A stretch of 64,000 bases of DNA from a virus. The stretch spans positions 32,001-96,000 of IMG/VR virus record IMGVR_UViG_3300023174_000057; one strand, given 5' to 3'. Shown here one piece after another: positions 1 to 64,000 of the stretch. Each line of letters starts with the position of its first letter. The first letter of the stretch is position 1. Both the position numbers and the translations under genes were made by a program. The notes under the pieces are model-generated. The model searched no databases, was not told the origin of the DNA, and was given only the letters and a program-made list of their open reading frames with translations.

Positions 1-9050: not shown

Positions 9051-9368
9051 GAGGTAGAGAGGTAGTAGAGGGATAGATAGAAGGTTGGATGTAACTGGTA
9101 CCAGAACCTACCACCACCAACAGAACCACACTCAGTCATCCCAATCTCAGTAACACCAACAGTCTCAGTAACAGCATCACCAGCATCAGTAACACCAGCA
9201 CTACCCGTAGCAGTACCAGTAACCGTAGTAGTACCAGCACCAGTAGTAGACGCAGTACCAACGGATAGCCTTGACGGTCTGTAACAGCCCAAGAGAACCA
9301 ATCCGACCTCTTTGAGAGGCTCGGGAGGGGTGAGGTGCGTCTAACGAGCCTATCACTCACGGAATCCT

Positions 9369-9692
9369 GTGAGTGACACGAGAACCTTGTTGCCGTTCCG
9401 TGGGTTGGTGGACAACTGCTGGAGCCTGTTGAGGGGAGACCTGTTCGTGAGCTTCCCTACGAGCTCTCGGTCACATCCCTCACGGGAAGTCTGTCTCCAG
9501 CCTATCGGGTACATCTGGCCGGGAGACTTCTGGGAGGGGCTGGTAGTCCCTACCCTTGCTGATCTGCTACGGAACCCCCCCACCTATCAGTTCGGGTGGA
9601 GGAACCCCCTCGCGAGGAATCTCGTGGAGGCGTATTTTCGGCGTTCCCTGACAGGATCGGTCTGGTCCTCGTGGGTGGACTTCTCTTTCTGA
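9369..9692 (+). CDS. Hypothetical protein
   Basis: ORF in operon orientation, preceded by a GAGCCTATC motif. Confidence 0.45.
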   Translation: MSDTRTLLPFRGLVDNCWSLLRGDLFVSFPTSSRSHPSREVCLQPIGYIWPGDFWEGLVVPTLADLLRNPPTYQFGWRNPLARNLVEAYFRRSLTGSVWSSWVDFSF

Positions 9693-9712
9693 CCGACTGA
9701 CAGGAGACCCTC

Positions 9713-10144
9713 ATGGCTGGTAGGCACATCACCCTCGACGCATCGGTTCGTGACCCCTCGGTGTTCTCCCACGACCACCTCCGGGGGTTCTTCCTCGGCC
9801 TCTGTGAGAAGCTGGACATGGAGATCATCCACGGACCCGTCTTCAAGGACGTGGGGATCGACCCTGCCAAGCTGGCAGCGGTCAAGTCCGGGGGGGTCTT
9901 CCAAGACGAGGGGGGTACCACCGGGATGGTGGTGATCAGCACCTCTCACATCTCGATCCACACTTGGGAGCTCCGTCGCTTCTTTCAACTCGACGTGTTC
10001 TCCTGCAAGAACTTCGACGGGGAAGCTGCCCTTCGGTTCATCTACGAGTCCCTCGGGGTCGTCCGCGCCAGCCTGTGCGAGATCGTCCGCTACGACGAGT
10101 ACACCCCTCCGACCGTCATGCAGACCACCACCGTCGTCCGGTGA
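9713..10144 (+). CDS. speD: S-adenosylmethionine decarboxylase proenzyme
   Basis: GRHITLD, GGTTGMVVISTSHISIHTW (pyruvoyl self-cleavage site), LDVFSC. Confidence 0.88.
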   Translation: MAGRHITLDASVRDPSVFSHDHLRGFFLGLCEKLDMEIIHGPVFKDVGIDPAKLAAVKSGGVFQDEGGTTGMVVISTSHISIHTWELRRFFQLDVFSCKNFDGEAALRFIYESLGVVRASLCEIVRYDEYTPPTVMQTTTVVR

Positions 10145-10191
10145 CCCTCGGGGCGTAACGGCGGGAGGCCCTATGGTGGGCCTCCTGTACG

Positions 10192-10839
10192 GTGCCCACG
10201 GTGTACGTCCCAACCTCCTGCATCTTGTTTCACGGTCCCGGCTCGGAGGCTGCGGGTCACGCCGCCGCCACGGCTTTCGGGAGGTTGCTCCCCTTCACGG
10301 GGTCGTCCCTCAAGAAGGAGGGGGCACGGGAGCTCGTGTCCCTCCTCTCCCAGCGGGCCGTGGGCAGTGGCCGCTCGGCGGTGTTGGTCGGTCCCGTGGA
10401 CGAGGTCAACCCCGCCACCAGTGATGTCCTCCTCAAGACCATCGAGGAGTTCAACCCGGACGGCACCCGCCCCTTCTTGTGGGCGTGGGACCTCGGCGGG
10501 GTGTCCCTCACCCTGCGGTCCCGGTGCGTCCTACGTTTCTGCCCCGGGGCGGACACCCGCACGGAGGACTACCTCTCCGTGGCCGAGTCCCTCGTCGGCG
10601 CGTACCGGGAGGGTGATTGGGTGACGGTGATCGAGACGGTGAAGGAGAGCGAGGGGTCAGACCTCCTCATCCGCGCCGTGGTGGACCTCCTCGCCCCCAA
10701 GCTCGCCGTCACCGACCCAGACCCAAGGCACGTCTCTCTCTGGGAGTGCCTTCGACCTCTGTTCAACGGGGCACCTCTCACGCCCGCTCGCTTGGTGGCA
10801 GCGTTCCTTCAAGCCGACCACCGGGCGGGGAGCCCGTGA
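10192..10839 (+). CDS. holB: DNA polymerase III delta-prime-like clamp-loader subunit
   Basis: DEVNPATSDVLLKTIEE and TLRSRC (SRC motif). Confidence 0.65.
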   Translation: MPTVYVPTSCILFHGPGSEAAGHAAATAFGRLLPFTGSSLKKEGARELVSLLSQRAVGSGRSAVLVGPVDEVNPATSDVLLKTIEEFNPDGTRPFLWAWDLGGVSLTLRSRCVLRFCPGADTRTEDYLSVAESLVGAYREGDWVTVIETVKESEGSDLLIRAVVDLLAPKLAVTDPDPRHVSLWECLRPLFNGAPLTPARLVAAFLQADHRAGSP

Positions 10840-11795
10840 AGCTCCCTGCGGCACTCTTGGTGGCGGGCACGGATGCCCACCGTCGCCGCGCGTTCGTCCG
10901 TGATCTCGTCACCAAGTGTGCGCGGGAGGGCTACGACACCCCGCCGTTGGACGGGACGGACAGGGCTGGTGTGCAGTCCCTCATGGGCTTTGTCGGGGTG
11001 CTGTCGTCCAAGCCCACCCTCGCCGTGGTCACGCACCCGGAGAAGTTGCACCCCGCCGACGTGGGCGACCACCTCCGTGACCCCAACCCCTGTCTCACCC
11101 TCCTGCTGGTGAGCGAGGTGGACAAGCCCTCGGGGGGCATCCTCGACGGGTTCCCCCCCGCCCAGACCAAGACGTTCACCCTCCCGCCCTTCTACAAGCT
11201 CGATGAGCACGCTGCGGAGTACGCGCGGGAGCTCGCCAAGTCTCGTGGTGTGGCCCTCCCTGATGGTCTCGCGCGGGCCATCGTGCGGAAGGTGGGCAAC
11301 GACCTCGGGGTGGTCTACTACGAGATCGACAAGGCCGTCACCCTCGCCCGCGCCCTCGGTGTGGTCCTGCTGGAGCCCGCGCACCTCAAGGGGACTCTCG
11401 CGCCTCTCACGGAGCTCGATGGCAGCACCGTGGTGGAAGCACTGGGCACCCGTAACGCGAAGCTCCTCGCGGACGAGCTCACCCGGTACAAGAACTCCAA
11501 GAAGGGCGACCCCACCATCGAGCTCTGTGGGCGCACGCTCACACCCACGGTCCTCCGTTGGCTCCAAGCCGCTCATCTCCACGGCAAGGGGGTGTCACCC
11601 GCCAGCGCCTCTGGGAGGGTAGGGTCGAGCCCGTGGTACTGGGAGCACAAGGTTCTCCCCTGTGCGCGAGCATGGGGGACTGATGGGTGCCGGGATCTGG
11701 TGGGGGCCATCGCACGCGCGCAAAACGCCGTGTTCGACGGGGCTGTCAGCCCTTGGGCGTTGCTGGAATCCGGCCTCCTTCGATTGTCTCGGTGA
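10836..11795 (+). CDS. holA: DNA polymerase III delta-like clamp-loader subunit
   Basis: VGNDLGVVYYEIDKA motif; 319 aa; coupled to holB. Confidence 0.65.
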   Translation: MKLPAALLVAGTDAHRRRAFVRDLVTKCAREGYDTPPLDGTDRAGVQSLMGFVGVLSSKPTLAVVTHPEKLHPADVGDHLRDPNPCLTLLLVSEVDKPSGGILDGFPPAQTKTFTLPPFYKLDEHAAEYARELAKSRGVALPDGLARAIVRKVGNDLGVVYYEIDKAVTLARALGVVLLEPAHLKGTLAPLTELDGSTVVEALGTRNAKLLADELTRYKNSKKGDPTIELCGRTLTPTVLRWLQAAHLHGKGVSPASASGRVGSSPWYWEHKVLPCARAWGTDGCRDLVGAIARAQNAVFDGAVSPWALLESGLLRLSR

Positions 11796-11906
11796 CCCCC
11801 GTTTGCCCTTTGATATCCGACCCGATGTACCCCCAGCGGGGGGGTCGGGGCGTCCACCCATCTTTTCCCCGACAACAACGCCTTGAGACGAGTGAGGAGT
11901 CAACTC

Positions 11907-14891
11907 ATGCTCGACGGGAGCCCTTTCCCCAATCTTCTGAGTGAGTTCGTGTACACGCGCACCTACGCGCGCTGGTTGGAGGACGCCAAGCGCCGCGAAT
12001 CGTGGCCCGAGACCGTCCTTCGTTACGTTGACTACATCTTCAAGGACAAGACCGTGCCGCACGGGCTCCGGGAGCGGGTCGAGAAGTTGATCCTCAACTT
12101 CGACGTGCTGGGTTCGATGCGGGCGTTGTGGTGCGCGGGTCCCGCGATGGACCGCGACAACGTGTGCGGGTACAACTGCTCGTCCCTGCCCGTGGACAAC
12201 CTCCGGGCGTTCAGCGAGGCCCTCTACATCCTCATGCAGGGCACGGGCGTGGGTTTCAGCGTCGAGCGCACGTTCACCGACAACCTCCCGGAGATCGCCC
12301 AACCCACGGGCGACACCATCGACTACATCATCCAAGACAGCACCGAAGGCTGGGCCGATGCCGTGTACTTCGGGATGGTGCAGTACCACCTCGGGCACCG
12401 GGTCAACTGGAACTACTCGCTCATCCGGGCGAAGGGTGAACGCCTCCACACCAAGGGTGGGCGGGCCAGCGGGCCGGAACCCCTCAAGCGAGTGCTGGAT
12501 TTCGCTGGAGAGACCATCGCCAACGCGGCGGGCCGTCGCCTGAAGCCCATCGAGGCGCACGACATCATGTGCATGATCGCGGAGATCGTGATGGTGGGCG
12601 GGTTCCGCCGCGCCAGCCTGATCTCCTTCAGCGACGTGGACGACGCGGAGATGCGCGACGCCAAGGACTGGTCGAAGGGGACGTTCCCGTCGATTCGGTA
12701 CATGGCGAACAACAGCGCCGTGTACTTCGACCGCCCCACGGAGGAGGTGTTCTGGCGCGAGTGGAACTCCCTCGCCAAGTCGGGCTCGGGCGAGCGGGGT
12801 TTCTACATCGTCAGTCCCCAGAACGTCGTCAAGCGCGGCGGCGAGTTTCGCAGTAATCCCTGCGTCACCGGGGACACCCGCGTGATGACCGACCGTGGCA
12901 TGGTCCAGATCCGTGACCTCGTCGGCAAGCCCTCCAAGCTCCTGCTCGACCAGCGGTTCGGCACGGACGGTTTCGGCCACACCACGGAAGCCGGGGCGTT
13001 CAAGACGGGCACGAAGGAAGTTTTCCGCCTCACCACGGAGGAGGGGTACACCCTGCGCCTCACGGCAGACCACCGTGTGATGACATCTCGCGGGTGGGTC
13101 GAGGCTCGTCACCTCACCCCCGCCGACCGGGTTCACGTCATCAACCACGGCGGTGGTTTCGGCACCAAGGGGGATGAGAACCTCGGGATGCTGGCCGGGT
13201 GGTTGTCGGGCGACGGCTGCGTGCTGGAGAACGGTGTCCCCCGCTTCTACTTCTACGGCGAGAAGCGTGAGCTCACGGCTCGCATGGCCGTGGCAGCGCA
13301 AGCCGTCACCGGGGGTGCGCTCCCGATGTTCCACACCTACCTCCCGATTGACCGTGACACCTTCCAGAGCGCGGACCTCCGCGAGTACCTCGGGGGGATG
13401 GCCAAGGGCCGGGTGCCGGAATTCGTCTGGCAGGGCACCAAGGACTGCCAGCGCGGTTACCTCTCGGCCCTGTTCAGTGCCGATGGGTCTGTGCAGGGAA
13501 CCCGTGAGAAGGGGGCCTCGGTGCGTCTGTCGTCGGTGGAGGCAGACCTCCTCCGCGACGTGCAGATGCTCCTGCTCAATTTCGGCGTAGCGTCGAAGCT
13601 CTACTTGAACCGACACGAGGCGGGCACCCGCCTACTGCCCGATGGCAATGGTGGTCTGGCTCCGTACCCGTGCCAAGCGGATCACGAGCTCGTGGTGAGC
13701 AAGGCCAACCTCGTCGCGTTCCACCGCAACGTAGGCTTCATGCTGGCCTCCAAGGAGGCCAAGCTGACTGCGCTCGTCGATGGGTTCGTTCGTGGCCCCT
13801 ACGCCGAAAAGTTCACCGCTCGGGTATCCACCATCGAGTCCTGCGGCGTCGAGGACGTGTACGACCTCACGGAGCCGACGACGCACTCGTTCGTGGCGAA
13901 CGGCGTGGTGGTCCACAACTGCGGCGAGATCCTCCTGCGCTTCAAGCGGGCGACCGACCCGTGGACGGGCGCGGGCGGCGGTGGGCAGTTCTGCAACCTC
14001 ACGGCGGCGGTGATGCGCCCGCACGACACCCTTGAAACGATGGCCGAGAAGGTTCACGCGGCGACGTGGCTGGGGGTGATTCAGTCCTCTTACACGCACT
14101 TCCCCTACCTTCGCCCCGCGTGGAAGGAGCTTTGCGACGAGGACCGCCTCGTGGGCGTGGACATCACGGGCCAGTGCGACAACCCGGCGCTCTCGGGCGA
14201 CGAGGAAGCGATGACGTACCTCAATGCCCTCGCACGTTCGACGGCGATCATCGCGGCGGCAACCCTCAAGGTTAACCGCCCTGCGGCGATCACCTGCGGC
14301 AAGCCCAGCGGGAACTCGTCGCAGTTCGTGGACTGCGCCAGCGGGTTTCACACCCGCTACGCGAAGCACTACTTCCGGCACGTTCGGATTTCTTCCAAGG
14401 ACCCGTTGTTCCACCTCGTGCGGGACCAAGGCGTACCCCTCTTCAAAGAGAACGGGCAGGAGCACTTGGAGGACGACAAGGTGGACGTGTGGGTGGCGCG
14501 GTTCCCGGTGAAGAGCCCCGATGGTGCGAAGCTCCGCGAGCACGAGCGGGCGCTTCAGCAGTTGGAGCGGTACCGCCAGATCATGCGGACGTGGTGCGGT
14601 GACAAGGGTCACAACCAGAGCGCGACCGTGTACGTCCGGGACGAAGAGTGGCAGGAAGTCGGTCAATGGCTCTGGGAGCACTTCGACGAGGTGACCGGGC
14701 TGTCGTTCCTGAACTACGACGGGGGCGCGTACCGCCTCGCCCCCTACGTCGAGATCACGGAGGAGGAGTACCTCGCCGCCCAGAAGGTGATGCCGCGCGT
14801 GCGGTTCGACCTGCTGCGTCGGTACGAAACGGGCGACATGGGCGACGGTGCCCGTGAAGCCGCGTGCGTGGGTGGGGCGTGCGACGTTTGA
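11907..14891 (+). CDS. nrdJ: Class II (B12-dependent) ribonucleotide reductase containing an intein
   Basis: YTRTYAR, YNC, GTGVGFSVE, NP[intein]CGEI, KPSGN, C-terminal CVGGACDV. Confidence 0.92.
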   Translation: MLDGSPFPNLLSEFVYTRTYARWLEDAKRRESWPETVLRYVDYIFKDKTVPHGLRERVEKLILNFDVLGSMRALWCAGPAMDRDNVCGYNCSSLPVDNLRAFSEALYILMQGTGVGFSVERTFTDNLPEIAQPTGDTIDYIIQDSTEGWADAVYFGMVQYHLGHRVNWNYSLIRAKGERLHTKGGRASGPEPLKRVLDFAGETIANAAGRRLKPIEAHDIMCMIAEIVMVGGFRRASLISFSDVDDAEMRDAKDWSKGTFPSIRYMANNSAVYFDRPTEEVFWREWNSLAKSGSGERGFYIVSPQNVVKRGGEFRSNPCVTGDTRVMTDRGMVQIRDLVGKPSKLLLDQRFGTDGFGHTTEAGAFKTGTKEVFRLTTEEGYTLRLTADHRVMTSRGWVEARHLTPADRVHVINHGGGFGTKGDENLGMLAGWLSGDGCVLENGVPRFYFYGEKRELTARMAVAAQAVTGGALPMFHTYLPIDRDTFQSADLREYLGGMAKGRVPEFVWQGTKDCQRGYLSALFSADGSVQGTREKGASVRLSSVEADLLRDVQMLLLNFGVASKLYLNRHEAGTRLLPDGNGGLAPYPCQADHELVVSKANLVAFHRNVGFMLASKEAKLTALVDGFVRGPYAEKFTARVSTIESCGVEDVYDLTEPTTHSFVANGVVVHNCGEILLRFKRATDPWTGAGGGGQFCNLTAAVMRPHDTLETMAEKVHAATWLGVIQSSYTHFPYLRPAWKELCDEDRLVGVDITGQCDNPALSGDEEAMTYLNALARSTAIIAAATLKVNRPAAITCGKPSGNSSQFVDCASGFHTRYAKHYFRHVRISSKDPLFHLVRDQGVPLFKENGQEHLEDDKVDVWVARFPVKSPDGAKLREHERALQQLERYRQIMRTWCGDKGHNQSATVYVRDEEWQEVGQWLWEHFDEVTGLSFLNYDGGAYRLAPYVEITEEEYLAAQKVMPRVRFDLLRRYETGDMGDGAREAACVGGACDV
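12861..13919 (+). mobile_element. Intein with LAGLIDADG endonuclease in NrdJ (353 aa)
   Basis: Starts CVTGDTRV, ends VVHN before C+1; GWLSGDG and SALFSADG motifs. Confidence 0.92.
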
Positions 14892-14919
14892 CCGACCCCT
14901 CGCGAGGTCAGAAATGAGA

Positions 14920-14951
14920 AGGGCCGGGTCGCCTCGCGGTGACCCGGCCCT
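14920..14951. terminator. Hairpin between convergent genes, likely bidirectional terminator
   Basis: AGGGCCGGGTCGCC-TCGC-GGTGACCCGGCCCT, 14-bp stem. Confidence 0.75.
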
Positions 14952-14977
14952 CTTCGTTTGACCCGTGTTGGTTACGG

Positions 14978-15745
14978 TCAGACGCTCTTGAGCGCGGCCA
15001 TGAACTCGTTGTGGGCCTTCTCGACCTTCGCGCCCCCGCCGAAGATCACGTCGGTCGCGGCCTTCGCCACGGACACGATCTTGTCCCAGCCGTTCTTGAT
15101 GTAGTCGCGGAACTTCGCGAGCACACCCACGATGGAGAACGCTTGCTTCTGGGCAGCGGTCTTGCTCGGGGACGCCTCGCGGGCCTCCAGCACGAACCCG
15201 TCGAGCGACACGCGCATGGTCTTGTGCTGCTCTTGGAGAGCCTCGTTCGTCGAGACGATGAACTTGGCGACCTCGTCACCGTACTTCGCCGCCACCGCCG
15301 CGAGCATCTGCTCCTGCACGGAGTTGAGGGTGCCCTTCACGGCCACGACCTTGAGCTTCGCTTGGGCCTCCACGAGAGAGGTCTTGCGCTCGATGATGAC
15401 GTTGCCCTGCGCCTCCAAGTTCTCCTTGTAGGCGTCCTTGATCGCCTCGACGGCGTCCTTGTAGGTCTTGTCGGCTTCCTTCAGACGCTTGAGGAGGTCA
15501 CCCGCCACCGCGTCGATCTCCGCTTGGATCGTCTTGAGGTGGGTCTCCGCAGCCGACAGGTCACGGATCTGGTTCGTGAACCCATCGTAGCCCTGCACCA
15601 GCACCGTGGGCATCTTCGACGCGGCGGTGCGGAGCGCGGTCTCGGCCTCCTCTTCGCGGAAGAGATGGGCGATGGCGCGGCGGTTGGGGTCACCCTTGGG
15701 GAGGGTGCTGGCGACACGGAGCAGTTGGGCCTTCAGATCGGACAT
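14978..15745 (-). CDS. Coiled-coil hypothetical protein (possible virion/internal protein)
   Basis: Strong GC3 bias; MSDLKAQLLRVAS N-terminus; RTAAS and KTAA motifs. Confidence 0.7.
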   Translation of the reverse strand: MSDLKAQLLRVASTLPKGDPNRRAIAHLFREEEAETALRTAASKMPTVLVQGYDGFTNQIRDLSAAETHLKTIQAEIDAVAGDLLKRLKEADKTYKDAVEAIKDAYKENLEAQGNVIIERKTSLVEAQAKLKVVAVKGTLNSVQEQMLAAVAAKYGDEVAKFIVSTNEALQEQHKTMRVSLDGFVLEAREASPSKTAAQKQAFSIVGVLAKFRDYIKNGWDKIVSVAKAATDVIFGGGAKVEKAHNEFMAALKSV

Positions 15746-15824
15746 GGGGTTTACCTCGTCTGTGTGGATGTCTCGCCCGCAACCAGACGGGCATCAACCC
15801 GTGGAGCTTATAGGCTCTTCAATC

Positions 15825-15832
15825 GGGCGTAA
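15825..15832 (+). promoter_or_regulatory. GGGCGTAA motif (representative copy) 8 nt before the recD2 ATG
   Basis: Same 7-8 nt spacing before eight start codons in the window. Confidence 0.6.
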
Positions 15833-15840
15833 CGTGAACT

Positions 15841-18168
15841 ATGTCCCCGACTAGCAAGTCCCAGCCCATGTACTTCTCAGGGCGGGTCCATTCCGTCAAC
15901 TTCTCGGACGAGGCCAAGGCGTTCTACGTCCTCCGCATGACCCTCGACGCGGAGTGCGTGCAGGGGGGCACGGGGGTCATCACCATCCGTGGGGACATCC
16001 CCGGGGTGAAGGTCGCCGTGGGCGCGTGGTTCGGCTGGGAGGGGGTGTGGGACGACCATCCCAAGTACGGGCGGCAAGTGAAGGTCACCCGCGCCCCGGT
16101 GCTGAAGGACGGGTGGGACAACGACACCTGTGTGAAGGTGCTGGTCTCGCAGGGCATCGGTCCCGCCGTTGCGGCGAAGCTCCGCGAGGCGTTCACGGAC
16201 GACCTTGCGATTGCCCTTGCCGACCCGGAGCGGATCAAGACGGTGCCGGGGATGACCCCGTTCATCGCGGAGCACATCGCCCACAAGTGGAAGCTCGCCC
16301 GCAGTCAGTACCTCACCCTCGACTTCTTGGGTGACCTCGGGCTCCCGCAGGGCAAGATCCGACAGGTCTGGGAGGTGTTCGGGGACACGGCCCAAGACGT
16401 ACTGGCCACCGACCCTTGGTCTTTGTTGAAGATCGACGGTGTCACGTTCGATGACTGCGACGTGGTCGCCCGTCGCTTGGGTTTGGACTGCTCGCCGTCC
16501 AACCTCAACCGCGTGAAGGGCGCGGTTTACCACGCGACCAAGACCAGCAAGGGGATGGGGCACCTCTATCTCTCGTCGGGAGAACTCTTGGGTGCCGTGC
16601 GCCCGCTGGACCCGCTCATGTCCGACCGGGACATCGCCGCTGGGCTCAAGGCTCTCGTAGAGGATGCCCGTCTGGTGGTGGACCGGGCGACACTCCCCGG
16701 ACTCACGGCCATCTACGACCCGTGGTCCTTCAAGACCGAGAGCGGATCGGCGGATGTCCTTCGGGACAGGCTCGCGACCGCTGCGATCCCTCCCGACCGC
16801 GCCGCGAGGTACGCCAAGGCGCTCCTTGGGGAGGAGACTCCCGGTCTGACCCTCCGTGAGGCCGGGGCTCAGTACCTCTCCAAGGTGGGCACCAGCCTCG
16901 GTATCTCTCTCTCCTCGGCGCAGATGGGGGCTGTGCTCAACGCCCTCACCGAGTCCGTGTCCGTCATCACGGGACTCCCGGGCTCGGGCAAGACGACCTC
17001 CCTCCGCATGGCTCTCACCCTCCTCCACGAAGCCGGGATGGTCCCTCTGGTGGTCGCGCCTACGGGCATTGCCGCGAAGCGGGTGGCGTCGGTCACGGGC
17101 GTCACTGCGAGCACAATCCACCGCGCCTTCAAGGCCAAGGGGATCGAGAGCGAGGACGGGCGAGAAGTCACCTACGCTGGGGTGGTGGGCGACCGGAGCG
17201 AAGCCTCCGTGAGCAACGGTGCCGACGAGCAATGGGGCTACGGCCCCAACAACCCGCACCCCGCTGAGGTGGTGGTGATCGACGAGTCCAGCATGGTGGA
17301 CCAAGCCGTCCTGTACCGCATCCTCACCTGCACCCGCGCCGACACCCGTCTGGTGTTCGTCGGTGACGCAGCGCAGCTACCCTCGGTGGGCGCGGGCAAC
17401 GTCCTGCGCGACATCATCGCCTCGGGGCGCTTCCCCACGGTGTCTCTCACGGAGATCTTTCGCCAATCCGACACCAGCCCCATCGTGACGGCAGCGCACG
17501 ACATCTTCCACGGGCGTGTGCCAGAAGCTCCCCTTCAGTCGGACTTCCGGCTGTTCCCGCTGGCCGACGAGGACGAAGTGTTGAAGCTGGTGCTCAACCT
17601 GTCCGAGAAGCTCTACGGGCAGCGGGCCAATTTCCAAGTTCTGTCCCCCCGGCACGCGGGCACCTTGGGCGTGACCAACCTCAACACCCGGTTGCGTGCG
17701 ATCCTCAACCCCGCGCAGCACGGGCTCCACGAGATGACCGTGGGCGGTGAGGTTCTCCGTGAGGGCGACCGGGTGATCGTGAGCAAGAACGACTACAAAC
17801 TCGGGGTCTTCAACGGCGACGTGGCCAAGATCAATCGCATCGACAAGAACGCCAAGATGGTCGAGATCAAGATCCACGGACCGCCCGTGGTGATGGTCTC
17901 GGTCCCGTTCGCCAAGGTAGGGACACTCCTCCGTCTCGCGTATGCCGTGACCGTTCACCGTTGTCAGGGCTTGGAGTACGACGTGGTGGTGATGCCCTTG
18001 GTTGGGAGCTTCGCCCACCAACTCCAGAGGAACCTCTTCTACACGGCCATCACCCGCGCCAAGAAGAAGGTGTTGTTGGTCGGCACCTACAGCGCGATGG
18101 TGCGAGCGGTGGACAACAACCGCGAAGACGCTCGGAACACGCTCTTTTCCCACCGTCTGCGAGCGTAA
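15841..18168 (+). CDS. recD2: RecD2-like SF1B helicase
   Basis: N-terminal OB and HhH domains, GLPGSGKT, IDESSM, VGDAAQLPSV, AYAVTVHRCQGLE, YTAITRA. Confidence 0.92.
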   Translation: MSPTSKSQPMYFSGRVHSVNFSDEAKAFYVLRMTLDAECVQGGTGVITIRGDIPGVKVAVGAWFGWEGVWDDHPKYGRQVKVTRAPVLKDGWDNDTCVKVLVSQGIGPAVAAKLREAFTDDLAIALADPERIKTVPGMTPFIAEHIAHKWKLARSQYLTLDFLGDLGLPQGKIRQVWEVFGDTAQDVLATDPWSLLKIDGVTFDDCDVVARRLGLDCSPSNLNRVKGAVYHATKTSKGMGHLYLSSGELLGAVRPLDPLMSDRDIAAGLKALVEDARLVVDRATLPGLTAIYDPWSFKTESGSADVLRDRLATAAIPPDRAARYAKALLGEETPGLTLREAGAQYLSKVGTSLGISLSSAQMGAVLNALTESVSVITGLPGSGKTTSLRMALTLLHEAGMVPLVVAPTGIAAKRVASVTGVTASTIHRAFKAKGIESEDGREVTYAGVVGDRSEASVSNGADEQWGYGPNNPHPAEVVVIDESSMVDQAVLYRILTCTRADTRLVFVGDAAQLPSVGAGNVLRDIIASGRFPTVSLTEIFRQSDTSPIVTAAHDIFHGRVPEAPLQSDFRLFPLADEDEVLKLVLNLSEKLYGQRANFQVLSPRHAGTLGVTNLNTRLRAILNPAQHGLHEMTVGGEVLREGDRVIVSKNDYKLGVFNGDVAKINRIDKNAKMVEIKIHGPPVVMVSVPFAKVGTLLRLAYAVTVHRCQGLEYDVVVMPLVGSFAHQLQRNLFYTAITRAKKKVLLVGTYSAMVRAVDNNREDARNTLFSHRLRA

Positions 18169-18193
18169 GGGTCAGGGAGAGGACACACACACA

Positions 18194-18586
18194 ATGAGCA
18201 ACGACGAGCTTCGGGCACTGGTGCAGCGGGTCAAGGCGGGTCTGAGGATCACCAAGGTGGTCGCGACCCGCTCGGTGAAGGGACGGGGCGGCGACACCTT
18301 CGCGGGTTTCTCTGCCGCGTGGAACAGCGTGCAGGAGGACGGCGGGCAGGGGCTCGTCTCCAGCACCGACGACGGCGAGGAGTCTCAGACCCTCACAGGC
18401 ATGACGATGCAGGAAGGCATCGTGGCGTCCATCCTCGTGGCCCGTGAGGCCGACATTGCGGCGTATCGTAACGCTGCGGCGGGTGGAAACATCTCGCAGT
18501 CCCACGCTGACGCGGCCATCGCGGCCATTCGCAGCAACTACAGCAAGATGCTCGTGCAAGCCCTTGGGAACGATGTCAACAAGTGA
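18194..18586 (+). CDS. Hypothetical protein
   Basis: GGAGAGG SD; codon bias. Confidence 0.65.
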   Translation: MSNDELRALVQRVKAGLRITKVVATRSVKGRGGDTFAGFSAAWNSVQEDGGQGLVSSTDDGEESQTLTGMTMQEGIVASILVAREADIAAYRNAAAGGNISQSHADAAIAAIRSNYSKMLVQALGNDVNK

Positions 18587-19328
18587 CCCCATGCTCGACC
18601 CCTCTCACATCGAGGGGTTGTACACGTCCCTCGGCGCGATGCAGGTCGAGCTCGACGCGGACCCTCTGGAGCTCGGCCCCAAGCGGCTGAACGCCAAGAT
18701 CGCGGAGTGCCGGGGGATGCTCTCCCGGTGCGAGCGGATCTTCCTCGACGTGTCGCAGTCCCTCCACCGCTACAAGCGGGAGCACCGCGCAGCATCCGCC
18801 GACTTCAAGCTCCGTATGCGCGACCTCCTCACCAACGACCCAGAGGTGAGAATGGGTCGGAACGTGACGGACCGTGAGGCCATCGCGGCCAACAAGATGC
18901 GCCCGGAAGCAGAGGAGATCGACCGTCTCACGGCGTGCGTGGAGGACTTGGAAGCGGTCATCACGGTGGTCCGCACCAAGCGCGCCGACCTCAAGGACAT
19001 ACAGGGGCGGCTGAAGGACCAACTCAAGGTCTGCCAAGAGGAGATCTCCCTTGGCGGGCGCTGGGGGCGGGGTCAGCCGTCTCTCCGTCGCGATCCCGGT
19101 AGTGACTCGGTGAACGCCTTCTTGGGCGAGCTCTCACACACGCCGCGCGCGGCGGATGAGAACTTGGGTCCCGCTGTCGAGCTCTTGGGCGACACCACGG
19201 CACCCACTGACCGGGTGTTGGAGGCCCTCCCCGACGAGGTGCCCGTTCTGATCACGTCACACCCCGACACGGAAGTGTTCACCGACAAGGGCATCGACGA
19301 CATCCTCGACATTCTTGGGGCTCTCTGA
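18573..19328 (+). CDS. Coiled-coil protein (possible recombination mediator)
   Basis: Helical protein with acidic C-tail (DDILDIL); next to SSB. Confidence 0.55.
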   Translation: MSTSDPMLDPSHIEGLYTSLGAMQVELDADPLELGPKRLNAKIAECRGMLSRCERIFLDVSQSLHRYKREHRAASADFKLRMRDLLTNDPEVRMGRNVTDREAIAANKMRPEAEEIDRLTACVEDLEAVITVVRTKRADLKDIQGRLKDQLKVCQEEISLGGRWGRGQPSLRRDPGSDSVNAFLGELSHTPRAADENLGPAVELLGDTTAPTDRVLEALPDEVPVLITSHPDTEVFTDKGIDDILDILGAL

Positions 19329-19420
19329 AAAAAAAATCGGAGCCCGCCCCCCACTGAGCGTAACAACACCTGCGAGCAACCTGTCCCAACCACTGACCCG
19401 CTCGCACCAAGGAAGACAAC

Positions 19421-20134
19421 ATGAGCAGCTATCAAGAGATCGGCTTCGGCGTCAACGACTCCACCATCGGGGTCAAGGGCAAGCGTTTCAAGGCGAAGGA
19501 GGGCGAGACGTACCGCGTCAGCTTCGTCTGGTGGCCGGGGCTGGAGGAGGGCAAGCCTGACCTCAACGCCCAGACCCCGCGCTTCATGGGCGCGAAGCGG
19601 CTGTACATCGCGGGCGTCGGCTACTTCATCTCCAAGTCCCCGGAGTACGAGCGTCTCGCCGGGAGCGCGGCGAAGATGTACGTCGGAACCGTGATCTGCA
19701 AGTGGCCCACGGACAACCGTGGCAACCTCGACAAGGGGCGCTTCGCCTCGGGCGACTTTGAGATCAACTCGTGGGTGATGAGCACCGACAAGTACCGCGC
19801 CATCGAGTCTCGCCACCGCGAGTTCCCGCTGGGCGAGCACGACCTCACGCTGTCCTGCACGGACACCCAGTTCCAGAAGATCGACATCAGCCCGTGCCGG
19901 GAGAGCCTCTTCCGCAAGATCGTGGAGAAGGACCCGGAGCGCGCAAAGACGATCATCGCGGAGGCGGCGGCAGTGGCCCGTGACCTCCCCCGCGACCTCG
20001 CCCAAGACCTCACTCTCGACCAGATCCGCGAAAAGATGGGCAAGGGTGGCGGCGCTTCTCCCGTGGCTCACACCGGGACCACGACGAACAACAGCGCCGA
20101 CTTCGACGGGATGCTCGACGACATCTTGAAGTGA
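19421..20134 (+). CDS. Putative single-stranded DNA-binding protein
   Basis: Beta-rich core, acidic C-terminus ADFDGMLDDILK, replication context. Confidence 0.55.
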   Translation: MSSYQEIGFGVNDSTIGVKGKRFKAKEGETYRVSFVWWPGLEEGKPDLNAQTPRFMGAKRLYIAGVGYFISKSPEYERLAGSAAKMYVGTVICKWPTDNRGNLDKGRFASGDFEINSWVMSTDKYRAIESRHREFPLGEHDLTLSCTDTQFQKIDISPCRESLFRKIVEKDPERAKTIIAEAAAVARDLPRDLAQDLTLDQIREKMGKGGGASPVAHTGTTTNNSADFDGMLDDILK

Positions 20135-20213
20135 GAGTATCGTAGTCCACGGCGCACGACCGGCACCTCGGGGGCTCCCCCCCCCTCCCCCGACCCAAGC
20201 CTTCGCGCGCCTA

Positions 20214-20253
20214 GAAGGGCGCACCGGGTTCCCCCTTCCCCGGTGCGCCCTTC
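20214..20253 (+). terminator. Perfect 15-bp hairpin downstream of the SSB gene
   Basis: GAAGGGCGCACCGGG / CCCGGTGCGCCCTTC. Confidence 0.6.
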
Positions 20254-20273
20254 GCCTATTTCGGAGACCCTCC

Positions 20274-20939
20274 ATGAAGGTCATTGGACTCGACCCCTCA
20301 CTTTCTAATTTCGGGTGGGCAATCCACGACACCACGGCCACGGGCCAAGCCCGGTGCATCGCGCGGGGTAGGCATTCCACCCCCGCCGACATGACCTTCG
20401 TGGACCGCTACACGTTCATGCGGGATTCGTTGCGGGAGCTCATTCAGAGGCACCAACCCGACAAGGTGGGGATCGAGAGCCCGTTCTTCGGCGGCACGTT
20501 CAGCGAGGGGATGTACGCGCTGTTCGTCTACTCCAACGAGGCTCTCAAGCTGGAGCGCCGCGACGTGGTGTACTTCTCGCCCCTCCAAGTGAAGGCGCAC
20601 GCGCGGGAGTCTCTCGGTCGCCCCGACAAGTGGAAGATGCAGAAGCCCGACATGGTCGCGGCGATGAAGCACGACCTCGGCGGTGGCGGCAAGAACGTCA
20701 ACCACAACGAGGCCGACGCCTACTTGGTGGGCCGTCTCGCAGGGCGGTTCTGGCGCTACCTCGACGGGGATCTCACGGACGCGGACCTCACCCCGGAGGA
20801 GCGTAAGCTCTTCGCAGAAGTCCACACCTACCAACGCGGCAAGAGCGCGGGGAAAACAGAGAGAAAGGGATTGGTCTACCGTGAAGAAGACAGGTTCTTC
20901 CGCTGGTCGAAAGCGGGTGGTGGGGGTACGTCCCCGTGA
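20274..20939 (+). CDS. ruvC: RuvC-like Holliday junction resolvase
   Basis: VIGLDPS, GIESPF, NEADA catalytic acidic motifs. Confidence 0.82.
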   Translation: MKVIGLDPSLSNFGWAIHDTTATGQARCIARGRHSTPADMTFVDRYTFMRDSLRELIQRHQPDKVGIESPFFGGTFSEGMYALFVYSNEALKLERRDVVYFSPLQVKAHARESLGRPDKWKMQKPDMVAAMKHDLGGGGKNVNHNEADAYLVGRLAGRFWRYLDGDLTDADLTPEERKLFAEVHTYQRGKSAGKTERKGLVYREEDRFFRWSKAGGGGTSP

Positions 20940-21219
20940 ACTCCAGACGCTCCTGCACTGCTCGATGCGCTACGCCCTCGGGCGCATGACGTATATGCCG
21001 GGGCTGGTCCAAGACCTCATCCGGGAGTACCGGGAAGTGTTCACCAACGAGATGCTGCGGCAACTCGCGGACGAGATCCAGAGCGAGCACGACCTCCGTG
21101 GTGGCAAGCTCGGCATGGACTTCGACACGACGGGGTGGTTGCAGTTTCGCGATTGGCTCCGGGCGACTGCCGACGCGGGCGTAACCTACCAGCCCCCATC
21201 ACCTCAACCCAAGGAGTAG
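20917..21219 (+). CDS. Hypothetical protein
   Basis: CSMRYALGRMTY phage-type ORF; start uncertain. Confidence 0.55.
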   Translation: MVGVRPRELQTLLHCSMRYALGRMTYMPGLVQDLIREYREVFTNEMLRQLADEIQSEHDLRGGKLGMDFDTTGWLQFRDWLRATADAGVTYQPPSPQPKE

Positions 21220-21224
21220 CCCCA

Positions 21225-22442
21225 ATGGCCACCGCCAAGAAATCTGCCGCCGCCCCCAAGGTCTCTGCCCTCACCCGCGCCCGTTCCGCCATCAAGACCG
21301 TCTTGAAGGAAGACCCCACGGTCCCTCTGTCCGAAGAGCTCCTCAAGCAGTCCACCCCGCACATCCCCACGGGATCTCTGATCGTGGACTACGCCATCGG
21401 CGGGAAGATCAACAAGTGGGGCATCGCGCCGTGCCCCGGCCTCCCCCGTGGCCGCATCACCCAGTTGTACGGCCAGAACTCGGCGGGGAAGACCACCCTC
21501 GCCCTCACCATCGCGGCGTCCGTGTGCGCGGCGGGTGGGACGGTCGCGTACATCGATTGGGAGCACGAGGTCGAGCCCCGCTACGCGAGCGCGCTCGGGG
21601 TTCCCATCAGCGACGAGTCCCGGTTCCTCCTCGTCCAGCCCGACTCTCTGGAGGACGGGATGAAGGCGATGGCCGTGTACATCAACGAGGGGGTGGACCT
21701 GATCGTCCTCGACTCGGTGGGCGCGGGCAAGCCCGAAGCGCAGGTGAACCGTGAGGTGGGTGAGATCGGTGACCAGACCCGTGTGGGCATCGTCGCCCAG
21801 AAGTGGTCCGAGTTCCTGCCCCAAGTGAAGATGATGATGTCCAAGTCGGGCACCACCATCCTCGCCATCTCTCAGCTTCGCAAGACCATCGCGGCCATGA
21901 CGGGCGGTCCCGACAGCGCCCCGCAGGGTGGCGAGGCGTGGAAGTTCTACACCAGCGTCCGCCTCATGCTCCGGGTCTTCCAGAAGGAGAAGGCCAAGCA
22001 GTTCGACCCGCTGACGGGCAAGATGGAGGAGAAGGTGGTCGGCACCATCGTCGCCCTCAAGCTCGACAAGTGCAAGGTGAGCGATTCTGTCAACAACGAG
22101 TTCAAGTTCTACCTCAAGTCGGGCTACGGCATCGACAACACCCGCTCGGTGGTGGAGCTCGCGCTCAACCACAAGATCATCACCAAGTCCGGGGCGTGGT
22201 ACTCGTGGCCCACGGGACCCAAGGGAGAGGTCCGGTCGCAGGGCTTGGAGGGTCTCCTCAAGGCCATCAACGACGACCCCAAGAACCTCCAGACGCTCTT
22301 CGCCCAAGTGACGCCCAAGCTCATGCAGCAGACGGCCAACGTGGAAGCCCCCGTCGAAGACGAAGACACCAGTGAGCTCGATGCCCTCCTCTCGTCGGTC
22401 CACGGCGTAAAGGCTCCCGCCACCGTCGAAGACGAGGGCTGA
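21225..22442 (+). CDS. recA: RecA recombinase
   Basis: GLPRGRITQLYGQNSAGKTT, IVLDSV, ISQLR, GGEAWKFYTSVR, KSGAWY. Confidence 0.95.
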   Translation: MATAKKSAAAPKVSALTRARSAIKTVLKEDPTVPLSEELLKQSTPHIPTGSLIVDYAIGGKINKWGIAPCPGLPRGRITQLYGQNSAGKTTLALTIAASVCAAGGTVAYIDWEHEVEPRYASALGVPISDESRFLLVQPDSLEDGMKAMAVYINEGVDLIVLDSVGAGKPEAQVNREVGEIGDQTRVGIVAQKWSEFLPQVKMMMSKSGTTILAISQLRKTIAAMTGGPDSAPQGGEAWKFYTSVRLMLRVFQKEKAKQFDPLTGKMEEKVVGTIVALKLDKCKVSDSVNNEFKFYLKSGYGIDNTRSVVELALNHKIITKSGAWYSWPTGPKGEVRSQGLEGLLKAINDDPKNLQTLFAQVTPKLMQQTANVEAPVEDEDTSELDALLSSVHGVKAPATVEDEG

Positions 22443-22456
22443 CGGGAGCTCGGCAG

Positions 22457-23653
22457 ATGACGGTCAAGATTCGGGTACGAGACTTTCAGTCCATCGAGGA
22501 TGCGGAGATCGAGGTCTCGGGTCTGACCGTCATCACGGGCCAGAACAACACCGGGAAGTCCGCCATGCTGCGCGCCGTCCACGGCGTGTTCACCAACGCT
22601 CGCGGAACCAAGTACGTCCGTCACGGCAGGGACCAGTGCTCCGTCACCGTCACGTTCGGTGACGGGCGCTCGGTCACATGGGAGAAGGGCGAGAAGGTCA
22701 ACCGCTACACCGTGGACGGCAAGGTGCTGGACAAGGTGGGTTCGGGAGTCCCCGTCGAGGTGGAGTCCTTTGGCGTGGTGCCCATCACGGCGTCGGGACG
22801 TGAGCTCTGGCCCCAGTTCGCACCACAGTTCACCGGGCAGGTGTTCCTGCTCGACCAGCCCGGGTCGGTGCTGGCCGAGTCCGTCGCGGACGTGTCTCGG
22901 GTGGGGGTGCTGAACGAGGCTCTGAGAAATACCCAGAGTGACAAGCGCGCCCTGTCATCGGAGCTCAAGGTCCGCCTTGGTGACGTGGTCCGGTACGAGG
23001 CACAGGAGGCGTCCTACGCAGGGCTGGACACGGTGGAAGCCCTCGCCCAAGAAGCCGAGATCCTCCACAGGCAGGTGGCCGACACTCAGCGCCAACTGGA
23101 AGGGGTCATCACCCTCCGAGACGCCATCACTGCCCGCACCCAGACTCTTCTCGACCTCCGTCCCGTGGAAGGGGTTGCGGTGCCGGGTGGGGTAGACGAG
23201 GCCCGCTCAACCCTCAACCTACTGGACGACGCCCTCGACCTCCAAGCCAAGCTCGGAGGGGTCACCCGCTCCCTTGAAGTTCTGGCCCCTGTGGCTGGGG
23301 TCACCGTCCCCGACGATACGGACACCACCCGCGCTCGCAAAGTGTCTGACGCCTTGTCCCTCGTCGCAGATCTCCGTGACCGGATGCGACCGTTCATGGA
23401 CGTGGTGGGTGAGGGGGGAGCTCTCCGCGAGGTGGCGACCGACGACCTCCCCGACGTGGACGGGGCGTCCAAGGGGCTCTTGGGGTTGGCCGACCTTCGC
23501 GCGATGCAGGACACCCTCACCGCTCGACAGACGGCCATCACCGCGTGCCGCTCCGACCTCCAGCGCACCACGGAGGAGTACGAGGTGGCCGTCCACGAGG
23601 TGCAGGAGATCATCGGGGACGCGGGTAGCTGCCCTATATGCGGTCACCCCTAG
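22457..23653 (+). CDS. Rad50/SbcC N-terminal half (Walker A, coiled coil, zinc hook)
   Basis: DFQSI, GQNNTGKS, Q-loop; ends CPICGHP. Confidence 0.82.
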   Translation: MTVKIRVRDFQSIEDAEIEVSGLTVITGQNNTGKSAMLRAVHGVFTNARGTKYVRHGRDQCSVTVTFGDGRSVTWEKGEKVNRYTVDGKVLDKVGSGVPVEVESFGVVPITASGRELWPQFAPQFTGQVFLLDQPGSVLAESVADVSRVGVLNEALRNTQSDKRALSSELKVRLGDVVRYEAQEASYAGLDTVEALAQEAEILHRQVADTQRQLEGVITLRDAITARTQTLLDLRPVEGVAVPGGVDEARSTLNLLDDALDLQAKLGGVTRSLEVLAPVAGVTVPDDTDTTRARKVSDALSLVADLRDRMRPFMDVVGEGGALREVATDDLPDVDGASKGLLGLADLRAMQDTLTARQTAITACRSDLQRTTEEYEVAVHEVQEIIGDAGSCPICGHP

Positions 23654-23664
23654 AGGTGCCCGCC

Positions 23665-23946
23665 ATGCGAAGGCTGTTTCCGCTGTTCGTGTTTCTCACG
23701 TTCGTTTCGTCGTGCAAGTGCCGACAGACGGGCGTGATCTACCCCACCAACGCTTGCACCAACGGTTCTACCACCTGCATGAACGGGCGTCCCTACGCTT
23801 GCGGGGGTGGTGCTTGGCGTCCCGTGGGCGACGTGACGTGTGCGGCTGTGGGCGGCGTGTGCTGCCTCGACGCAGTCTCACAGGTCCATGCGTGTGTGGC
23901 CCAAGACCGCTGCGCCCCCACCACGTCGGGAGGTAACCGACCATGA
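23665..23946 (+). CDS. Cys-rich putative lipoprotein
   Basis: Signal peptide MRRLFPLFVFLTFVSS-C followed by multiple Cys. Confidence 0.6.
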   Translation: MRRLFPLFVFLTFVSSCKCRQTGVIYPTNACTNGSTTCMNGRPYACGGGAWRPVGDVTCAAVGGVCCLDAVSQVHACVAQDRCAPTTSGGNRP

Positions 23947-24545
23947 GCGACATCGCCATCGCTGCCAAGGTGCTTCAAGACTTCTTGTCGTCGGAGTTCG
24001 GGTTCACCGTCCACGACAAGGAGACCTCGACCCTCATGAAGGCCGTCGCCTTCGGGATGGACGTGGGGTCGGCGTTCTCGCCGGGGCTCCCCAAGGGCGA
24101 GGACTTCATGACCCGCTTCGCGACGACCATTGGGAAGGAAGTGTTCCTGCCCAAGTCCATCCGGGACAACCCCGCGTCGCTGATCGAAGTGGTCACGCAC
24201 GAGGCCCAGCACGTCATCCAGTTCAACGACACCCACGTCGAGTTCGCGTGGTTCTACCTGACGGATGCGTCGGCGCGGGCGCAGTTTGAGGCTGACGCCT
24301 ACGCGAGCGGTCTCTCCCTGCGGTGCTGGCTCACGGGGGAGACTCCCAATGAGAGCATCCCGTGGGTGCTGGACTCCCTCGTGAAGTCCTACCACCTCAA
24401 GGCCGAGGACAAGGTCTACGCCGAGGCCGCTCTGAAGTCTCACATGGCGAGCCTGTCGTCGGGCCTCGTGATGACCCGCGCCGCGCGCAGCGCCATCGTG
24501 TTCCTCGACAAGAACTACCCCGATCTCAAGGGCTCCGTTCAGTGA
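23943..24545 (+). CDS. HExxH zinc-metalloprotease-like protein
   Basis: VTHEAQHVIQ and downstream FEADAY. Confidence 0.6.
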   Translation: MSDIAIAAKVLQDFLSSEFGFTVHDKETSTLMKAVAFGMDVGSAFSPGLPKGEDFMTRFATTIGKEVFLPKSIRDNPASLIEVVTHEAQHVIQFNDTHVEFAWFYLTDASARAQFEADAYASGLSLRCWLTGETPNESIPWVLDSLVKSYHLKAEDKVYAEAALKSHMASLSSGLVMTRAARSAIVFLDKNYPDLKGSVQ

Positions 24546-25036
24546 AGCCCGTCGAGACGTACTACCACTGCACCTACGCGCGAAACCTAAGCGCGATTGC
24601 GAAGAAGGGTCTGCGCCCTTCGGCAACGCCCGTACTGATGCGTGCGGCACCGGGCAACCTTCGGGGCGTGTACCTTTCGGATTCGGGAGGGTTGCCCTTC
24701 TGGTTCCGCAAGCTGATCGACTGGGCGCAGCACGATTCGGACAACCCCGTCGAAGATGGGATGGTCCCGGTGGTGTTGCGGGTCACCACGGCGTGTGACA
24801 CCGTCGAGGACGTTGCGGGATCGCAAGACTCGGGGAACGAAGCGGTCGTGTGCTCCCGCCCCATCGTGCCCGGAGCGATTCGGGTGTGGGACGGGAGCTC
24901 GTGGGTGCCGGTGTCTCAGGGGGTCGATCAAGACCGTGGGGCGCAATGGGTCGAGGACGAAGATTTCGACCTCGGCGGCTACTACGAGCTACTGGGCCCC
25001 TACGAGAGCCCGCTCATGCCACGCGACCGGGCGTAA
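24542..25036 (+). CDS. ADP-ribosyltransferase-fold protein (Tpt1/DarT-like)
   Basis: YYHCT...NLSAIAKKGLRP...GVYLS. Confidence 0.55.
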   Translation: MKPVETYYHCTYARNLSAIAKKGLRPSATPVLMRAAPGNLRGVYLSDSGGLPFWFRKLIDWAQHDSDNPVEDGMVPVVLRVTTACDTVEDVAGSQDSGNEAVVCSRPIVPGAIRVWDGSSWVPVSQGVDQDRGAQWVEDEDFDLGGYYELLGPYESPLMPRDRA

Positions 25037-25118
25037 CGTCTGGGCACCATGCCCGTCACCCTCATCTGGCGAACCTAATCTCGTTGCGCTAGGCTTGCGG
25101 ACGGTGCATACTTCCCGT

Positions 25119-25868
25119 ATGCACGAACGGCGACACGCCTCTCGTACTTTTACTTGTGCCTGTGGCAAGATCGTCACGGGAAAAGTCCGTATGGGCGATG
25201 ACCTTTGTTTGGCCTGCCACCTCAACACTAGACCGAAGTATCCCCGTAAAGGGGTTGAAGTTCCGTGCGAGTGGTGCGGGAACTGGGTGTACCTAACCCG
25301 TTCGGCGCATCAATCTTCGGGCCATATTTTTTGCTCCAGAGAGCATAGCAACGAATGGTGGCGTCGGGATCAAGTTGTCTTGACGTGTAAGGTTTGTGGG
25401 AAAACACGCAGGGAGGCCAAATCCCACGCCAATCGGTACAAGGTGTCTTACTGTTCCTTGTCTTGCCGAAACTCTGACCCCGATATGAGGGAACAACTGC
25501 ATCAAGCCAGCTTGATGCAAGAAATCCTCTTTGAGTCCAGTGCCGAGAAATTGGGTTTTTCTTTTTTGGATGCGCTAGGTGTCAGCTACGAGAAACAACA
25601 TCCCATCAAAAGCAAGTTCATCGTCGATGCCTTGATACCACACGTCAAGGTGGTCTTGGAATTCGATGGGGACTACTGGCACGGAAATCCCACCCTCTAC
25701 AAGACGCCGGATGCGAGGCAAATTCGGCAGATGAAGCGGGATGCGGCTCGGGACACCTACTTGGGCTCATGTGGGTATCGGGTGGTTCGTATTTGGGAGT
25801 CCGACCTGAAGCGTAATGCCGATGCAGTCAAATCTCGTCTGTGCTCGATCCTCATGGTGTCTCAATGA
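25119..25868 (+). CDS. Zn-finger plus DUF559/Vsr-like endonuclease (putative homing endonuclease)
   Basis: CxxC repeats, FCSREH/YCSLSC, EFDGDYWHG, RVVRIWES; lower GC than flanks. Confidence 0.78.
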   Translation: MHERRHASRTFTCACGKIVTGKVRMGDDLCLACHLNTRPKYPRKGVEVPCEWCGNWVYLTRSAHQSSGHIFCSREHSNEWWRRDQVVLTCKVCGKTRREAKSHANRYKVSYCSLSCRNSDPDMREQLHQASLMQEILFESSAEKLGFSFLDALGVSYEKQHPIKSKFIVDALIPHVKVVLEFDGDYWHGNPTLYKTPDARQIRQMKRDAARDTYLGSCGYRVVRIWESDLKRNADAVKSRLCSILMVSQ

Positions 25869-26839
25869 TAACGCTTGTGTGGAGGACCGACGTACACCTG
25901 TCGGATCACACCCCCCGCTCGCGTACGGACAATTGGACGGACACGGTTCTTCGTAAGCTCTCCGACATCGGTGAGATCGCCCGCAAATCGGGTGCGAACG
26001 CCGTGATCGACGGCGGGGACTTCTTCGACATCAAGGCACCGGGCCGGAACTCTCACGCCTTGATTCAGCGGGTCATGGCCGTCCACCGGGACTACCCCTG
26101 CCCGGTGTTCGCGAACGTCGGCAACCACGACTGCGTGTACGGGGACTACAGCTACCTTCCGCAGCAACCTCTGGGAGTTCTGTACGAGGCCGGGACGTTC
26201 CGCCGTCTGTACGACGAGCACGAGGCCGTGTTCACCCTCCCCGGCATCAAGGTCCGGGTGGTGGGTGTGCCCTACCACGGGGTGAAGTACGACATGGACC
26301 GCCTTGCCCGGATCAAGAGGGGTGACGAGGACTACTTGGTGGTGGTCTGCCACCTGCTGGCCAGCCCGACGCAGTCCACCATGTTCGACGCCGAGGACGT
26401 GATCCGGTACGACACGCTGGACGACCTCCCCGACGTGGACGTGTGGGCCTTCGGTCACTGGCACAAGGACCAAGGGATCGAGCTCACCCCCGGCGGCAAG
26501 ACGGTGGTCAACATCGGGAGCCTCACCCGGGGGGCTCTCTCCCAAGACAACCTTGACCGGGTGCCCTCCGTGGCCGTGATGCGCTTCGACCGCGACGGGT
26601 TCACCGTCGAGAAGCTCTCCGTCCCCCACGCCCCGGCCAACGAGGTGTTCGACCTTGAGAAGCGGGACAAGGAGCAGATCCAGCAGACGATGATCGAGGA
26701 GTTCGTCGATCACCTGTCGCAGACCTTCGCCCCGTCAGCCCAGAAATCCCTCACGGATGCTGTGAGGGACATTCCCGGCGTGCCCGACTCCGTGCGCGAA
26801 AAGGCCATCAACTACATCGAGCGGGCGGGCGGGCGGTAG
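25865..26839 (+). CDS. Mre11/SbcD nuclease
   Basis: TDVH, GGDFFD, GNHD, FGHWH, NIGSL. Confidence 0.85.
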   Translation: MITLVWRTDVHLSDHTPRSRTDNWTDTVLRKLSDIGEIARKSGANAVIDGGDFFDIKAPGRNSHALIQRVMAVHRDYPCPVFANVGNHDCVYGDYSYLPQQPLGVLYEAGTFRRLYDEHEAVFTLPGIKVRVVGVPYHGVKYDMDRLARIKRGDEDYLVVVCHLLASPTQSTMFDAEDVIRYDTLDDLPDVDVWAFGHWHKDQGIELTPGGKTVVNIGSLTRGALSQDNLDRVPSVAVMRFDRDGFTVEKLSVPHAPANEVFDLEKRDKEQIQQTMIEEFVDHLSQTFAPSAQKSLTDAVRDIPGVPDSVREKAINYIERAGGR

Positions 26840-26848
26840 AGTTTCTGC

Positions 26849-27805
26849 GTGTCGCAGAGATACCTCTATTGGAGTTCACTGGAGCAGTACGAGCTCTGTC
26901 CCCGGTCTTTCCTCTGGGGTCATGGGTACGGGACCATCGACCTTGGGCGGGGGCCGGGTCGGTCGAAGGCCAAGCCCGAGAAGGACAGCAAGCACCACGC
27001 GGTGATGGGCATTGTGCTCGCCCGGGCCGTCGAGCACCTGTACAACGACGAGATGTGGCGCGAGCCCGAGACGCTCGTCCAGAAGCTCACGGACTTGGTG
27101 ACCCGCGAGTTCACCTTCGCCCTCAACGAGCACTACATCGATTGGAACGAGGCCCCGCCCAAGTCGGAAATGCTGGACGTGTGCTTGAAGGGGGTGACGG
27201 GCTACCTCAAGACGATGAAGGCCAACAGGCTCTTGGGTCCCTACGCCAAGAGCGAGGTGGACCTGACCGCATGGGTGGACCAGTACACGCCCGTGGGCGG
27301 GCGTCCCGATGTGATCGTCCGTCGTGACGACACCGGGATCACCATCCTCGATGGCAAGAACTCCCTCACCCCCGGCAAGTACACCAACCCCGACCAGCTT
27401 CGGTGGTACGCCCTCTGTTTCTACCTCGCGTACAACACCCTGCCCAACCGTCTGGCCTTCGTGTATTTCCGGTACCCCGAGGGGACACCTCCCAAGGATC
27501 ACCCGGAGGGTGCCCCGTGGACCGGGCTGGTAGAGGTTCCCTTCACCCGTGAGGACCTCAAGACCATCGGGGTGCGCGCCAAGGAGACGCACCGGGCGAT
27601 GCAGAAGGAGCTCTTCGACCCGTCCCCGTCTGCCAAGGCGTGTCGGTTCTGCGACTACAAGACGGTGTGCGACGCGGCGCATCAGCCCACCCCGCGCAAG
27701 CCGAAGTCTCTGCCCGTGGTCGAGGGCACGGTCGAGCACACGATTTCCAATTCTGACGGGATCGTTGAGTTCGGGTTCGACGTGGGCGTAAAGACCAAGC
27801 CATGA
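26849..27805 (+). CDS. PD-(D/E)XK nuclease (RecB/AddB/Cas4-like, Fe-S)
   Basis: CPR, GRPDVI, ILDGK, QLRWYA, CRFCDYKTVC. Confidence 0.82.
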   Translation: MSQRYLYWSSLEQYELCPRSFLWGHGYGTIDLGRGPGRSKAKPEKDSKHHAVMGIVLARAVEHLYNDEMWREPETLVQKLTDLVTREFTFALNEHYIDWNEAPPKSEMLDVCLKGVTGYLKTMKANRLLGPYAKSEVDLTAWVDQYTPVGGRPDVIVRRDDTGITILDGKNSLTPGKYTNPDQLRWYALCFYLAYNTLPNRLAFVYFRYPEGTPPKDHPEGAPWTGLVEVPFTREDLKTIGVRAKETHRAMQKELFDPSPSAKACRFCDYKTVCDAAHQPTPRKPKSLPVVEGTVEHTISNSDGIVEFGFDVGVKTKP

Positions 27806-28080
27806 CCACCGCACCCGACTTGAAGGCTCGCCTTGACCTCGCGGTCAAGCGCCGGGACGACTTGGCCGCGAAGCGCCAACGGCTACTCATCCGTCTGGAG
27901 GAAGCAGAACGCTCGCTGGAGGAGCTCCGTGCCAAGTGTCGGGCCAAGAACATCGACCCGGACAAGCTGGACGAGGTGATCGCCAAGCTGACCACGTCTC
28001 TGGAGGCCACCGTGGCCAACTTGGAGGCGAAGCTGTCCGAGGCCGAGAAAGCCCTTGAACCCTTCACCAACAGAAAGTGA
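27802..28080 (+). CDS. Small coiled-coil protein
   Basis: Heptad pattern; coupled to both neighbours. Confidence 0.65.
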   Translation: MTTAPDLKARLDLAVKRRDDLAAKRQRLLIRLEEAERSLEELRAKCRAKNIDPDKLDEVIAKLTTSLEATVANLEAKLSEAEKALEPFTNRK

Positions 28081-29204
28081 CCGTGACCGTGAACCTCAAC
28101 AGCACCGACCTCAACGCCGCGCTCAAGGTGGTCCGCACCACCGTGGGCTCATCCAGCGACATCTCGTCCCACTACGTCTTCCGCATCCGTGAGGGTGGTC
28201 TGGAGGTGCTCTCCTACGACGGGCGCACGTTCTCCTCGTGCGTCGTGCCGCACACCAAGAGCGACGAGGACATGACCTTCACGGTCGAGGCGAGGCGTGT
28301 CCACGTTCTCCTCGACAGCGTGGGTGACAACCAAGCTCTCGACGTGTCCGTGGCCGAGAGCGAGGTGGTCTTCCGCACCCCCCGTGGGAAGATGTCCTTC
28401 TCGTCCCTCGACCCGTCCCTGTTCCCCTACTGGGACGACGTTCTGGCTGGGGCCACGCTGACGGCTACGGTCCTCTCCGACCGTCTGCACGGCGCGCTCG
28501 GCCACGCCAAGCAGTTCATCTACGATCAGGAGAGCAAGAACCCCGGGCTGTGCGTGGCCGAGTTCCGTGGCGGGGTGCTCCACTGCACCGACCAGATGGC
28601 CGTGAGCTTCGTCAGGATGCCGGGGCTGGAGTCCTGCAAGCTGCGGGTCTTCGTGAAGGACCTCCCCAACGTCCTGTCATTTCTCGCCACGGCGAAGGGC
28701 GAGGACGTGGAGGTGCTGGAGTCCGACCGCGCGAGCTTCATCCGGCGCAAGGACGGGGCCGTGTTCGGTGAGGCCCTGTACGCGCATCGGTTCCCCGACA
28801 TCTCGGTGGATTGGTCGCTGGAAGACGACCAGACGTGGAGCATCTTCCAAGAAGAGCTCCTCGACGGGGTCAAGTTCCTTCAGTCCGGGGCGAGGACCGA
28901 CGAGCCCAAGGTTCGGTTCACCCGCGAGGGGGACAAGATCAACCTCGCGATGACCGCCGTCAGCGGCAAGCCCCTGCCCCTCTCTGTCCCCTTGGTGGAG
29001 TTCAAACAGAAGGACGGGGGCGTAACGGAGATGCCGACGTTCGCCGTGACGGACACCTACCTCTCCAAGATGCTCAACGGGAACATCAACACCAAGGTGT
29101 CGCTGGGCGTGACCAAGAAGGGCTCTGGGGGGTGGGTTCGTGTTCGCGACGACCGAGGCACGGACACCTACCACACCACGGTCGCATGGTTGAAGAACGC
29201 CTAA
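28077..29204 (+). CDS. dnaN: DNA polymerase III beta sliding clamp-like protein
   Basis: 375 aa; LEVLSYDG, CTDQM and FP motifs spaced as in DnaN; clamp-loader genes present in the window. Confidence 0.6.
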   Translation: MTVTVNLNSTDLNAALKVVRTTVGSSSDISSHYVFRIREGGLEVLSYDGRTFSSCVVPHTKSDEDMTFTVEARRVHVLLDSVGDNQALDVSVAESEVVFRTPRGKMSFSSLDPSLFPYWDDVLAGATLTATVLSDRLHGALGHAKQFIYDQESKNPGLCVAEFRGGVLHCTDQMAVSFVRMPGLESCKLRVFVKDLPNVLSFLATAKGEDVEVLESDRASFIRRKDGAVFGEALYAHRFPDISVDWSLEDDQTWSIFQEELLDGVKFLQSGARTDEPKVRFTREGDKINLAMTAVSGKPLPLSVPLVEFKQKDGGVTEMPTFAVTDTYLSKMLNGNINTKVSLGVTKKGSGGWVRVRDDRGTDTYHTTVAWLKNA

Positions 29205-29821
29205 GAACCCTCAACAACTCCCTGCGTCTTGCACAGGGCCGTCGCGAGGAAGTGCGACGGTCCCTGCAAGACGCACGGGATGCTGTGGCCCGCATCGAGA
29301 ACGAGTCACAGTTACTCGATCACGTCGCCGCCTTGCTCCACACCCTCATCGACGGAGAGATCACCGAAGGTGTAACCGCCATTCAGTCCCTTCAGACCGA
29401 GGGGGTTCGGGCGGTGTTCAACGATCAAGACCTCACGGTGAGAGCCGACGTGGAGGTGTCCCGGGGCAAGGTGAACGTGTCCCTCGTCACCACCCAGCGG
29501 AAAGAGAACGGGGACGTGATCGAGGGACTCGCCCTCGATGGGTTTGGCGGTGCCGTCAGCACCGTGCAGGGGATTCTCCTGCGGCTCGCCATCCTCTTCC
29601 GGCGCGGGCTACGTCCCGTGCTGTTCCTCGACGAGACGCTGCCAGCTTTCGATGATCGCTACGTCCACAACATGGCAGCGTTCCTCAAGACCCTCTGCAA
29701 GCGCATGGGCGTGGACATCCTGCTGGTGACCCACAACCCGACGTTGGTCGATGCCGGGGATCGTGCGTACCGTATCCGGCGGGACAAAGGGTTCTGCACG
29801 TTCCACAGGATCACCCCATGA
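29186..29821 (+). CDS. Rad50/SbcC C-terminal half (signature, Walker B, H-loop)
   Basis: Coiled coil, then GFGGA, LFLDE and LLVTH. Confidence 0.8.
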   Translation: MVEERLRTLNNSLRLAQGRREEVRRSLQDARDAVARIENESQLLDHVAALLHTLIDGEITEGVTAIQSLQTEGVRAVFNDQDLTVRADVEVSRGKVNVSLVTTQRKENGDVIEGLALDGFGGAVSTVQGILLRLAILFRRGLRPVLFLDETLPAFDDRYVHNMAAFLKTLCKRMGVDILLVTHNPTLVDAGDRAYRIRRDKGFCTFHRITP

Positions 29822-30384
29822 AAAGCGAAGGTCAGGTGCGCCACAAGCTCCAGCAGGTGACGTACCGCCACCTCCAGCGGGCTATCCGCACGAAGCTCTC
29901 CCGCCGACCCGAGAATTGCACGCACAACCGCCGTGTGAAGCTCCCGGTGATCGAAGACGAGATTCGGTACTGCCACGTTCGGAAAGACGCGGACGGCGAC
30001 GCTCTTGTCTGCGACGAGTGCTACGACGGGCTGGAGCGCGCCGCGCAGTGTCCCGCGTTTGAATGCGCCCACACCAAGGACGGGGTGAAGGCCGACTTCA
30101 CCGATTTCTTGCGGGGGTCCGACGTGGCGACCATCGCCGCCCAGTACCCGGACCTCGCGGCCCTTCTCTGGACGCTGGACGACGCCGACCCCGTACCCAT
30201 CGACGTGGGCACGGACCCCGACCCGCCGAAAGCCCCGGAACCCCCCGCCCCTCCGTACCAGATCCTCTACCTGCACCAAGATGGTGGCGCGGTCCCCGTC
30301 CCGATCATCCCCAACACCTTCCACCGGGCCGTGGTCCACAACCCGGTCACCTTCACGCTTCCCGCCGTCGAGGGTGACAAGTGA
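29818..30384 (+). CDS. Cys-containing hypothetical protein
   Basis: ATGA coupling; codon bias. Confidence 0.6.
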   Translation: MKSEGQVRHKLQQVTYRHLQRAIRTKLSRRPENCTHNRRVKLPVIEDEIRYCHVRKDADGDALVCDECYDGLERAAQCPAFECAHTKDGVKADFTDFLRGSDVATIAAQYPDLAALLWTLDDADPVPIDVGTDPDPPKAPEPPAPPYQILYLHQDGGAVPVPIIPNTFHRAVVHNPVTFTLPAVEGDK

Positions 30385-30872
30385 GCCTCCTCCAATCGGT
30401 CAAGATGACGGGGGCGGCAAAGGGCGTCCCGCTGTTCGTCGAGGTGCCCGTCCACCCGGAGACCTCCCCCTACCTCGTGACGAGCAACAAGGGGCTGCTG
30501 TGGATCGACAGCAGCTTCAACGGGGTCTTGCGATCCGCCGTGCTGCGCTCGCCGTGGTCCACCGTCGCGGGCGACACCTCTGCGGCGGTGGTACGGGCCA
30601 TCCGTCAGCGGGGCACAGAACTGTCGTGGGGCAACGCCTTCCCGTTCACCGACGCGGGGGTGCGCGCGGCCCGTGAGTACCTCAAGACCTACGATCTCAA
30701 CGAGTGTGACCTACTTCACCGACCAGCGGCACCGTGGGTTCCCGAAGGCTGCGCCGTGCTGGTCCCGAAGGACCGTTCGTACCTTGGCATCGTCGGTGAG
30801 CTTGGGGAGGGCGCGCACACCGTGGTGATACACAACCCATCGCGCGGGATGGCCGTGCTGGGTGCGTGGTGA
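30381..30872 (+). CDS. Hypothetical protein
   Basis: GTGA coupling; codon bias. Confidence 0.6.
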   Translation: MSLLQSVKMTGAAKGVPLFVEVPVHPETSPYLVTSNKGLLWIDSSFNGVLRSAVLRSPWSTVAGDTSAAVVRAIRQRGTELSWGNAFPFTDAGVRAAREYLKTYDLNECDLLHRPAAPWVPEGCAVLVPKDRSYLGIVGELGEGAHTVVIHNPSRGMAVLGAW

Positions 30873-31575
30873 CGTTCTTTTGGCTATTCCCTTCCTACGC
30901 CCATGGACACCCTGCGATCCAAGGTAATCCGGTTGGCCCACGAGAACCCAGAACTACGTCCTCACCTTCTCCCTCTTCTCAAGACGGCCAGTAGATCCTT
31001 GGATCAACTGCGGGCGGACTTGGAAAAGGTGAGTCAGGTTTCGTTCGCTCGGAACGTGCAAAACAATCGCCGCTACACCCCGGAGCAGAAGGCGAAGGCG
31101 GTGGAGAAGGCCGATGCCATTCTTCAGTCCGGGGAGGTGGACTACCTCCTCAAGATTTCCAACCGTGATACGGACCGCTTGACGGACATCTTGACCTTGA
31201 TCCGTTCGGGGGGGCCGAGGATCGGCACGGCGCATAGCAAGGCTGAAGATGACGCCGAGCGATACGTCCGCGAATTGGAGTTCTTGTCCAAGTTCAGCAC
31301 CCTTCCCGAGATGGTCCCCGTGGACCGTCAATTGATGACGGGCAAGTTCCACACGCGGGATTTCGGGGGTCTGGATACGCTGGCTCAACGGATTCAGTCG
31401 GTCAACACCGAGAATCAACTCAGCCGCGAAGATTCCGAGAGGCTCTTGGCCGAATGGCGTTCCCGCACCTTCGGTCCCGACAGGGGCAGCGACCCCCTCA
31501 ATTTCGGGGATCGTTACCGGGATTGATGCCGTGGTCCACCGTCGCGCGGGACACCTCCGCTGATGTCGTGCGGGC
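30551..31575 (+). repeat. Imperfect 48-bp direct repeat (30551-30598 and 31528-31575)
   Basis: GCCGTGGTCCACCGTCGCG...GACACCTC...CGGGC in both copies. Confidence 0.7.
30903..31526 (+). CDS. LRSKVIRLAH-tagged hypothetical protein
   Basis: N-terminal MDTLRSKVIRLAHENPELRPHLLPLLKTAS. Confidence 0.75.
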   Translation: MDTLRSKVIRLAHENPELRPHLLPLLKTASRSLDQLRADLEKVSQVSFARNVQNNRRYTPEQKAKAVEKADAILQSGEVDYLLKISNRDTDRLTDILTLIRSGGPRIGTAHSKAEDDAERYVRELEFLSKFSTLPEMVPVDRQLMTGKFHTRDFGGLDTLAQRIQSVNTENQLSREDSERLLAEWRSRTFGPDRGSDPLNFGDRYRD

Positions 31576-31587
31576 GTAACGTCCCCC

Positions 31588-32310
31588 GTGAACTCCCCCA
31601 TCGGTGAGTGGCTGGAAGCCCATCTCACCACCCTCCCCCTCTCCGAAGACTGCGAAGGCTACCTGCTGGGGCGAGGCGCGAGCCCCGACACCATCGAGCG
31701 GTTGGGCATCCGCGAGTGGGAGCCAGCATCTACCCCCGCTCCCAGCGAGCACTTCACGTCCCGCTACGGTCGGCACGGCGAGAAGCTGACCGAGATGGTC
31801 ACGATCCCCCTGCGTGGCCCCACGGGCACGCTCACGGGGATCGAAGCCCGTTCGTGGCACGAGAAGCGGGTGACGGACTTCCGGGTACCCGAGGCCGAGT
31901 GGAACCCCGTCGCTCTCGGCCTACCGAGGGCGGCGGAAGCCATGTGGGCGGGCGGGTCCGTGTGGGTGGTCGAGGGCGTGTACGACCTGTGCGCCTTGGA
32001 TTGGTGCATCCCCAAGACCGACGCGGTGATCTCGACCCTGCGAGCGGGTCTGGGCAAAGACGTGCTGGAGTTCTTGGCCCGGTTCTGCACCAACACCGTG
32101 TACATGGTGTACGACAACGACGAGACGGGACGCAAAGCCACCCACGGCTGGAAAGACCCCGCCACGGGGAAGTACCGCCCCGGCGCTCTCGACCTCCTCA
32201 AGCGGTCGGGCGTCCGTGCCGTGGACTACCGCTACCGGGGGAAGGACCCCGGCGAGGTGTGGCGGGCCGGGGGACTTGCCAAGTTACGGGAGACGTTCAC
32301 CGGGCTATAG
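31588..32310 (+). CDS. DnaG-type primase catalytic (TOPRIM) domain lacking a zinc-binding domain
   Basis: VWVVEGVYD, YDNDETG, KDPGE. Confidence 0.8.
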   Translation: MNSPIGEWLEAHLTTLPLSEDCEGYLLGRGASPDTIERLGIREWEPASTPAPSEHFTSRYGRHGEKLTEMVTIPLRGPTGTLTGIEARSWHEKRVTDFRVPEAEWNPVALGLPRAAEAMWAGGSVWVVEGVYDLCALDWCIPKTDAVISTLRAGLGKDVLEFLARFCTNTVYMVYDNDETGRKATHGWKDPATGKYRPGALDLLKRSGVRAVDYRYRGKDPGEVWRAGGLAKLRETFTGL

Positions 32311-32336
32311 GCAAGGCAGGGATGAGGTCTACCACC

Positions 32337-32792
32337 ATGTCCAACGATCTTCGTTCCAAGGTTATCCGTCTGGCACACCAGAACCCGGCCCTTCGCCCAC
32401 ACCTTCTGCCCCTCCTCAAGGGTGGTAACAAGGTCGCATCCGCCGAGAGCGACTTCATCGACGGGTACATCGAAGGTCTGTTGCATACGTCCGACGACGA
32501 GGATGGTCGGCCTCTCAACCGCAGCTACAACGCCCGTGACCTTGACTCTGCATCTCTCCACAACATTCAGCAGCGGTGTCGGAAGTTCCTGTCCATGCCG
32601 GGTGTCGAGGAACTGATTGATGGTCGCGAGGAAGAAGCCGGGACAGACTTCTGGCTCACTCACAACGGCCACGGGGCTGGGTTCTGGGACGGGGATTGGG
32701 AGGATGACGCCGGGAAGATCCTCACGGCTGCTTCCAAGAAGTTTTCCGAGAGCTACGTCTACGTTGAAGACGGATCAGTCTTCGTAGACTGA
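32337..32792 (+). CDS. LRSKVIRLAH-tagged hypothetical protein
   Basis: Tag plus cargo containing DFWLTHNGHGAGFWD. Confidence 0.75.
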   Translation: MSNDLRSKVIRLAHQNPALRPHLLPLLKGGNKVASAESDFIDGYIEGLLHTSDDEDGRPLNRSYNARDLDSASLHNIQQRCRKFLSMPGVEELIDGREEEAGTDFWLTHNGHGAGFWDGDWEDDAGKILTAASKKFSESYVYVEDGSVFVD

Positions 32793-32816
32793 CACTCTGC
32801 GGGCGTAATAGCCCGC

Positions 32817-33290
32817 ATGAGCCCCGAAGCTATCGTCATCGCCATCCTCGCCCTGTTCCCCCACATGAGCGGGAACAACCGCCGCTGCATCGAGACGCAG
32901 CAAGACCGCATCGTCCAACAGCTTCGTGAGGTATCCCAGCCCTACGAGCCCGGTGCGCCTGTCCCCCCGGTGGAGCTCACCGCTGCCGTTGCCTTCGCGG
33001 AGACGCACCTTGGGTGCGACATCCACGAAGGGGGCAACTGGGGTGCGCCCATCGACCCGCAGCACCGTCACACCGCCGGGACGCATATGCACGCCGTTCG
33101 TGCCCTCTCCCGCGGCTACCAGCAGTGCGGGGATTGGGACGGGGCCATCATGCGGTTCCGCACCGGGCTGTGTAACCCCCGGCGCAGCCCGTCGGAGCGG
33201 GTCCGCCAGCAGGGGGCGCACTACCTACGGGTGATCCACCGCATCGTGGAGCGGGTTCGTCGGCACGCCGAAGAAGTACACGGCGAATGA
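32817..33290 (+). CDS. Secreted lysozyme/SLT-like protein
   Basis: Hydrophobic N-terminus; AFAET and GDWDGAIMRFRTG resemble SLT motifs. Confidence 0.4.
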   Translation: MSPEAIVIAILALFPHMSGNNRRCIETQQDRIVQQLREVSQPYEPGAPVPPVELTAAVAFAETHLGCDIHEGGNWGAPIDPQHRHTAGTHMHAVRALSRGYQQCGDWDGAIMRFRTGLCNPRRSPSERVRQQGAHYLRVIHRIVERVRRHAEEVHGE

Positions 33291-33476
33291 TCTGTGAGGA
33301 GAGCGATTGGGAGCCGAATGAAGACGCTTGGCTCCGCCCCCTTCGTGGTGGGCGGGTGGTACGGCTTCGATTCAAGGGCGGGTACCGCCGCCCGTTCGGT
33401 TGGGAACATCCCCTCTGGGCGGGGGAGCGATCTCGGTTTTCGGTGCTCTCTGCCCGCCCGTCCGCCACGGGCGTAA
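33287..33476 (+). pseudogene. Diverged VR-like unit with a +1 frameshift (copy Z)
   Basis: LRPLRGG in one frame and WYGF...LGFRC in another, with 4 nt (CGGG) between the GGG and TGG codons. Confidence 0.5.
33469..33476 (+). promoter_or_regulatory. GGGCGTAA motif 8 nt before the first intact VR micro-gene
   Basis: Conserved motif and spacing. Confidence 0.6.
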
Positions 33477-33484
33477 GTACCCGT

Positions 33485-33667
33485 ATGAACCCCCCTACCA
33501 AGCCCAAGCCCACGGACACCCGTTACCTCGTCGTTAGCGGCGGCGGTTGGGACAGCTTCGTTCCGTCTTGGGTGCCCGTCGCGTCTCGCGGCTCGAACGT
33601 GCCTGCGAACCGTTACTTCAGCTTGGGGTTTCGGTGCGCGTTGCGGGGAAGGGAACCCCGAGTATGA
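33485..33667 (+). CDS. VR-like micro-protein A (60 aa)
   Basis: SGGGW...VASR...LGFRCALRGREPRV. Confidence 0.7.
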   Translation: MNPPTKPKPTDTRYLVVSGGGWDSFVPSWVPVASRGSNVPANRYFSLGFRCALRGREPRV

Positions 33668-33834
33668 ACCCCCCCACCACCAAGCCCACCGACACCGTCT
33701 TTCGCGGCGGCTGTTGGAACTTCAGCGGACCGTCGTGGGTGCGCGCCGCGTCTCGCAACGCGCTCGTGCCTGCTTACCGTGGCAGCGCCTTGGGGTTTCG
33801 GTGCGCGTTGCGGGGAAGGGAACCCCGAACGTGA
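33664..33834 (+). CDS. VR-like micro-protein B (56 aa)
   Basis: ATGA overlap; RGGCW...VRAASR...LGFRC. Confidence 0.7.
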   Translation: MNPPTTKPTDTVFRGGCWNFSGPSWVRAASRNALVPAYRGSALGFRCALRGREPRT

Positions 33835-34004
33835 AGCCCACCACCAAGCCCACCGCCGACACCCGTTACCTCGTCATCCGCGGCGGCAGTTGGAACATCC
33901 CGTGGTGGGTGAGCGCCGCGTCTCGCGGCACGCGCGTGCCTGCGTTCCGTGTCTACCTCATCGGGTTTCGGTGCGCGTTGCGGGGAAGGGAACCCCGAGT
34001 ATGA
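33831..34004 (+). CDS. VR-like micro-protein C (57 aa)
   Basis: GTGA overlap; RGGSW...AASR...IGFRC. Confidence 0.7.
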   Translation: MKPTTKPTADTRYLVIRGGSWNIPWWVSAASRGTRVPAFRVYLIGFRCALRGREPRV

Positions 34005-34180
34005 ACCCCCCCACCACCAAGCCCTCCGACACCCTCCTCCGCGTCTTTCGAGGCGGCAGTTGGCTCCACAGCGTACCGTCGAGGGGGCGCGCCGCGTCTC
34101 GCGACACGGACGTGCCTGCGTACCGTCTCAACTACCTCGGTTTTCGGTGCGCCCTTCGGGGAAGGGAACCCCGAGTATGA
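34001..34180 (+). CDS. VR-like micro-protein D (59 aa)
   Basis: ATGA overlap; RGGSW...AASR...LGFRC. Confidence 0.7.
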   Translation: MNPPTTKPSDTLLRVFRGGSWLHSVPSRGRAASRDTDVPAYRLNYLGFRCALRGREPRV

Positions 34181-34353
34181 ACCCTCCTACCAAGCCCTCC
34201 GACACCCGTCTCCGCGTCTACCGCGGCGGCGGTTGGAGCTTCAACGTGCCGTCGTGGGTGCGCGCCGCGTCTCGCAACGCGAACGGGCCTGCGTACCGTG
34301 GCAGCTTCATCGGGTTCCGGTGCGCGTTGCGGGCGAGGGAACCCCGAGTATGA
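34177..34353 (+). CDS. VR-like micro-protein E (58 aa)
   Basis: ATGA overlap; RGGGW...VRAASR...IGFRC. Confidence 0.7.
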   Translation: MNPPTKPSDTRLRVYRGGGWSFNVPSWVRAASRNANGPAYRGSFIGFRCALRAREPRV

Positions 34354-34556
34354 AGCCCCCTACCAAGCCCAAGCCCAAGCCCAAGCCCAAGCCCAAGCCC
34401 ACGGACACCCGTCTCCGCGTCTTCCGCGGCGGCAGTTGGATCAGCGACGTACCGTCGTGGGTGCGCGCCGCGTCTCGCAACGCGGACGAGCCTGCGTACC
34501 GTAACATCAACTTGGGGTTTCGGTGCGCGCTGCGGGGAAGGGAACCACGGGCGTAA
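34350..34556 (+). CDS. VR-like micro-protein F (68 aa) with (KP)6
   Basis: ATGA overlap; (AAGCCC)6 at 34365-34400. Confidence 0.7.
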   Translation: MKPPTKPKPKPKPKPKPTDTRLRVFRGGSWISDVPSWVRAASRNADEPAYRNINLGFRCALRGREPRA

Positions 34557-34564
34557 GTACCTAT

Positions 34565-34984
34565 ATGGACGACGACACACTCAAGCAGTTCCTCCGATGG
34601 CGCGGTGTCCGCAACCCATGCCCCAAGTGCAGTGGTCGCGGCTGCTACCCGTACAGCAGCGGGGCGACGTGGCGGGGAGGGATGGGCACGGCGTCGATGG
34701 CTTGGGACGTGTGCGACGTGTGCTGGGGCACGGGCGACGAGCACCGTCACGGCGTGGACCTCCGCAAGCAGCGGGACGAGTTCAACGCCACCGTGGCCTT
34801 GGAAGCCGGGAAGCACCTTTCCCTAGCCGTGGGCGGTATCACCGTAACGCGCCCTGCCATCGAGGCCATCGCGGACGAACTGGACCGCCTTGCACGGGGC
34901 CGGAAGGACCGCCCCCGGCACTTTTACACGTTGGTGGGCTACCTCGCGGACAAGGTGCGGGACATGGCGAAGGTGCCGACGTGA
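34565..34984 (+). CDS. Hypothetical protein with DnaJ-type CxxCxGxG zinc finger
   Basis: CPKCSGRG...CDVCWGTG. Confidence 0.65.
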   Translation: MDDDTLKQFLRWRGVRNPCPKCSGRGCYPYSSGATWRGGMGTASMAWDVCDVCWGTGDEHRHGVDLRKQRDEFNATVALEAGKHLSLAVGGITVTRPAIEAIADELDRLARGRKDRPRHFYTLVGYLADKVRDMAKVPT

Positions 34985-35199
34985 GCGAGCCCCGGTACGA
35001 GTATGTGAACGTTGGGGTCTCGACGGGCCACCGTTGCGATTTCTGCGGAGAAGAGATACGGGACCCAAGTTGGGGTCTGCGCCGCGTGTGCAGCCTCCCC
35101 CCGGAGCACAAGGGGCACCCGTTGGGGCCGTGCCCCATGACGTGCGTGCAGACGTATGCGTGCCGCTCTTGTGCGCTGGCGGCGGGAAAGCATCCCTAG
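34981..35199 (+). CDS. Small Cys-rich protein
   Basis: CDFCG...CRSC; GTGA coupling. Confidence 0.5.
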   Translation: MSEPRYEYVNVGVSTGHRCDFCGEEIRDPSWGLRRVCSLPPEHKGHPLGPCPMTCVQTYACRSCALAAGKHP

Positions 35200-35201
35200 T
35201 C

Positions 35202-35414
35202 GTGAACGGCGACAACGAAGCGGCCTACCGCGCCGAGATCGCGGGTGCCCGGAAGGCCCTCGCCGCCGTGGTCGCGATGCTGGAGTCCTGCAACGACCGT
35301 ATCGTGCCCATCGGGTGGGACAGGACGGCATGGGAAGGTTTCTGCCTTCACCGCTACAATGCGGCTGACGACGTGCGGGCGATGAAGCCCGAGGACATTC
35401 TGACGGAACGCTGA
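35202..35414 (+). CDS. Hypothetical protein
   Basis: Codon bias; operon position. Confidence 0.45.
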   Translation: MNGDNEAAYRAEIAGARKALAAVVAMLESCNDRIVPIGWDRTAWEGFCLHRYNAADDVRAMKPEDILTER

Positions 35415-35428
35415 AAGGACAGACGACG

Positions 35429-35917
35429 ATGGCAACGGATACATGGGAAGCTGGCAAGGACGTGTGGGAGCTCGTGCAGCACCACATCTCTCACAATCAC
35501 CCCAACCTCGCGCTGGTGGACAAGGAGATCGCCGTGATCTTCCGGGGCAAGGCTAGCAAGTCGGGCGGGCAGGTGGTGCTGGGCAAGTCCCGCAAGGCCA
35601 GCGCCCTGTTCAAGGTGCTGGGCAAGGCGGACTACAAGTTCATCTTGGAGATCGCCGGGGACGAGTGGGGCAAGCTGGGCAACGAGCAGCGCAGCGCCCT
35701 GATCGACCACCTCCTGTGCGCGTGCAAGGTGGAGGAGGACGAGAAGACGGGCGACCTCAAGTTCTCTATCGCCTCGCCCGAGGTGAGCTTCTTCTGGGAC
35801 GAGCTCAAGCGCCACGGTGATTGGCGTCCGCGCCCGCAGCAGGAAGCGGGCGACAGCACCAACGTCGAAGGGGTGCTGGGCATGATGGGCGGGGACAAGG
35901 CCGACGACGAAGCCTAG
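35429..35917 (+). CDS. Phage metallopeptidase-like protein with a degenerate HExxH
   Basis: VLGK..KAS, FILEI, ALIDHLLCAC. Confidence 0.65.
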   Translation: MATDTWEAGKDVWELVQHHISHNHPNLALVDKEIAVIFRGKASKSGGQVVLGKSRKASALFKVLGKADYKFILEIAGDEWGKLGNEQRSALIDHLLCACKVEEDEKTGDLKFSIASPEVSFFWDELKRHGDWRPRPQQEAGDSTNVEGVLGMMGGDKADDEA

Positions 35918-35965
35918 CCCCCCCCGGTAGGGCACCTATCCCCCACCGGGGGTAGGAGCCCTACC

Positions 35966-36472
35966 GTGACGTCTCTCCGTTCCAGCGTCATCCGCCTCGC
36001 CCACGCACAACCGGCCCTGCGCCCGCACCTCCTACCCCTCCTCAAGACGGCAGACGACGACGGCGACTACACCGACGAGGAGTACGCCTTCCTCCTGTGG
36101 ACGCGGAAGTACGAGCGCCGACAAGAGGCCGTGCTTCGCAAGTGGGAGGACAAGTACGAGCGGGAACTGAACGCCGTGGGTGACGGGTTGATCGCTGACC
36201 TCGAAGCCCTCAAGGCGCTGGTGCGCTTCTGGTTCTGGCAGCGCAAGGGCAACTACCGGGACACCCCCGGCGAGGAGGCCCCCAACTTCAAGGGGGCCGT
36301 GGACGCGATGTTCCACCGCCGCCGCAAGGCCCTTGTGGAAGTGAAGGACATCACGGATCGCATGGTCGCACGGGTCGCGGCGATCTCGGGTTCCGCCCTC
36401 TTTGGGGACGACTTCCTTGATGACCTGAACCGATTGGTGTCCGAGTACGAGCGGGAGTTCCAATCCCGGTAG
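35966..36472 (+). CDS. LRSKVIRLAH-tagged hypothetical protein
   Basis: LRSSVIRLAHAQPALRPHLLPLLKTA. Confidence 0.75.
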   Translation: MTSLRSSVIRLAHAQPALRPHLLPLLKTADDDGDYTDEEYAFLLWTRKYERRQEAVLRKWEDKYERELNAVGDGLIADLEALKALVRFWFWQRKGNYRDTPGEEAPNFKGAVDAMFHRRRKALVEVKDITDRMVARVAAISGSALFGDDFLDDLNRLVSEYEREFQSR

Positions 36473-36481
36473 CGTCTGCCC

Positions 36482-36787
36482 GTGCCCCCTCCCACCGTCT
36501 ACTTCGTCCAGTCTGACTTCCCCGACGGCCCGGTGAAGATCGGGTACACGGGAAGGAGGGTGCGGCAACGGTTGGCTGAAGGCCAGACCTTCGCCCACCA
36601 AGAACTCACCCTGTTGGCCGAGACCTACGGCACGATGGCCGACGAGGCCAAGCTACACCGTCTGTTCGCCCACCAGCGGGTGCGGGGGGAGTGGTTCCGC
36701 TACGAGGGGGGGCTCCAAGAGCTCGTCATGATGCTCGCCCTTGAGGAAGGCACGCTCCAAGCGTGGCTGGACGCGCACGACCTGTGA
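36482..36787 (+). CDS. GIY-YIG family T5orf172/MUG113-like protein
   Basis: VYFVQ, VKIGYT, EAKLHRLF, GEWF. Confidence 0.78.
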   Translation: MPPPTVYFVQSDFPDGPVKIGYTGRRVRQRLAEGQTFAHQELTLLAETYGTMADEAKLHRLFAHQRVRGEWFRYEGGLQELVMMLALEEGTLQAWLDAHDL

Positions 36788-36818
36788 CGCGGTATCCCGT
36801 CTCTACGGAGCGCCCTGT

Positions 36819-37112
36819 GTGAGCAAGGTCATCAACACCGCCGGGATGACCCCCTTTGAGGTGGTCGTTGACGGCACGGTCCCGGCCACCACCCGGTTCG
36901 TGCGTGCCCTCATCCGCACCAATGCCAAAGTCGGCAACTCGCAGACGCACGCCAAGAGCCAGATGAAGTTCTTGGTGTGGATCGCCCCCACGATGATCGC
37001 CACCTTTGAGGCGTTCTGCGTCCCGCTTTCCTTCCAGTTCGTGAGCGCCACCGTGATCCGTCCCGATGGCACTCTCGACCCTGCGAAGGCCGGGGCGGGC
37101 AAGCCCCGCTAG
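36819..37112 (+). CDS. Hypothetical protein
   Basis: Codon bias; start uncertain. Confidence 0.45.
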   Translation: MSKVINTAGMTPFEVVVDGTVPATTRFVRALIRTNAKVGNSQTHAKSQMKFLVWIAPTMIATFEAFCVPLSFQFVSATVIRPDGTLDPAKAGAGKPR

Positions 37113-37113
37113 C

Positions 37114-37431
37114 TCACCCGATCATCTCCCCGACCCGGGCGGCGAGCGCGGCGACGTGCTTGCACGCGACCTTGCGCTGCGTGCAGTCCGGGCAGGTGCA
37201 GTGGAACCCTCGCCGGGGGCCGAGGGTGATTCGGGTGGCGTACTTGCCACCCTCGCCCGTGCGGGCGGTGACCCCGTTGAGGGTCGCGCCGTTGAGGGAG
37301 AGCTTCACGCTCTCCACCGTGACGGTCGCCGCCCGGACGGCGCGGGCGGGGTCGGTCACGCCCGCGAGAGCGCGGAGGGCGGCGGACACGGTGGAGGCGG
37401 CGGGGGCGACGGCGGTGGTCATCGTGTTCAT
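37114..37431 (-). CDS. SWIM zinc-finger protein
   Basis: FHCTCPD...ACKHVAAL. Confidence 0.75.
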   Translation of the reverse strand: MNTMTTAVAPAASTVSAALRALAGVTDPARAVRAATVTVESVKLSLNGATLNGVTARTGEGGKYATRITLGPRRGFHCTCPDCTQRKVACKHVAALAARVGEMIG

Positions 37432-37501
37432 AAACCCACCACGGAGCACCCCCCGTCCCTGTAACCGAGAATCGACATGGGGCCATAGGTAGGGTGGCGG
37501 C

Positions 37502-39334
37502 ATGACTCGACCCGTGACTGCCCTCTTCCAGCCCACCGTCATCCTCCTTGCAGAAATGTCTCTCGTCCCTCAAGGTCTCGATGACCTCGTGGAGTGGGTC
37601 GGGGACTACCGCCCGGAGTGCCTCCCCGGTGAGAGCCCCACGGGCATGGACCTGTTCCCCCACGGTGGTGCGCGCGACGACGGGGGTGTGCTCACGGGCA
37701 ATGAGCTCTTGGTCGAGCTCGCGGGCCGAAATTGTTATGACAAGGAGACCGAGGTACTCACGGAAACTGGGTGGGTGAAGTTCCCGGACCTCCCCCAAGG
37801 TGTGCCCATCGCCACGTACAACCAAGGTACCGGGATGGTCGAGTATCAAGTACCGACGGACTACATCCAGAAGAAGTACACCGGGGCGATGTATCGGGTG
37901 GATTCCCGGTCAGTCTCTCTTCGTGTGACCGAAGACCATGACATCTGGCATGGGGATCGGAGCCGCTGGTGGAGCTTCTCACCGGCTCGCGAGGTGGCTG
38001 GCCATTCCTACAGGCTCCTCCGTACGGCACCCTATGCAGGGGATGGGTTCGTGGAGCCCTTCTGGGAGGTTCCCACTGACAAGTCTCTGGCATGGGCTAC
38101 GTTTCTCGGGTATCTCGTGACCGAGGGTTATGTGTTCGACGGGCGCGGGAGGGGCACTGGATCAAGGGTCACTCTTTTCCAGAAGCCTGCGAAGGCAGGT
38201 CCCATTCTCGCGTGTCTGGCAGAACTGGGTTTCACCCCCCGTGTCCAGACCGATGCGCGGAATGGTGTTCTCCAGATCACTGTGGGGAACACCAAACTCG
38301 CACAGGCACTCCTCCCTTGGGCGGGGGTGCCGTCTCATCACAAGCGTCTCCCCAACCATGTTTTCAACTGGCCGATGGGTGTTCGGGCTGCGCTGGTCAA
38401 CGCCATGATGGCTGGTGATGGGACCGTCACCAATGGGCACCGGGTCTTCTACACGTCTTCACCGGGGCTCGCTGAAGACATGCAGCGCCTCATCACTCTC
38501 TCCGGGAAACCGGGGTCTCTGCACAACGTCCAGAGGGTGCAACGGGAGACCGGGTTCTCGTCGCGTCACCCGAGCTACACTGTTCGGGAGTGTGGACGGA
38601 ACGAAGTCACCATCAACAAGCACGGTGTGGCCCATGACGGGTGGGAGGAGACATCAGATGAGGATGTCTACTGCGTGACGGTGCCCAATCGAACCCTTCT
38701 CGTCCGCCGTGACCGGAAGGTGGTGGTGTGTGCAAATTGCTACCACTCCTACGGGGCCAAGGCGGGCAAGAAGTCCAACGCCCAGTACATCGCCCACACC
38801 CAGAGCGGGGCCGTCCCGCACCGCTCGATCATGTACCACGCCAAGATGACCTTCTTCGTCGGCGGCATCTCTCGGCGGGTCAGTCACGAGCTCATCCGCC
38901 ACTACGTCGGCGCGGACAGGTCCGAGGAAGGTTCACCGTCGCAGGAGTCCACCCGGTACACTCACCACCCGGGGCACTTCGTCGTCCCCCCGAAGATGGC
39001 CGAGGACGGTAACGCCGTGGAGCAGTTCATGGCGTCGATGAGCTCCGCGTACACCGCGTACCACGAGTACATCGAGCGGGAGGTCGAAGCCTATCGTGCG
39101 GCATCGGGCGAGGAGCCCAAGGGGCTGTCCCGCAAGCGCATCTATGAGGCGGCGGCGGGGTTGCTCCCGATGCAAGCTGCCACGTCCCTCGTCTGGACGG
39201 CGAACCCGGTGAGCCTCGCGAAGATGTTTTTGGAGCGTACGGACGAGAGCTCCGACGCGGAGTTCCGGCGTCTCGCCCTGCACTGGCAGAAGTTGTGTGT
39301 CGCCCGGTGGCCCAATCTGTTTCCGAGGGCGTAA
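37502..39334 (+). CDS. thyX: FAD-dependent thymidylate synthase containing an intein
   Basis: AGRN[intein]CYHS, ISRRVSHELIRH, SQESTRY, AAGLLP. Confidence 0.88.
   Translation: MTRPVTALFQPTVILLAEMSLVPQGLDDLVEWVGDYRPECLPGESPTGMDLFPHGGARDDGGVLTGNELLVELAGRNCYDKETEVLTETGWVKFPDLPQGVPIATYNQGTGMVEYQVPTDYIQKKYTGAMYRVDSRSVSLRVTEDHDIWHGDRSRWWSFSPAREVAGHSYRLLRTAPYAGDGFVEPFWEVPTDKSLAWATFLGYLVTEGYVFDGRGRGTGSRVTLFQKPAKAGPILACLAELGFTPRVQTDARNGVLQITVGNTKLAQALLPWAGVPSHHKRLPNHVFNWPMGVRAALVNAMMAGDGTVTNGHRVFYTSSPGLAEDMQRLITLSGKPGSLHNVQRVQRETGFSSRHPSYTVRECGRNEVTINKHGVAHDGWEETSDEDVYCVTVPNRTLLVRRDRKVVVCANCYHSYGAKAGKKSNAQYIAHTQSGAVPHRSIMYHAKMTFFVGGISRRVSHELIRHYVGADRSEEGSPSQESTRYTHHPGHFVVPPKMAEDGNAVEQFMASMSSAYTAYHEYIEREVEAYRAASGEEPKGLSRKRIYEAAAGLLPMQAATSLVWTANPVSLAKMFLERTDESSDAEFRRLALHWQKLCVARWPNLFPRA
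37733..38737 (+). mobile_element. Intein with LAGLIDADG endonuclease in ThyX (335 aa)
   Basis: Starts CYDKETEVLT, ends VVCAN before C+1; FLGYLVTEG and AMMAGDG motifs. Confidence 0.88.
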
Positions 39335-39340
39335 GGTAGC

Positions 39341-39384
39341 TCCGGTGCCGCAAGGCGTGGAGGTTCGACCCCTCTCGCTCGCAC
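39341..39384 (+). pseudogene. 3' half of a class II tRNA (Leu-like)
   Basis: Variable arm GCCGCAAGGC, T-arm GGAGG-TTCGACC-CCTCT, acceptor 3' strand CGCTCGC-A; no matching 5' half upstream. Confidence 0.6.
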
Positions 39385-39395
39385 TGGAGACGGCA

Positions 39396-39731
39396 ATGCA
39401 CACCCTGCTTCAAGGCTTCTATCACGTCGGGCGCGACCCTTTCCCCGAGCACCTCTGCACCCTCCCCAACTCTCGGGAGCCCGAGGTCATGGATTCTTCC
39501 GGCGACGCCTACCACGTCGTGGTTCTCGTAGATTGCAGGTTTTCCGTGCATGGTAGGATCGCCAAGATGAAGCCCTACACGGCCCGCGACGACGAAGACG
39601 GTTCGTTGCTATACGGGTGGGTAGACGCGAACGGCAACTTTTCGGACCACGGCGAGAAGTACATCCACGGCGACCATGAGAAGGTGGTCGCTTGGAAGCC
39701 GTGCCCTGCCGACTTCGACCTTCGAGTGTGA
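39396..39731 (+). CDS. Hypothetical protein
   Basis: GGAG SD; ends VVAWKP, typical of small phage ORFs. Confidence 0.55.
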   Translation: MHTLLQGFYHVGRDPFPEHLCTLPNSREPEVMDSSGDAYHVVVLVDCRFSVHGRIAKMKPYTARDDEDGSLLYGWVDANGNFSDHGEKYIHGDHEKVVAWKPCPADFDLRV

Positions 39732-39753
39732 CCGAAAACTGAGGGAAAAGCAC

Positions 39754-39972
39754 ATGGCTTGGGACGCGAACGGATCGCCCATCGAGGGCTCTCAACACCA
39801 CACCCCTGCTCCTACCCCCTCCCCCTCCCCGTCGCGTAAGGGAGCCCTCTCCGACCTCTTCGTCGGATACCGGGAGGCGCTTTCGCTTGCCCTGTCGGAC
39901 GGCGACCTGTCGAAGCTGGACGAGGCTCACGAGGCCCTCAAGTCCCGCATCCGTGAGGACCGACTTCGATGA
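39754..39972 (+). CDS. Hypothetical protein
   Basis: GAGG SD. Confidence 0.5.
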   Translation: MAWDANGSPIEGSQHHTPAPTPSPSPSRKGALSDLFVGYREALSLALSDGDLSKLDEAHEALKSRIREDRLR

Positions 39973-40196
39973 TCCGCAACCTTCGCAAGATGTCCTACGC
40001 CCGACTCGCCGCCATCTCACACGCACCCGAGGTCAAGGCGGAGTTGGAACGCCGAAGGCTTCGCCGCTCCGTTCGCAAGCCTTCAGGGCAACCGAGCAAT
40101 GACTACGACCTGATCGTGAGAGACACGGTGGACCGTGTGCGGAGCGCGATCCTTGCGAAGATACTTTCCAATCTCGGCCTCCCCTCGCGGGGGTAG
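39969..40196 (+). CDS. Hypothetical protein
   Basis: ATGA coupling. Confidence 0.45.
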   Translation: MIRNLRKMSYARLAAISHAPEVKAELERRRLRRSVRKPSGQPSNDYDLIVRDTVDRVRSAILAKILSNLGLPSRG

Positions 40197-40204
40197 GTCA
40201 ACAC

Positions 40205-40287
40205 GGACGGGTGCCCGAGCGGCCAAAGGGAGCAGACTGTAAATCTGCCGGTTCACGCCTACGTTGGTTCAAATCCAACTCCGTCCA
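40205..40287 (+). tRNA. tRNA-Tyr (GTA)
   Basis: GGACGGG/TCCGTCC acceptor stem, anticodon loop CTGTAAA, long variable arm, TTCAAAT T-loop. Confidence 0.93.
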
Positions 40288-40349
40288 CCGCCCGGTACAG
40301 GGACCACCGGGCACCCCCACACTCGGTCCCAGCACACACGGAGACACAC

Positions 40350-40553
40350 ATGAGCACGTCCGGTTATGAGATCCGCCACGCCCTCCTGACCCAAGCGCGG
40401 GAGATGCTGTCCGAGCAGTGGCACGCCGCGATGGAAGTCGAGCGCACCAGCGCCGAGCGGGAGAACCGCAACCCGGTCCTGATCCCCGCCCCCACGGTGG
40501 ACGAGATCAAGGCCACCGCCGAGTCCCTGTACGAGTTCGTGCAGAAGAAGTGA
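40350..40553 (+). CDS. Small conserved phage hypothetical protein
   Basis: GYEIRHALL...PTVDEIKATAESLYEFV; GGAG SD. Confidence 0.7.
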   Translation: MSTSGYEIRHALLTQAREMLSEQWHAAMEVERTSAERENRNPVLIPAPTVDEIKATAESLYEFVQKK

Positions 40554-40581
40554 CCCGCCCCGTGCAGGGCGTAACACGGGG

Positions 40582-41049
40582 ATGCAACCTCTCCCCTGTC
40601 CTGATCTCACCAAGTTCGTGAACACAACCATGTACGAACGCACCCTCACATCCGACGGCTACGAACGCACCCTCACAGCCAAGTTCCTGACTGGACTTCT
40701 TCACAGCCCGGTCTACCGGCGAGCGCACGGCATCGACCGGGTCACGTCGGACATCCATCAGTACCTGTCCCCCCACGACAAGAGAGGGAACGTCCCCACG
40801 GTGTTGCTGCACTATGTGGAGTCTGCCAAGGGAAAGACCCGCCTTGCGGTGAGCGTGCTTCTCAGGAGCGACCCAGAAGGTTCGGTGTCATCCATCCAAG
40901 GGGATCTCACCCGAGGAGCCAACCTCGCAGCGGCAATGTGCGCCAAACTGGGGCTGGTGATGTTCGCTACCGTCCCCATCTCTTACACGACCAATATGTC
41001 TGGGTTGCATATCACATCCGTAGGGGTTCTGGACTTGGGGAGGGCGTAA
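40582..41049 (+). CDS. Hypothetical protein
   Basis: GGGCGTAA motif 7 nt upstream. Confidence 0.5.
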   Translation: MQPLPCPDLTKFVNTTMYERTLTSDGYERTLTAKFLTGLLHSPVYRRAHGIDRVTSDIHQYLSPHDKRGNVPTVLLHYVESAKGKTRLAVSVLLRSDPEGSVSSIQGDLTRGANLAAAMCAKLGLVMFATVPISYTTNMSGLHITSVGVLDLGRA

Positions 41050-41056
41050 TACAAAC

Positions 41057-41191
41057 ATGAGCGAGCGCACCGGGACGATTCAGATGATGTGGGACTGTTC
41101 CCACTGCGGCACCCGCAACCCCGGGATGGGGGGCAAAGAGCGGGAGAGCCTCAAGTGCTCCACCTGCCCGTGTCCGTGCAGCACAGCGTAA
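41057..41191 (+). CDS. 44-aa zinc-ribbon peptide (not in the ORF track)
   Basis: WDCSHCGTRN...KCSTC; GGGCGTAA motif 7 nt upstream. Confidence 0.5.
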   Translation: MSERTGTIQMMWDCSHCGTRNPGMGGKERESLKCSTCPCPCSTA

Positions 41192-41203
41192 GGGGGGATA
41201 GCC

Positions 41204-42574
41204 ATGTCGCTAGACACGAAGCACCGCCCCCGCACCTACGCCGACGTTCTCGGCCAGCGCGAAACGATCACGATCCTCAAGCAGTACGTCTCGACGGGCG
41301 CGGGCTTTCATCAGTCCTACCTGTTCGCGGGGCCGTTCGGGAGCGGCAAGACGACCCTCGCACGGGTGCTCGCCCGAGCTCTGCTGTGCGCCGCCCCGGT
41401 AGACGGCGAGCCCTGCGACCGTTGCACGTCCTGTACATCCCTCTTGGAGGGTGGCACCTCGCCCGATTTCTCCGAGATCGACGCGGCCACCAACAGCGGC
41501 AAGGACTCCGTCCGTCGCATCGTGGACGAGATTCAGTACAGCACCTTCAGCGGGAAGCGGAAGCTGTACCTGCTGGACGAGTCCCACCGTCTGTCCACGG
41601 ACGCCCTCGACGCGCTTCTCAAGCCTCTGGAGGACACCTACCCCGGCACGCAGGACAAGATGCTCGTGTGCATCTTCTGCACGACCGAGCCCGAGCGGAT
41701 GCGAAACACCATCCTGTCTCGGTGCGCCCCAGCGTTCGTCGTTCGCCCGGTACTCCCTGCTCAAGTGGGGGAGCGTTTGGCGATGGTCTGTGACTCCGAG
41801 GGCATCACCTACGAGCGCCCCGCCCTCGATCTGATCGGTGAGATCACCGAGTGCCACATCCGCGACGCACTCAAGGCCGTGGAAGGCGTGTCGATGCTGG
41901 GGGGGATCACCGTCGCCAACGTGGCCCAGTACCTCCACCTCGACTACGCGAACACGGTGCTGGAGATCCTTGGGGCGCTGAAGACGGACCTCCCGACCGC
42001 CCTCGCTCGCGCCGAGGGGCTCCTCAAGACCATGTCCCCCATCACCCTGTACGAGAAGTTGTCGGACATGGCGATGCTCTGTTACAGGAGCTCCCTTGGC
42101 TCCGTTGCGGTTCCGACCTACCTCGACCGCGCTCTCGTGGAGGACGTGGGCAAGTCCGTGGGGGACTCCCTCCTCGACTACGCCGAGAAGCTCTCTGCCC
42201 GACCCGGTCGGCCTACCGCCGCGATGTTGGTCTGCGACCTGTCGCAGTTGCACCGAGGTCCGAGGTCCGTTACCGTCGAGCCCCCAAAAGCACCGACCCC
42301 CAGCGTTCGCCCCAAGACAGAGGGTAACGTCAAGCCACCCGATGATAAGCCATCTATCGTGGATTCGGTGTACATCAACCCACGCGCGGTCAACGCCCGC
42401 GTGCCTGACGCTTCACCGCCGCCCGTCTCGTCTGCTCCGTCCGCTTACAAGCCGTTGGAGTTCTTTCAACTCGTCAAGCGCAGAGTGACCGAACTCACGA
42501 CGCAGAACGGGTCAGACGTTGGACAAGCGGGACGAAACGACATGGGCGACTTTGGAACTCACCAAGGCGGGTGA
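41204..42574 (+). CDS. dnaX: DNA polymerase III gamma/tau clamp-loader ATPase
   Basis: KHRPRTYADVLGQ, GPFGSGKTT, Zn Cys motif, EIDAA, LDESH, ILSRC. Confidence 0.9.
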   Translation: MSLDTKHRPRTYADVLGQRETITILKQYVSTGAGFHQSYLFAGPFGSGKTTLARVLARALLCAAPVDGEPCDRCTSCTSLLEGGTSPDFSEIDAATNSGKDSVRRIVDEIQYSTFSGKRKLYLLDESHRLSTDALDALLKPLEDTYPGTQDKMLVCIFCTTEPERMRNTILSRCAPAFVVRPVLPAQVGERLAMVCDSEGITYERPALDLIGEITECHIRDALKAVEGVSMLGGITVANVAQYLHLDYANTVLEILGALKTDLPTALARAEGLLKTMSPITLYEKLSDMAMLCYRSSLGSVAVPTYLDRALVEDVGKSVGDSLLDYAEKLSARPGRPTAAMLVCDLSQLHRGPRSVTVEPPKAPTPSVRPKTEGNVKPPDDKPSIVDSVYINPRAVNARVPDASPPPVSSAPSAYKPLEFFQLVKRRVTELTTQNGSDVGQAGRNDMGDFGTHQGG

Positions 42575-43121
42575 GGGAAAAGCCATTGAGGGGGGTCTGT
42601 CCCGGTCTCTGCGCTCGTTGTTGGGGGTGGACGAGTCCTTCCCGGTCTTCGTGCCCTATGCCAGTTACACCAAGGGGGGCCGCACCGTATCGGTGCGACT
42701 GATCGAGGGCTATGCCTTCGTCGGCACGGGCCTTCCCGAGGTCAAGTACTTCGGGCTGGAGCGGTCTGCTCTGGTGGCGCGGGTCTTCTCGGCCAGCATG
42801 AACGGGATGCGTGTCCTACACACGCTCCCCAACACCGAGATCGAGGGGATGCGGTCGCGCCTCTCGGAGTCCATGAGCGCCGATTTTGAGGTCGGCACGA
42901 GGGTGCGGATCACCGGGGGCAACTATCGCGACCTTGAGGGAACCATCGTTGACCTGTACGACAAGAAGCTCGCGGTCCGGGTGGAGTTCCGTTCGCTCAC
43001 CTCGATTGTCGTCGTCCCTCGCAACTTGGCGGCTTTCATAACCCCCGACGACTCACCCAAGCCCGAGACCGATGAGCCTCTGTCCCTTGACGAACTGATG
43101 GAGAGCGGGGAATGGACATGA
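42519..43121 (+). CDS. NusG/RfaH-family transcription factor (NGN and KOW domains)
   Basis: LIEGYAFV (NGN); FEVGTRVRITGGNYRDLEGTI (KOW). Confidence 0.75.
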   Translation: MDKRDETTWATLELTKAGEGKAIEGGLSRSLRSLLGVDESFPVFVPYASYTKGGRTVSVRLIEGYAFVGTGLPEVKYFGLERSALVARVFSASMNGMRVLHTLPNTEIEGMRSRLSESMSADFEVGTRVRITGGNYRDLEGTIVDLYDKKLAVRVEFRSLTSIVVVPRNLAAFITPDDSPKPETDEPLSLDELMESGEWT

Positions 43122-43690
43122 CGTGGTTGCTCAACGTGTCCCCCGAGGACACGATCATGTCTTTCGGCAGCATCTTCACCGACCCCGACGAGGACGACCT
43201 CCAAGTGATCGAGCGGGTCCGCAAGATCCTCGACCGCCTCCCGGTGATCGAGGCGGACTTCGTTGATCTGTATTTCTTCCGGCACATCCGGCAGACGGAC
43301 ATCGCGGCGATCTTCGGGGTGAGCCAGCCCACGGTTTGTTACCGCCTCCAGCGGGCGATCCAGCGGATCAAGTACCTGTTGGAGGTGCCCAAGGTCGAAC
43401 TGGAGCCTCTTCGCGCCGACCTGCGGCGCTTCTTCACGGACCCGGTGGACATCGAGATCCTCGTCCTCATGTACGAGACCACCTGCCAGAGTGAAACTGC
43501 CAAGCGTCTGGGCGTGACCCAAGGGTTCGTGCGGCACAGGTTCATCCGCTCGGCCAAGAGGTTGAACACCCACCCCTCGATGCACTTCTACGGCGAGGTG
43601 TTCGCGACCGTCTCGCGTAACCTCAACCTCCTCCGCGAGGTGCAGCGGACCTTCCCGACGATCCGGTCGGGCTACGTCCTCGACTCTTAG
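43112..43690 (+). CDS. Sigma-70 region-4-like double-HTH protein
   Basis: LDRLP...QTDIAAIFGVSQPTV and QSETAKRLGVTQGFV. Confidence 0.65.
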   Translation: MDMTWLLNVSPEDTIMSFGSIFTDPDEDDLQVIERVRKILDRLPVIEADFVDLYFFRHIRQTDIAAIFGVSQPTVCYRLQRAIQRIKYLLEVPKVELEPLRADLRRFFTDPVDIEILVLMYETTCQSETAKRLGVTQGFVRHRFIRSAKRLNTHPSMHFYGEVFATVSRNLNLLREVQRTFPTIRSGYVLDS

Positions 43691-43728
43691 CCCCGGCGCT
43701 ATCTTCCCTATCCACCCCCGTGGGGTAG

Positions 43729-44061
43729 GTGACAACCTTGAAGACCCCTCCTTCGACGGTGCGCGTGGTGATGGCCAAGTCGGTGGCGAACCGATGGCTC
43801 CAAGGGATCACCCGCAGCGAGTACCGCTTCATGATCTTCGGGTTCGCCCATCCGTCGAAGGCCAAGAAGTTTGCCTCGACCCTGCGCTCCATCCGCGACC
43901 GTCAGCACAAGCAAGCCTCTGTGTCCCTCCCAGCCATCTCCGACCTTGGGGTGAAGGATCGCGGCGACATGGTGGAGGTGTGGTCCTCCAACGTCGAAGC
44001 TCTCCGCAAGCTCGCCAAGGTGGCCGAGGCGATGGGGCTCAACACCGACTTCATCTGGTGA
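43729..44061 (+). CDS. Hypothetical protein
   Basis: SVANRWL and KQAS motifs; first gene of the structural block. Confidence 0.6.
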   Translation: MTTLKTPPSTVRVVMAKSVANRWLQGITRSEYRFMIFGFAHPSKAKKFASTLRSIRDRQHKQASVSLPAISDLGVKDRGDMVEVWSSNVEALRKLAKVAEAMGLNTDFIW

Positions 44062-44067
44062 CGGACG

Positions 44068-44496
44068 ATGGCTTTCCAGCGCACCAACTTCGACTTCACC
44101 TACCGTAGTGGTGTCTCTCCGAACTACTACTACTTCACGATCAGCATCGACCAAGGCGGGTTGATCTCGGTCAAGAACATCGAGAGCCCACAGGGGCGGA
44201 TCGTTGACTCACAGACTTCCATCCCGCAGTCCGTGACCGACGACATTCAGTCGGCCATCGCCCAAGTGGAGAACTTTGTGGCCCAGACCAGCGCCGTGAA
44301 TGGACAACTGACCTTCGCCGGGGAAACCACCAAGACGGTGACCTTCGTGACGCCGTTCGTGGGCACGTCCTACCGGGTGGTGTTCTCGGTGCAGGACTTC
44401 GTGCCCGTGCGGGTCACGGGGAAAACCACTACCGGGTTTCAAGTCCAAGTCGGCGTGGTTTATACCGGAATTGTGGGATATGATGTCTTTGTCTAG
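44068..44496 (+). CDS. Putative structural protein (beta-rich)
   Basis: C-terminal VTFVTPF...GKTTTGF resembles tail-fibre/lectin-like ends. Confidence 0.55.
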   Translation: MAFQRTNFDFTYRSGVSPNYYYFTISIDQGGLISVKNIESPQGRIVDSQTSIPQSVTDDIQSAIAQVENFVAQTSAVNGQLTFAGETTKTVTFVTPFVGTSYRVVFSVQDFVPVRVTGKTTTGFQVQVGVVYTGIVGYDVFV

Positions 44497-45136
44497 GGCC
44501 AAACTGGGCGGTGTTTACCGCATCAATCTGTCCCCGATCCACTTCTATGTAGGCCGCACCTCTGATCTTTCCCGGAGGGCTCAGACGCATCTGCGGCTTC
44601 TCCGTCAGGGCAAGCATGAGAACGGGTATATGCAGCGGGTGTTCAACCAGTACCTCCAGTTTGAGTGGGAGATTTTGTTGCCCTGCGCGAGCACGGAGGA
44701 TGCTGTAAAAGCCGAGCAGTTCTTGCTCAACAGCTTGTTCAGGACAGATGGTTGCGTGAACCTGAGCCAGAATGCGGTGTACGGCCCCGGAATGACCGGG
44801 AAGCGGCACACCGAAGCCACGAAGAAGCTGATTAGGGAGGCCAGAACCTACCAGACCTTTTCTGATGAAACTCGGCAGAAAATGTCCCGTGCGAATAAGG
44901 GGAACCAGAGAGCCCGAGGGCACCGTCATCAGAAGTCGGATGATCTGCGACGAAGGATGTCGGAGGCCCAAAAGGGGAGGGCCTTCACAGAAGCCCATCG
45001 CCAAGCTCTGTCTCAGGCTTGGAAGAGTAGACCCCCAGTTTCGGATGCAACACGTCAGAAATTATCTACGGCCCAAAAAGCTCGTTGGGAAAAGGTACGT
45101 CTAGGGCAAACCGTTACCAGCCCGAGCGAGGATTGA
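44480..45136 (+). CDS. GIY-YIG homing endonuclease with NUMOD3 repeats
   Basis: GVYRI...FYVGRT; repeats HTEATKKLI, SDETRQKMS, SDATRQKLS; lower GC. Confidence 0.85.
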   Translation: MMSLSRAKLGGVYRINLSPIHFYVGRTSDLSRRAQTHLRLLRQGKHENGYMQRVFNQYLQFEWEILLPCASTEDAVKAEQFLLNSLFRTDGCVNLSQNAVYGPGMTGKRHTEATKKLIREARTYQTFSDETRQKMSRANKGNQRARGHRHQKSDDLRRRMSEAQKGRAFTEAHRQALSQAWKSRPPVSDATRQKLSTAQKARWEKVRLGQTVTSPSED

Positions 45137-45139
45137 ACA

Positions 45140-46324
45140 ATGCCGCAACCGAACTTCCAAGTGGACGGGCTGAGGGTCGAGCCCGGATCGGGTCAGACCC
45201 TCACCATCACCCGCGACGCCGCCACGGGCTCCCTGCGGTTCACCGACGCCGTGGTCCCGGGCGGCATCAACCTCGCGTCCCTCGCGGGGCTGGGCACCAT
45301 CGCGGGCGTGTTGGTGGTGGGCGCTTCGGGCACGGGCGCGCAATACACGACCGTCCAGAGCGCGATCAACGCCGTCCCGGCGAATGCCAGCCTCACGAAC
45401 CCCTACGTCGTCCTTGTGATGCCGGGGGTGTACAGCGAGAATCTCACCATCGAGAAGGCCGGGATCACCGTGCAGGGCATCGGGCGCGCGGTGATCCAAG
45501 CCGCGAGCGTGGCGGGGACGGTCACGGTGCAGGAAGCCGTCGCTTCCGTCCCGACCTCCCTCACCCTGCGAAACCTCGTGCTCGTCAACGCCAACAACGG
45601 CGAGGCGTGCGTGGACATCGTCGGCGGCGCGGGTAGCACCGTGGGCGCAGACGGGATCACCCTCGACGGGTGCGATCTCCGTCCCACGGGCGTGGGCGGG
45701 TACACGGTGTACGCCGACACGGTGAACTACGTCACCCTCACGGGGTGCCAAGCCACGGGTGCTCCCGGCACGGCGAGCCTTCGGGTGAACCAGTGTGCGG
45801 GTTTCACCGCCCTCAACAGCACCCTCCCTGCCGTCCAAGCGGACTACACCACGGCGGGCAGCATCCCTTCGGTGGTGGGCAGTGCCTACTACCTGTCGGG
45901 ATGTCCCTCCGTTGGGAACGTCCTTTCGACACTCACCAACGCCGGGTCGCTGGTCATCAGCGGGTGCCCCTCCGTGGGGAATCTGACCCTCAACGGAAAC
46001 CGCACCCTCGCTGTAACCACCTCCAGCGTCGGAAACGTCACGGTCAACGGCACCACGGCTGCGACGCTCCGTAACTCGACGCGAGGTACGGCTGCGGGCG
46101 CGGGCACCCTGCTGGAGTCCCAACTGTCGGGCTCGACGGTGTTCGCGGCAAGCGCCACGGAGACAGTGACCTTCCCTGTCGCCCGACCGAATGCCAACTA
46201 CACGGTGTCGCTGGACACGGGGCTCAACACCGTGTCGCGGGTCACGAACAAGCTCACCACCAGCTTCGACATCGTGTTCACCGCCCCGGTGAGCACCACC
46301 GTCTACTGGACCGTTCTGTCCTAG
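45140..46324 (+). CDS. Pectin-lyase-like beta-helix tail/virion protein
   Basis: YTTVQSAINA...VLVMPGVYSENL; repeats GCPSVGN. Confidence 0.65.
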   Translation: MPQPNFQVDGLRVEPGSGQTLTITRDAATGSLRFTDAVVPGGINLASLAGLGTIAGVLVVGASGTGAQYTTVQSAINAVPANASLTNPYVVLVMPGVYSENLTIEKAGITVQGIGRAVIQAASVAGTVTVQEAVASVPTSLTLRNLVLVNANNGEACVDIVGGAGSTVGADGITLDGCDLRPTGVGGYTVYADTVNYVTLTGCQATGAPGTASLRVNQCAGFTALNSTLPAVQADYTTAGSIPSVVGSAYYLSGCPSVGNVLSTLTNAGSLVISGCPSVGNLTLNGNRTLAVTTSSVGNVTVNGTTAATLRNSTRGTAAGAGTLLESQLSGSTVFAASATETVTFPVARPNANYTVSLDTGLNTVSRVTNKLTTSFDIVFTAPVSTTVYWTVLS

Positions 46325-46395
46325 CTATTTGCTCTATCGCGCCCCGTACTCTAGGTGGACCCCTGCCCTTGGGGGTTCCCCGTCGAGGTGTGAAG

Positions 46396-46923
46396 GTGAG
46401 CAAGTTCTGGGAAAACGGCGGGTTCTTTGTCCCTGCCACGGCGGGTTCGTTGGACTCCCACCTGTCCGGTGACTCCACGATGCAGGACTATGCCCGGGGC
46501 CGCAAGGCTTCGGGTCCGGTTCCATCGGGCACCCGTGTGGCGTTCTCCGGGGGGCTCTCAGCCCTACTCGCCTACCCCGACCCTCCCGAGCGCGGTGAGA
46601 CCGGCACGGTGGTGATGGTCCGCACGGCGATGGGTGACGCGACCGAGCAGGACGGGATGGTCTTCGTCAAGCTCGACAGCGGTCGCCTCGCCGCCCTTCA
46701 CCGAGAGCACCTCCGACGCGCTCCGACCGTTACCCGCACGGCCAACGCCTACCGGATGAACGTGACGGCGATGGGTGACCTGACGGACTTCATGAAGTCG
46801 GCGGGCGGGGGAGACGAGCTCATCCACAAGGCCACGAAGGACTTGTGGAAGTTGTCGAAGTCCGGTGGTGATTTCGTGATCGAGAGACTCTTCGACGAGA
46901 CGGGCAAGCCCCTCAAGGTGTGA
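46396..46923 (+). CDS. Hypothetical (virion) protein
   Basis: Codon bias; LIHKATKDLWK...IERLFD; start uncertain. Confidence 0.6.
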   Translation: MSKFWENGGFFVPATAGSLDSHLSGDSTMQDYARGRKASGPVPSGTRVAFSGGLSALLAYPDPPERGETGTVVMVRTAMGDATEQDGMVFVKLDSGRLAALHREHLRRAPTVTRTANAYRMNVTAMGDLTDFMKSAGGGDELIHKATKDLWKLSKSGGDFVIERLFDETGKPLKV

Positions 46924-46924
46924 C

Positions 46925-47797
46925 ATGACCGACCGCAAGCCCGACCCCAAGAGCATCGCCCGCCGACAGATGATCCGCACGGCGGGAGAAGTCCGCTTCA
47001 TCAAGGACAAGTCCAACGACGCCAACCAGTGGGCGTGGAACGACTCCGGTCCCCAAGAGCGGAAGATCACCCCGGACTTCGCCTTCGACCCGAGGAACAC
47101 CAAGCCCCTCGCCAAGGTGCTGCGGTCCACCAACGCGGCACTGGGCCATGCCATGTCGGCCTACGCCATCTTCACGAAGATCAAGTCGGCGGATGTCTCT
47201 CCCGATGGCAGCTTGGGTGGCAAAGGGTACATCCAGAAGATCGCGGAGATGCGACGGGCTTACATGAACGTGGTGGAAGCCATGAGTGCCCTGTCCGACA
47301 CCCTGTACGACGAGATCCGTGCGCCTCACTGGGCGGCGGTGTCCCGGCAGGAAGATCCCGAGGAGCGCGCCGAGGTCGAGCAGATCGTCGAGGACGCGGT
47401 CGAGATCAAGCAAGACCCCGAGGGCTGGGCCGAGGACCAAGAAGACGAGATGGACGAGGAGAACGAGGAAGAGATGGCTGCGAAGGCCGTCAAACTCGCC
47501 TCCAAGTTCGCCGCAAAGGTCTGGTCTCCCGAGGTAGTGGACGAGATGTTGCCCGACGTAGAACACTCCAACACCATATGGGGGGTGGAGTCTAGCCTCC
47601 GTTCCACAGCCCCCCTCGTACATTTGGCCGAGGATCTCATCTGGCAGATGGGCTACGAAGAGTCCATGACCGGGGCAAAAATGGCGGCGGTTCCGTCCCT
47701 GCTGGCGTGGGCAAAGGCCCGAGGCCACTTGAAGACTATCCGGGGTGAATACGAGAAGGGCAAGAAGGACGGCTTTGAAGCCCGAGGTGACCAATGA
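46925..47797 (+). CDS. Hypothetical (virion) protein
   Basis: Acidic segment; RTAG and KLAS motifs. Confidence 0.65.
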   Translation: MTDRKPDPKSIARRQMIRTAGEVRFIKDKSNDANQWAWNDSGPQERKITPDFAFDPRNTKPLAKVLRSTNAALGHAMSAYAIFTKIKSADVSPDGSLGGKGYIQKIAEMRRAYMNVVEAMSALSDTLYDEIRAPHWAAVSRQEDPEERAEVEQIVEDAVEIKQDPEGWAEDQEDEMDEENEEEMAAKAVKLASKFAAKVWSPEVVDEMLPDVEHSNTIWGVESSLRSTAPLVHLAEDLIWQMGYEESMTGAKMAAVPSLLAWAKARGHLKTIRGEYEKGKKDGFEARGDQ

Positions 47798-49935
47798 GCT
47801 CCCGCACGCCCGATGGCGGCTATATGCCCACGTTTGCGAGCAACTATATGCTCGACGGCTTCGATTTCTCCGAGGAGTACGGCGAGGGACCGCTGATGAA
47901 CCACAAGATCCCCACCACCTCTCGCACCACCGGGATAGCCGCGCCCCCGCGCTCTGAGAACGGGATGGCCAAGCTCCCCGATGGGATCGTCACCAACCCC
48001 CGTGCAGCGGCGGTGGGCGATGACCTCTTCATGGGCGTGGACGGGACCGACGTGGGCGACCTGTCGGGGATGGTGCGGGAGGCGGCACACCTCTCGGACC
48101 TGTCGTGGCTGGAGCTCGCGGAGCAGGACCCCGACCGTCTCCCCAAGCAACACAACGACAAGGCCCTCCAAGGTCTGGCCGAGGCGTGGGGGACGACCGA
48201 CCGCACGGACGGCGTGGAGATCATCCCGAACGTGGTGGTTCCTCCCCCGCCCCGGTCACAGGTGGCCCTCTTGCCCGGGGACGACACCATGCGTCAACTG
48301 GTGGCGAGCGCCATGCGGAAGTCAGCCTTCGGGGTTCCCTTCCAGAACATCGTGGCGGATCTTGGGGCTCACCTTGGTGTGGCCCTCGCCCGCGTCCACA
48401 CGGACCCCCGGCTCCAGAAGCTCGCGGCGTCCATCCGTTCCGTCAAGGCCGAGCACGGCATCGTCGGCACCGTGTACCTGCGGGACAGCGCGTTCCCGGG
48501 TCTTCTCACGGGCAAGTGGGACCGGGAGATCAAGAAGCGGTGCGCCAGCGCCAAGTACTGGCTGACCCGTCCGGGGTCGAAGTTGGCCGCGTACCAGAAC
48601 TACCTCGGCAAGCAGGTGGTGACGGAGATCCCGTGGGGGGAAGCCCTCTCCCACTACCGCCCGACGCTGGAAGCATCGGGCAAGCGCCTCGCGTCGGGAG
48701 ACCCCAAGACGGTGCTGGTCGCCGCGCTCCGGGCTGATGCCACCCGCGCCAACAGGGACACCCACCACACCTACCACCTCACCCCGGCGCAGCGGGTGTC
48801 TTCGGAACAGGCGTGGAAGGTGTTCGCAAGCGCCCCAGCTTCCGAGCGGGAGGTCGTTCAGAAGAACATCGTGCGGGTCACCCCCGAGCAAGCCCGCCAG
48901 CGGTTCGCTAGCTGGGTGAAGGCCGGGATGCTCTCCGAGGATATGGCGCGGAAGTTTCTGGCTTCCGACCTGTCCGTCGAGGACAAGCTGCGGAACGGCG
49001 CGGCCCTCGTTGCCCGTGCAACAAAATCGTCGAAGTACGACGGGCAGGGTGTCGGCGCGAAGACACCTGAGCGACGCACCCGTAACGCTGATTGGGCGAC
49101 CGAGGAGAGCGAGAAGGTTGTCCGGGCGACCGAGGATCGCGCCGCGAAGTCCGCGAAGGACAAGGTGGCCTCCGTGTTTCGCGCGTGGGTGAAGTCCGGG
49201 ACTCTCACTCAAGACCAATCCGACCAGATCCTCTCTCGCGCATCGGGAGAGAAAGCCATCCGTCTCGGTCAACTCGTCATCAACCGTGCAAAGAAAGTTG
49301 AGTACACGGGGCAGGGTTGGGGTCGAAGCGTCCACACGGGCGGACCGACCAAGAAACTCGCGAGCGCGAACGACCCGAAGGTCAATCAGGTGCTTCGGTA
49401 CGCCAGCGCGCAAATGAACGAGGGCGCGGCGGGCAACGACCTCGATGTCCTTCTCAACTCCCGGTTCTCGCAGGAGTACCTCAAGGGCGCGAGTGAGCAA
49501 CTCGTCCAGCTTCGCAAGAAGCACGAGGGGCTGGCGGGACACGTCTACATCGCGGCAGACGCCTATGCGACCCCCACGGGCACGACGGGCTGCGACAAGG
49601 GCGCGCTGATCCACCGGGCCAACCAAGTGAAGGCCGTCCTCCAGATGGAGCGGTGCGGTAGCTGTGCCCACAACACCAGCGGGCACTGCCAGAAGTACGC
49701 AAAGCAACTGGTGGCCCTCGCTCCGGTGGCGAACCCCGAGAAGTACCAGCGGGAGACCATCCGTCTCGCCAACTCGGACGACAGCGAGCGCACGGCGGCA
49801 ATGTTCAACGCCTACGACCCCGGCGAGTTCGACCTCCAGAACGACTCGCTCGACACCTTCGATTACGACAACCTCCCTGACAACAAAACCCTTCACGGGG
49901 TGCTGTTTGAGGGGATGACCCTTCCCGAGGAGTGA
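47794..49935 (+). CDS. Large hypothetical (virion) protein with an internal duplication
   Basis: 713 aa; WVKxG...YxGQG occurs twice; C-terminal Cys cluster. Confidence 0.7.
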   Translation: MSSRTPDGGYMPTFASNYMLDGFDFSEEYGEGPLMNHKIPTTSRTTGIAAPPRSENGMAKLPDGIVTNPRAAAVGDDLFMGVDGTDVGDLSGMVREAAHLSDLSWLELAEQDPDRLPKQHNDKALQGLAEAWGTTDRTDGVEIIPNVVVPPPPRSQVALLPGDDTMRQLVASAMRKSAFGVPFQNIVADLGAHLGVALARVHTDPRLQKLAASIRSVKAEHGIVGTVYLRDSAFPGLLTGKWDREIKKRCASAKYWLTRPGSKLAAYQNYLGKQVVTEIPWGEALSHYRPTLEASGKRLASGDPKTVLVAALRADATRANRDTHHTYHLTPAQRVSSEQAWKVFASAPASEREVVQKNIVRVTPEQARQRFASWVKAGMLSEDMARKFLASDLSVEDKLRNGAALVARATKSSKYDGQGVGAKTPERRTRNADWATEESEKVVRATEDRAAKSAKDKVASVFRAWVKSGTLTQDQSDQILSRASGEKAIRLGQLVINRAKKVEYTGQGWGRSVHTGGPTKKLASANDPKVNQVLRYASAQMNEGAAGNDLDVLLNSRFSQEYLKGASEQLVQLRKKHEGLAGHVYIAADAYATPTGTTGCDKGALIHRANQVKAVLQMERCGSCAHNTSGHCQKYAKQLVALAPVANPEKYQRETIRLANSDDSERTAAMFNAYDPGEFDLQNDSLDTFDYDNLPDNKTLHGVLFEGMTLPEE

Positions 49936-49939
49936 GACT

Positions 49940-50569
49940 ATGCGCGTTGCCGCCCCGCCCAAGTTCAAGGTGCTCGTCGCGAACCTCGCTGGGAGTTCCG
50001 ACCCTGCCCGCAACACGGGGGGCAACCCCGTGAAGCTCCGCACGGGCTTCACCCTCCAGATGCTCCACACTCCCAGCGGTGTGGTCCGCACCAATGGGCC
50101 GACGCAGCAGCCCCCTCCCGTCAGCGCGGGGGCGAACATGGCGCGGATCGTGGTGACCTCTGCCCGGTACTGGGACCCTACGGTCGCCGCCCCCGGCCCG
50201 TTCTACTACCAAGAAGAGCTCCGCGCTTTCGATCAGTACCCGCAAGCGGCGACGGACTTCGGCGTGGGCGAGGGCAGCAACACGGGTCCCGTGAACACCA
50301 TCGCCAGCGAGATCGCAAGCTGGTTCAACGCCTCCGTCGCGGGGGTGAGCGCGACTTCGGTCGGCGCGACGGTTTACATGACCACCAACCGGGTAGATGC
50401 CCTGTTCCCGGTGCAAGCCACGAACGATATGTCGGCGCTGCTGGGCGGGCTGATCTTCACCCTGCAAGACGGGGCGGGGAACCCTCTCAATGTGGCGGGG
50501 CAGCGGCGTCGGTCGTTCTACCTCCCCAAGACCGTGAAGAGCCAGAGCGCCCCGGTGATCCTCCCTTGA
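49940..50569 (+). CDS. Hypothetical structural protein
   Basis: GAGGAG SD; codon bias. Confidence 0.6.
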   Translation: MRVAAPPKFKVLVANLAGSSDPARNTGGNPVKLRTGFTLQMLHTPSGVVRTNGPTQQPPPVSAGANMARIVVTSARYWDPTVAAPGPFYYQEELRAFDQYPQAATDFGVGEGSNTGPVNTIASEIASWFNASVAGVSATSVGATVYMTTNRVDALFPVQATNDMSALLGGLIFTLQDGAGNPLNVAGQRRRSFYLPKTVKSQSAPVILP

Positions 50570-50589
50570 GGGCGCGGTAGGATAGGGAC

Positions 50590-51351
50590 ATGGCCAATCC
50601 CGTAGACGAAATTCTTGACGAAGAGATCCCGACCACCGTAGTCAAGCGGGACTATCTCACCAAGGTCTCGCCCTACGTCACCGTGGACGAGCACGGCATT
50701 CGGCGCTTCCAGAGCTACGTCATCCCTCACGAGGCCAACCGGGTCAAAGTGGTGGACGACAAGGGCCAGACGAAGCTCCGCAAGATCGAGGACATCCAGC
50801 GCGGGGACACCATTGCTCTCAACGAGAGCGGGCTCCCGGTCTTCGTGGAGGGTCGCATTGGCAAGCCCCCCAAGAAGTTGGACGAGGCCCTCCCCCCGGC
50901 GACCCCGCTGATCGGTGACCTGATCCGCATCAAGACCGGGCACCTCCGCAACGACCCCATCCTCCAAGCCGCTGAGTCCGCGCCCGAGTCCGCCGAGGTG
51001 CTGAACCAAGTGGTGCTGGCCATCGGTGAAGAGGCGGCGTCACTACGGTTTGAAAGGATGGAGGCCGAGCGCAAGGGCGAGGACACGTCTCAGTTGTCCA
51101 TGCGCCGGGTCGCGGCCCTCAAGGCCATCGGTGACACTTGGATCAAGCGCAAGGAGCAGATCCAGAGCCGGGTGATCGACCTTGAGTCACCCGCCTTTCA
51201 AGCTCTGTTTCAGTTCATCTCCGAGACGTTCGTCCGCGCGATGCAGAGCGCCAACGTCCGACAAGAACTCGCGGACAGCGTTCTGGCCCAGTTCGTCAAA
51301 CTCCTTGACGATGCGTGGAAGAACGAAGCCAAGTCGCGCATGAAGGAGTGA
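50590..51351 (+). CDS. Hypothetical protein, candidate terminase small subunit
   Basis: Helical; immediately upstream of terL. Confidence 0.45.
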   Translation: MANPVDEILDEEIPTTVVKRDYLTKVSPYVTVDEHGIRRFQSYVIPHEANRVKVVDDKGQTKLRKIEDIQRGDTIALNESGLPVFVEGRIGKPPKKLDEALPPATPLIGDLIRIKTGHLRNDPILQAAESAPESAEVLNQVVLAIGEEAASLRFERMEAERKGEDTSQLSMRRVAALKAIGDTWIKRKEQIQSRVIDLESPAFQALFQFISETFVRAMQSANVRQELADSVLAQFVKLLDDAWKNEAKSRMKE

Positions 51352-51361
51352 GGGCACTCCC

Positions 51362-54300
51362 ATGACTCTCGGCAACCTCGTCCTCTCTGGTGCCCGCGCC
51401 GTCGCCCCCGTGGGCAAAGTCCCGATCACGGCGAACATCATCGAGTTCGTCGAGGAGCCGTGGGGGCTGGGGATGCAGTTGTTCCCGATCCAGAAGATCA
51501 TCCTCAAAGCTCACTACGGCCTCCCGCTGGACGACACGCAGACCTTCACGGTGACTGATTGGCGGCGGCAGAACGCTCGCCAGATGACCGAGAAGGAGTA
51601 CCTCGCCTACCTGTACAGCGAGGGACGGTCGAACATCAAAGAGGTGGTGCCGGGGCACGAGCGCCGGGAGATGATTCTTTCCATCGGTCGCCGCAGCGGA
51701 AAGTGCGTGACGGGGGACACCCTCGTCCTCACCGACCGAGGCATTTACCCCATTGTAGAACTGGGCGACCCCAACGGTCCCGAGGTGCAGCCCCTCGCGG
51801 TGAGGGTGGCTCAAGAGGGCGGGGCGTCATCCACCTCTCGGTACTTCTACAACGGGGGCACGAAGCCCACCTACCGGATCACGTCTCACACGGGCGTGTC
51901 CGTGGAGGGTACGGGCAACCACCGGGTGAGGGTGCTGACTCCCGAGGGGGTCATTGACTGGAAGCACTTGGCGGACATCTGTCCGGGTGACGTTCTGGCA
52001 GTCCACCGTTCTACGAACCTCTGGGCTTCCGACCTCGTGGACGTGCGGGCACACCACGTCCGCGCTGTGCGCCGAGGGGCTGTTGTTCAGCCCGACACGT
52101 TCGACGAGCAGTGGGGACTTCTCATGGGCTACTTGGTGGGGGACGGCTCGTGGACCAACCGCACGTCCCTCGCCATTACCGTCGAGCACCCCGAGACCCG
52201 CACCGAGGTCGAGTCCCTCTTTACCGAACTCTGCGGGAAGTGCTCGTTCACGCACGACAAGCGCACGGCCCGCACGGGTGCCGTGAGGGTGTCTGACAAA
52301 GCCCTTCGGGAGTTCATGCACCGTCTGGGTTTCGACTGGGGCTGCGGGTCCCACACCAAGAGAACTCCGTGGGTGGTGCTGCGCTCCCCACGTCCCGTCG
52401 TTCGTGCCTACCTCCAAGGGCTCTTTGAGACGGATGGCACGGTCACGTCGGGCGGGATGTCGGTCTCGTTCTGTTCCGCCTCCCGTGATCTCGCCCGCGA
52501 GACACAGGTGCTCCTGCTCAACTTCGGGGTGGTGTCCCGCCTGCGGGTGAAGCACAACCGCAAGCTGAACCGGGACTACTACGAGGTCACGATCCGAGGG
52601 CTGCGGTCTCGACGCACCTTCGCCCGCGAGATTGGGTTCCGTTCCCGCAAGAAGCAGGAGCCCTTGGAAGCCGGGTTGGTGGCTCCCGTCCGTGAGGGCG
52701 GTGATACCGAGTCCGTGCCGCACCAGACGGGGTGGGTCGCACGACTGTTGGCGTCCATTCCCAAGGCGTTCCCCGGCAAGGGTTGGCAGCGCAGCACTCT
52801 CCGGGCGATTCTCGGCAATGTATGCAAGCCGGGAAGCCGTGAGGACCTCACATACAGCCGCATCCGTGCGTTCATCCCTGTCGCGGAGGGTTTAGGCGCG
52901 GATTCCGTGGTACTGGACCACTTCCGCGAACTGTTGCGGACGGACTACTTCTTTGACCCCGTGGTGTCCGTCACGCCCGGTGAGGCACGGGTCTACGACC
53001 TCAACGTGCCCGAGGGTGAGAGCTTCGTTGCCAACGGGCTGACCAACCACAACACGACCCTGTCAGCGTGCATTGCCGCGTTTGAGGCATACAAGCTCAT
53101 TTCCAAGGGCGACCCGCAAGCGTACTACGGGCTCCCTCAGAGCAACATGATCCAACTGATCTCGGTCGCCACCGACAAAGATCAAGCGGGTCTGCTCTAC
53201 CAAGAGGTGTCCGGGCACTTCCGTAACTGCGCGTTCTTCGGCCCGTACACCGCGAACAACACGATGAGCTATGCGCGGTTCCAGACGCCCAAGGACGTGG
53301 AGCGGTACGGGGCCTACTCGGACGACCCCAGTGCGAAGGCCACTATCAAGGTCACCTTCCGTAGCTGTGTGGCGAAGGGGCTTCGTGGCGCGGGCAACAT
53401 CGTGGTCATTCTCGACGAGGTGGCGCACTTCACCGACGCGGGGCAGTCTTCCGCCGACGCGGTGTACAACGCCGTCGTCCCCAGCACGTCCGCGTACTCA
53501 CCAAAAGACCCCCTTGATCGTCGCAAGCCCATCGGACAGGTAGAGGGCCGGATCATCTTGATCTCCAGCCCCCTTGGCCGTCAGGGGTTGTTCTACAAGA
53601 TGTTCCAGATCGGCATGGGCGGCGGCATGGCGGCGAGCAATATGCTGTGCATCCAAGCGCCGACGTGGGAGGTGAACCCCACGGTCCCCGCCCACGAGTT
53701 TGAGAAGCACTACCTCAAGGACCAAGCGGTCTTCTTCACGGAGTACGGCGGGGAGTTCAGCGACCGCACCCGTGGGTGGATCGAGCGCGGCGAGGACCTC
53801 GTGGCGTGCGTCAATAAAGACGCTCGACCCCAGCAGCGTGGCATCCCTCGCACCCCGTATTTTCTGGGGCTCGACCTTGGGTTGGTGGGTGACGGCACGG
53901 CAGTGTCCATCGGGCATCTCGATCCCGAGGGGCACATCGTGGTGGACCTCGTGGACCAGATCAAAGCGGGCGTGGGGAAGTACCACACCAAAGAGCGCCT
54001 CGACTTCGACGACGTGGCCGATTGGATTCTGGATCTGTCCAAGCGGTTCTACATACAGGAGGGGATGTTCGACCAGTGGGCGGGCATCCCGCTGGAGCAA
54101 GCCCTCTCCAAGCGCGGGCTGGGCCAGATGAAGGCCCAGCAGATGACGAAACAACTCACGTCCCAGATGTTTCAGAACTTCAAGGACATGATGTGGGACA
54201 AGAAGCTCGTCCTGTACGACCACCCCATCGCGCAGAACGAAACCCACTGCCCGTACATCGCGGAGCTCCTTGAGCTACAGGCCCAGTACCACAGCAAGTT

Positions 54301-54559
54301 CGTGACGACCGTCGAAGCGCCCAACATCGACGGGAAGCACGATGACATGAGCGACGCTCTCGTCCGCATGGTGTGGCTGGCATCGAACCGTCTCTCCAAG
54401 AGCGCCCACCTCTCCGGGGCACAGCGCCAGCACGGCCCGGTAATCCCCGGATACGCCCGCATGGCTATGCGCGCAAAGCTGCTCCAGAGTGGGTCTCACG
54501 AGTCCCGACAGGTCCCTCGCCACGGCGCAGGAGGGGTGAAGCGATGGGTGTCCCGGTGA
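51362..54559 (+). CDS. terL: Terminase large subunit containing an intein
   Basis: GRRSGK[intein]T Walker A, VILDEVAH Walker B, ISSP, GLDLG and HDDMSDA nuclease motifs. Confidence 0.9.
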   Translation: MTLGNLVLSGARAVAPVGKVPITANIIEFVEEPWGLGMQLFPIQKIILKAHYGLPLDDTQTFTVTDWRRQNARQMTEKEYLAYLYSEGRSNIKEVVPGHERREMILSIGRRSGKCVTGDTLVLTDRGIYPIVELGDPNGPEVQPLAVRVAQEGGASSTSRYFYNGGTKPTYRITSHTGVSVEGTGNHRVRVLTPEGVIDWKHLADICPGDVLAVHRSTNLWASDLVDVRAHHVRAVRRGAVVQPDTFDEQWGLLMGYLVGDGSWTNRTSLAITVEHPETRTEVESLFTELCGKCSFTHDKRTARTGAVRVSDKALREFMHRLGFDWGCGSHTKRTPWVVLRSPRPVVRAYLQGLFETDGTVTSGGMSVSFCSASRDLARETQVLLLNFGVVSRLRVKHNRKLNRDYYEVTIRGLRSRRTFAREIGFRSRKKQEPLEAGLVAPVREGGDTESVPHQTGWVARLLASIPKAFPGKGWQRSTLRAILGNVCKPGSREDLTYSRIRAFIPVAEGLGADSVVLDHFRELLRTDYFFDPVVSVTPGEARVYDLNVPEGESFVANGLTNHNTTLSACIAAFEAYKLISKGDPQAYYGLPQSNMIQLISVATDKDQAGLLYQEVSGHFRNCAFFGPYTANNTMSYARFQTPKDVERYGAYSDDPSAKATIKVTFRSCVAKGLRGAGNIVVILDEVAHFTDAGQSSADAVYNAVVPSTSAYSPKDPLDRRKPIGQVEGRIILISSPLGRQGLFYKMFQIGMGGGMAASNMLCIQAPTWEVNPTVPAHEFEKHYLKDQAVFFTEYGGEFSDRTRGWIERGEDLVACVNKDARPQQRGIPRTPYFLGLDLGLVGDGTAVSIGHLDPEGHIVVDLVDQIKAGVGKYHTKERLDFDDVADWILDLSKRFYIQEGMFDQWAGIPLEQALSKRGLGQMKAQQMTKQLTSQMFQNFKDMMWDKKLVLYDHPIAQNETHCPYIAELLELQAQYHSKFVTTVEAPNIDGKHDDMSDALVRMVWLASNRLSKSAHLSGAQRQHGPVIPGYARMAMRAKLLQSGSHESRQVPRHGAGGVKRWVSR
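51704..53053 (+). mobile_element. Intein with LAGLIDADG endonuclease in TerL (450 aa)
   Basis: Starts CVTGDTLV, ends TNHN before T+1; GYLVGDG and GLFETDG motifs. Confidence 0.92.
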
Positions 54560-54816
54560 AGACCGCCAAGCTCGACCCGCTGAAGCCCAGCCGTGCCGAC
54601 TACCGACTGATCCACAAGCTGCTGGACAGTTCCTACTCAGGCAAGGTGCTCCACACCGAGGACACCTACAAGCTCATCGTGCGGGTGTTCCAGCGGGCAG
54701 GGGGCTCGTGGGAGAAGCTATTTCTGGGCTCCCCCTCTCACGTCTCCCTCCTCAAGACGGTGATCAAGGTAGCGTACAAGAATGACTACCTCACCAAGGC
54801 CCCGCAGTGGAGGTGA
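54556..54816 (+). CDS. Hypothetical protein
   Basis: GTGA coupling to terL. Confidence 0.55.
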   Translation: MKTAKLDPLKPSRADYRLIHKLLDSSYSGKVLHTEDTYKLIVRVFQRAGGSWEKLFLGSPSHVSLLKTVIKVAYKNDYLTKAPQWR

Positions 54817-54819
54817 CCG

Positions 54820-55131
54820 TTGAGCCGCCTCCGCGCCACCCTGTCCACCGATCCGCTCGACAAGGCCCTCACCGCCAAGATGGACGAGGCGCATCGGGCT
54901 CTGGTGGCTGCGCTGAGGCTGTGTGATGACTCCCAGAAGACCGACGTTGTGACCCGTCGCCGGGTGGCTCACACTCGCCGGGACATCCAACGGGCTCTGG
55001 GAGCCATCACGGGCATCCGTCGTGTCGCTCGCCTCTACGACGTGGCTGATTCCGATCTGTCTGACACCCCCGCCCCCCGCCGGGAGAAACCCGCACCGCC
55101 TCCCGAGGTTGTTGTGGAGCAGGGAGAGTGA
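54820..55131 (+). CDS. Hypothetical protein
   Basis: GGAGG SD before TTG. Confidence 0.5.
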   Translation: MSRLRATLSTDPLDKALTAKMDEAHRALVAALRLCDDSQKTDVVTRRRVAHTRRDIQRALGAITGIRRVARLYDVADSDLSDTPAPRREKPAPPPEVVVEQGE

Positions 55132-55137
55132 TGACCA

Positions 55138-64000: not shown

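Follow-up and report, generated by a model that had tools for sequence, protein, structure and literature searches.

The 64,000 nucleotides analysed here (the window) correspond to bases 32,001-96,000 of a linear viral contig of 166,764 bases and 64.5% GC, rated 39% complete. Because the contig carries genes for a major head protein, terminase, primase, ribonucleotide reductase and a UvsX-like recombinase, we regard it as part of a jumbo phage. The phage is present in freshwater metagenomes, and comparison with cultured phages gave no match. No RNA data set is listed among those that contain it, a fact without bearing on expression. Within the window, six ORFs of 60, 56, 57, 59, 58 and 68 aa form an array linked via ATGA/GTGA overlaps, and two further copies lie at 2973-3304. 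Coordinates and overlaps agree with the original prediction, whose hand counts were also exact: 70 of the 71 variable codons end in C, which takes up 9 of 142 first and second positions. A profile search finds 16 such micro-genes, or cassettes, in four clusters on the contig. They are listed here together with a scaffold gene.

Window 33318..33476, plus strand: A0, diverged seventh cassette ORF preceding the array (profile E 2e-7).
Window 33485..33667, plus strand: A1, micro-gene of 60 aa, template-derived core 33539-33634.
Window 33664..33834, plus strand: A2, micro-gene of 56 aa, core 33706-33801.
Window 33831..34004, plus strand: A3, micro-gene of 57 aa with GTG start, core 33882-33971.
Window 34001..34180, plus strand: A4, micro-gene of 59 aa, core 34052-34147.
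Window 34177..34353, plus strand: A5, micro-gene of 58 aa, core 34225-34320, partner in the complex model.
Window 34350..34556, plus strand: A6, micro-gene of 68 aa with Pro-Lys repeat leader, core 34428-34523.
Window 3143..3304, minus strand: B1, older micro-gene, core with 10 non-adenine changes.
Window 2973..3146, minus strand: B2, micro-gene.
Genome G000:C1 9566-10387 (outside the window), minus strand: scaffold gene, 273 aa, FGE-sulfatase/CLec.
Genome G000:C1 9056-9563 (outside the window), minus strand: cassettes C0-C2, directly after the scaffold gene.
Genome G000:C1 about 3430-4058 (outside the window), plus strand: four old cassettes.

The core of A3 has suffered an in-frame 6-base deletion, and the core of A2 equals that of C1, which adjoins the scaffold, a case of duplication. 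The array had been called a promoter-driven operon, which is unsupported, since no sigma-70 promoter was found upstream of it. A gene of 157 aa (window 32817-33290) precedes the array and has no Pfam or PHROG match; the gene keeps this place in L035, L129 and L137, and the number of cassettes following it varies between strains.

Misassembly of population variants was checked as a source of the array and is not borne out. In the sequencing run that best covers the phage, possibly the source sample, exact-match assembled cassettes have a depth of 30-43 and their flanks 37-43, which is to say that the two are equal. Since one collapsed locus would divide the flank depth, the array is not collapsed population variation. 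The same cassettes occur, identical, in a sequencing run from a different study, and identical cassettes turn up again across samples. No within-population variation of cassettes was seen in the assembled contigs, which lose rare variants.

The micro-genes were originally thought to have no scaffold. This is wrong, as a truncated FGE/CLec scaffold gene is present on the same contig, 22 kb before the window start. Its product begins with about 100 residues of unknown fold, continues with an FGE-sulfatase domain (PF03781, positions 14-192) and stops five residues past GNVWEW, the three cassettes C0-C2 coming directly next. Micro-protein A6 matches PF03781 positions 197-254; because the two ranges complement each other, scaffold and micro-protein tile one domain. 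The early stop is not a sign of damage, since about 47 scaffold homologs (41-87% identity) all end 5-12 residues after a GNxWEW-type motif. The variable region is a separate gene and not the C-terminus of a full-length CLec protein, the scaffold ending before it throughout this set, and the scaffold gene of this phage holds no cassette-homologous DNA. The protein is split into a constant gene and interchangeable end-piece genes. At the stop itself (G000:C1 9566-9568), a one-base change has made the scaffold one residue shorter than in relatives, with the coupled start of C0 kept.

By Pfam and Foldseek, the fold is shared with SUMF1/FGE (PDB 1Y1E, 2AII) and with TvpA (PDB 2Y3C). The catalytic cysteine pair of FGE, conserved after GGS, lies in the segment that here forms the variable peptide; no such conserved columns were found in 45 micro-proteins, where this stretch is the hypervariable part. 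A model of the complex between scaffold residues 85-273 and A5 received a score of 0.92, the best control 0.00; the mark set for this score was attained by 58 of 80 solved complexes and by 2 of 110 mismatched pairs. The runs share at least 88% of their contacts, with a pLDDT of 76 or more for the partner. Because halves of a solved fold (FGE, TvpA) can pass by likeness, the modelled scaffold-peptide complex speaks for fit, not for binding. Among the roles that had been suggested for the micro-genes, complementation of a CLec scaffold in trans is the best supported.

In one related phage group, and likewise in one unrelated phage, the scaffold is preceded by a cassette joined to it in frame, a natural circular permutation. 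The fused loci are L010:8111-9196, L136:3688-4917 and L022:1456-2619, and the variable core differs among four strains. Among unplaced proteins there are polyproteins of 3-11 tandem variable segments; some consist of these segments only, others have them following a scaffold or preceding a truncated one (P0168, P0169, P0171, P0180, P0183, P0185, P0187, P0189, P0196, P0245, P0300). They represent the design of one body with many last strands in fused form; the two contigs examined are shorter than 3 kb. For the N-terminal domain of the scaffold, searches of the Atlas, of longer proteins and of five candidate host genomes gave no match, all of these being weak negatives. In one relative (L308:1568-6834) the genes before the scaffold are of MoxR-type AAA and vWA/CobT kind, which may be chance; this gene pair is linked to targets of diversity-generating retroelements (DGRs) in multicellular bacteria.

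The AAC-rich template that had been deduced from the cassettes exists. A 27-base adenine-free stretch of their backbone has an exact match in the deltaproteobacterial MAG KT_bin-2017. The bacterial contig CAISKJ010000074.1 starts inside a reverse transcriptase (RT) gene and carries the template directly behind the RT, together with a CLec target gene; a second target in KT_bin-2017, a caspase-CLec fusion, lies on another contig. The deduced template differs from the bacterial one only in the codon before GFR. Here phage cassettes, like one host target, read NTC (template-like) or TTG/CTG and never ATG, which points either to a 3' crossover point that varies or to additional template alleles. 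RTs homologous to this one (64-83%), accompanied by related templates, occur on contigs of up to 360 kb in relatives with genomes of 7-12 Mb. Because these RT-template loci lie on long bacterial contigs, the source DGR is bacterial.

Compared with the bacterial template, the six array genes differ at 81 of 140 adenine sites and at 13 of 430 other sites (p=1e-45); with the two copies at 2973-3304 included, the counts for all eight are 115 of 188 and 25 of 574. The comparison is not circular, because the template was found independently in a bacterium. Both the adenine bias of mismatches and a template adjoining an RT had been predicted, and they support the DGR origin of the cassettes. Unforeseen was that RT and template are bacterial and not phage-borne. 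The base spectrum of the cassettes is indistinguishable from that of host target genes (p 0.40 and 0.23, on a small host sample of 50 codons), down to a near absence of C at the second adenine of AAC. Residues at the AAC codons are led by Asp, Tyr and Ser, the leading residues measured for bRT (PMC12875486). Four further cassettes fit a second bacterial template family, with differences at 4-6 of 78 non-adenine positions, and match it as closely as that second bacterium's own target does.

By DNA match at non-adenine positions we gathered 73 distinct cassettes from about 20 phage contigs. They depart from the template at 1005 of 1752 adenine sites (57%) and at 307 of 5256 others (5.8%), and four of them show no difference at any of the 72 non-adenine sites. 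No stop codon occurs in the 73, and a coupled ATGA/GTGA start is found within 75 bases in 69 of them. Pairwise identity at adenine sites is 0.34 (sd 0.10; shuffled null sd 0.096) and exceeds 0.75 in only 2 of 2,628 pairs. Since its spread is about that of the shuffled null, nearly each cassette is a separate draw. Where scaffolds are 98-99% alike, orthologous cassettes share 8-9 of 24 adenine sites and 68-70 of 72 other sites; they are rewritten between close strains. C0 is a fixed variant, unchanged in seven strains. A 392-kb relative has more than 20 strongly diverged cassettes in 20 kb with both motifs kept, and the complete 390-kb relatives ERZ28593333 scaffold_4 and Ga0480368_0000008 carry the scaffold plus more than 20 cassettes in 20 kb. 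The ratio of non-synonymous to synonymous changes at non-adenine codons, about 0.53, indicates modest selection. In 70 cassette tails no conserved 3' stem-loop was found (mean z about 0), so canonical retrohoming signals seem to be lacking. For about 10 bases past the GFRC codons, one tail type agrees with the 3' end of host targets.

The arrangement is not confined to relatives of this phage. An unrelated phage of 139,665 bases and 56% GC, with a terminal repeat, is rated complete; it too has a truncated scaffold of its own, along with about 28 cassettes, which have a different leader and the same codon pattern. It carries no RT and no template. The templates nearest to its cassettes belong to Planctomycetota. 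Its exact template was not found among 29 bacterial template-like loci, the best of which differs at 10 of 80 non-adenine positions; these loci, most of them adjoining an RT, were obtained with a second search pattern, the first having given none. A third phage, of 38% GC, has at least 3 cassettes.

As to the host, large GC-rich genomes with kinase-CLec fusions suggest that the source bacteria are Myxococcota. The tRNA-Tyr gene at window 40205-40289 finds its best match among 26 candidate-host genomes in KT_bin-2017 (93%), the MAG that bears the template, and this may lend slight independent support to the host link. No CRISPR spacer link to a candidate host was evident in the 40 kb tested. 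A 1.3-kb "Terriglobia" contig (L035, RGPS01000530.1) was considered as host and rejected as a mis-binned piece of the phage locus, likely contamination.

We propose that the phage encodes a split CLec binder of FGE-sulfatase fold. One gene would provide the constant body, and each micro-gene an alternative last segment, bearing the variable binding surface and the RGGxW and GFR motifs that complete the fold. Body and peptide would assemble in trans, so that one infected cell makes at least 16 binders simultaneously. Their targets are probably host proteins, bound early in infection. The neighbours of the scaffold are small genes of no known function, and the terminase and capsid genes are more than 70 kb away. 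Scaffold and cassettes were found to have no obvious export leader and no virion-type tag common in the phage genome. Because of this genome position and the lack of such leader or tag, we infer cytoplasmic binders made early. The tag, about 25 N-terminal residues of LRSxVIRLAH type, is absent from scaffold and cassettes; it occurs on unrelated proteins at window 30903-31526 and 35966-36472 and in many other genes.

The variable cores would be products of the RT of a host DGR, not made by the phage. During infection, homology would bring them into the cassettes, in the form of mutagenised cDNA or of a copy of an already rewritten host target gene. Of these two routes we lean mildly towards cDNA. 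The 5' edge of the cassettes follows the template three bases further than two host targets do, a slight sequence hint of the cDNA route. A precedent may be seen in the editing of infecting lambda, by homology and without IMH, by host-made cDNA of an engineered DGR (10.1101/2025.03.24.644984). The target-like tail type, the missing stem-loop and the phage's own recombinase would be in favour of copying from host targets. Later the cassettes would duplicate and recombine, and useful variants would freeze and drift from the template. Host identity, transfer route, expression and function are all what we infer from these patterns. We consider the joint reading, a split CLec binder library refreshed from a host DGR, fairly probable. 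The wider claim is more tentative: several unrelated phage lineages may parasitise immune-type DGRs of their hosts, with micro-gene arrays that during infection take up mutagenised cDNA from the host and, plugged into one constant scaffold, yield an antibody-like library of anti-host binders; the adaptive sensor generator of the host would in this way arm the virus. It may well be so, and we do not yet lean towards it.

One alternative is a DGR of the phage's own: the 60% of the genome that is unsequenced would encode RT and templates, and the cassettes would be ordinary remote targets. The contig is indeed 39% complete, and phage-borne DGRs are the classic case, as in BPP-1. Such a DGR, however, would need two templates, each near-identical to a different bacterial template. 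No RT was found on the phage's own contig or in related phage DNA examined, and none in 20 capsid- or scaffold-related records, of which four are at least 90% complete (no cassettes were detected in these four). An unmutated template is missing among viral contigs, and 10 metagenome matches were all cassette arrays; 613 kb of partly redundant phage DNA contain no DGR spacer or template; and the complete 140-kb phage has cassettes without any RT. On this evidence a host DGR seems the likelier source of the cassettes, and a phage-borne one unlikely. The idea that cassettes act as decoy templates was rejected, as the spacer conserved among bacterial DGRs is absent. The peptides might also jam the DGR-diversified CLec sensors of the host by fold swap or mimicry, the phage scaffold being then a carrier or secondary partner; this does not exclude the binder library. 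The host DGR targets are caspase-CLec and kinase-CLec fusions, a class that has been put forward as antigen sensors in multicellular bacteria (PMC10907252, PMC7159879). The candidate host has more than 30 FGE-domain matches, and a copy of its current variable region would yield a matched mimic. Against jamming, a dedicated truncated scaffold has been conserved across about 47 homologs, sometimes with a cassette fused to it, displacement of a covalently attached strand would be unfavourable, and at least one host target seems to have a lipoprotein-like leader, which the peptides do not have. We think it improbable that jamming is the main role.

In Borrelia (vlsE/vls) and Neisseria (pilE/pilS), untranslated DNA cassettes serve as donors for one expression site. 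The phage resembles them in keeping variable segments in tandem next to a constant gene, and its cassettes could likewise be DNA donors, or frameshift-selected tails, for one full-length gene. Exchange between cassettes is seen (A2 = C1; a leader swap in run X8), and the cassette fused ahead of the scaffold in some relatives could be an expression site. In contrast to donors that are untranslated and homologous to the expression locus, the phage cassettes have coupled starts of their own and open frames, and it is apparently at the protein level that they join the body; the scaffold offers no homologous segment, and its stop is conserved. Most cassettes lie 25-56 kb from the scaffold. No in-frame slippery site was found, a recurring slippery-like heptamer in the GFR codons being out of frame. 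Intact frames, coupled starts and the conserved scaffold stop thus disfavour the suggestion of donor cassettes, which we hold to be very unlikely, and equally the suggestion of a passive archive of captured cDNA. For such an archive without protein function, or for an assembly artefact, one may point to the strong divergence of some copies and to the modest selection at non-adenine codons. The absence of stops, the coupled starts, the variant fixed in seven strains, the two motifs retained even in diverged copies, and a single-cassette depth equal to that of the flanks make it the explanation we can credit least.

The original prediction knew of no described system with such a layout, and this agrees with the literature searched (most subscription journals lay outside it): no description was found of a scaffold split off from a library of translated cassettes that is fed by the DGR of another organism. 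The layout is real, recurrent and apparently undescribed. Already known are remote targets within one genome, phage DGRs and the engineered DGRec. If our reading is true, a virus would here for the first time be seen to draw on a host DGR in nature. The protein would also be the first DGR-type binder organised as a two-part library, with many variants shown at once per genome. The case bears on whether multicellular bacteria have cellular DGRs that serve as anti-phage sensors, as phages that copy DGR output come into contact with them. Matching of cassettes to templates provides sequence-based host linking for uncultured jumbo phages, and for binder engineering, 55-residue variable peptides that complete one constant scaffold make an attractive format.

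As in the DGR of BPP-1 (mtd VR, avd, TR, brt), AAC codons in the last part of a CLec fold are rewritten specifically at adenines, and the residue spectrum is led by Asp, Tyr and Ser. In BPP-1, RT and template act in cis and rewrite one full-length tail-fibre gene, whereas here neither was found on the phage, and the variable segment is a separate multi-copy gene outside the structural module. The cassettes appear to act like a DGR target, yet seem not to form a DGR, as the variable region lies outside any full-length protein and no RT or template was found in cis. The source DGR is of the kind that diversifies CLec antigen sensors (Dore et al. 2024, PMC10907252; Kaur et al. 2020, PMC7159879), for which diversification in trans of remote targets within one genome is described. 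Those sensors are whole cellular proteins with the RT in the same genome, whereas in the present case a virus is on the receiving end and its protein comes in two parts. A parallel in mechanism is DGRec, an engineered DGR combined with recombineering (10.1101/2025.03.24.644984), in which host-made mutagenised cDNA likewise rewrites an infecting phage by homology and without IMH. DGRec is artificial and programmed by the experimenter; the present case would be natural, and to the advantage of the phage.
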